This document shows, piece after piece, positions 1-32,000 of a DNA stretch of 32,000 bases. Source of the stretch: Nitrosopumilaceae archaeon. Lineage in GTDB: Archaea > Thermoproteota > Nitrososphaeria > Nitrososphaerales > Nitrosopumilaceae. Each line of letters opens with the position of its first letter. Within the stretch, counting starts at the first letter, position 1. Below the pieces are notes generated by a model. It saw nothing but the letters and a program-made list of their open reading frames with translations, was not told the origin of the DNA and ran no database searches. The stretch is from positions 9,051-41,050 of the forward strand of contig DATKYM010000042.1 of the NCBI GenBank assembly GCA_035528495.1. Reading direction: 5' to 3'. Both the position numbers and the translations under genes were made by a program.

Positions 1-1220
1 CTTTGGCAATTATTCCACTAGTTGCATTATTATTAATTCCAGGAATTGGCCTAGGGTCAACTGCCTTTGCTCAATATGATATTCCAAACATGGATGACTT
101 TGAGATGCCTACACCGGAGGAGATTGAAAAAATGATGCAAACACAAGAAGTGAGTGGTAACTACAAGAATTCTGAACATGGCATCGAGGTAACCATTCCT
201 AATGGTTGGAGTGGGATGGGATCAGACTTTAAGGATCCTACAACTGGGGGATGGATTTCAGGATTCCAAGCAATGGAAGGCGGCTTTGAGGCAAACATGT
301 CCTCTATGCAAAATGGAGAATTTGAAATTATCATGCTAAGTATTATGGATAAACCTGAAGAAGAAACCACAGATCCACCAGATGTAAGACCTCCTTCGGA
401 TGAATTTGATGTTGATTGTGATGTTATCACAATAGAAAAAATTTCTGTAAATAATAAAGACATTATGAAAGTTGAAGCTCAATGTGAAGGTGATATTTCT
501 ATGAAATCCAGAATGTATCACTATGCTACAAATGAAAAAATTATTTCTTTTGCATACATGACATCTCCTTCCTCAGAATTTGATAATAATTTAAAAAACT
601 TTGAAGACTCTGCTAAAACACTCAAAATTGCAAATCAAGTAAATGTATCCTATGAAATTCCAGAAGATTGGGACGTGACCGAGGCAATATCTGATGCAAG
701 AGACACAACTGTTGAGACGATAACTGATACTGCAGAGGCAACAGAAGAAGTATTATCAGATACTGCAGAGGCAACAGAAGAAATGGCATCTGATATTTCA
801 GCTGGAATTGAAGATGCTACAACAAATGGCGAGGAAGGCGGAGGTTGTCTAATTGCAACAGCAGCTTTTGGTACAGAACTTGCACCACAAGTCCAATCCC
901 TCAGAGAAATCAGAGATAACACAGTAATGAGCACATCATTAGGAGCTGCGTTTATGACTGGATTTAACCAATTATACTATTCATTCTCACCTACAATTGC
1001 TGACATGGAAAGAGAAAATCCAATTTTCCAAGAAACAGTTAGAGTGTTTATTACTCCAATGATGTCTAGTTTATCATTAATGACCTTGGCAGAAGACGGA
1101 AACGAAGGACAAGTTTTAGGATTGGGAATTTCTGTAATTGCCTTAAACCTGGGCTTATACCTAGCAGCACCAGCGGCAGTTGGATTTACTATTAGAAAAC
1201 GTCTAAAATCAAGAAATTAA
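1..1220 (+). CDS. Secreted, membrane-anchored surface protein; 5' end probably lies outside the window
   Basis: ORF 3..1220 is open to the window edge. Signal-peptide-like h-region IIPLVALLLIPGIGLGSTAFA|QY has no preceding basic n-region. Acidic linker carries a duplicated DTAEATEE unit. Cys motif GGGCLIATAAFGTELAPQVQSLREIRDN. C-terminal TM helix followed by RKRLKSRN. Confidence 0.7.
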   Translation, partial: LAIIPLVALLLIPGIGLGSTAFAQYDIPNMDDFEMPTPEEIEKMMQTQEVSGNYKNSEHGIEVTIPNGWSGMGSDFKDPTTGGWISGFQAMEGGFEANMSSMQNGEFEIIMLSIMDKPEEETTDPPDVRPPSDEFDVDCDVITIEKISVNNKDIMKVEAQCEGDISMKSRMYHYATNEKIISFAYMTSPSSEFDNNLKNFEDSAKTLKIANQVNVSYEIPEDWDVTEAISDARDTTVETITDTAEATEEVLSDTAEATEEMASDISAGIEDATTNGEEGGGCLIATAAFGTELAPQVQSLREIRDNTVMSTSLGAAFMTGFNQLYYSFSPTIADMERENPIFQETVRVFITPMMSSLSLMTLAEDGNEGQVLGLGISVIALNLGLYLAAPAAVGFTIRKRLKSRN

Positions 1221-1233
1221 TTAGCGTAACAAC

Positions 1234-2850
1234 TTATTGTTTCTTTTTCTCCTCAAGTGATAATAAATCCATTATTTTTTGCGAAGTTACAATTCCAATA
1301 ACACTTTGTTCTGGAGTATGTGAAATTACAGGTATTACATCAAAGGGATGAGAGTTCATTTTTTCTATTACTGAAAATAAATAATCATCAGAAAAAATAT
1401 AATGATATTTCTTAAAAGACACCTCACCTAGCGTTAAAATTTTCTGAGATTCTTTTGAAATCTTTTTTATTTCATTTTTTGAAACCAATCCAACCAAATG
1501 TTTGTTTTCTTTGTCGAAAACAAAAATTACTTTATTCCCACCTAAATCAAATTGTTTTAATCCCTCAAAAACTATCATTTCAGAATTTGCCCTCTGAAAG
1601 TTTTGCTCCATTACACTTGCAGCAGTATGATCCGCAACCGTTCGAAAATAAACTGGCAAAAATCCTAACTCTGAACTTCCCAATTTAACTTGGACTACCT
1701 TTTTTAATTTTCTCTGAAGCTCTACACTAGAAATTACCATTGTAATCAGAGTTCCAAAAACCAATAAAGAAAAGAGCTTAGTATCAAGCAATTCAATTTC
1801 CAATAATGCAAGCATCAAGGCCAAATCAACTGCCCCTTTTGACATAACCCCATAAGCCACTGTTGTAACTGGCCTCATTTTTGCAATTTTTACAGCAAGA
1901 TATGCACCTAAAAATTTCACTCCTATTATGATCGTCAAAAATCCAACAATTGTCAATATAGGCAAATCTAAAAAGTCAGGTGAAAAATGAAGCCCAATTC
2001 CTGCAAAAAATATGGGGATAAAAATTCCATATCCTACTGCCTTTACACTTTTTGAAATCTCTAGATACTCATTTCTTGTCATCCTTGAAACTGCGATTCC
2101 CAAAAGCAAAGCCCCTATTGCACCATGTATGCCACTTATCTCAGCGAGGTATGCTACAAGAAGAATCATTCCAATGACAATTGCAAAATATACTTGTTCT
2201 GCTTCCAAATGTTTCTTGATAATTCTAAAAAAGTGGGGTAAAACGAAAACTGACGCCAGTCCTGCAATTACGAAAAATATTATCATTTTTGCAAATAGCC
2301 AAACAAAATCTTCAATTTCTGGAGAACCACTAGAGCCAATTTGAATAATTACACTTGTAACCACAATTGCAATAAATTCAATTATTGCAGTGATTGTGAA
2401 AATTTCTAATCCTATTGTGGACCTTAGTCTTCCTAAATCTGTAAGAACTTTTGCAGTTACGCCCAAACTTGATGCGCCAATTACACTAGCTAAAGCTAAA
2501 GATTTTACAAGAGAAATATCAATATAAAGACTAAAAATTACAGCTGCAAAAAAAGGAGTTAAGAAACCTATTGCAGAAGCTATAAAAATTCTCTTGCGTA
2601 ATACTCTGAATAATCCAGGAAGATCAATTTCTTCAAGTCCAATTAAAAAGAACAAAAAGAAAACCCCAATTGAGATAAAAACTTCAATTTCATCAATTGG
2701 ATCAACTAGTGCAAATAACGCAGGTCCTAAAATTATTCCTGCTAATACATTTCCAATAATTGTCGGTTGTTTTATTCTATGAAATACTTCACCAAATAAT
2801 TTTGAACCAATAACTAGTATTGCAAGATATAGAATTGCCTCAAAAACCAT
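1234..2850 (-). CDS. Cation:proton antiporter (CPA2/Kef-NapA type) with C-terminal CBS-domain pair
   Basis: 538 aa. About 12 predicted TM helices with the typical N-terminus ...KQPTIIGNVLAGIILGPALF. The cytosolic C-terminal ~150 aa has CBS-like repeats (HLVGLVSKNEI, VIGIVTSQKIMDLL). Confidence 0.8.
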   Translation of the reverse strand: MVFEAILYLAILVIGSKLFGEVFHRIKQPTIIGNVLAGIILGPALFALVDPIDEIEVFISIGVFFLFFLIGLEEIDLPGLFRVLRKRIFIASAIGFLTPFFAAVIFSLYIDISLVKSLALASVIGASSLGVTAKVLTDLGRLRSTIGLEIFTITAIIEFIAIVVTSVIIQIGSSGSPEIEDFVWLFAKMIIFFVIAGLASVFVLPHFFRIIKKHLEAEQVYFAIVIGMILLVAYLAEISGIHGAIGALLLGIAVSRMTRNEYLEISKSVKAVGYGIFIPIFFAGIGLHFSPDFLDLPILTIVGFLTIIIGVKFLGAYLAVKIAKMRPVTTVAYGVMSKGAVDLALMLALLEIELLDTKLFSLLVFGTLITMVISSVELQRKLKKVVQVKLGSSELGFLPVYFRTVADHTAASVMEQNFQRANSEMIVFEGLKQFDLGGNKVIFVFDKENKHLVGLVSKNEIKKISKESQKILTLGEVSFKKYHYIFSDDYLFSVIEKMNSHPFDVIPVISHTPEQSVIGIVTSQKIMDLLSLEEKKKQ

Positions 2851-2865
2851 TATTTCACTTTTCTA

Positions 2866-2926
2866 CTAAATATCCACGTTAATCTCTTTTTCTAAATATC
2901 CACGTGCAAGTCACGAAAATCCACAT
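2866..2926. promoter_or_regulatory. Direct repeats in the antiporter upstream region: perfect 14-mer CTAAATATCCACGT x2 (2866-2879, 2892-2905) plus a third ATCCAC core (2919-2924)
   Basis: Read directly from the sequence. The repeats lie 16-75 nt upstream of the minus-strand ATG at 2850. Copy 2 overlaps the palindrome CACGTG (2901-2906). Confidence 0.45.
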
Positions 2927-3035
2927 AACATTAATGATTAGGCAAAAAATAAAACAATTACAAAAGTATGTTGTTTTGATTTTTTCAAAAAAAATTTGAA
3001 CGCATTTTAATAAATTTTTTATACTTTTTAGGCAA

Positions 3036-3377
3036 GTGAAAATTGTGGATAAAGAAAAAGAATTATTTGAAAAAATTGCTTTAAAATTGTCAAAAAAATA
3101 TAGTCTTGTAAAAATTGGCAAAATGATGTCGTCTCCAAGAATCAGTTACAAGAAAAAATTCTTTGCTTTTTATTACAAACAGGAAATTACCCTTAGATTG
3201 GGTAAAGATTTTATGCCTGAAACCTATGGAATTAAAAAATGGAGATATCTCAATCCTTTCAAAACCAAGGCAGCCATGAAAAATTGGTTTCAACTTCCGT
3301 ATTCTGAAAAGAAAAACTGGGAAAAACTAGCAATATACGCGATGGATAAACTTGAGGAGGAAATAAAATTAAAATAA
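3036..3377 (+). CDS. Hypothetical small basic protein
   Basis: 113-aa ORF with a GTG start and lysine-rich composition. No diagnostic motif recognised; only a weak resemblance to TfoX-N/YjbR-like small proteins. Confidence 0.45.
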   Translation: MKIVDKEKELFEKIALKLSKKYSLVKIGKMMSSPRISYKKKFFAFYYKQEITLRLGKDFMPETYGIKKWRYLNPFKTKAAMKNWFQLPYSEKKNWEKLAIYAMDKLEEEIKLK

Positions 3378-3410
3378 CTTTCAAACAATGTTGAGGATAA
3401 ATCTACTGGT

Positions 3411-3441
3411 ATTTTTTGATACTAATTTTAAAATTTTTTTA
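3411..3441 (+). terminator. Oligo-T tracts (T6 at 3412-3417, T7 at 3434-3440) downstream of the 3036..3377 gene
   Basis: Archaeal termination commonly uses oligo-T runs. The tracts lie 35-63 nt after the stop codon in a convergent intergenic gap. Confidence 0.3.
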
Positions 3442-3479
3442 ACTCCTAATAATTACAAAAATCACAAACGTTTCTGTTC

Positions 3480-4244
3480 TTATTTTAATTTTAAAATTTT
3501 CAAAAGATTCTCAAAACTTTCTTGTGATTGTTCTTGTTTGTAAATTCTTAAAACTTCAATAATTTTCTCTTTTGAGGGAATTTTATAAATTCTTCGGATA
3601 TCTTTTGCTATTCCAGAACCAATAAAAATTGCTTGAGTGATTGATGTTACATTCGATACTCTTCTGTTTGTACTGGAGCTTTCAAAATCAATTATAGTTG
3701 ATTTTGTGTTTCCGACTATAACATGCTTTGAGATACTACTTAGTTCTCCATGGTCAAATCCTATTTGATCTAATCTAAAACAATCCTCTAAAGATGTTTC
3801 AATAACAGTCTTTAATTTTTTAGTACTTCCAGATCCACCTAATGATTTTATCCATTTACTTATTTTTTCACCTTCGAGATATTCCATTACAACAAAATTT
3901 TTGCTAAAATCAAAAAGTTTAGGACCAACTTTCACTTTGTTAACTAATTTAAGAAATTTAGCTTCGCTTTTCATTTCACTTCTTTGAGAATCTAATCTAC
4001 GAATCTTCAGTGCAACTTTTTTATTTCCTCTCTTGGCTAAAACAACTACCCCAACATACCCCTTTCCCAAAATTTGTAATTTTCCAATCGTAGTGGGACC
4101 AATTAAAGAAATTGAATTAATTTTTAGTTTTTCCAACTCTAAAATTCTTGAATTAAGTTGTCTTTTAGTAACTCTTGGATACCCAAGAATCGTTGAGTAT
4201 GGTTCTTTTGAAAATTTCTTAATCGAAATGAAAGATTGTTTCAT
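3480..4244 (-). CDS. Atypical RIO/Bud32-like Ser/Thr protein kinase with N-terminal helix-turn-helix-like region
   Basis: Gly-rich loop LGKGYVGVVVLA, VALKIRR lysine, and catalytic/Mg region FDHGELSSISKHVIV...IIDFESS. The start overlaps the cca stop by 26 nt, so co-transcription is likely. Confidence 0.7.
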   Translation of the reverse strand: MKQSFISIKKFSKEPYSTILGYPRVTKRQLNSRILELEKLKINSISLIGPTTIGKLQILGKGYVGVVVLAKRGNKKVALKIRRLDSQRSEMKSEAKFLKLVNKVKVGPKLFDFSKNFVVMEYLEGEKISKWIKSLGGSGSTKKLKTVIETSLEDCFRLDQIGFDHGELSSISKHVIVGNTKSTIIDFESSSTNRRVSNVTSITQAIFIGSGIAKDIRRIYKIPSKEKIIEVLRIYKQEQSQESFENLLKILKLK

Positions 4245-5550
4245 TAGTTAAGATTAGATTTTTTGTTACCTCTTTAATGGATTTTGTTAAACTTTTTGTG
4301 CCTAAAAATACCTTAAATCCCTTCCTAAAATCACTTTGAAGACCCTTTGGAATGCCTGTTTGAAGATTATTTTTCAAGAAATTTGATAAGAATTTTTCCA
4401 CATCGAAATTCTTCCGTTTTTCTAAAGATACAATCTTCCCATCATCATTTACCCACATTAATTCAGTTTTGGAAATATTTTTTGAAATAAAACTACGACA
4501 ATCTTTTTCTCTAAAAATTCCTGGTCCCGTTTTGGAATATTTCTTTGGAATTATAGGTGATTCTAGGAGAAAAAAAAGACATGCTTCTTTTTTCTCGTCT
4601 GTATGTGAAGTACTTCGTAAAACTTTGAAACCACCTATCTCTAACTGAATCTTCAATGAATTAGTGGCTCTCTTTATTTGACCCCATATGATATCTGGAC
4701 TTCTAAATTTAAAATCAAATTTTACTACTAGAACATTTTCTAAATTATTTTTAGATAATTTTAATTTTTTAGGTTTAAAGAATTTTAAAGACGGTTTAAT
4801 TTGAAATGCTCTGCAACTTAAAATAAATTTTCCAATATTTTCAATCGATATTGCCGCTGCTAAATTCCTGTTACTATCAATGGGATCAGCTATTACAATT
4901 GCAGTATTAAATTTCTTTAACGTTTTCCCTATTATTTGGTTTTCTTTTATTTTTGCAATTGATTTGATTACATTTTCAAAACTTCCAAAATTTAAGATCA
5001 ATACCTCAGACACATAACCACTAAATCCTTGTTTTGCCATTTCTGCACCATAAATTTCCGTAGATTGAAGGAAAGTTTTTAGTAATCTTACTTCGTTTCT
5101 CATTTTTGGTGTAAGGACCTTTTTCATATTTCTTGTATGAAAAGGAGATCTATCTGCTGAGCTCTTCCAATTTCCTAATTTTACATCATAACAAGGAACT
5201 ACATTTATTTTTGTATTTTTAATTTTAGCCTCAACATAAGGGTGCTCTGAATATCTAACATATGGATTATGAGATTTCATTGAGTCAAATCCAATTTTTT
5301 TTGAAATTGTTACAAATTCTTCTTCTGAAGTTTCTTTTTTGAATTTGATGAAAATATCAACATCTGCACTCTTGGGTAACCATGTTCCTTTGGCAAATGA
5401 GCCTCCAAATTCCAAATCTATTACCTGTGGGAATTTCTTTACTTGAATTTCAACTAATTTGAAGGCCAAATCAGCAATGTCACTTTTTGATTTTTCTAAG
5501 GATTTTGTAGGAATTACTGAATTTCTAACCTTTGAAATTATTTCTTTCAT
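4219..5550 (-). CDS. cca: CCA-adding enzyme (class I archaeal tRNA nucleotidyltransferase)
   Basis: 443 aa. Class I nucleotidyltransferase signature FGGSFAKGTWLPKSADVDIFIKF. Overall length and layout are typical of archaeal Cca. ATGA overlap with upstream thpR. Confidence 0.9.
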   Translation of the reverse strand: MKEIISKVRNSVIPTKSLEKSKSDIADLAFKLVEIQVKKFPQVIDLEFGGSFAKGTWLPKSADVDIFIKFKKETSEEEFVTISKKIGFDSMKSHNPYVRYSEHPYVEAKIKNTKINVVPCYDVKLGNWKSSADRSPFHTRNMKKVLTPKMRNEVRLLKTFLQSTEIYGAEMAKQGFSGYVSEVLILNFGSFENVIKSIAKIKENQIIGKTLKKFNTAIVIADPIDSNRNLAAAISIENIGKFILSCRAFQIKPSLKFFKPKKLKLSKNNLENVLVVKFDFKFRSPDIIWGQIKRATNSLKIQLEIGGFKVLRSTSHTDEKKEACLFFLLESPIIPKKYSKTGPGIFREKDCRSFISKNISKTELMWVNDDGKIVSLEKRKNFDVEKFLSNFLKNNLQTGIPKGLQSDFRKGFKVFLGTKSLTKSIKEVTKNLILTNETIFHFD

Positions 5551-6089
5551 AGTTTAGCCTTAATCTCCTCTAAATCAGAATACAATGGACCTTGTGGAGT
5601 AAGGACACTTTGTTTAAGTTTAATATTTGATATTTCCTGCGATCCAAATTCTAATTTTTCAAATTTCTCCATTTCTTTACTGATATCTCCTACCTTGTTT
5701 TTAATTCTAAATATTGTAATGTGAGATTTGAACGGCTTGTCAGGAATAAAACCCAAAGGTGATAGTACATTTTCAACCTTTTTTGCTAAACCTATCAAAG
5801 CATTTGCTCCTATTTCATCGGTTCCAATCCAGATGACTCTAGGAAATTTAATTTTAGGAAAGGCTCCAATTCCTTTAAAATTTACTTTGAAAGTTGAAAA
5901 CTCTATCGTCTTGAGGGCTAGTTTTATTTTTTGAGAAATTTCCTCTGAAATTTCACCTAAAAACTGGAGTGTAAAATGCAAATGCTGAGATTCTATAGGT
6001 TTAGCTTTAATGATCTCTGATTGCAGTTTGGCGATTGAATTAATTAAATCATCATTAGAAATTTCTACTGCCACAAATGCTCGCATCAC
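5547..6089 (-). CDS. thpR: RNA 2',3'-cyclic phosphodiesterase / 2'-5' RNA ligase family (2H phosphoesterase)
   Basis: 180 aa with the two H-x-T/S-x motifs of the 2H superfamily: HLHFTLQFLG and SHITIFRIK. Confidence 0.85.
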   Translation of the reverse strand: MMRAFVAVEISNDDLINSIAKLQSEIIKAKPIESQHLHFTLQFLGEISEEISQKIKLALKTIEFSTFKVNFKGIGAFPKIKFPRVIWIGTDEIGANALIGLAKKVENVLSPLGFIPDKPFKSHITIFRIKNKVGDISKEMEKFEKLEFGSQEISNIKLKQSVLTPQGPLYSDLEEIKAKL

Positions 6090-6159
6090 AACTTTCTTTG
6101 AAGTATCTTTATAATAATTTCCGGTAGCTTCATAGATTACCCGATTTGTTCTTTAACTG

Positions 6160-6708
6160 TTGACTAAACTAATTGTTTGCTTGACTGGCATGCCTGGAGC
6201 AGGAAAATCTACAATAGCTGATGGTCTGAAATCCAAAGGCTATGAGATCATCAATATGGGAAATGCAGTTAGAAATGAGGCAAAGAAAAGAAATCTTGAA
6301 CCTACTGGGTCTAATCTCGGAAAATTGATGCTTGATCTTCGAGAAAAAAATGGCCCAGGTGCAGTAGCAGAGTTGGTAAAACCACAAATTGAAAATTCAA
6401 AATCAACGGTTATCATTATTGATGGCATTAGATCGTCGGCTGAAATTGAAGTTCTTAGGAAGTTTGGAGCAGTAAAACTTCTTGCAATACATGCCTCAAC
6501 TAATACTAGATTTGGATTCTTACAACAACGGGGAAGATCAGATGATCCTAAAACCAAAGAAAATTTTGAGGAAAGAGACAACAGAGAATTAGGAGTGGGA
6601 ATTAGTAACCCAATTGCTTTATCTGACGATGCAATTTCAAATAATAATTTTACAAAAGAACAATTGATTGAGGTATCCTTTAAAAAAATTGAAGAATGGC
6701 TAAAATGA
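6160..6708 (+). CDS. P-loop nucleotide/nucleoside kinase-like protein (archaeal UPF0200 / dephospho-CoA-kinase-like family)
   Basis: Walker A LTGMPGAGKST sits 8 residues from the TTG start. The next ATG lies inside the P-loop, so TTG initiation is required. Size is 182 aa. Confidence 0.7.
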   Translation: MTKLIVCLTGMPGAGKSTIADGLKSKGYEIINMGNAVRNEAKKRNLEPTGSNLGKLMLDLREKNGPGAVAELVKPQIENSKSTVIIIDGIRSSAEIEVLRKFGAVKLLAIHASTNTRFGFLQQRGRSDDPKTKENFEERDNRELGVGISNPIALSDDAISNNNFTKEQLIEVSFKKIEEWLK

Positions 6709-7106
6709 AGAGGCCTTCCCTTAGCTGTAAAATTGAACTTTTTTGCTCCCTTAATCCTTCAGAAGATCCAAGTAAAGTCAAATTTGCAATCGATAATATC
6801 CTTTCAAACTGCAAAATAACTATTGAGAAATTTTCTATAAAAGCAAGTTCAAATGATTTACAATCATTAGAAAAAATTCATGAAAATATAGGTTCTATGA
6901 ACTCTCAAAGAATTTATCGACGAACATTGGAAAAAAATTTAGACGCCAATTCTACATGGTTTTATCTTAACAAACAAGCCGCCTTTGCTGAAAAAATAGC
7001 AATTTGTGAAAAATCAGATGAATCTCCGTTAGGACCAATAAAGTTAGTTTTAACTTCATCTAGTATCAATAGAATTATTGATTGGTTAATTGACGATGAG
7101 GAATAA
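6696..7106 (+). CDS. Hypothetical protein, possibly the UPF0201/COG1931-type RNA-binding partner of the preceding kinase-like gene
   Basis: 136-aa ORF overlapping the upstream gene by 13 nt. Size and position match the UPF0200/UPF0201 pairing I recall from other archaea. No motif verified. Confidence 0.4.
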   Translation: MAKMKRPSLSCKIELFCSLNPSEDPSKVKFAIDNILSNCKITIEKFSIKASSNDLQSLEKIHENIGSMNSQRIYRRTLEKNLDANSTWFYLNKQAAFAEKIAICEKSDESPLGPIKLVLTSSSINRIIDWLIDDEE

Positions 7107-7166
7107 ATTTAGTTAATTAAAATAAATCATTATCTACTTTTCAGAATTCAAGTAATTTGGATATAA

Positions 7167-7886
7167 TTATTTTTTAAATATAGAAACTAATTCTGGCAAA
7201 GCTTTAGCAGAGGTGGATCTAATTGACCAGTCCATTTCTGATGTCATGGTTGTTTCATCAGGATTAATTTCCACTAATGTTGCATTATTTTGTTTTGCAT
7301 AGATTGGCAACGTATTTGCAGGAGAAACCACCAATGAAGTTCCTGCAATAACCATAACATCGCAATTATTTGCATGAGCGATTGCTTCTTGCCATACGTC
7401 TTGAGGTAAACCCTCACCAAACCATACTACATCGGGTCTAAGAATATTACCACATTTACATACAGGCGGAATTTCTGAGAAATTAGAAGTAATTTCATCC
7501 TTGTAATCACAAACGGTACATTTGATTTTAACGATACTTCCATGCAATTCTAAAACTTTTGAGCTACCGGCTCTTTGATGAAGCCCATCAATATTTTGTG
7601 TAAGGACAACTACTTCTAAAAATTTTTCCAATTCAACAATTGCATTATGTCCAAAATTGGGTTGTGCTGCAAAAATATTTTGTCTTCGTTCGTTATACCA
7701 TTCCCAAACTAGTTTTGGATTTTTATAAAATGCATCAATTGTAGCTAATTTCATTGCATCATAATTTCTCCACAACCCATCCTTACCTCTAAAGGTGGGA
7801 ATTCCACTTTCTTGCGAGATTCCAGCACCGGTTGTAAAAACAATTTTTTTCGCTGTTGTTAGCTGTTCAGCAATTTGTTCAAACAT
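7167..7886 (-). CDS. cobB: NAD-dependent protein deacylase, Sir2 family
   Basis: GAGISQESGIPTFRG NAD-binding motif, QNIDGLH, Zn-ribbon cysteines CTVC...CKCG, and GTSLVVSPA. Confidence 0.9.
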   Translation of the reverse strand: MFEQIAEQLTTAKKIVFTTGAGISQESGIPTFRGKDGLWRNYDAMKLATIDAFYKNPKLVWEWYNERRQNIFAAQPNFGHNAIVELEKFLEVVVLTQNIDGLHQRAGSSKVLELHGSIVKIKCTVCDYKDEITSNFSEIPPVCKCGNILRPDVVWFGEGLPQDVWQEAIAHANNCDVMVIAGTSLVVSPANTLPIYAKQNNATLVEINPDETTMTSEMDWSIRSTSAKALPELVSIFKK

Positions 7887-7887
7887 C

Positions 7888-8787
7888 TTATTTTATTTCA
7901 ACTTCTAAAAGATCCTTTGCAGTAATTACAGAATCATGAATTTGCTTTGCTTCTTTTAGATGAAGAGTTTCATCTTTATATCTTGCAGAAAAATGGGTCA
8001 GAATTAGATTTTTTACTCTAGCATTTGCACCAAGTGTAGCTGCCTCTTTTGCAGTAGAGTGACACGTTTCTTTGGCTCTTTCCTTCAATTCATCTAAAAA
8101 TGTTGCGTCAAAAACAAGATAATCACATTTTTCAAAAAATTTCTCTAATTCGTCAGTTGGCATTGTATCTCCTGAAATTCCAATTTTTTTCCCAGGTCGT
8201 TTTTCACCTAACACCTGATCCGATGTAATTACTTTCTCACCAATTTTAATCTGTTCTCCATTTTGTAATTTATTCCACAAATGTCCTTCAGGAATTTTCA
8301 TCTCACGTGCTTTCTCAAGATTGAATCTACCTGGTTTGTCTTTTTCATCAAAACGATATGAAAATGCAGGAACGGAATGACTTGCTCTGCATGCATATAC
8401 TGAGTAAAATTTAGAATCTAAAACTTTTCCTTCATCTACTATTGAAATCAATATTGGAAATGACAATCCAAAATTTAATACATTGATATTTGCAGCAATG
8501 AATTCATCTATTCCTTTTGGTCCATAAATTTCTAAAGATTCCGTTCTATGTTGCATTGTCATTGTTTGAAGAAGTCCCAAAATTCCTACACAATGATCAC
8601 CATGTAGATGTGTAACAAAAATTTTCATTTTCTTATTCCAACCCAAGCCAGATTTAAGAAACGAAATTTGTGCTGATTCTCCAGCATCAAACATCAAAAT
8701 TTCTCCCTCTCGTTCAAGACAAATGCATGATAATCCTCTATTCTCTGTAGGTTGTGCAGCAGATGTTCCCAAAAATACAAGTTTCAT
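7888..8787 (-). CDS. rnz: Ribonuclease Z (tRNA 3' endonuclease, metallo-beta-lactamase fold)
   Basis: [15 protein letters not shown]-terminus, HLHGDH motif, C-terminal [10 protein letters not shown]. The stop is 1 nt from the cobB start. Confidence 0.9.
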
Positions 8788-9731
8788 TTTATCAAAATTG
8801 TCCTGGTCAAGCTTTTATGCCTATAGATATCATAAGTCTTTGATGGATTCATATTCAATTCTTTTTCAAATCCCTTTTTACACATTATTGCAATCTTCTT
8901 ACGTCTAGGAAGTTTGGATACAAATTTTTTAATTAATTCTTTAGGATCTTCTGATGCTTTAGATGCGATTCCATAAGGGAGATCTGTGACGATCCCATCA
9001 AATTTATCTTCCATACTTGTAAATTCACTAAAATCTGCGTTGATCATTTTTGATTTGAAGCCATTTGCTTCTAGGTTTTCCTTTGAAATTTCGTACATTT
9101 TTTTATCAAAATCTACTCCAATTGCTTTTATGCCCATGGATTCAGCCTCCAAAAGTGTGGTACCAGTACCACAAAATGGATCGCATACAGTTTCTCCTTC
9201 TTTTAATCCAATCAAATTAATCATTACCCTTGCTAATTTCCAATCTAATTCATGTGGATGTTTTCGGATTTTTTTAGGCCTTTTAGTAAATTCGCTTGGT
9301 CTTGAAAAACCAAAAAAATTTTCTTGATTTGTAAAAATTAAATAAATAATAATATCAGGATTTTGCAAGTCTACCTTAGCTTGAGAAAGCTTGGAAATCA
9401 TATCCCCCATCGAGCTTTCTAATTCTGGAATTTCAAACTTTTTTGAGGATAAGTTTTCTATTCTACACGCAAAAGTTTTAGCATTTTTTAAAACTTCAAA
9501 ATTATCTTCTTCTAAAAATAGTCCAGACATTTTCCTTAAGATTTGACCAGATATTTTTACAAAAGTTGCACGCTGTGCAATTACTTCCCAATTTATTTTT
9601 GATTGTATTATTACCAAATTGGAAAATGATTTTGATTTGGCAAATCGATCATAAGTTTTTGCAATAGCAACTATTTCATCTTTAGCAATTTCTAAATGAT
9701 CTTTAGACAATATAAAAAAACTTTCTGGCAT
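8784..9731 (-). CDS. THUMP-domain tRNA (guanine-N2) methyltransferase (Trm-G10/Trm11 type)
   Basis: N-terminal THUMP-like region followed by SAM-MTase motifs [15 protein letters not shown] and DLPYG. 4-nt overlap with rnz. Confidence 0.8.
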
Positions 9732-10606
9732 TATTTTATTGCCTTTGCAATTGTGCTTGAAATATCTACAATAGATGTTTTACCTGGTATAGAATTACTA
9801 CTAATAATTTTTGCAACTCCAGAAATTTTCATTTTCTTTTCTGCATCATTTACTAGTAAAGCATGTGTACAGGCAACAAACACTTGGTTACATTTTTGTT
9901 TTTTAAGAAATTTAGTAGCTTTGATTATACTTCCGCCTGTACTAATCATATCATCTACTAAAATCACATCTCTACCTATTACTTTATCTAGGCCTTCAGT
10001 TTTAATTTCAACTTTACCAGTTTTACGATCGCGTTTTTTTTCCAGTGTAATATACTCTGATCCAAAATTATTGGCAAATTCTCTCGCTCTTTCTTTTCCA
10101 CCTTGATCAGGAGAAACAACTAATGGATTTTTTAGTTTAACATTTTTGAAATATCTTACCAAATCTGGAATGGCAGATATATTTTCAGTTTTGATTTTAA
10201 AGTGTTTTAGTCCCATTTTACTATGAATATCAACAACTATTATTTTTGAGGCACCTGCACCCTTGAACAATTGTCCAAGGACCTTCATTGTTACAATTTC
10301 TCCAGGTAAAAATTCCCTATCTTGTCTCGCATATCCCATGTAAGGAATCACCACAATTACTTCAGTAGAATAATCTCTTGCCTTTGAGACTAGAGATAAT
10401 GCCTGAATAAGATTTGAATCTACTGGCGGATATATTGATTGAACTACGATAGTTTTGTCCTTTGAGAGTTTTCCTTTGAGAGTGATTTTATTTTCTCCGT
10501 CTGGAAATATTTTTACTTCTGAATTTACAAAGTTTGCTTTAAGTTTTTTTGATATTTTTTTAGCTAAATTTTCTGAAGAATTACCTGCAATAAGATTAAT
10601 CAACAT
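9731..10606 (-). CDS. prs: Ribose-phosphate pyrophosphokinase (PRPP synthetase)
   Basis: YARQDR, VVDIHS and the PRPP-binding loop ILVDDMISTGGSI. The stop overlaps the downstream start as TAATG. Confidence 0.9.
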   Translation of the reverse strand: MLINLIAGNSSENLAKKISKKLKANFVNSEVKIFPDGENKITLKGKLSKDKTIVVQSIYPPVDSNLIQALSLVSKARDYSTEVIVVIPYMGYARQDREFLPGEIVTMKVLGQLFKGAGASKIIVVDIHSKMGLKHFKIKTENISAIPDLVRYFKNVKLKNPLVVSPDQGGKERAREFANNFGSEYITLEKKRDRKTGKVEIKTEGLDKVIGRDVILVDDMISTGGSIIKATKFLKKQKCNQVFVACTHALLVNDAEKKMKISGVAKIISSNSIPGKTSIVDISSTIAKAIK

Positions 10607-10650
10607 ATGATCGTGTAGACAGGGGATTCTTAAGTTTTGAGAAAAGAAAT

Positions 10651-12384
10651 CTATTCATCTCCCCCTCCACGACCAATGTCTCCCATACCAAATTCATCTA
10701 CAACTTTATTTCTATCCTGTTCCTTTTGATTAATTTCTTCGTATTCCTTCTTTTCATCTCCTTGGTAAATAGTTCTAATTGGCCATGGAATTCTAATATC
10801 ATACTTTTTAAATTCTTCATACATGATCATTCTTAGATCTGTTTTTGTTTTGAATTGTGCCCCATAATCTTTAACGTAAATCCACATTGTAAAATCTAAA
10901 GCAGAGTCATTAAATTCATTAAATCTAACAACAGGCTGAGAAATATCGACCTGAAGATCCTTGTCACATCCACAGCTTGGTTTATTTTTGTCTAGATATG
11001 GACATCTGGTTTGTCTAACTAGGTGTCTTCCTTTAGTGTCAACAATTTCCTTCATACCCCGCTTTCCAATTTTAACAAGAATAGATGCAACTTGTTTGGG
11101 ATTGTTCAGATATGAAACCCCAACCTTTACGATAGCTGGTACCAATTTATTTTCCTTAGTATAGTTTATAATTTGAGCAGTAACCAAGTGCCTTGTTGGT
11201 ATTATAGCAATGGATTCGTGCATTGCATCCCTGACATAGGTAACTCTGGGCGTGATTTTGTGCACATATCCATTATACCCAGTGTCAAGTTTGATTCTGT
11301 CGCCCTCTTGAAAAATCTTATCTTTTCTAATTAGCAAATATGCAAAATAATTTTGCATCGTTTCTTGTAAAGCTAAACCTATACCAATTGCAAATCCACC
11401 TGTCGCAGTAGCCAATACAAACAGATCAACTCCCCACCATGCAACTACTCCCAGAATAGTTGCTACAAAAATTCCAATTGGTAAAACCTGCTTTGTTGAT
11501 TTTGGTAGACCTTCTCTTTGTTTTTTTGCATAACCTGGAGGTCTTGAACTAGGAATAAGTGGTTCAAAATTGTGAATTCTCTTTTCTTCTCTCCAAACAT
11601 CGATTGGAAAAATTTCATCTGGCTTGGTACCAGGCTTTAATTTTCTTCCAGATTGATTATTTCCAGTTATACAATTTTTAAAATATTTTTGATATTTTAC
11701 TCTCTCTGATTGCTTCCATTCCTCAAATGGATCTTTAACTAATTTTTCATAACTACCAATTGGATTGCCTTTGGTAGTGCGAAATTCTTCAAGATATTGT
11801 AAACCTTCTTTAGTTTTTAGATGATTTTGAAATTCGTCTTCAGGTATTTCATCTATAGTAACTTTAGGTGGCATCCATTTGTACAATTTATGGAACAAAC
11901 CTCCCTCATCATCAGAAAATCCTCGATAATCAAACCAAGCATCAAAATCATTTTTTTCAAGATTAGATTTGTCTCGTTTGGTAAGAGCAATGGGAATTAG
12001 ATGAGAAATAGTGTATCCTATTACCAAAATGTTAAAGGTATTGAGAATTTTTGCAAAAGTTGCCTGAGGAGTTAATTCATTATCAACTATTGTTTCTTGG
12101 TCAAACAAACCAGATGTTTGCATGTAGGCATTAGTTGATGAGATAAGTGCAATTGCAAAAAACGGTAAAACAGCCCTACGGATAAATCTGGATAGATGTG
12201 GTCTGGTATAGTATATTTTATGAGATTTTACAAAATTAGAAAATTTGCTATATGCTAATGCAATGATAATAATGCCCACAATCATTACAATAAATGCAAA
12301 TTGTAATGGCTCAGAGGAGGCTAATAATTGTGATACGGTATCAAACTCACCAATTGAAATTTGTGAAATTTCTTCTTCTGCCAT
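10651..12384 (-). CDS. Mechanosensitive ion channel, MscS family (large variant)
   Basis: 577 aa. N-terminal TM helices, a long soluble insert, pore-like TM GGFAIGIGLALQETMQNYFAYLLI followed by the beta-domain FQEGDRIKLDTGYNGYVHKITPRVTYV. Confidence 0.75.
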   Translation of the reverse strand: MAEEEISQISIGEFDTVSQLLASSEPLQFAFIVMIVGIIIIALAYSKFSNFVKSHKIYYTRPHLSRFIRRAVLPFFAIALISSTNAYMQTSGLFDQETIVDNELTPQATFAKILNTFNILVIGYTISHLIPIALTKRDKSNLEKNDFDAWFDYRGFSDDEGGLFHKLYKWMPPKVTIDEIPEDEFQNHLKTKEGLQYLEEFRTTKGNPIGSYEKLVKDPFEEWKQSERVKYQKYFKNCITGNNQSGRKLKPGTKPDEIFPIDVWREEKRIHNFEPLIPSSRPPGYAKKQREGLPKSTKQVLPIGIFVATILGVVAWWGVDLFVLATATGGFAIGIGLALQETMQNYFAYLLIRKDKIFQEGDRIKLDTGYNGYVHKITPRVTYVRDAMHESIAIIPTRHLVTAQIINYTKENKLVPAIVKVGVSYLNNPKQVASILVKIGKRGMKEIVDTKGRHLVRQTRCPYLDKNKPSCGCDKDLQVDISQPVVRFNEFNDSALDFTMWIYVKDYGAQFKTKTDLRMIMYEEFKKYDIRIPWPIRTIYQGDEKKEYEEINQKEQDRNKVVDEFGMGDIGRGGGDE

Positions 12385-12427
12385 CTTTTTCCCCTCCTAA
12401 TTTGTTTAGTTTTCTAGAATACAAAGG

Positions 12428-13909
12428 TTGAGTATTAATACCATTTCTTGTAGTAAATTTTATCAAAAATTTCTGTCTTTTTCATCTATTTTCAAGCCTA
12501 AAAATTATGTAACCTTTAACAAGGGGAAATTGGTATTGTACAAAGTGACTTATCAAGAGACGGCGTGGGGCGAATCTCCTTCTCTAAAGTCGTACACATT
12601 AGCAAATTTTCGCGATATTCCACAAATACAAAAACTTTCTGAGCAAACACAATTTGACATGGAAGTTGTAGGAAATGTTTTACCGTTTAAAGCCAATAAT
12701 TATGTAGTTGAGCAATTAATTGATTGGAATAAAATACCTGATGATCCAATGTTTGTTCTAACATTTCCACAAAAAGGAATGCTTTTACCCCAACATTTTG
12801 AAAAAATGTCAACTGCACTTAAAAATAATTCTGATAAAAAAGAGATTGCAAATATTGCAAACGAAATTCGGTTACAACTAAATCCTCATCCAGCAGGTCA
12901 GATGGAGCTAAATGTTCCAACCTTAAATGATGGGACAAAATTGTATGGAATGCAACATAAATACAAAGAAACATGTTTGTTTTTCCCAAGTCAAAGTCAA
13001 ACCTGTCATGCATATTGCAGTTTTTGTTTTAGATGGCCACAATTTGTTGGAATGGATGAAATGAAATTTGCAATGAAAGAAGGTGAACAACTTGTTCAAT
13101 ATCTAATTGAACACCCAGAAATTTCTGATGTACTTTTTACAGGAGGTGATCCGATGATTATGAAGGCTAAAATATTTTCAAAATACATTGAAACTCTAAT
13201 TGATGCAAAACTTCCAAATTTAAAGACAATTAGAATAGGAACCAAGTCACTTTCTTATTGGCCATACAAATTCCTAACAGATGACGACTCTAATCAAATG
13301 TTAGATATTTTTAAAAGCATCACCAAAAATGGTCTTCATCTTGCATTTATGGCACATTTTAATCATTTAACTGAATTGTCAACTAATTCTGTAAAACGAG
13401 CAATTCAAGAAGTACGAGCCACAGGAGCTCAGATTAGAACACAATCACCACTTTTGGCCCACATTAATGATGATGCAGATATGTGGGCAAAAATGTGGAC
13501 ACAACAGGTTCAACTAGGATGTATTCCTTACTACATGTTTGTTGTAAGGGACACTGGTGCTCAGCATTATTTTGGAATTTCACTAGCAAAGGCCCAAGAA
13601 ATTTTCCGAAATGCCTACAAAAAAGTTACTGGTCTTGCAAGAACTGTCAGAGGCCCTAGCATGTCAGCTACTCCTGGCAAAGTTCAGGTATTAGGTGTAG
13701 TTACAATCATGGGAGAAAAGGTGTTTGCCTTGCGTTTCTTGCAAGGAAGGAATCCTGAGTGGGTTCAAAGACCATTTTTTGCAAAATATGATGAAAATGC
13801 CATATGGTTAAATGAACTAAAACCGGCGTTTGAAGAAAAATTCTTCTTTGAAGAGGAATTAAACAAGATCCAAAAAATAAAATCTTATGAAGATTATCCA
13901 GAATCTTAA
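12428..13909 (+). CDS. KamA-family radical SAM aminomutase (lysine/glutamate 2,3-aminomutase-like)
   Basis: CxxxCxxC cluster CHAYCSFCFR, then FTGGDP and SATPGKVQV (candidate PLP lysine). Start is uncertain: TTG 12428 is only 43 nt from the divergent mscS start, and in-frame GTG 12545 is an alternative. Confidence 0.8.
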   Translation: MSINTISCSKFYQKFLSFSSIFKPKNYVTFNKGKLVLYKVTYQETAWGESPSLKSYTLANFRDIPQIQKLSEQTQFDMEVVGNVLPFKANNYVVEQLIDWNKIPDDPMFVLTFPQKGMLLPQHFEKMSTALKNNSDKKEIANIANEIRLQLNPHPAGQMELNVPTLNDGTKLYGMQHKYKETCLFFPSQSQTCHAYCSFCFRWPQFVGMDEMKFAMKEGEQLVQYLIEHPEISDVLFTGGDPMIMKAKIFSKYIETLIDAKLPNLKTIRIGTKSLSYWPYKFLTDDDSNQMLDIFKSITKNGLHLAFMAHFNHLTELSTNSVKRAIQEVRATGAQIRTQSPLLAHINDDADMWAKMWTQQVQLGCIPYYMFVVRDTGAQHYFGISLAKAQEIFRNAYKKVTGLARTVRGPSMSATPGKVQVLGVVTIMGEKVFALRFLQGRNPEWVQRPFFAKYDENAIWLNELKPAFEEKFFFEEELNKIQKIKSYEDYPES

Positions 13910-13981
13910 GTTTTACCTTACCCTTTAGGCAAAAGAATCTTACAAACTAACATTAGTAAAATGATATGCTAAAAAATTTAA

Positions 13982-15427
13982 TTGAACGCTGATCAGGTAT
14001 TACAATCTTTGAAAGATGATGATATTGCGTATGTAAATCTCTGGTTTGTTGATATGTTTGGAGAATTACATAGACTTGGAATGCCAAGTTATGCAATTGA
14101 TAAACAAAGCTTTGAACATGGATTAGAAAAATTAGATGCAAGCTCCATTGTTGGATTCAAATCTGTGAATAATTCTGACATGATTCTAAAACCAGATCCA
14201 AAATCTTTTAGAATTTTACCTAGTGACTATGACCCAGGAAACAGAAAAAACTGTATATTGTTTTGTGATCTTTATGAAGGAAATACTATAGAAGAAACAA
14301 GATATAATCGAGATTCAAGAGGAATTGCTTTCAAAGCTTCTGAACAATTAAAGAATTTTGGTATAACACACACTAACTGGGGACCTGAAATTGAATTTTT
14401 TGTATTTGATAGCATTAACGTTTATCCATCACCGTATGCTGCTACTCACTCAGGTGGAGGATCGGGGTATTCTATTGAATCAAAAGAATCGCCTTGGGCA
14501 AAAGGAAACGTTAGTACTGCAATTGATATTAAAGAAGGATATTACCCAGCCCAACCAAAAGATACGCTTGAAACTTTTAGAAAAGATGTTTGTGATGATC
14601 TTTATAATAACTTTGGAATAAAAGTAGAGGCAGAACACCACGAGGTTGCAACCTCAGGACAATGTGAGATTAATCTTGTTTATGATGAAATGATGACTAT
14701 GGCAGATAGTGTTGTGGCTGTAAAAAATATTGTTAAAGTCAAGGCCAAGCGAAAAAATAAAGTGGCGACTTTTATGCCAAAACCAATTTTTGGTGATAAT
14801 GCCTCTGCCATGCATACCCATCAAAGTTTATGGGATGATAAGATCAATGTTATGTTTGATCCTGATGATAGTGTTGCTCAAATGAGCCAAATTGGAAGAT
14901 ATTACATTGGAGGAATTTTATCACATGCACGGGCACTTTGCGCAATTACAAATCCCACAACTAATTCCTATAAACGACTGGTTCCTGGATTTGAAGCACC
15001 AGTGAATGTGTGTTGGGGTATGGGAAATCGTTCTGCTGCAATTCGTATTCCAATGTATTATAGAAATCAAGAAAAAAGTAAAAGAATAGAATATCGTGTA
15101 CCTGATCCTACTGCAAACATTTACCTTCTCGAAGCTGCTTTATTATTGGCTGGATTAGATGGGATAAAAAATAAAATTGATCCAGGAGATCCTGTTGAAG
15201 AAAATGTTTACAAATTAAGTGCAGAGAAAAAAAGAGAATATAAAATAGGATCACTTCCAGTTTCGTTAAAAGGAGCACTTGATTCATTGAATAGTGATCA
15301 GTCATTCTTAGAAGAAGTATTCACAAAAGATTTTCTAGAGAAATATTCAGAATTAAAATACAAAGAATACACAGCATTTGCACAGACCCCAACTGCATGG
15401 GAAGTTTCAATGTATGCTGATGCCTAA
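13982..15427 (+). CDS. glnA: Glutamine synthetase, type I
   Basis: N-terminal beta-grasp VNLWFVDMFGELH. Catalytic motifs KPIFGDNASAMHTHQSL, NPTTNSYKRLVPGFEAP and RIEYRVPDPTANIYL. TTG start. Confidence 0.92.
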   Translation: MNADQVLQSLKDDDIAYVNLWFVDMFGELHRLGMPSYAIDKQSFEHGLEKLDASSIVGFKSVNNSDMILKPDPKSFRILPSDYDPGNRKNCILFCDLYEGNTIEETRYNRDSRGIAFKASEQLKNFGITHTNWGPEIEFFVFDSINVYPSPYAATHSGGGSGYSIESKESPWAKGNVSTAIDIKEGYYPAQPKDTLETFRKDVCDDLYNNFGIKVEAEHHEVATSGQCEINLVYDEMMTMADSVVAVKNIVKVKAKRKNKVATFMPKPIFGDNASAMHTHQSLWDDKINVMFDPDDSVAQMSQIGRYYIGGILSHARALCAITNPTTNSYKRLVPGFEAPVNVCWGMGNRSAAIRIPMYYRNQEKSKRIEYRVPDPTANIYLLEAALLLAGLDGIKNKIDPGDPVEENVYKLSAEKKREYKIGSLPVSLKGALDSLNSDQSFLEEVFTKDFLEKYSELKYKEYTAFAQTPTAWEVSMYADA

Positions 15428-15526
15428 AGTTTTTGATCAAACCATACACCAAAAAATATCTATGACAAATTTCATTTAGAGAAAAATGCTAAAACATTTT
15501 TAACTTTAAAATTGACTAGCTAATTA

Positions 15527-16168
15527 TTGAATTTTAGATATTTAGCATTGTTTTTACTATTAATCCCTGGATTTTTTGGTAATGTATTTGGCCATACTAT
15601 TGATTCAGTAGGTGATTATAGATTAGAGATTGGCTGGATGAATGAGCCGGTAGTGTCTGGTGAGACTAATGGAATTGAACTATTTGTTAGTCCTTTGGAA
15701 TCTGGATTGTCTTTAGAGGAACAAGAATTCAAAAATGGAGTACTTGGACTTGAAAAATCTTTGAAAATGCAATTAATTTTGGCAGACCATAAAATTACTC
15801 TTCCATTCTCAGAAGATCATGATATTCCTGGAAAATATTATGCCTTTGTAAATCCAACCGTAGCAGGATATTATCAAGCAAACATTCTAGGAAATATTGG
15901 TGATACCACTGTCAGTCTATCAATGCATCCACCCAAAGTAGATGAAAGGTCATACATTGAATTTCCTGAGTCATCTGATTTGACATTGAATCAGCTAATA
16001 GATGGACATACTGCAGTTGTGGGAGAAGTAAATGATTTGAAAGAATCAGTAAATGAACTTGAAAAACAAAATCAACAAATGAGTATTGGATACATTGGAA
16101 TAGGATTGGGAATAATAGCAATTATTATTGCATTATTAGCACTTGGTAGAAAAAGGAAGAATTTTTAA
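15527..16168 (+). CDS. Secreted, C-terminally membrane-anchored protein of unknown function
   Basis: TTG start. Signal peptide MNFRYLALFLLLIPGFFGNVFG|HTID, beta-rich ectodomain, short coiled-coil-like segment, TM anchor IGIGLGIIAIIIALLALGRKRKNF. Confidence 0.7.
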   Translation: MNFRYLALFLLLIPGFFGNVFGHTIDSVGDYRLEIGWMNEPVVSGETNGIELFVSPLESGLSLEEQEFKNGVLGLEKSLKMQLILADHKITLPFSEDHDIPGKYYAFVNPTVAGYYQANILGNIGDTTVSLSMHPPKVDERSYIEFPESSDLTLNQLIDGHTAVVGEVNDLKESVNELEKQNQQMSIGYIGIGLGIIAIIIALLALGRKRKNF

Positions 16169-16190
16169 CTCACACTAAAAATTTACCGTT

Positions 16191-17039
16191 TTAATACATT
16201 TCTTGATATCTTAATTTTAGTTGTTCATGAGGCATTACGTAGGAAAATGCCCTTACAATGTCTGTTTTACTTATCAACCCTACCAGATTTTGATTAGAAT
16301 CTAATATAGGGATTCCACTAATTTTGTACTTTATCATTAGACTTGCAGCTTTTGCCAAATCTTCATTTTCTCCAATGGTTACAAGACTATCTTCAAGTAA
16401 ATCATTTACAATAACTTCCTTATCTAATGGAAGCAAATAATCTCGTGAACGTGTTTGACCTCTTGTAAAATAATCACTATGATTCAATAATGTACTAGTT
16501 GTAATTAGTCCAATAGCTAATCCTGTGCCATCAGTTACTACCAATTTGGAGACTTTATTATTATTCATTAAACTTAATACAAATTTTAAAGAATCTGATT
16601 TTCTGCAGGTAACTATTTTTTTGCTCATAAAATCTTTTACTAGATATTTGCCACCAAAAACATTGGCATACGTTTTAACTAAATCTGTTCTTGAAATTAT
16701 TCCTGATAAATCTCCATTCTTATCTACAAGTATTACTGAACCAATTTTCAAATTTTCCATTTTAGAAGCACATTGATAATAGTCATCTTCCAATCCATCA
16801 GAAATTAATACGATATTTTTTTGCATAAGGTGTTTTATTGGTATCTCATCAACGGCCCTTGCCGTTTTATCTTCTTCAAGAAATTTATTGATATCTCGTT
16901 CTGTAATGATTCCCAATGGTTTAGTTCCATCAGTAATCACCAATCGTTTTACAAATTTGAATTGCATTTTCTGCAATGCCTCAAAAACTGATGAATCAGG
17001 TTCTACCGAAATTACTGGTGAAGAAAACAACTTTTCCAT
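16191..17039 (-). CDS. CBS-domain protein (four tandem CBS motifs)
   Basis: Repeated hhhh-D-x-x-G-x-hhGhho-x-x-Dhh units: PLGIITERDINKF, LSGIISRTDLVKT, AIGLITTSTLLNH, LVGLISKTDIVRA. Confidence 0.85.
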   Translation of the reverse strand: MEKLFSSPVISVEPDSSVFEALQKMQFKFVKRLVITDGTKPLGIITERDINKFLEEDKTARAVDEIPIKHLMQKNIVLISDGLEDDYYQCASKMENLKIGSVILVDKNGDLSGIISRTDLVKTYANVFGGKYLVKDFMSKKIVTCRKSDSLKFVLSLMNNNKVSKLVVTDGTGLAIGLITTSTLLNHSDYFTRGQTRSRDYLLPLDKEVIVNDLLEDSLVTIGENEDLAKAASLMIKYKISGIPILDSNQNLVGLISKTDIVRAFSYVMPHEQLKLRYQEMY

Positions 17040-17118
17040 GTTTATCTAATCAATTTTTTGATTTAAAACAGATCACTGATTTTCAAATTTGATTTCAATA
17101 AAATGAAAGGAATAGGTT

Positions 17119-17451
17119 TTAGGAAATATTGGGAACTATTTCAATCTCAACATTACTGCCATTAAAGGATGTGGCAATAGCTTTTATCCTACTTTTGTAG
17201 AGGAAATATTTTTTACCATCATCACTGATGGACCCTGAAATTCCTAAAAGTTTGTTATCATGGAGAGTCTGTAATCTTCTATAGACTGTACTGATTGGAA
17301 TTTTGGTTTCAGCACTTATCTCCATAGCTGATTTTGACTTTTCCATGGCAATCTCTAAGATGGATCTACAATACTTGTCAGACATTACCTGAAGTATCGC
17401 ATCTTTTCTAGAATCATCTTCAACTTTTCTTCCTGAGATTAACGCTTGCAT
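17119..17451 (-). CDS. Winged helix-turn-helix transcriptional regulator (ArsR/TrmB-like)
   Basis: 110 aa. CRSILEIAMEKSKSAMEISAETKIPISTVYRRLQTLHDNKLL fits the ArsR-type recognition helix and wing. Confidence 0.7.
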   Translation of the reverse strand: MQALISGRKVEDDSRKDAILQVMSDKYCRSILEIAMEKSKSAMEISAETKIPISTVYRRLQTLHDNKLLGISGSISDDGKKYFLYKSRIKAIATSFNGSNVEIEIVPNIS

Positions 17452-17614
17452 GGCTAAATTTCCTTTACTTTCGATTTATTAGATCAGTATACTTTGCCAT
17501 GCAATGCACTCTGGTATTTAAAAAAGGCAGTTTTTCTGATTTTTAAACAAATCCTTCATATTTTGTGCAGAAAAAAAGTAGAAATAAAGTTATGATTCAA
17601 TTAAGCCAAGAATT

Positions 17615-18754
17615 GTGGTATGTATGGTAGAGAGTAACTATGACATATTGAACATAGTTGAGGGTTCTACAGAAAAGGAAATTAGAGATGGATTTAGACG
17701 ATTAGCTCTCCAATTTCACTCCGATAGAGGAGGAGACAATGAACAATTCATAAAAATTAAAGAAGCATATGAAGATCTAAAAATTGGCAAAAAATACCCC
17801 GAGACGAATATTGAAAAATTAAGAAAATCTAGGGTATACTCTGGAGATTCTGAAGAAGATATTAAAAGAAAAAATCGAATTTTAGGTCAAGAATTATCAA
17901 AAGAAATGCAAACAGCTCAAGATTGGGCCTTTGCTTTGAACACGTCCAACTTAACTGCCACTAGACTATTTGGATCTAAAACTTTAGGAGAAATAGAGCT
18001 TGAAAGAAAAGCAAACGGAGCTCTTTCGATAAAAGGAAATTTTATGGCAGGAGAATTATCTTATGATGGACCTATCGTAATGCAAGGGAATGTTACAAGT
18101 CCCTCATGGACAAAAGAATTTAGATCAATAATTCATCTTACTAGAGGAGATTTCAAATTTGTCAACCCAATTGAAAACAAGTACAAAATTGAGAATGGTG
18201 CACAAATAATCGTAGATAATGGAAATGCTGTGGTAGGAAATGTTTTTGGAAGAAAATACAAATTACAAGATCCAGAAGGTAGAGTTGGACTATATCTTTC
18301 GCAAGAACACAGGACACAAATTTTAGCACCTCGCGGGAAAATTATTCTAGAAAATGCGGTAAATACAGTCTCACTTGAAGCCGATACAATAATTGCGCTA
18401 AATCTTGAAGATGATATAAAAATCAAGGGTAGGGAAATACTACTTTATGGCAGCAAGGTAACATATGATGTCGTTATTGAATTAAAAAAAGAGGGAACAA
18501 TCAAATTTTTCGAGGATTTTTCAATTCAGGGAATTAGTAATGATGCAAAAATTAGAATGGAAAATGGCAAGGAAATTCGATTATTTGATCTTAAAACTAA
18601 AAAGATTAAGGATTTAGCAGATGAATTTGTACCCAACAAAAATAATTACCATAAAGATGACACAATGGTAGGAAAAGGCTTTACCATTACGTACCAAATG
18701 CTGGAGAATCTTGATAAAAAATCAAGCAAATCTAGGTGGAGATTTGGCTCTTAA
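17615..18754 (+). CDS. J-domain protein with HSD variant motif and C-terminal beta-helix-like (bactofilin-like) repeat region
   Basis: YDILNIVEGSTEKEIRDGFRRLALQFHSDRGG...FIKIKEAYEDL matches J-domain helices I-III. The C-terminal ~250 aa is rich in short G/N-punctuated beta-strand repeats. ATG at 17624 is an alternative start. Confidence 0.7.
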   Translation: MVCMVESNYDILNIVEGSTEKEIRDGFRRLALQFHSDRGGDNEQFIKIKEAYEDLKIGKKYPETNIEKLRKSRVYSGDSEEDIKRKNRILGQELSKEMQTAQDWAFALNTSNLTATRLFGSKTLGEIELERKANGALSIKGNFMAGELSYDGPIVMQGNVTSPSWTKEFRSIIHLTRGDFKFVNPIENKYKIENGAQIIVDNGNAVVGNVFGRKYKLQDPEGRVGLYLSQEHRTQILAPRGKIILENAVNTVSLEADTIIALNLEDDIKIKGREILLYGSKVTYDVVIELKKEGTIKFFEDFSIQGISNDAKIRMENGKEIRLFDLKTKKIKDLADEFVPNKNNYHKDDTMVGKGFTITYQMLENLDKKSSKSRWRFGS

Positions 18755-18857
18755 TCTTAAAATCGTAAAATTTTACCCCTTCTAGAATTAATCATTCTAA
18801 CTGACCTGGATATTTAACAAAGACTTGATATTCATATAAAATTATAGAATAGATGAA

Positions 18858-20606
18858 TTGACTATTTCTTTTGCTTTGGATAAAAAATTAATTCTTTTAG
18901 TAATGAGCGTATCAATTATCGCTTTATCGATTACCGGATTTCTGAGTTTTAATTATGCAGAACAAATTCTTAAAGAAAGAACTGGTGAACAATTATTTGG
19001 TGAATCAACCATACGAGGTGATACCCTCCGGATAATGTTTGAATCACGTATCGAACAAAATCAAATTATTACAACTGATCCTATGATCCGAATTCTAGTT
19101 ACAGAATTAAATCAAACTCCAGAAGAGACACTTCAAAACAAAATTGAAGAAAAACGCAGAGATTTTCTGACACAAATTCAAGCTTTTCAAACATTAATTG
19201 GATTTTCTATTGGATTTGAAGACGTTAAGATAATTGGAAAAAATGGAGATATTTTCTTTTCACTTGGAAGAATTGAGAAAGATAATTTTCAAAATGATCC
19301 CTTATTTCAAAAAGGATTACATACATCATTTGTAGATTTTGAACCTTTTCAAAACAGTAAAAAAATGATTGTGATATCTCCAATTTTTGCACAAGATAGT
19401 AAAATTGGAGACGAAGCCATTGGAGTTGTCATATCTAGAATGAGAACTGCAGCAATAGATGGTATTTTACTAAATAGAAGTGGACTAGGAGAATCAGGGG
19501 AAATCTATATTGTTAATAGTAATTTCACGATGTTATCTGAATCTAGATTTACGGAAAATACTATCTTTAACCAAATAGTAAATTCAACTCCTGTTAAAAA
19601 CTGCTTTAATGAGGGATTAGATTATGAAGGACTTTATCTAGACTATAGAGAAATTCATACCTATGGTTCCTCTTATTGTGCAAGTGATTTAGGATTTGTA
19701 TTACTTGCAGAAATAGACGAATCAGAAACAATCCAACCAATCTTAAATCTCCAAAGCAGAATATTTCAAACTGGTTTGTTAATTACAGCAATGATGGCAA
19801 TAATGGCATTTATTATTTCAAAAACCCTCTCAAAACCATTAATAAAATTGAAAAATGCTGCAAACACAATTGCAGGTGGCAATTTTGAGGTAAGAACAAA
19901 GATTACAACAAAGGATGAGATAGGTGAACTCTCTCATGCTTTTGATTCAATGGCTCAAAAACTCCAAGAATCATTAATTGAAATTAAAGAAAAAGAAAAC
20001 GTGATTAAACAACAAGAAGACATTCTTTTGCAATTTTCAAATTATAGTGAAAAATATTGTGTTTGTATGATAGACATAATGAACTCCACAAAAATCACTT
20101 CAAATTTATCAGATTCACAAACAAGTGAATTCTATAGAATTTTTCTCAACTCAACAGCATTGATCGTTCGAAATTATAGTGGTATAGTTGTCAAAAATAT
20201 TGGTGATGCTTTATTATTCTATTTTCCTGTAATTAATTCTGAAATAGAACTTACAATAAAAAAATGCCTTAATTGTTGTTTAGCATTAGGAGAATCACAC
20301 GAGGAAATTGAAAAAAAATTACAAAAAGAAAATCTGCCGGTTATCGATTATAGAACCAGTGCTACTTTTGGAATGGTAAGAATAGCTAGAACCTCAACCT
20401 CGTCGGTTAATGATATTTTTGGAGCTACTGTTAATCGATGTGCTAAAATAAACAGGACTGCCCCAGCAAATGGATTGATTATAGGTAAAGAATTATTTGA
20501 AAATGCCAAAACTCTGGAGGATTATATCTTTAAAAAAGTAGAAAGTGAGATTGTTTCTCCGGAACATGGCTATACCGTATATATCGTTTCTAGAAAACAA
20601 AAATAA
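18858..20606 (+). CDS. Membrane receptor: TM - Cache-like periplasmic domain - TM - HAMP - class III nucleotidyl cyclase domain
   Basis: TM1 LILLVMSVSIIALSITGFLSF and TM2 GLLITAMMAIMAFIISKTL. HAMP SKPLIKLKNAANTIAGGNFEVRTKITTKDEIGELSHAFDSMAQKL. Cyclase motifs CMIDIMNST, VKNIGDALLFYF and FGATVNRCAKI. Confidence 0.75.
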   Translation: MTISFALDKKLILLVMSVSIIALSITGFLSFNYAEQILKERTGEQLFGESTIRGDTLRIMFESRIEQNQIITTDPMIRILVTELNQTPEETLQNKIEEKRRDFLTQIQAFQTLIGFSIGFEDVKIIGKNGDIFFSLGRIEKDNFQNDPLFQKGLHTSFVDFEPFQNSKKMIVISPIFAQDSKIGDEAIGVVISRMRTAAIDGILLNRSGLGESGEIYIVNSNFTMLSESRFTENTIFNQIVNSTPVKNCFNEGLDYEGLYLDYREIHTYGSSYCASDLGFVLLAEIDESETIQPILNLQSRIFQTGLLITAMMAIMAFIISKTLSKPLIKLKNAANTIAGGNFEVRTKITTKDEIGELSHAFDSMAQKLQESLIEIKEKENVIKQQEDILLQFSNYSEKYCVCMIDIMNSTKITSNLSDSQTSEFYRIFLNSTALIVRNYSGIVVKNIGDALLFYFPVINSEIELTIKKCLNCCLALGESHEEIEKKLQKENLPVIDYRTSATFGMVRIARTSTSSVNDIFGATVNRCAKINRTAPANGLIIGKELFENAKTLEDYIFKKVESEIVSPEHGYTVYIVSRKQK

Positions 20607-20633
20607 ATCAAAATTCCTTTAATGGTAAAAAAA

Positions 20634-20960
20634 TTAAATTATTTCAGATGATTTTTGTTTTGTCGAAATGTCATAAGACTGTTCAACATTTGTGATGAAG
20701 ATTTTTCCGTCCCCCTTATTTCCAGTATGAGCTACATCCATAATGGCTGATATAGCAGAATCTAATTGGGAATCATTTACAACCGTTATAATTACATCTG
20801 TAGAATTAAATTCAATTTGCTTTCCACCAATTTCTGGTCTTTCTCCTCCTCCTTGACCTAAGGATTCAATCAATGTAACTCCACTTACACCTACACCTCG
20901 AATTGCTTTTACTACTTGTCTTGAAACCTCACTTTGAACAATAATCTCAATTCGTTTCAT
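20634..20960 (-). CDS. PII (GlnB/GlnK) superfamily signal-transduction protein, divergent T-loop
   Basis: 108 aa. MKRIEIIV start and B-loop HTGNKGDGKIFITNV. Short Gly-rich T-loop GQGGGERPEIGGKQIEF lacks the canonical YRG segment. Confidence 0.8.
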   Translation of the reverse strand: MKRIEIIVQSEVSRQVVKAIRGVGVSGVTLIESLGQGGGERPEIGGKQIEFNSTDVIITVVNDSQLDSAISAIMDVAHTGNKGDGKIFITNVEQSYDISTKQKSSEII

Positions 20961-21081
20961 ATGATTTTTGAGAAAAATTACAATTTAAAAATATCTAAAC
21001 CTTCTCTAATTATCATACCTGACTATCAATAAAGAAAATCTTCTTATCATTAAATAAATTTAAAGTGTAAATAATCATATC

Positions 21082-22068
21082 TTGTATCAAATACATACTT
21101 TAATTGTATTAGGAGTACTTTCTTTGGTTTCAAGTGCTTATGCCGAAGATTACATTGTAAATATTCCATATGGGTCATTTAATCCTGAATTAAATACCCC
21201 TGCAGAGGTTTGGTACGATCCACCAGTAATTGCTATTACAGTAGGTGATTCAATTATTTGGTACAATAATGATAGAGAAGGTCATACTGTTACCAGTGGT
21301 GAAGGGTCTGGAAGATTTGGTTGGATGGATGATAATTTTGGAACTCCAGATGGAGGATTTGACAGTGATCGATTTCTGCCAGGAGAATCATGGAATCATA
21401 AATTTGATGAGTCTGGTACTTTTTCATATTTCTGCACAATTCATCCCTGGATGGAAGGTGTGGTAATTGTTGAGAGTAAAATTCCAGATTTTCCACACGA
21501 TGCCACTGGACAGAAATTAGAATTTCCACTTTTGCAATATACTCCAGATAGACAAATAGAAGTTAATCTTAGCTGGGATCCACCAGTAATTAAAACTCAT
21601 GAAAAAATTCAATTTGTCTATCAATTTTATGATCCGACTACAAATTCTAATCTGGCAAAAATGAAATATGACTTTATTATTTTTCAAAACGGAAAAGAAC
21701 TTTTCCGTGATGAAGGATTAAATCAAATTGGTGGTGATTACCGTAATTTTATTTTTGATCAATCTGGTTCAATAATTATTAGAATGGAAGGAATTGAAGC
21801 TTTATCTATTTTAGCTGAAGGAGGAGTTACAGTATCTGGGAAAGTCGAGAACAAAGCTCAAAGATCCGTTGATTTTACTGGTGTAGTTTATGATAACCCC
21901 GAAAAAACTAGTCATGAAGCTTATCATGTACAACCTGCACAAAGACTAGAACTCTATTATGAAATGACTATTGCAATTATTTTGATACCTGCAGTCATGT
22001 TTATAGGAATAATTATTTGGATGAAACGAACCCCCAAAATCCCCGAGGGTAAATCAAGTGCAGTATGA
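21082..22068 (+). CDS. Membrane-anchored blue copper (plastocyanin-like cupredoxin) protein with extra beta-sandwich domain
   Basis: TTG start. Signal peptide ...LVSSAYA|EDY. Type-1 Cu ligands in GHTVTSG and YFCTIHPWMEG (C-x2-H-x2-M). C-terminal TM IAIILIPAVMFIGIIIWMKR. Confidence 0.85.
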   Translation: MYQIHTLIVLGVLSLVSSAYAEDYIVNIPYGSFNPELNTPAEVWYDPPVIAITVGDSIIWYNNDREGHTVTSGEGSGRFGWMDDNFGTPDGGFDSDRFLPGESWNHKFDESGTFSYFCTIHPWMEGVVIVESKIPDFPHDATGQKLEFPLLQYTPDRQIEVNLSWDPPVIKTHEKIQFVYQFYDPTTNSNLAKMKYDFIIFQNGKELFRDEGLNQIGGDYRNFIFDQSGSIIIRMEGIEALSILAEGGVTVSGKVENKAQRSVDFTGVVYDNPEKTSHEAYHVQPAQRLELYYEMTIAIILIPAVMFIGIIIWMKRTPKIPEGKSSAV

Positions 22069-22255
22069 AATTCACTGACGAGATTAAATTCAAACGACAT
22101 TACACAAAAGTACCCCCTTCAAAACCAGAGCATTACAAACAAAAATGGTATTGGGAAAATTCCATTTTTCCATGATTGTAAACTAGTTCAAATCATATTT
22201 TTTTTAATTAACACGGGTAACCTACGTTTAATATCTATTAATTTAAAAATTAATT

Positions 22256-23590
22256 ATGAAAGATAATCTAGTAAAAATCAGTCTATTAGTTATTTTATCA
22301 AGTTTTGGATTTTCAAATTTTTCTTTTGGTCAGGATACTCAAACATCAGGAGGTGTTGATATTGATGGTTCGTGGTATTTGGGTGAAGGTCTCAAGAAGG
22401 GAGATTATTTCGAGTATTCTTTATGTGAAATAAATCTTAATGACTGTTCCCCTATTACATTGAAAATGTGGATCAAAGGAGACATACAAAATATCAGTGA
22501 AACATTATGGGATGCGAAAGTTGTAGTCGAAGATCAGAATAAAATCATTATAGGTTCTTTGGGTCTTGGTAAAACTGCTCCTGAACCTATATTGTTTGAT
22601 GATAATATTTTTGAGTATACCAGTGCATTCAAATCTTCATTAGCTTGGTTGTCTGCTTTTACTACTGGAAATGAAAATGACCGAATTCATGGACCAAAAG
22701 AGTTTAGATCTGCTTCATGGGGGGAAATAGGACCCATTGGTGGTGGAAGTAACGCCCAATTAATTACAAATAGAGTAGAGACAATTACTACGCCTGCCGG
22801 AACTGTAGATACCATTGTTGTTGGCTGGTATAGCGGTAATGATAATGAAATATGGCTAGTGGATGATTTTCCTTTTCCTGTTAAAGCATTAACTTATGCA
22901 GGGATTACTGAGGGCAATGCTCCAATAATGTATCAGTTCACTTTGTTAAATTATAAAGAAAATATCATGGATGATCCTTTCAAAGATGTAGAAGAAACAA
23001 TCCAAAAAGAGGAGTTACTGAATTGTCCTACAAAATTTTATGATTATACCAGTGATCGTGTTTCTACAAATACACATTCCATGATGATTCAGTACAATTA
23101 TTCTCCGCTAACACCTATTGAGGGCTGTAATATTGACTGGAAAATAAATTTCCTTAGCAAGTATAATGATCTTGAAATTCTAGATCAAATTCATTATGAT
23201 ATTTGGGTAGTCGATGAGGAAGGCAATAAATTGCGTTCATATGCACAAGAGATTGGAGAAGATAATCTGTATAATGAATTTGGTCGAGTTCATCATCTTC
23301 TTCAAATAAAAGAAAAAGCTGGACTAGTACGCTATTCGATATTTGTTCATGGTACAGGACCAGAACAAGAAAAACCTGATGCATCCATGAGTGGATTTGC
23401 TATTGTCGAAATTGAAATCGAGGAGAATCCTCTACTTGAAAAATTAAGTGAAAATGTTGTTTCATCTTCTATAATTCCAGAATGGATTAAAAGCAATGCA
23501 GGTTGGTGGGCAAATGGCGACATTGATGATACAACCTTTGTCCAGGGAATTCAATTTTTAATTAAAGAAGGCATCCTGAATATTCCATAA
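22256..23590 (+). CDS. Secreted protein of unknown function with conserved-looking Trp-rich C-terminal module
   Basis: Signal peptide ISLLVILSSFGFSNFSFG|QD. 444 aa. C-terminal IPEWIKSNAGWWANGDIDDTTFVQGIQFLIKEGIL. Confidence 0.7.
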   Translation: MKDNLVKISLLVILSSFGFSNFSFGQDTQTSGGVDIDGSWYLGEGLKKGDYFEYSLCEINLNDCSPITLKMWIKGDIQNISETLWDAKVVVEDQNKIIIGSLGLGKTAPEPILFDDNIFEYTSAFKSSLAWLSAFTTGNENDRIHGPKEFRSASWGEIGPIGGGSNAQLITNRVETITTPAGTVDTIVVGWYSGNDNEIWLVDDFPFPVKALTYAGITEGNAPIMYQFTLLNYKENIMDDPFKDVEETIQKEELLNCPTKFYDYTSDRVSTNTHSMMIQYNYSPLTPIEGCNIDWKINFLSKYNDLEILDQIHYDIWVVDEEGNKLRSYAQEIGEDNLYNEFGRVHHLLQIKEKAGLVRYSIFVHGTGPEQEKPDASMSGFAIVEIEIEENPLLEKLSENVVSSSIIPEWIKSNAGWWANGDIDDTTFVQGIQFLIKEGILNIP

Positions 23591-23608
23591 TTCTATTGAA
23601 AATTATAA

Positions 23609-23640
23609 TTTTTTAGAATATTTTATGCCTGAATTTTTTT
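23609..23640 (+). terminator. Oligo-T tracts (T6 at 23609-23614, T7 at 23634-23640) after the 22256..23590 gene
   Basis: T runs 19-50 nt downstream of the stop codon in a convergent gap. Confidence 0.3.
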
Positions 23641-23756
23641 GAAATTAATTGTGAAGATTTAACCAAATGATTAGGGAAACCGTATTTGTACAAGTACTAT
23701 TGGACAAATTTGGTTATTTTAAAAATATAAAAATAAATTGAAAATGATCGAATCGA

Positions 23757-24056
23757 CTAGTCTACTAGTTCGGTCCAACCTTTTACGAAGACTGAATCTT
23801 TGTGAAGAGGCACTGGTTGTCCAACTGTAAAGTCCATTGGTCTCATCCAAAAGATTGCTTTTGTTGGGCATACACCGATGCATGCACCGTCAGTAATGCA
23901 TCGTTCTGGATAAAAGACAAATGCTTTACCTCTTTTCCAGCCTTCTACTGGTTTTACTCTAAGGACATCTGGACCAAGTGTTGTACAGATTTCTACACAT
24001 AGTGCACATCCGATACACATTTGTTCGCTGATGTCTGGAAGTATTGCTACTGGCAT
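23757..24056 (-). CDS. Dicluster ferredoxin, probably 7Fe type ([4Fe-4S] + [3Fe-4S])
   Basis: CIGCALCVEIC (CxxCxxCxxxC) plus CITDGACIGVCP (C-x5-C-x3-CP, with Asp in place of the second Cys). Confidence 0.85.
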   Translation of the reverse strand: MPVAILPDISEQMCIGCALCVEICTTLGPDVLRVKPVEGWKRGKAFVFYPERCITDGACIGVCPTKAIFWMRPMDFTVGQPVPLHKDSVFVKGWTELVD

Positions 24057-24108
24057 AACAAAAATTTTTTATCTTTTGATCTTTATATAACTTACCGAGG
24101 AAATTGAA

Positions 24109-24147
24109 TTTATAACACCGTTTAAAATTTTATAACGGCGTTTGAAA
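24109..24147. promoter_or_regulatory. Tandem 20-bp-period repeat TTTATAAC-NN-CGTTT-N-AAA x2 upstream of the ferredoxin gene
   Basis: Copies at 24109-24127 and 24129-24147 are identical at 16 of 19 positions by eye. They lie 53-91 nt upstream of the ferredoxin ATG. A TATA-like TTATATAAAG (reverse complement of 24081-24090) sits about 30 nt upstream of the ATG. Confidence 0.45.
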
Positions 24148-24167
24148 ATCTGATCGCTTTAGCAACA

Positions 24168-24845
24168 TTATTTCCTAATTTTAAAAGATTTAGAATCTGG
24201 CTGGTTTTTATCAATAATATTTAAAATCAAACTTGTTTCAGACATTTCTAAATAATACATTCCAGATTGTTTTGAATCCATTAAATGTCTCCCACCTGGA
24301 GAAAGAGTCCATTCTTGATTATTATTTTTTATGGTCATTGCAGTGACCATAATCTGCGATTTTGTATATCTGGCTACAGAGGATAAAAGCATAATAGCCG
24401 CATTGATAAATCTGCTAGATTCTAATTCATCAAACATGTTGTAAATCCCATTTAAAGAATCTAAAATTACGAGCGATTTTTCTCTTGATATTTTTTCAAT
24501 AATTTCTTTTAGGTTCTTTTCCCAATTGATCCTATCAGAGCGAATAATTCTTACATTTTCATTTTTTTTAATCATTTCAGAACACACATAACCACTATAC
24601 AACAAATCAAAATCTAAAAAAATTACAGGGATAGCACAAGAATCGATTAATCTATTTAAAAATTCAGTTTTTAGAAAAGGTTTAGAGCATAAAATAAAAC
24701 TCGGATTTTTTTCGGAAAATTCACTTTTCATTTGAACAAAATCATTATCTAAAATTAGGTTAGGATTTTTATCCAACACTAAATTATTCATTAACAGATA
24801 TAATAATGAATTTAGAGCCAAAGGATGTATCTGAGGATTTTTCAT
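24168..24845 (-). CDS. Hypothetical protein, RecA/KaiC-like fold with degenerate P-loop (inferred)
   Basis: FILCSKPFLKTEF occupies the Walker A position (KT kept, glycines lost). LVILDSLNGI resembles Walker B and IMVTAMT resembles the following strand. The start may be the internal ATG at 24791, which removes the overlap with the divergent gene. Confidence 0.5.
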   Translation of the reverse strand: MKNPQIHPLALNSLLYLLMNNLVLDKNPNLILDNDFVQMKSEFSEKNPSFILCSKPFLKTEFLNRLIDSCAIPVIFLDFDLLYSGYVCSEMIKKNENVRIIRSDRINWEKNLKEIIEKISREKSLVILDSLNGIYNMFDELESSRFINAAIMLLSSVARYTKSQIMVTAMTIKNNNQEWTLSPGGRHLMDSKQSGMYYLEMSETSLILNIIDKNQPDSKSFKIRK

Positions 24846-25954
24846 CTAACAAAATCTATCTAAATAACGCATCAGTATCCCTAATGCCAACGCAAAGTAT
24901 TGAGGCAATGAAAGAATTTTTAATTTCATACAATTCGCTGGGACCAGATTCTCTTGAATCTGAACCATTTGTTGCAGAAAAATTAAGAAATACTAGAAAA
25001 ATTATCTCAAAGATAATTAATTGTCAGCCTGATGAGATTATTTTAACTCAGAGTACAACAGACGGAATAAATTTTGTAGCTAATGGTCTTTCTTTTGATT
25101 CATCCTCTAATATTATAATACGTGGGATGTCTCATGAACATCATGCCAATTTTTATCCATGGCTTCGACTAAAAAATAGACTAGAAATCAAAAATTTATC
25201 GATAGATGAAAATGGATTTTTTAATTTTAATCAATTTAAAAAATTTCTTGACAGCAACACAAAACTAGTTTCACTTAGTCATGCATTGTATAACACTGGT
25301 TCAATATTACCAATAGAAAAAATTGGTAAAATTCTAGATAACAAAATACCATTTTTCCTTGATAGTGCTCAAACAGTAGGATGTTCTGGTAATTTTGATG
25401 TAAAAAATCTTAAATGTAATTTTATGGCTTTTAATGGATCAAAATGGCTTTGTGGCCCTATGGGAACAGGATTGTTTTACTGTGATCGTAAATCAAGCGA
25501 ATTACTTGAGCCTCTTTCTATAGGAGGTGAATCAGCAATAATGTACGATGAATCGAATTTAGCATTCAAGGACTTGCCTGAAAAATTTCAAACAGGATTC
25601 CGTAACTATGTTGGGATAGTTGGATTGGAATCCTCTGCAAACTATCTTTACAGATATGGTTTGGAAAACATACGTAAAAAAAACATTTACCTTTCAAATA
25701 TGCTCAGAGAGGAATTATCAAAAAATAGCAAAATAATACTCTATGGTCCAAACAATCCCGAAGAGCGTACAAGTATAGTCTCATTTACCTTAGATGGACA
25801 TGAATCACAAACGGTGGTTGAAAAACTAGAAAAACAGGGAATAATTTTAGCAGTAAGAGAAATCTATGACAAAAAAATAGTTCGAGCGTCTCCTCACTTT
25901 TTTAATACTGAATCTGAAATCCTTGAAGTTATCGATGCGATAAAAAAGTTATAG
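24806..25954 (+). CDS. Class V aminotransferase / cysteine desulfurase-like PLP enzyme
   Basis: IYLNNASVSLMP N-terminal motif, TQSTTDGIN, FLDSAQTVG, and the PLP-lysine region FNGSKWLCGPMGTGLFY. Confidence 0.8.
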   Translation: MNLEPKDVSEDFSSNKIYLNNASVSLMPTQSIEAMKEFLISYNSLGPDSLESEPFVAEKLRNTRKIISKIINCQPDEIILTQSTTDGINFVANGLSFDSSSNIIIRGMSHEHHANFYPWLRLKNRLEIKNLSIDENGFFNFNQFKKFLDSNTKLVSLSHALYNTGSILPIEKIGKILDNKIPFFLDSAQTVGCSGNFDVKNLKCNFMAFNGSKWLCGPMGTGLFYCDRKSSELLEPLSIGGESAIMYDESNLAFKDLPEKFQTGFRNYVGIVGLESSANYLYRYGLENIRKKNIYLSNMLREELSKNSKIILYGPNNPEERTSIVSFTLDGHESQTVVEKLEKQGIILAVREIYDKKIVRASPHFFNTESEILEVIDAIKKL

Positions 25955-26221
25955 ATTCTCTTGTTCCTCTATAACCATCATCGTTAAGGTTGATTGCACC
26001 TTATTGATTTTTCTAATCTTTTCTGTAATGATTGCACGAAGATTTTCAGCATTATCAGAAGTTAACTTCAAAACAATATCATAAACTCCATAAACACCTT
26101 GAATCTCAGATACAACATCTTCATTTTGAAGAATTTTTTTCGTATCATCAATTATAGTACTATCTGAACCTAGATCCGAATTCAATAATACATATGCTGT
26201 AGGCATGTTGCAGATTTTCAT
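25949..26221 (-). CDS. Stand-alone Lrp/AsnC-type ligand-binding (RAM) domain protein, no HTH
   Basis: PTAYVLLNSDLGSD...VSEIQGVYGVYDIVLKLTSDNAENLRAIITEKIRKINKVQSTLTMMVIE matches the RAM-domain pattern. The second ATG (MPTAY) is probably the true start. Confidence 0.75.
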   Translation of the reverse strand: MKICNMPTAYVLLNSDLGSDSTIIDDTKKILQNEDVVSEIQGVYGVYDIVLKLTSDNAENLRAIITEKIRKINKVQSTLTMMVIEEQENL

Positions 26222-26283
26222 GAACAGTATTTAACCTTTCATAGACATCAAAAACTGATAAACTACCCTCAGAATTTCTTGAT

Positions 26284-26928
26284 GTGAAACATCTAGATCT
26301 TACATTAACAATTTCTTTGTCAATTCCAAATTTTCCTGGTTCGCCTCCTCCTCAATTCATTTCATGGTCCACAATCAAGGATGAGGGTTTTAATCTAGAA
26401 TTATTATTTTTAAGCTCTCATACAGGAACCCATCTTGATGCACCATATCACTTTGCAAAAAATGGAATAAAGATTCACCAAATTCCTATTTCTCGGCTTA
26501 TCGGAGAAGGAATATTAATAAAAATTAAAAAATCAAAAGATCAATCAATCACCAAACAGGACTTGATTAATTTTGAGAAAAAAAATGGAAAAATCCCAAA
26601 CTTTTCTTCTATTATATTTTTCACCAACTGGCAAAAAAATTTGAATAAAAAATTCTATTTTACAAATAACCCAGGATTATCTAAATCTGCAATTAGTTAC
26701 CTTGTTTCAAAAAAAATCAATTTAATTGGAATTGATTCTCCAAGTATTGATCTTGGGATTGACAAGTTATTTTCAGCTCATAAAATTTTAGCCACAAATA
26801 ATGTTCTCATAGTTGAAAATCTTTCAAATTTGGAAAAAATTCCCACTCTGAGATTTAATTTCATCATTTTACCTTTAAAGCTAAAAGATGCAACAGGTTC
26901 CCCTGTAAGGGCAGTTGCTAATTATTGA
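26284..26928 (+). CDS. Cyclase-family protein (kynurenine formamidase-like metal hydrolase)
   Basis: Signature HTGTHLDAPYHF (HxGTHxDxPxH). N-terminal LDLT...PNFPGSPPP. GTG start. Confidence 0.8.
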   Translation: MKHLDLTLTISLSIPNFPGSPPPQFISWSTIKDEGFNLELLFLSSHTGTHLDAPYHFAKNGIKIHQIPISRLIGEGILIKIKKSKDQSITKQDLINFEKKNGKIPNFSSIIFFTNWQKNLNKKFYFTNNPGLSKSAISYLVSKKINLIGIDSPSIDLGIDKLFSAHKILATNNVLIVENLSNLEKIPTLRFNFIILPLKLKDATGSPVRAVANY

Positions 26929-27980
26929 ACAAAATGAAATCTATTTTTTTTATAATTTTTTGATAATTTGCCTACAATGGGAATCTTGTTTTCACAAAAT
27001 TGACACTGATTTTTTTCATCAAGATTCCATGATTCTATATTAAAACTAAATCTTTTGATGACGATATTTTTACATTCAGGACAGTAAGTGTGTTCTAATG
27101 GATGTCCAGGAACATTTCCGATATAGGCATACTTTAATCCAATTTTTTTGGCAATTTCATGATGTTTTTCCAATGTTTCTACTGGAGTAGAATTAAATTC
27201 CATCATCTTATAATCTGGATGGAAACGCAAAAAGTGGATAGGCATTTCTGGCCCAAATTCATCATAAACAAATTTACATAAATTTTCTGCATACTCTAAA
27301 CTATCCCCAACTTGTGGAACAACCAAATCTGTTATCTCTACGTGAATTTTTGTTTTATCTCTAATTTCTAAAAGTGTATCAAAAACTGGTTGAGGATCAG
27401 GAATCCCAATATATTTTCTTGTAAACTCTGGTTCAGCATTACCTTTGAAATCAACTGTTATAGAATCTAAAAACTCTCCCATCATTTTTACTGATTCTGG
27501 AGTATCGTAGCCATTTGAAACAAAAATATTGTAAAGATTTTTTCGGTGAGCTTCTACGCCACAATCTCTTGCAAATTCTATAAAAATCGACGGTTCATTG
27601 TAGGTATAGGCTATACCATCTGCTCCATTATTTACTGCAGTTTGCACTACCTCTTGTGGAGTCATATCTACACCTTCAATTTTTCTTCTTTGACTGATAT
27701 CATAATTTTGGCAATATTTGCAGAGCCAATTACATCCAGTTGTGGCAATAGAATATACTTTTGAGCCCGGATGATAATGAGTTACAGGTTTTTTTTCAAT
27801 AGGGTCAACATGACCTGCGATCACTTTACCATAAACAAACAGGTCTAATTTTCCATTTTGATTTCCTCGAACTCCACAAAGACCAATTTGTCCTTCCGCC
27901 ATTTCACAATATCTAGCACAAGCTGTACAACGTACCTTATCGTTTGATAATTTTTCATAAAGAATAGCTTCTTTTCCCAC
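26922..27980 (-). CDS. AmmeMemoRadiSam-system-type radical SAM enzyme (PFL-activase-like)
   Basis: N-terminal Cys cluster RCTACARYCEMAEGQIGLCGVR, radical SAM motif GCNWLCKYCQN, and C-terminal zinc-ribbon-like CPEC...CQFC. Confidence 0.8.
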   Translation of the reverse strand: MGKEAILYEKLSNDKVRCTACARYCEMAEGQIGLCGVRGNQNGKLDLFVYGKVIAGHVDPIEKKPVTHYHPGSKVYSIATTGCNWLCKYCQNYDISQRRKIEGVDMTPQEVVQTAVNNGADGIAYTYNEPSIFIEFARDCGVEAHRKNLYNIFVSNGYDTPESVKMMGEFLDSITVDFKGNAEPEFTRKYIGIPDPQPVFDTLLEIRDKTKIHVEITDLVVPQVGDSLEYAENLCKFVYDEFGPEMPIHFLRFHPDYKMMEFNSTPVETLEKHHEIAKKIGLKYAYIGNVPGHPLEHTYCPECKNIVIKRFSFNIESWNLDEKNQCQFCENKIPIVGKLSKNYKKNRFHFVQ

Positions 27981-28063
27981 TTTACATCATACTATCTTTT
28001 TTCTAATATAAGGTCGATGTACTTTTCGCAATACTAAAAATATACAACAAACCTTCATTATAC

Positions 28064-28558
28064 ATGAGTAAACCTGGAAATATGTGGAGAAAAGTCCACG
28101 GAAAAATTACTAAAAGACCCACTAATTTCTCATGGTTAATCGAAGAAAAACTTGCAGGCTCTGGAATACCCACTAGCTTTGATGAATTTGAATGGATTCT
28201 ACAACAGGGAATAAAATCAATAGTAACGATGACAGAAAACCCATTACCTGAAAAATGGATAAATGAAATTGAATATTTGCATGTACCAACACCGGATCTA
28301 ACGGCTCCCGATATGGAAAAAATAGATATGGCAGTTGAATTTATCCATGAAAATATAAAAAACAATCAAGCAGTAATGGTCCATTGTGCAGCTGGGATGG
28401 GAAGAGCAGGAACTATTTTGGCATCTTATCTTGTAAAATATCAAAAATATTCAGCAAAAGATGCGATAACAAAAATACGAAAGGAAAGACCAGGTTCTAT
28501 TCAATCCGAAACACAAGAGTTAGCGATTACTTTTTATCAAAAACATTTAGGAAATTAA
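28064..28558 (+). CDS. Dual-specificity (Cys-based) protein phosphatase
   Basis: Active-site loop VHCAAGMGRAGT (HCx5R[S/T]) and upstream acid-loop candidate PTPDLTAPD. 164 aa. Confidence 0.85.
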   Translation: MSKPGNMWRKVHGKITKRPTNFSWLIEEKLAGSGIPTSFDEFEWILQQGIKSIVTMTENPLPEKWINEIEYLHVPTPDLTAPDMEKIDMAVEFIHENIKNNQAVMVHCAAGMGRAGTILASYLVKYQKYSAKDAITKIRKERPGSIQSETQELAITFYQKHLGN

Positions 28559-28701
28559 ATAAACTCTGAAACTAATTTTCCATCAACCACTCTAATTTTC
28601 AATTTTATATTTTCCTGAAATTCTAAAGTCATCCCTCCTTCAGAATCTGGGTCTTCAACCTTAACCAATTCTGTCATTTTAAGTTGATCAAATTTTGCCA
28701 T
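28555..28701 (-). CDS. Small hypothetical protein (48 aa), paralogue B of a tandem pair; absent from the supplied ORF track
   Basis: My own translation: MAKFDQLKMTELVKVEDPDSEGGMTLEFQENIKLKIRVVDGKLVSEFI. The ATG lies 9 nt after the stop of paralogue A. It shares about 20 of 48 residues with A. Confidence 0.55.
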   Translation of the reverse strand: MAKFDQLKMTELVKVEDPDSEGGMTLEFQENIKLKIRVVDGKLVSEFI

Positions 28702-28710
28702 GTCATTCAC

Positions 28711-28863
28711 CTATTCGGGAATAGATACCGTATCGATTTTACCATCAACTGCCTTTATGAATAAAAATCGGTTATCTTTAAAAATAAAAGTAATTCCACC
28801 TTCCTTGTCAGGTTCTTCAACTTCCAAAATGGGTTGTCCTAAAAGGCCATCATATTTTGCCAT
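28711..28863 (-). CDS. Small hypothetical protein (50 aa), paralogue A of a tandem pair; absent from the supplied ORF track
   Basis: My own translation: MAKYDGLLGQPILEVEEPDKEGGITFIFKDNRFLFIKAVDGKIDTVSIPE. A TATA-like CATATAAG (reverse complement of about 28885-28892) is centred about 26 nt upstream of the ATG, consistent with a leaderless mRNA. Confidence 0.55.
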   Translation of the reverse strand: MAKYDGLLGQPILEVEEPDKEGGITFIFKDNRFLFIKAVDGKIDTVSIPE

Positions 28864-28984
28864 GTAATGTTTCCAAAATAGTTCCTTATATGCCTAATTG
28901 AATTAATTTTTTAATTGAGTTGGAAATTCGTATTAAAAAAAAAGTCTACAAATAAAAGGGATTATTTTTTCATGAAAAATAGAA

Positions 28985-29338
28985 TTGGATCATAACGATT
29001 TATGCCAAAAAATCTTAGAGTTAGTACCTCAAGTTAGGTTTAGTGGCATTTTAAACTCTAGAGGAGATTTAGCCGTTCAAAGTAATCGAAGAGATTCTGG
29101 AAAATTATTGAATGAGGATGAAGTAAAAATGTCTGTACATTATACTTATCAAAGATGGACAAGCATTCAAAATCTTGCTCATAAAATCGGTAAAGAAAAG
29201 ACAAACATTACAGAATTTGAGAAAGTTACTCTAATTAGCCTCCTCCTGAATGACGGAAATCTTCTCTTATTAAGCTCAGAACCCGCTGCTAATTATATGG
29301 AAATAATTTCCAAAGTCAAACAATTAATTCCTAATTAA
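28985..29338 (+). CDS. Hypothetical protein, Roadblock/LC7-like fold (inferred)
   Basis: 117 aa, TTG start. The pattern ILELVPQVRFSGILNSRGDLAV...VTLISLLLNDGNLLLLSSEPAANYMEIISKV resembles the Roadblock/LC7 alpha-beta-alpha layout. Confidence 0.45.
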   Translation: MDHNDLCQKILELVPQVRFSGILNSRGDLAVQSNRRDSGKLLNEDEVKMSVHYTYQRWTSIQNLAHKIGKEKTNITEFEKVTLISLLLNDGNLLLLSSEPAANYMEIISKVKQLIPN

Positions 29339-29439
29339 TAACATATTTTTACAATTAGTATCAGCCAGAATAAGTCAATTGAGCATTATCTAAGTTATTT
29401 TATTCTCAAATTATAAAGTGGTATACAAGTGGGATTATA

Positions 29440-29697
29440 TTGAAAGGACTCTATTGGCTAATTTTAGGAATGTGTGTTTGGTTTATCCCAACTATTATTT
29501 TTCAGATTATTGTTACTTCGGGAGATTCTCAGATATCAGCCGAGGAAGCGGTATCTGATATTCCACGAGAAGTTGTAATTATTTTATTTGGAATAGCACT
29601 TCCAATTATTCTTAAGGGCGTAATTACTATACGAAAAGAAAGAAAAATAGCGAAGAAAGATTCAAAGAACAACAAGAAAAATTTTAAAAAAAAATAA
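29440..29697 (+). CDS. Small membrane protein (2 TM) with Lys-rich tail
   Basis: 85 aa. TM helices LYWLILGMCVWFIPTIIFQIIV and VVIILFGIALPIILKGVITI. Tail KERKIAKKDSKNNKKNFKKK. Start is TTG 29440 or a downstream ATG. Confidence 0.5.
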   Translation: MKGLYWLILGMCVWFIPTIIFQIIVTSGDSQISAEEAVSDIPREVVIILFGIALPIILKGVITIRKERKIAKKDSKNNKKNFKKK

Positions 29698-29834
29698 CTG
29701 TTAAAATTAGTAAAATTTTTTACGTCCTAAAATTAAAAAATAATTAATAAATTTTCCAAAATTTAGAGAAATTTACAATATCATAATTGAGAATCAGATA
29801 GTATAATAAATAAGCACATTTTTTTAATTTCTAT

Positions 29835-30416
29835 ATGAAGAAAATCGAGGCAATAATTAGGAGATCAAGCTATACCATAATAGCTGGCAAATTAAACACA
29901 ATGGGTTACCCAATTATTGATAAACGAAATTTAGAGGATAGCCAAATTTTAGATACCCAAGAAGGATCGCAAGCTGGTGGATCATTTAGAGTAAATACAA
30001 TTCCTCTTTCAAAAATTGAACTAGTTGTAACAGAAAAAGATGCTAGAAAAGTAATTGACCTTATTTCAAAAAATTCTGGATTCACATCGAGTAAAATAGG
30101 AAAAATTTTTGTATCAGAAATGGAAGAAGTTCTAGAAATTGACACACTTGAAAGTACTCAAGATTTAGAACTAGATGAAATTAATATTCCTCAAAAACCC
30201 AAAATCAAACGAAGTAGATTGGTTCCTCTTCAAAAATACACCTTACTTCGCCTTCAAGCTGTTTATGATGAAAACCATGAAACATTAGCCTCAGATCACA
30301 GGATAAAATCATTTAGTGACTTTGTTAATCATTGTATTATGGGGTATCTTCCGTCATTTGAAAAACAACTTAAACATCCTACAGTTGTTTACGGAAATAA
30401 TTTTAGAGAATTTTAG
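29835..30416 (+). CDS. PII-like domain fused to a C-terminal ribbon-helix-helix-like extension
   Basis: Residues 1-102 are PII-like: MKKIEAIIRR..., LSKIELVVTEKDARKVIDLI, B-loop-like SSKIGKIFVSEMEEVLEI, and a non-canonical T-loop EDSQILDTQEGSQAGGSFRVNT. Residues ~125-172, KRSRLVPLQKYTLLRLQAVYDENHETLASDHRIKSFSDFVNHCIMGYL, fit a strand-helix-helix pattern. Confidence 0.65.
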   Translation: MKKIEAIIRRSSYTIIAGKLNTMGYPIIDKRNLEDSQILDTQEGSQAGGSFRVNTIPLSKIELVVTEKDARKVIDLISKNSGFTSSKIGKIFVSEMEEVLEIDTLESTQDLELDEINIPQKPKIKRSRLVPLQKYTLLRLQAVYDENHETLASDHRIKSFSDFVNHCIMGYLPSFEKQLKHPTVVYGNNFREF

Positions 30417-30742
30417 ATAACGCTTTCACCTTCATCACCAGTTGCAATATCTATTGCACGGAGAATAGGTGAAACGAAGATTTTTCCAACACTTCCTTTT
30501 TCTTTAATTATGTTTATCACTTGCTCTTCTTTGCTTTCTGGAACAACTAATTCTATAACATACTTTTCACTGAACTGTGGTCGAAATATGGCACTTCCTT
30601 TTGCAGCATGGATTTCAGGAGGAGGTTTCTTTCCACGACCCCTTACTTTGTTTACAGTCAAACCACCGATCTCAAAAGCCTTTAATGCTTCACTAATTGC
30701 CATTACGTCATTATTTCCAAGGAAGGCTTGAATTCTTATCAT
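30413..30742 (-). CDS. PII (GlnK-like) superfamily protein, divergent from amt, atypical Pro/Lys-rich T-loop
   Basis: 109 aa. MIRIQAFL start, TVNKVRGRGKKPPPEIHAAKGSAIFRPQF T-loop region, B-loop GSVGKIFVSPI. Confidence 0.75.
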   Translation of the reverse strand: MIRIQAFLGNNDVMAISEALKAFEIGGLTVNKVRGRGKKPPPEIHAAKGSAIFRPQFSEKYVIELVVPESKEEQVINIIKEKGSVGKIFVSPILRAIDIATGDEGESVI

Positions 30743-30785
30743 TTAATATGTTTCAAGGTTTTTCACAAATAATAGTTTCAGATTT

Positions 30786-30817
30786 TGATAATCAAGTGAT
30801 AATCAAATAGTTATCAA
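30786..30817. promoter_or_regulatory. Candidate operator in the amt/PII divergent promoter: TGATAATCAA x2 plus TAGTTATCAA at 11-bp phasing, containing the inverted repeat TGATAA-N8-TTATCA
   Basis: Copies at 30786-30795, 30797-30806 and 30808-30817. They are flanked by TATTATTT TATA-like boxes, one for each divergent gene (about 30826-30833 on the plus strand; reverse complement of about 30766-30773). Confidence 0.5.
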
Positions 30818-30858
30818 ACTTCGTTATTATTATTTAGTTTCACCAACTTTGAAAAATA

Positions 30859-32000
30859 TTGCCAATAGATACAGGTGACACCGCATGGATGCTTGTAGCA
30901 GGAAGTCTAGTACTTTTAATGATTCCTGCGCTTGGTCTTTTTGAATCTGGTTTACTTCGAAAGAAAAATGCTGTATCTGTTTTTATGCAAATTTTCTTTG
31001 GTTTAGCATTACTTAGTGTGATGTGGTTCATATTCGGTTTTAGTTTAGCATTTGGTCCTGATGATACCGGTCTTGGATTAATAGGCAACATGGATTGGGT
31101 ATTCCTAAAAGGAGTGCCTTGGAATGAGGCACTAGATTATGCACCGACAATCCCAGGTGTTTTGTTTGTTAAATTTCAGTTAATGTTTGCCGCAATTACA
31201 CCTTTGTTGCTTACAGGAACTATAGCAGAACGAATGAAGTTTAGCTCCTTTATCATATTCATCGCTGCATGGTCAATACTCATCTATTATCCGTTAGTAC
31301 ATTGGGTATGGGGAGGAGGTTGGTTAAGTGCGATAGGTGTTGTAGATTTTGCTGGTGGAATAGTAATCCACACAAGCGTAGGAATGGGTGCACTAGCTGC
31401 TGCAATTGTACTTGGCCGCAGACGATTCTTTGGTCCTGCAATTGAAATTCCACATAGTATCCCACTGGCTGTAGTAGGTTCTTCTCTTCTGTGGTTAGGT
31501 TGGTTTGGATTTAACGCAGGAAGTGCATTAGCTTCAGGTTCTCTTGCAGGAAATACTGTAATTGTAACTCACATGGCCTCTTCAGTTTCTGCATTAATTT
31601 GGGTCGGATTATCTTGGATGAGAACAGGAAAACCATCTGTAGTTGCTGCCGTAAATGGAGCTATTGCAGGTTTAGCAGGAATCACACCAGCATCTGGATA
31701 TGTAAGTGTAGAACACTCATTTATTATCGGAATTGCAATAGGACTTGCATCGTACTCTACAATTATTATCTTCAAGGAAAAGTTGAAAATAGATGATGCA
31801 CTAGATGTTAGCTCTGTTCACGGAACTGCAGGTATTATTGGTGCATTATCAATTGGTATCTTTGCAAGTCAAGCTGTTAACCCAGGAGGGCCAAACGGTT
31901 TACTCTTTGGGAACCCAGATCAATTAGGAATTCAAGCAATTGGAGTGGGAGTTGCAGGAGCATTAGGATTTGGTGGTACTTACATAATTATGAAAATACT
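30859..32000 (+). CDS. amt: Ammonium transporter (Amt/MEP/Rh family), 3' end beyond the window; absent from the supplied ORF track
   Basis: My own translation, open from TTG 30859 to the window end: MPIDTGDTAWMLVAGSLVLLMIPALGLFESGLLRKKN..., VDFAGGIVIHTSVG, LWLGWFGFNAGS, DVSSVHGTAGIIGAL. The conserved DTAWML lies upstream of the first ATG (30889), which supports the TTG start. Confidence 0.92.
   Translation, partial: MPIDTGDTAWMLVAGSLVLLMIPALGLFESGLLRKKNAVSVFMQIFFGLALLSVMWFIFGFSLAFGPDDTGLGLIGNMDWVFLKGVPWNEALDYAPTIPGVLFVKFQLMFAAITPLLLTGTIAERMKFSSFIIFIAAWSILIYYPLVHWVWGGGWLSAIGVVDFAGGIVIHTSVGMGALAAAIVLGRRRFFGPAIEIPHSIPLAVVGSSLLWLGWFGFNAGSALASGSLAGNTVIVTHMASSVSALIWVGLSWMRTGKPSVVAAVNGAIAGLAGITPASGYVSVEHSFIIGIAIGLASYSTIIIFKEKLKIDDALDVSSVHGTAGIIGALSIGIFASQAVNPGGPNGLLFGNPDQLGIQAIGVGVAGALGFGGTYIIMKI

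What the first reader, a model, noticed from the sequence alone, without database searches (positions are those of the whole stretch)
29835..30416. PII sensor domain fused to a ribbon-helix-helix-like DNA-binding tail, next to amt
The first ~100 residues have the PII beta-alpha-beta layout (MKKIEAIIRR, IELVV, KIGKIFV). The T-loop is unrelated to canonical GlnB/GlnK. A ~90-residue extension follows, and its segment RSRLVPL-QKYTLLRLQAVYDEN-...-SFSDFVNHCIMGYL fits the strand/helix/helix pattern of CopG/Arc/MetJ-type RHH repressors. The basic residues before the strand and the S-x-S-D-F start of helix 2 resemble the usual G-x-S/T-R-S-E motif. Canonical PII proteins regulate targets by protein-protein contact. 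A covalent PII-DNA-binding fusion would be a one-component nitrogen/energy-status transcription factor, a type I do not know to be characterised. It sits 450 bp from a repeat-bearing amt promoter. No nitrogen regulator comparable to NrpR, NtcA or GlnR is established for ammonia-oxidising archaea.
Basis: inference. Interest (0 to 1): 0.72.

Follow-up and report, generated by a model that had tools for sequence, protein, structure and literature searches.

The report
PII-like protein with orphan C-terminal domain
Ammonia-oxidising archaea encode, next to an ammonium transporter gene, a PII-type signalling protein that has lost the usual ligand-binding residues and gained a conserved, tethered C-terminal domain that may bind a repeat element in the neighbouring promoters, but DNA binding is not shown.

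Summary
ORF 29835-30416 (+, 193 aa) is real and conserved. Residues 1-103 match Pfam P-II above threshold. Residues 122-180 form a conserved helical domain joined by a variable acidic linker.

- No RHH or other DNA-binding family matches the extension in Pfam, PHROGs, NCBIfam or PDB sequences. A profile comparison with known RHH proteins gave P = 0.22.
- The supporting signals are weak. The best Foldseek PDB hit is an RHH protein (E 6.8). There is a marginal profile similarity (P about 0.01) to a genuine small RHH family of the same genomes.
- The "ATP/ADP/2-oxoglutarate sensor" idea is weakened, because the canonical PII ligand residues are nearly all replaced.

New context: the order extended PII > short PII < > amt is conserved across Nitrosopumilaceae. 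The promoter shared by the short PII gene and amt carries three 11-bp-spaced TGATNATCA units, about 310-fold enriched. A related unit sits in the extended protein's own promoter.

I put DNA binding by this protein at about 0.45. It is an uncharacterised variant of a known protein kind and worth an EMSA.

The parts
29835..30416 (+). Gene for the extended PII-like protein (PIIext), 193 aa
   Evidence: ORF; 1344 homologues; 142 GTDB species genomes, nearly all labelled as Nitrosopumilaceae or relatives
29835..30143 (+). PII-like domain, residues 1-103 (ferredoxin-like fold)
   Evidence: Pfam P-II E 4.9e-10, above the gathering score; GlnK structures E 1e-10 to 1e-11; AlphaFold secondary structure; canonical ligand residues replaced
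29940..30002 (+). T-loop equivalent, residues 36-56; non-canonical, variable, predicted disordered
   Evidence: pLDDT below 50 for residues 37-51; mean entropy 1.57 bits, the highest of any segment; no canonical RGxQ or Y51
30144..30197 (+). Acidic flexible linker, residues 104-121
   Evidence: pLDDT below 50 for residues 98-128; entropy 1.30 bits; up to about 30 residues longer in divergent relatives P0124 and P0127
30198..30224 (+). Basic arm PKIKRSRLV, residues 122-130; proposed strand or DNA-reading segment
   Evidence: R126 and R128 invariant in 159 unique sequences; R128, V130, L132 and Q133 invariant in the 12 most diverse members; coil in the monomer model
30225..30374 (+). Helical core of the C-terminal domain, residues 131-180 (helices 131-146, 148-155, 160-180)
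   Evidence: AlphaFold of the domain alone: mean pLDDT 81, above 90 for residues 131-170; entropy 0.58 bits; no family match; top Foldseek hit RHH ParB 3no7, E 6.8
30375..30413 (+). C-terminal tail, residues 181-193 (HPTVVYGNNFREF); disordered
   Evidence: pLDDT below 50; Y186, N188, N189 and F193 invariant in close relatives but not in distant ones
29788..29796 (.). Single operator-like unit TGAGAATCA in the PIIext promoter, directly upstream of the TATA-like box
   Evidence: TGATAAT falls at -50..-41 in 35 of 74 orthologous promoters; about 0.6 expected. Two tandem units in L080 and four in L128
29802..29813 (+). TATA-like box of PIIext (TATAATAAATAA), about 27 nt before the ATG
   Evidence: Conserved '..TAATAAATA..' block in the upstream alignment; its promoter role is inferred from general archaeal promoter layout
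30413..30742 (-). Second, canonical-length PII-like gene (PII2, 109 aa), convergent with PIIext; stop codons overlap
   Evidence: Pfam P-II E 5.2e-12; adjacent in almost all of the 80 loci
30786..30816 (.). Three tandem 11-bp-spaced units (TGATAATCA 30786-94, TGATAATCA 30797-805, TAGTTATCA 30808-16) between the divergent PII2 and amt promoters
   Evidence: Sequence; GATWATC core in 68 of 73 loci; TGATNATCA 12.7 per kb here against 0.041 per kb elsewhere in the loci; no other exact copy in the 32-kb window
30767..30775 (-). TATA-like box for PII2
   Evidence: Conserved CACAAATA.TA block, about 29 nt from the PII2 start; role inferred
30824..30837 (+). TATA-like box for amt
   Evidence: Conserved GTTATTATTA block, about 29 nt from the amt start; role inferred
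30859..32000 (+). Ammonium transporter gene (amt; runs off the window)
   Evidence: Translation with DTGDTAWML; 76-98% identical Amt in the loci; Pfam Ammonium_transp on the L083 neighbour. The low-affinity Amt1 type is inferred from PMC4836417

Best explanation
PIIext is a PII-like protein, presumably trimeric, whose output is no longer the T-loop. The output is instead a tethered C-terminal domain of about 60 residues: a basic arm (KRSRLV) followed by helices.

The most likely reading is that this domain binds nucleic acid, probably as an RHH-like module with a lengthened first helix. Its target would be the TGATNATCA units. Three of these, spaced 11 bp apart, sit between the divergent PII2 and amt promoters against both TATA boxes. 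One or more sit in its own promoter.

Three units on one face of the DNA fit either three domains of one trimer or three dimers formed between two trimers. From that position the protein would control access of TFB/TBP and so set transcription of the amt, PII2 and PIIext genes. In N. maritimus the low-affinity amt, which literature links to PII genes, is known to be turned down when ammonia runs out.

Shown here: the domain architecture, its conservation, the synteny, and the existence, conservation and specificity of the operator.

Inferred: the trimer, the fold of the C-terminal domain, DNA binding, and the identity of the signal. The signal is unlikely to be canonical ATP/ADP/2-oxoglutarate binding.
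For: - Two-domain architecture with a disordered linker of variable length. The T-loop is the least conserved part and the C-terminal domain is as conserved as the PII core.
- The arm holds invariant R126 and R128. In the 12 most diverse members R128, V130, L132 and Q133 are invariant.
- The S-F-S-D start of the last helix is shared with a small protein family of the same genomes. That family is a genuine RHH by profile comparison (90% probability, P 1.7e-6).
- The similarity between the PIIext domain and that family is marginal:
  - phmmer places PIIext proteins as its best non-family hits (E 0.1-0.9 among 5154 ORF segments);
  - hhalign gives P 0.004 to 0.087 depending on alignment depth;
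  - a column-shuffle control reached the observed score in 3 of 200 trials.
- The top PDB Foldseek hit is the RHH domain of ParB pCXC100 (3no7; TM 0.45/0.53). That protein also lacked detectable sequence motifs and binds tandem direct repeats (PMC3074162).
- The operator is conserved and specific, about 310-fold enriched.
- A related unit lies in the PIIext promoter: 35 of 74 loci against about 0.6 expected. L128 has four tandem units directly upstream of PIIext.
- Divergent lineage L083 keeps both the synteny and GATAATC/GATTATC units in both promoters.
- A search that started from the operator found PIIext within 1 kb on all 14 archaeal contigs with enough flanking sequence.
- Regulation of low-affinity amt by ammonia supply is reported in PMC7490402.
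Against: - No significant match of the extension to any DNA-binding family by Pfam, PHROGs, NCBIfam or PDB sequence profile, even with the inserted helix removed.
- hhalign against known RHH proteins gives P 0.22, or 0.06 after the deletion. That is worse than every known RHH tested, including the outlier MetJ (P 0.016).
- The Foldseek hits are not significant: E 6.8 in PDB and E 4-6 in BFVD.
- The AlphaFold monomer shows no strand and has a third helix.
- A trimeric scaffold and a dimeric RHH have mismatched symmetry.
- A PII gene sharing an operator with amt is expected under any nitrogen regulator, so the promoter evidence does not identify the binder.
- A separate small RHH gene lies in the amt neighbourhood in some Nitrosopumilus genomes and could be the binder.
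- To my knowledge, no PII protein is known to bind DNA.
Confidence: 0.45

Rival explanations
1. The C-terminal domain is a protein-protein output or docking module. PIIext would regulate ammonium transport or assimilation after translation, for example by binding Amt, the adjacent PII2 or another enzyme. A different transcription factor would read the TGATNATCA operator; one candidate is the small RHH protein family found in these genomes.
For: - All characterised PII proteins act through protein contacts (established knowledge; PMC4836417, describes PII genes next to amt in these archaea).
- The extension matches no DNA-binding family.
- PIIext and PII2 are tightly linked and convergent in nearly all loci, as expected for interacting partners.
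- A genuine small RHH gene follows amt and the DUF6659 gene in at least 6 Nitrosopumilus loci.
- Sponge symbionts are reported to lose amt1 and the extra PII genes together (PMC11812461), which fits a local transport-linked role.
Against: - The invariant basic arm on a long flexible acidic linker, and the net positive charge of the domain, suit nucleic acid better than a fixed protein interface. This is inference.
- The small RHH gene was near the module in only 7 of 80 loci and is absent from the 32-kb window. PIIext accompanies every operator found.
- In L128 the repeat array sits at the PIIext promoter itself.
Confidence: 0.38
2. The extension is an intramolecular regulatory element, comparable in role to the plant PII Q-loop or the SbtB R-loop. 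It would fold back on the PII body to create or gate a new ligand site.
For: Other PII-like proteins use C-terminal additions this way (PMC9974498 and PMC5768801, listed). The canonical ligand residues are gone, so a new site would be needed.
Against: - Known extensions of this type are short (my own knowledge). This one is about 90 residues, with a domain that folds confidently on its own (pLDDT 81).
- The linker is disordered, variable in sequence, and up to about 30 residues longer in relatives. That argues against a fixed docking geometry.
- The full-length model shows no confident packing (pTM 0.42).
Confidence: 0.1
3. The C-terminal domain binds DNA through a fold other than RHH, for example a three-helix helix-turn-helix-like bundle with an N-terminal arm. 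Each domain of one trimer would read one 11-bp direct repeat as a monomer.
For: - AlphaFold gives three helices (16, 8 and 21 residues) preceded by a basic arm.
- Three repeats match three domains without needing two trimers.
- BFVD hits include the helix-turn-helix repressor RstR, at a non-significant E of 6.
Against: No helix-turn-helix family match. The last helix is hydrophobic and poor in basic residues, unlike a typical recognition helix (sequence). The central units are palindromic, which suggests dimers.
Confidence: 0.12

Closest known systems
Canonical GlnK/GlnB PII proteins (e.g. M. jannaschii GlnK1 2j9c, E. coli GlnK)
   Same: Same fold and Pfam family. Encoded beside an amt gene.
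   Different: T-loop unrelated and variable. The ATP/ADP/2-oxoglutarate ligand residues are replaced (R101/R103 become E/D, K58 becomes L, the RGxQ motif is lost). It carries an extra tethered domain of about 90 residues. The gene is convergent to, not co-transcribed with, the other PII gene.
PII-like proteins with C-terminal additions (cyanobacterial SbtB R-loop, plant and algal PII Q-loop)
   Same: A PII scaffold whose function is modified by a C-terminal addition.
   Different: Those additions are short loops that pack on the PII body (my own knowledge). Here there is an independently folding domain on a long disordered linker.
NikR (RHH DNA-binding domain fused to an ACT-like ferredoxin-fold ligand domain)
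   Same: If the RHH reading is right, the same logic applies: a small beta-alpha-beta sensor or oligomerisation domain covalently joined to an RHH.
   Different: NikR is a tetramer with the RHH at the N-terminus and matched two-fold symmetry. Here the scaffold is presumably trimeric, the putative RHH is C-terminal, and no sequence match to RHH_1 was found.
Non-covalent PII-to-transcription-factor couplings (PII-PipX-NtcA, GlnK-AmtR, GlnK-TnrA)
   Same: They link PII signalling to transcription of nitrogen genes, including amt.
   Different: In those systems the DNA-binding protein is a separate polypeptide. Here the candidate DNA-binding module would be fused to the PII-like domain.
RHH proteins that bind tandem repeats (ParB of pCXC100, omega repressor, MetJ)
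   Same: Best, though non-significant, structural match (3no7). Like the PIIext domain, ParB had no detectable sequence motif, and it binds uninterrupted short direct repeats cooperatively (PMC3074162). It has long first and second helices.
   Different: No significant sequence or profile similarity. The PIIext domain has an extra 8-residue helix between the two main helices.
Small (47-58 aa) unannotated RHH family of Nitrosopumilaceae (e.g. L041 6575-6751; P0134-P0246)
   Same: Shared I-S-F-S-x-V-x-N start of the last helix. The lengthened region between helix A and helix B aligns without gaps in the local hhalign alignments. Marginal profile similarity (P 0.004-0.087). Same genomes, sometimes the same neighbourhood.
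   Different: The small family has a clear RRVTVTMDDEL strand and helix-A signature and matches known RHH proteins (90%). The PIIext arm (KRSRLVPLQKYTL) does not.

Membership tests
PII superfamily (Pfam PF00543) | Profile match above the curated threshold over the roughly 100-residue domain | tested here: met
   40.1 bits against a cut-off of 25, residues 1-103; GlnK structures E 1e-10 to 1e-11
PII superfamily (Pfam PF00543) | Double beta-alpha-beta ferredoxin-like fold | tested here: met
   AlphaFold elements E2-9, H10-22, E29-33, E58-65, H67-80, E91-95; pLDDT 87-90 in the core
Canonical GlnB/GlnK subfamily | Conserved T-loop (R38/Q39 base, R47, Y51 or S49 region) | tested here: not met
   Alignment A3 with E. 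coli GlnB/GlnK and MJ0059; the T-loop is the most variable segment
Canonical GlnB/GlnK subfamily | ATP/ADP/2-oxoglutarate ligand residues (G35, G37, R38, Q39, K58, G87, D88, G89, K90, R101, R103) | tested here: not met
   Only G89 and K90 are kept in the window protein, and G89 is not kept across the family. R101/R103 become E/D
Canonical GlnB/GlnK subfamily | Homotrimer | not testable with these tools
   Only monomer prediction was available
Ribbon-helix-helix (CopG/Arc/MetJ) superfamily | Sequence-profile match to an RHH family | tested here: not met
   No RHH family at E up to 10 in Pfam, PHROGs, NCBIfam or PDB profile searches, with or without the inserted helix
Ribbon-helix-helix (CopG/Arc/MetJ) superfamily | Profile-profile similarity to known RHH proteins | tested here: not met
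   hhalign P 0.22 (0.06 with the insertion deleted). In the leave-one-out control 10 of 15 known RHH proteins scored above 70% and the weakest, MetJ, gave P 0.016.
Ribbon-helix-helix (CopG/Arc/MetJ) superfamily | Strand-helix-helix topology | tested here: inconclusive
   The monomer model gives coil (122-130) plus helices 131-146, 148-155 and 160-180. The strand of an RHH forms only in the dimer, which could not be modelled.
Ribbon-helix-helix (CopG/Arc/MetJ) superfamily | Structural similarity to solved RHH domains | tested here: inconclusive
Ribbon-helix-helix (CopG/Arc/MetJ) superfamily | Intertwined homodimer that inserts a two-stranded ribbon into the major groove | not testable with these tools
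   Needs multimer prediction with DNA, or experiment
One-component transcription factor (sensor domain fused to a DNA-binding domain) | A demonstrable DNA-binding domain and a cognate operator | tested here: inconclusive
   A conserved operator exists in the neighbouring and own promoters. The binder is not identified.

The most novel reading that the evidence does not exclude
PIIext is the first DNA-binding member of the PII superfamily. It would be a one-component regulator in which a ligand-rewired PII trimer carries three RHH-like half-modules. Two trimers would pair to give three RHH dimers, which read the three 11-bp-spaced TGATNATCA units and switch the divergent amt and PII2 promoters and its own promoter. 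It would then be the first identified regulator of ammonium-transporter transcription in ammonia-oxidising archaea.
Probability: 0.3. Interest if true: 0.85.

Novelty: new variant of a known kind. Interest (0 to 1): 0.62.

Why it matters
Ammonia-oxidising archaea use ammonia both as fuel and as nitrogen source. They are known to shut down their low-affinity ammonium transporter when ammonia runs out (PMC7490402). My literature searches found no regulator described for this.

This locus supplies two concrete, testable objects. One is a sharply defined operator: three TGATNATCA units between two TATA boxes. The other is a conserved neighbouring protein with an unassigned, basic, tethered domain.

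If the protein binds the operator, it would be a new architecture for PII signalling, with sensor and DNA-binding output on one chain. It would also be an entry point to nitrogen regulation in a globally abundant group of archaea.

If it does not, it is still a PII-like protein with rewired ligand residues and a new output domain. The operator then awaits its factor.

Tried and rejected
- Family searches for the extension all came back empty:
  - Pfam, PHROGs and NCBIfam scans of 12 diverse C-terminal domains at E up to 10;
  - the same against Pfam after deleting the inserted helix in 8 variants;
  - a profile search of PDB sequences.
- A phmmer search of the extension against 1.84 billion representative proteins found only 12 real clusters. 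Every complete protein among them is a PII fusion, some are fragments, and one further hit (a TPR protein) is spurious. No stand-alone relatives were found.
- Contigs for the divergent relatives P0124, P0127 and P0131 were too short, or had no DNA, so they gave no context.
- Relative P0130 (L085) sits among riboflavin and chemotaxis genes with no amt nearby and no clear operator. This shows that synteny is not universal.
- A metagenome scan for tandem units to find further regulon members returned mostly unrelated bacterial hairpins. The only new archaeal targets were L128 and L163.
- The NCBI label 'transcriptional regulator' on some homologues was not counted as evidence. It looks like a generic name for PII-family proteins.
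- A coiled-coil or trimeric-bundle reading of the extension was considered and dropped. The helices are short and one is broken by a proline.
- Locus-tag literature searches for the N. maritimus genes found nothing on this protein.

Full report
**Names.** PIIext is the 193-aa protein of this finding. PII2 is its short PII-like neighbour.

**1. What is there**

The ORF 29835-30416 (+) is exactly as described: ATG start, 193 aa. Residues 1-103 match Pfam P-II (E 4.9e-10, 40.1 bits, gathering score 25). They align over their whole length with solved archaeal GlnK proteins (7p4y, 2j9c; E 1e-10 to 1e-11).

AlphaFold reproduces the PII double beta-alpha-beta core at pLDDT 87-90. It leaves residues 37-51 (the T-loop), 98-128 (the linker) and 181-193 (the tail) disordered.

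The gene is real and widespread. 1344 homologues were found; the best 120 listed are nearly all 192-194 aa (a few at 171 aa) and 68-98% identical.

A pattern scan of one genome per GTDB species, using the C-terminal domain alone, found it in 142 species. These are Nitrosopumilus, Nitrosarchaeum, Nitrosomaritimum, Nitrosopelagicus and relatives.

**2. The extension is a separate, conserved, orphan domain**

- *Conservation.* Over 159 unique full-length sequences the mean column entropy is 1.57 bits in the T-loop and 1.30 in the linker. It is 0.59 in the basic arm (122-130), 0.58 in the helices (131-180) and 0.59-0.75 in the PII core. K125-L137 (KRSRLVPLQKYTL) and R156-P173 (RIKSFSDFVNHCIMGYLP) are almost invariant.
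- *Linker.* In divergent relatives (P0124, P0127) the linker is up to about 30 residues longer while the domain is kept.
- *Fold.* Folded alone, the domain gives a mean pLDDT of 81, above 90 for residues 131-170. It has helices 131-146, 148-155 and 160-180, and an unstructured arm.
- *Distribution.* A phmmer search of the domain against 1.84 billion representative proteins found only 12 true clusters. Every complete protein among them is a PII fusion, and some are fragments. The domain therefore has no detectable stand-alone relatives.

**3. Is it a ribbon-helix-helix (RHH)?**

The direct tests are negative.

- No RHH or other DNA-binding family appears at E up to 10 in Pfam, PHROGs or NCBIfam for 12 diverse members, nor in a profile search of PDB sequences.
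- Deleting the short middle helix to mimic a canonical RHH did not help.
hhalign of the domain profile against it gave 0.3% probability and P 0.22, or 0.9% and P 0.06 with the insertion deleted.
- In a leave-one-out control, 10 of 15 known RHH proteins scored above 70%. The worst, MetJ, gave P 0.016.

Three weak signals point the other way.

- *Structure.* Foldseek against 350,542 PDB chains returned only three hits at E up to 10. The top two are chains of 3no7, the RHH domain of ParB from pCXC100 (E 6.8, TM 0.45/0.53).
[quoted passage not shown] It has long helices (18 and 20 residues, the first bent) and binds nine uninterrupted direct repeats (PMC3074162).
- *A related family.* Scanning all ORF segments of the window and loci with the RHH model surfaced a small (47-58 aa) unannotated Nitrosopumilus protein family.
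  - This family is a genuine RHH by profile comparison (90% probability, P 1.7e-6), with a six-residue insertion after helix A.
  - It shares the I-S-F-S-x-V-x-N start of helix B with the IKSFSDFVN of PIIext.
  - phmmer with one member ranks PIIext proteins as its best non-family hits (E 0.1-0.9 among 5154 segments).
  - hhalign between the two families gives P 0.004 for shallow alignments and 0.012-0.087 for deep ones. A column-shuffle control reached the observed score in 3 of 200 trials.
  - This is suggestive at about the 1-2% level, post hoc, and not robust.
- *The arm.* In the 12 most diverse members R128, V130, L132 and Q133 are invariant and R126 nearly so. This is compatible with one functional face of a strand.

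Overall, an RHH-like fold is possible but not demonstrated. I put it at roughly 0.3. A different DNA-binding fold adds about another 0.1-0.15.

**4. The PII part is not a canonical sensor**

I aligned PIIext with E. coli GlnB and GlnK and with M. jannaschii GlnK1. The family lacks G35, G37, R38 and Q39. K58 is replaced (by L in the window protein). G87 and D88 are lost. R101 and R103 are replaced ('LEIDTLE' in place of 'VRIRTGE'). Only K90, and G89 in part of the family, survive.

The proposed sensing of ATP, ADP and 2-oxoglutarate is therefore doubtful. The domain may bind something else or serve mainly as an oligomerisation scaffold.

**5. Context**

*Synteny.* In nearly all of the 80 loci with enough flanking sequence the order is PIIext (+), PII2 (-), amt (+), while the upstream genes differ between genera. 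A relative with only 44% identity in the C-terminal domain (P0128, L083) keeps the same trio. One distant, degenerate relative (P0130, L085) does not. Literature places PII genes next to the low-affinity Amt1 in this group (PMC4836417).

*The operator.* The 116-bp region between PII2 and amt (30743-30858) holds three units spaced 11 bp apart: TGATAATCA (30786-94), TGATAATCA (30797-805) and TAGTTATCA (30808-16). A TATA-like box for PII2 (30767-75) lies on one side and one for amt (30824-37) on the other.

- The GATWATC core occurs in 68 of 73 loci.
- TGATNATCA occurs at 12.7 per kb there against 0.041 per kb in the rest of the loci.
- No further exact copy exists in the 32-kb window, and one-mismatch matches are at chance level.

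*Own promoter.* The PIIext promoter has a related unit directly upstream of its TATA-like box: TGAGAATCA at 29788-96 in the window. TGATAAT falls at -50..-41 in 35 of 74 loci against about 0.6 expected.

- Nitrosopelagicus (L080) has two tandem units there.
- Lineage L128 has four.
- L083 has units flanking the TATA box.

*Operator-first search.* A metagenome scan using the operator as the query returned mostly unrelated bacterial hairpins. All 14 archaeal contigs with enough flanking sequence carried PIIext within 1 kb.

N. maritimus is reported to depress low-affinity amt expression under ammonia starvation (PMC7490402). A regulator acting at this promoter is therefore expected.

**6. How it most likely works**

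*Best reading (0.45).* The PII-like body provides a scaffold, presumably trimeric, and perhaps a new ligand site. The tethered basic domain binds the TGATNATCA units. Occupancy next to both TATA boxes, and at its own promoter, sets transcription of amt, PII2 and PIIext. Three units on one DNA face match three domains per trimer, or three dimers between two trimers. This numerical fit is inference only.

*Main rival (0.38).* The domain is a protein-docking output, with Amt, PII2 or another target as partner, and another factor reads the operator. The small RHH family is a candidate. It follows amt and the DUF6659 gene in at least six Nitrosopumilus loci, but it was near the module in only 7 of 80 loci and is absent from the window.

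*Minor readings.* A fold-back regulatory element is unlikely given the long variable linker. A non-RHH DNA-binding fold remains possible.

**7. Novelty and verdict**

I found no paper describing the extension, a PII domain fused to a DNA-binding domain, or this operator. Databases call the protein 'nitrogen regulatory protein P-II' or a generic 'transcriptional regulator'.

It is a new variant of a known kind: a PII-like protein with rewired ligand residues and an orphan output domain.

The finding, together with the operator, makes the question of amt regulation in these archaea directly testable.

Noticed in passing
window 30786-30816 (and 30743-30858 overall): Three 11-bp-spaced TGATNATCA units lie between two divergent TATA-like boxes of the PII2 and amt genes. 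They are conserved across Nitrosopumilaceae and about 310-fold enriched over the rest of the loci. They occupy the BRE positions of both promoters.
   Followed up: yes
L071 (Nitrosopumilus sp. 8_1_Jan_SF_Bin66), PII2-amt intergenic region: The 11-bp unit TTTGATAATCA is expanded to 11 tandem copies, in a 200-bp intergenic region instead of about 114 bp. This could be natural repeat expansion or an assembly effect.
   Followed up: partly
L128 5376-5420 and 4733-5317: In this lineage four tandem operator units lie directly upstream of PIIext. The gene order is amt, DUF6659, an FNR-like reductase, then PIIext, all on one strand, with no adjacent short PII gene.
   Followed up: partly
window 28985-29338 (+); L041 6226-6594; L128 6255-6647: A 117-130 aa DUF6659 protein travels with the module. 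It lies upstream of PIIext in the window's clade and directly downstream of amt in Nitrosopumilus. The L128 homologue matches Pfam DUF6659 at E 1.3e-7; the window copy is below threshold. Its function is unknown.
   Followed up: partly
L041 6575-6751 (+); L046 2874-3017 (-); proteins P0134-P0246: A small (47-58 aa) protein family of Nitrosopumilaceae has no Pfam annotation but is an RHH by profile comparison (90%, P 1.7e-6). It has a six-residue insertion after helix A. It overlaps the end of the DUF6659 gene downstream of amt in some genomes. It is a candidate regulator in its own right.
   Followed up: partly
window 30413-30416: The stop codons of the convergent PIIext and PII2 genes overlap by 4 nt in the window. 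Its closest relatives have no gap between the two genes either. Nitrosopumilus species have a spacer of about 230 bp. Convergent transcription could make the two genes interfere with each other.
   Followed up: no
L163 4-23 and 226-1374: A divergent Amt (45% identical to the window's) is preceded, about 200 bp upstream, by tandem TGATAATCA units. The contig starts at the repeats, so the upstream gene is unknown.
   Followed up: no
L083 1-3662 and 5140-7933: In the divergent P0128 lineage the module has two amt genes in tandem. It lies next to a dCache/PAS histidine kinase, a response regulator and a guanylate-cyclase-like gene.
   Followed up: no
window 28555-28710 (-) and 28711-28863 (-): Two adjacent ORFs of 50-51 aa look like paralogues of each other (…EEPDKEGGITFIFKDN… and …EDPDSEGGMTLEFQEN…). 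No function was looked for.
   Followed up: no
window 28064-28558 (+): A dual-specificity or tyrosine phosphatase-like protein (Pfam PTP-SAK E 5.6e-25, DSPc E 9e-19) is conserved upstream in the window's clade only.
   Followed up: no
L107, L124, L136, L137, L140, L161, L185, L200 and others (gut and other metagenomes): A recurring element of about 60 nt, GGTACGAATAAACCCTGATAATCACCTGATTATCAGGGTTTTCTGCTTTTATAGGGCGTAC, turned up in many unrelated bacterial contigs. It is a perfect hairpin around the same TGATAATCA..TGATTATCA core. It is probably a terminator or repeat element and unrelated to the archaeal operator.
   Followed up: no

Follow-up and report, generated by a model that had tools for sequence, protein, structure and literature searches.

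Helically phased palindromes between divergent PII and amt genes, a candidate operator for a PII-fusion protein in the Nitrosopumilaceae

In a 32,000-nt stretch of DNA from a Nitrosopumilaceae archaeon (the window, meaning the whole stretch analysed), we found that the 116-bp spacer separating a small PII gene from a divergently oriented amt gene (30743-30858) carries three copies of a 9-bp palindrome, TGATWATCA, repeated with a period of 11 bp at 30786-30816. The array is real, unique in its genome, conserved, and co-distributed with a nearby gene whose product consists of a PII domain fused to a further, C-terminal domain (29835-30416). We propose that the three palindromes are a shared operator of the divergent promoter and that their most likely reader is this PII-fusion protein, a reading to which we assign, from sequence comparisons, a probability of roughly 0.6.

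Ammonia-oxidising archaea are drivers of much marine nitrification. To our knowledge, no transcription factor with a defined operator has been described for ammonium uptake or nitrogen sensing in these organisms; full-text literature searches for such a pair found none, and likewise returned no description of the present operator or of a PII protein fused to a DNA-binding domain. If correct, the proposal would give ammonia-oxidising archaea their first defined regulator-operator pair for nitrogen control and would identify a PII protein that contacts DNA directly rather than through partner proteins.

Anatomy of the divergent PII/amt promoter

The first-pass annotation of this region had reported two TGATAATCAA 10-mers (30786-30795 and 30797-30806) and a third copy, TAGTTATCAA (30808-30817), all 11 bp apart, together with a TGATAA-N8-TTATCA arrangement at 30797-30816 and an exact reverse-complement relation between TTGATAA (30785-30791) and TTATCAA (30811-30817). 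Re-reading of the sequence confirmed each of these positions, as well as the two TATTATTT TATA-like boxes that flank the block (minus strand, 30767-30774; plus strand, 30828-30835) and the occurrence of TAGTTTCA on both sides (30773-30780 and 30835-30842). The true repeat unit is the 9-bp palindrome TGATWATCA, as indicated by the most divergent congeneric ortholog, which carries three full copies, and by the central base, which is A or T among orthologs. Such a flip of the central base is as expected for a dyad-symmetric protein site. The features of the spacer and its flanking genes are:

30413-30742, minus strand: small non-canonical PII gene, 109 aa, divergent from amt (Pfam P-II, 5.2e-12)
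30767-30781, minus strand: putative PII promoter, with the TATA box TATTATTT running from 30774 to 30767 and a BRE-like CTGAAAC from 30781 to 30775
30786-30794, no strand: candidate operator unit 1, TGATAATCA, forming with its flanks the perfect palindrome TTGATAATCAA (95.5% pairwise identity)
30797-30805, no strand: candidate operator unit 2 (central), TGATAATCA, with its dyad at 30801, the symmetry axis of the divergent promoter
30808-30816, no strand: candidate operator unit 3, degenerate here, TAGTTATCA (84.5% pairwise identity)
30824-30835, plus strand: TATA-like tract of the putative amt promoter, TTATTATTATTT, about 27 nt before the TTG, a presumably leaderless geometry
30859-32000, plus strand: amt gene, starting with TTG and continuing past the end of the window (Pfam Ammonium_transp, 2.7e-100)

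The product of the small PII gene was also aligned to solved PII structures. The whole spacer is two-fold symmetric, with mirror-image TATA boxes, one for each divergent gene, and the dyad of the array at 30801 falls halfway between the TATA boxes and likewise halfway between the start codons. Unit 3, degenerate in the window, matches TGATWATCA in full both in Nitrosopumilus-type genomes and in the most divergent congener. We infer the promoter elements and transcription starts from this layout, which would read TATA(PII), BRE, unit, unit, unit, BRE, TATA(amt), with a unit directly upstream of the BRE in each promoter. Assuming leaderless starts about 26 nt past the centre of each TATA box, the units would lie near -46, -57 and -68 of both genes. 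Separately, the 16 nt that precede each start (30745-30760 and 30845-30860; AACCTTGAAACATATT and AACTTTGAAAAATATT in gene direction) are 88% complementary, a likeness specific to this genome, since the segment is variable among orthologs.

The amt gene of the window is orthologous to the Amt1-type ('low-affinity') transporter known from marine ammonia oxidisers. It shares 83% identity with the amt located at 523,890 in genome G159. That amt is also preceded by the array and fits Nmar_0588 of Nitrosopumilus maritimus SCM1. Qin et al. 2020 (PMC7490402), the sole study located on Amt1 expression, name Nmar_0588 Amt1, the 'low-affinity' transporter, and report that its expression in N. maritimus responds to ammonia, falling under starvation or when ammonia is very low.

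Uniqueness and conservation of the array

Single units occur at the rate expected by chance: the 1.86-Mb genome has 55 exact TGATWATCA matches, where base composition predicts about 46, and the window has 9 sites within one mismatch of the unit, where 10 would be expected. We scored arrays with a symmetric position weight matrix derived from orthologous sites, scanning the whole genome for unit pairs. The best pair reached 28.7 bits, the next outside the locus 19.0 bits (within an ORF), and the maximum over ten Markov-shuffled genomes was 19.6 bits. The phased array, which scores above every shuffled genome, is not a chance occurrence.

The same pair scan revealed no second array anywhere in the 1.86-Mb genome, including the regions before glnA, amo and urease genes, pointing to a local operator. 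A wider nitrogen regulon embracing glnA, urease and amo, which the first-pass annotation had raised for checking, is not supported by a site that is single-copy in the genome. Two look-alike promoters of about 45 nt (GAAATAYCGYAATTGATAATCATCAYGTTATTTTTAGTA) were seen elsewhere in the genome, each placing a single perfect unit 5 nt ahead of a TATA-like box (G000:C24:1917-1925 and G000:C84:4254-4262). The former precedes a strain-specific Roadblock-like paralog, for which no close ortholog was found (the best other match is 48% identical), and the latter has no clear ORF; both may be extra single-site targets. One-mismatch unit matches also recur in this genome (G000) at spacings of 12, 24, 36, 48 and 60 nt, a series that points to a 12-nt tandem repeat, which is probably coding.

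Among 18 genomes of the same genus and one neighbouring genus, the PII/amt arrangement and a spacer of 116-118 bp are retained. Across the 18 congeners, units 1 and 2 show 95.5% mean pairwise identity, the PII TATA/BRE block 94.7% against 63% for the start-proximal flank, and the segment 30818-30842 90.9% against 59.5% for 30843-30858. For comparison, third codon positions of the flanking genes are 60-72% identical in the same genomes, and the 16-17 nt adjoining each start codon only about 60-63%. The PII TATA/BRE block is also kept, as CAGAAATTATATTT, in Nitrosopumilus-type genomes.

The first-pass annotation had named loss of the repeats from orthologous amt promoters as the outcome that would speak against it. 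Sequence comparison instead revealed the array at the same position in at least eight genera of the family, where it is the best-conserved part of the spacer in 62 distinct orthologous regions. Unit 2 is nearly invariant among these 62 distinct spacers (T in 61, G in 62, A in 55, T in 54, W, A in 58, T in 60, C in 62 and A in 59). Together with the dyad at the promoter midpoint, this conservation supports the earlier suggestion that one bound factor may control both amt and PII.

Of 301 family genomes, 75 contain two units with at most one mismatch, in almost all cases a single time, whereas a reversed control pattern was found in 3; nearly all of the matches that we inspected fall in the PII/amt spacer. 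Metagenome contigs gave a similar picture: every called array (68/68, from 80 loci) falls in the PII/amt spacer, in three cases on a contig that ends before amt, and 12 of the 80 loci have no array above the cut-off. One-mismatch unit pairs were also observed between purK and a 78-aa RAM-like gene, beside glnA (L075:1582-1601; G116:C17), and adjoining an Hsp20 gene (L076:1551-1570; G190:C28). These pairs outside the amt locus could be either chance occurrences or further targets.

Copy number and unit sequence vary among relatives, within limits. Two Nitrosopumilus-type metagenome contigs of 76.6 kb (L250) and 88.7 kb (L289) carry, in place of three units, six and eleven perfect 11-bp units respectively (TGATAATCAAA x6 at L250:3268-3415 and TGATAATCATT x11 at L289:3280-3482). 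In these expanded arrays the flanks beside both TATA boxes are unchanged and the terminal units lie at their usual distance from each TATA box, implying that the constant feature is a unit beside each BRE with in-phase units between. The site can be described as a variable-number tandem repeat whose copies remain in helical phase. A Nitrosotenuis-like group (spacers L126-L131) has variant TGTATAWCA units with the same 11-bp period at the same position.

The PII-fusion protein and alternative readers of the array

The candidate regulator is encoded 0.4 kb from the array by a gene convergent with the small PII gene, and has a putative promoter of its own:

29788-29796, no strand: one unit resembling those of the operator, TGAGAATCA (most congeners have TGATAAT[CT]A), located 5 nt before the fusion-gene TATA box
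29802-29811, plus strand: TATA-like box of the PII-fusion gene, TATAATAAAT, about 27 nt before the ATG, again a presumably leaderless geometry
29835-30416, plus strand: PII-fusion gene, 193 aa, candidate operator-binding regulator (Pfam P-II, 4.9e-10, residues 1-103)

Its product comprises a PII domain (residues 1-97), an acidic disordered linker of roughly 25 residues (98-119), and a C-terminal domain (120-193) that consists, according to AlphaFold2 and the charge profile, of a basic KPKIKRSR arm followed by two helices. The pI is 12 for the arm and 9.6 for the C-terminal domain. The best Foldseek matches of the PII domain are GlnK structures (E 2e-7), and the fusion protein aligns with M. 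jannaschii GlnK1 ungapped over residues 1-106 (phmmer, 4.5e-10). Relative to GlnK1, ligand residues are replaced by G35D, G37Q, Q39L, K58L, G87K, D88I, R101E and R103D, and only G89 and K90 are retained among the canonical residues of the ATP/ADP and 2-oxoglutarate sites. The N-terminal domain accordingly matches the PII profile and fold and lacks the canonical ligand residues.

The C-terminal domain belongs to a rare orphan family, with 18 matches among 1.84 billion representative proteins. Stand-alone homologs of 57-69 aa that lack a PII domain occur in other Nitrososphaerota (P0132, P0133 and P0135, all metagenome proteins), and 57-69 aa is the size of small DNA-binding repressors. One of them, P0135, starts with GFKTVTLREKVIEKIREYY, a pattern typical of small ribbon-helix-helix (RHH) repressors, yet has no Pfam match. 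In the monomer AlphaFold2 model of the fusion protein, helices span residues 134-154 and 160-180 (pLDDT 73-88), and the RLVPLQ segment is modelled as coil in the full-length protein and as helix in the isolated domain. This succession of an arm, a short segment and two helices, with the helix start S-F-S-D-F-V, resembles RHH proteins of the same genome, a resemblance only.

No test of that resemblance supported it. In Pfam hmmscan, at E-values up to 10, none of 15 family members or 3 stand-alone homologs matched an RHH family; no NCBIfam match was obtained for the C-terminal domain; and a six-frame scan of the genome with PF01402 recovered two other genes and missed the fusion gene. A PDB profile search with the C-terminal domain gave 0 matches, and PDB phmmer no support for RHH. 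Foldseek with the C-terminal model gave 0 PDB matches and no viral match below E=7, and hhalign against the genome's own RHH_1 domains assigned a probability of 3%, though helix B fell in the expected register. We therefore do not place the domain in the RHH family, membership of which no sequence or fold test supports.

Two side observations concern the fusion gene and its surroundings. In genome G159 the gene (L063:326-778; G159:C1:522625-523203) has an in-frame TGA after codon 151, with loss of the last C-terminal helix, and is intact in the sister genomes G177, G126 and G209; the TGA could be a natural or a laboratory loss-of-function allele. A Roadblock-like protein of 117-130 aa, for which no Pfam match was found, is encoded close to the fusion gene in three distinct gene arrangements (window 28985-29338, plus strand; L061:2370-2762; L074:2800-3101). 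The Roadblock-like family numbers 9 members in this genome and was found in every family genome sampled (61/61).

One argument for the fusion protein is its distribution, which we collated by hand from tables, so that the following counts are approximate. Amt1 orthologs are present in about 139 of the 301 family genomes. About 98 genomes have both Amt1 and the fusion gene, of which about 68 carry a strict array and the remainder degenerate or variant arrays. Conversely, about 41 genomes (g27, g42, g3, g26, g32 and part of g37) have Amt1 and a divergent PII gene and no fusion gene, and the array occurs in just one of them, G271, a 92%-complete assembly in 230 contigs. The spacers of eight inspected g27 genomes have a different sequence and contain no unit with at least 8 of 9 matches, and fusion-less members of g37 show decayed remnants of the array. 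(A contig search with the full-length fusion alignment was dominated by ordinary PII genes and yielded only two useful loci.) The co-occurrence of array and fusion gene, with a single exception, suggests that the fusion protein is likely the regulator. The co-distribution may stem partly from linkage of the cassette and covers few independent lineages, perhaps five or six contrasts, and thus amounts to strong circumstantial evidence rather than statistical proof.

Additional evidence comes from the promoter of the fusion gene itself. In an alignment of 22 fusion orthologs, the unit at 29788-29796 and the TATA box, whose ATAAAT is invariant, are the only conserved blocks in an otherwise variable upstream region. 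Elsewhere in the family, three perfect units precede the fusion gene in G244 and phased units do so in the small-genome genus g40, while G116 has two units before each of its two fusion-gene copies, one of which is divergent from amt. A single co-variation also links unit and protein sequences: the Nitrosotenuis-like group, with its TGTATAWCA units, is alone in having the arm sequence RNRLVSLQKH in place of RSRLVPLQK[YF].

The main alternative is that the operator is genuine and is read by another transcription factor, for example of the Lrp/AsnC, TrmB or MarR type, with the fusion protein being merely co-regulated or accessory. We judge this unlikely, while recognising that some observations speak for it: the C-terminal domain has no recognised or assignable DNA-binding fold, the fusion gene in part of g37 is unlinked and has no upstream unit, and G271 has the array with no fusion gene detected, an exception to be read with the fragmentation of that assembly in mind. 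The uniqueness of the array in each genome, however, is a poor fit to a general regulator. Moreover, where the fusion gene is absent the array is absent too, despite the retention of amt1 and PII, and it recurs at the fusion gene's own promoter in several lineages.

A specific version of this alternative would have the repeats be Fur boxes bound by the genome's own Fur-family protein (G000:C92:7040-7372, E 6.5e-30). The unit TGATAATCA is identical to the core of the bacterial Fur-box consensus, GATAATGATAATCATTATC, and much of the literature that contains this 9-mer concerns Fur or iron. We nonetheless regard the idea as very improbable. Among 61 sampled genomes from 27 genera, Fur (PF01475) was found in only 6, all from g1 and g4, and not in the other 25 genera; it was not found in the array-bearing g30, g34, g37, g38, g40 and g43, nor, at E<=1e-10, in the array-bearing genomes G054, G055, G060, G075, G078, G079, G083 and G092. 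The period is also 11 bp, rather than that of a 6-bp hexamer or a 19-bp 7-1-7 arrangement, exact 9-mers are not enriched, and one array at one locus per genome does not resemble a metal regulon. Given the distribution of the gene, which was not found in most genera with the array, we reject Fur as the binder.

Equally slim is the chance that the spacer acts as RNA or single-stranded DNA, in the form of a hairpin, a cruciform or a small C/D-box RNA. The 116-nt spacer does fold at -22.7 kcal/mol (z = -4.55 against shuffles), and it has a weak match to the Rfam family snoR116, at 23 bits where the gathering score is 47 (E 0.048). The fold, however, merely mirrors the symmetry of two divergent promoters, and TATA boxes 25-30 nt before each start codon imply that the spacer is probably untranscribed. 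We rejected both an RNA element and a C/D-box sRNA on the grounds that substitutions in unit 3 (TTATCA to TAATCA or ATATCA) have no compensating change in unit 1, and that relatives have 2, 3, 6 or 11 direct copies, numbers that could not all fit one hairpin. Finally, neutral slippage producing a functionless AT-rich 11-bp minisatellite would account for the varying copy number, including the 6 and 11 perfect copies of the two metagenome contigs, and is scarcely credible given a central unit that is nearly invariant across genera with saturated flanks, the fixed spacing of terminal units from the TATA boxes in expanded arrays, and the decay or absence of the array in fusion-less lineages.

A candidate mechanism and its relation to known systems

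Returning to the PII-fusion protein as the probable reader, we outline how it might act; its binding to the array, its stoichiometry and its direction of control are what we infer. An oligomer of the fusion protein would occupy successive units along one face of the DNA and, once bound, would control the recruitment of TFB/TBP at both flanking promoters; through the single unit beside its TATA box, it would also act at its own promoter. Upstream of the BRE/TATA is the usual location for archaeal activators. The position of a unit just upstream of each BRE therefore favours activation, which also fits the expression of Amt1 when ammonia is available, and steric blocking of TFB is equally possible.

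A PII-family domain is normally a trimer. In a tentative extension of the model, which we consider possible without leaning towards it, this domain would be the sensor of a one-component transcription factor that reads cellular status directly at the Amt1/PII promoters and its own, with two trimers presenting six C-terminal domains that could pair as three dimers on the three palindromes. Binding by the fusion protein would extend the PII superfamily to direct DNA-binding regulators. In practical terms, a 33-bp site with a consensus at single-base resolution, together with a named candidate protein, makes the switching of Amt1 by ammonia supply testable, and array and fusion gene together mark lineages that retain the ammonia-responsive 'low-affinity' transporter.

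Several known systems share elements of this arrangement. The RHH repressors (MetJ with its met-boxes, CopG, Arc/Mnt and omega) recognise two to five or more short units of 7-9 bp, often palindromic and arranged head to tail at about one helical turn or less, in variable copy number, in the regulator's own neighbourhood and with autoregulation; moreover, the candidate binder here has a basic N-terminal arm and two helices in its C-terminal domain and occurs also in stand-alone form at about 60 aa. In contrast to them, the period here is 11 bp and not 8 or 7, the promoters are archaeal BRE/TATA promoters with the array upstream of both and not over them, and no sequence or fold test assigns the C-terminal domain to that fold. 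NikR and the Lrp/AsnC (FFRP) regulators resemble the proposed system in their one-component logic, in which an oligomerising beta-alpha-beta-beta-alpha-beta sensor is tethered to a small DNA-binding module (here a candidate one), and in the placement of site arrays at the promoters of genes for transport or metabolism. They differ in that the sensor here is of the PII family, is N-terminal and has its ligand residues replaced, while the candidate module comes from an orphan family.

Two further comparisons concern nitrogen control. As in the amtB-glnK pair of E. coli and most prokaryotes, an ammonium transporter gene is here paired with a PII gene, presumably coupled to nitrogen status. Unlike that pair, however, PII is divergent from amt at all loci that have both genes, instead of following it in one transcript, an extra domain is present on a second PII paralog, and transcriptional control is proposed to run through a dedicated operator. 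NrpR of Methanococcus maripaludis is likewise an archaeal nitrogen-related regulator with tandem palindromic operators at nitrogen-gene promoters. Its GGAA-N6-TTCC operators, a type absent from 30743-30858, overlap the transcription start and serve nif, glnA and amt, and NrpR senses 2-oxoglutarate directly, whereas the array described here occupies a single locus upstream of the BRE/TATA elements. Operators built from phased palindromes are a known kind of element; a PII sensor tethered to the domain that reads them would be a new form of one-component regulator.
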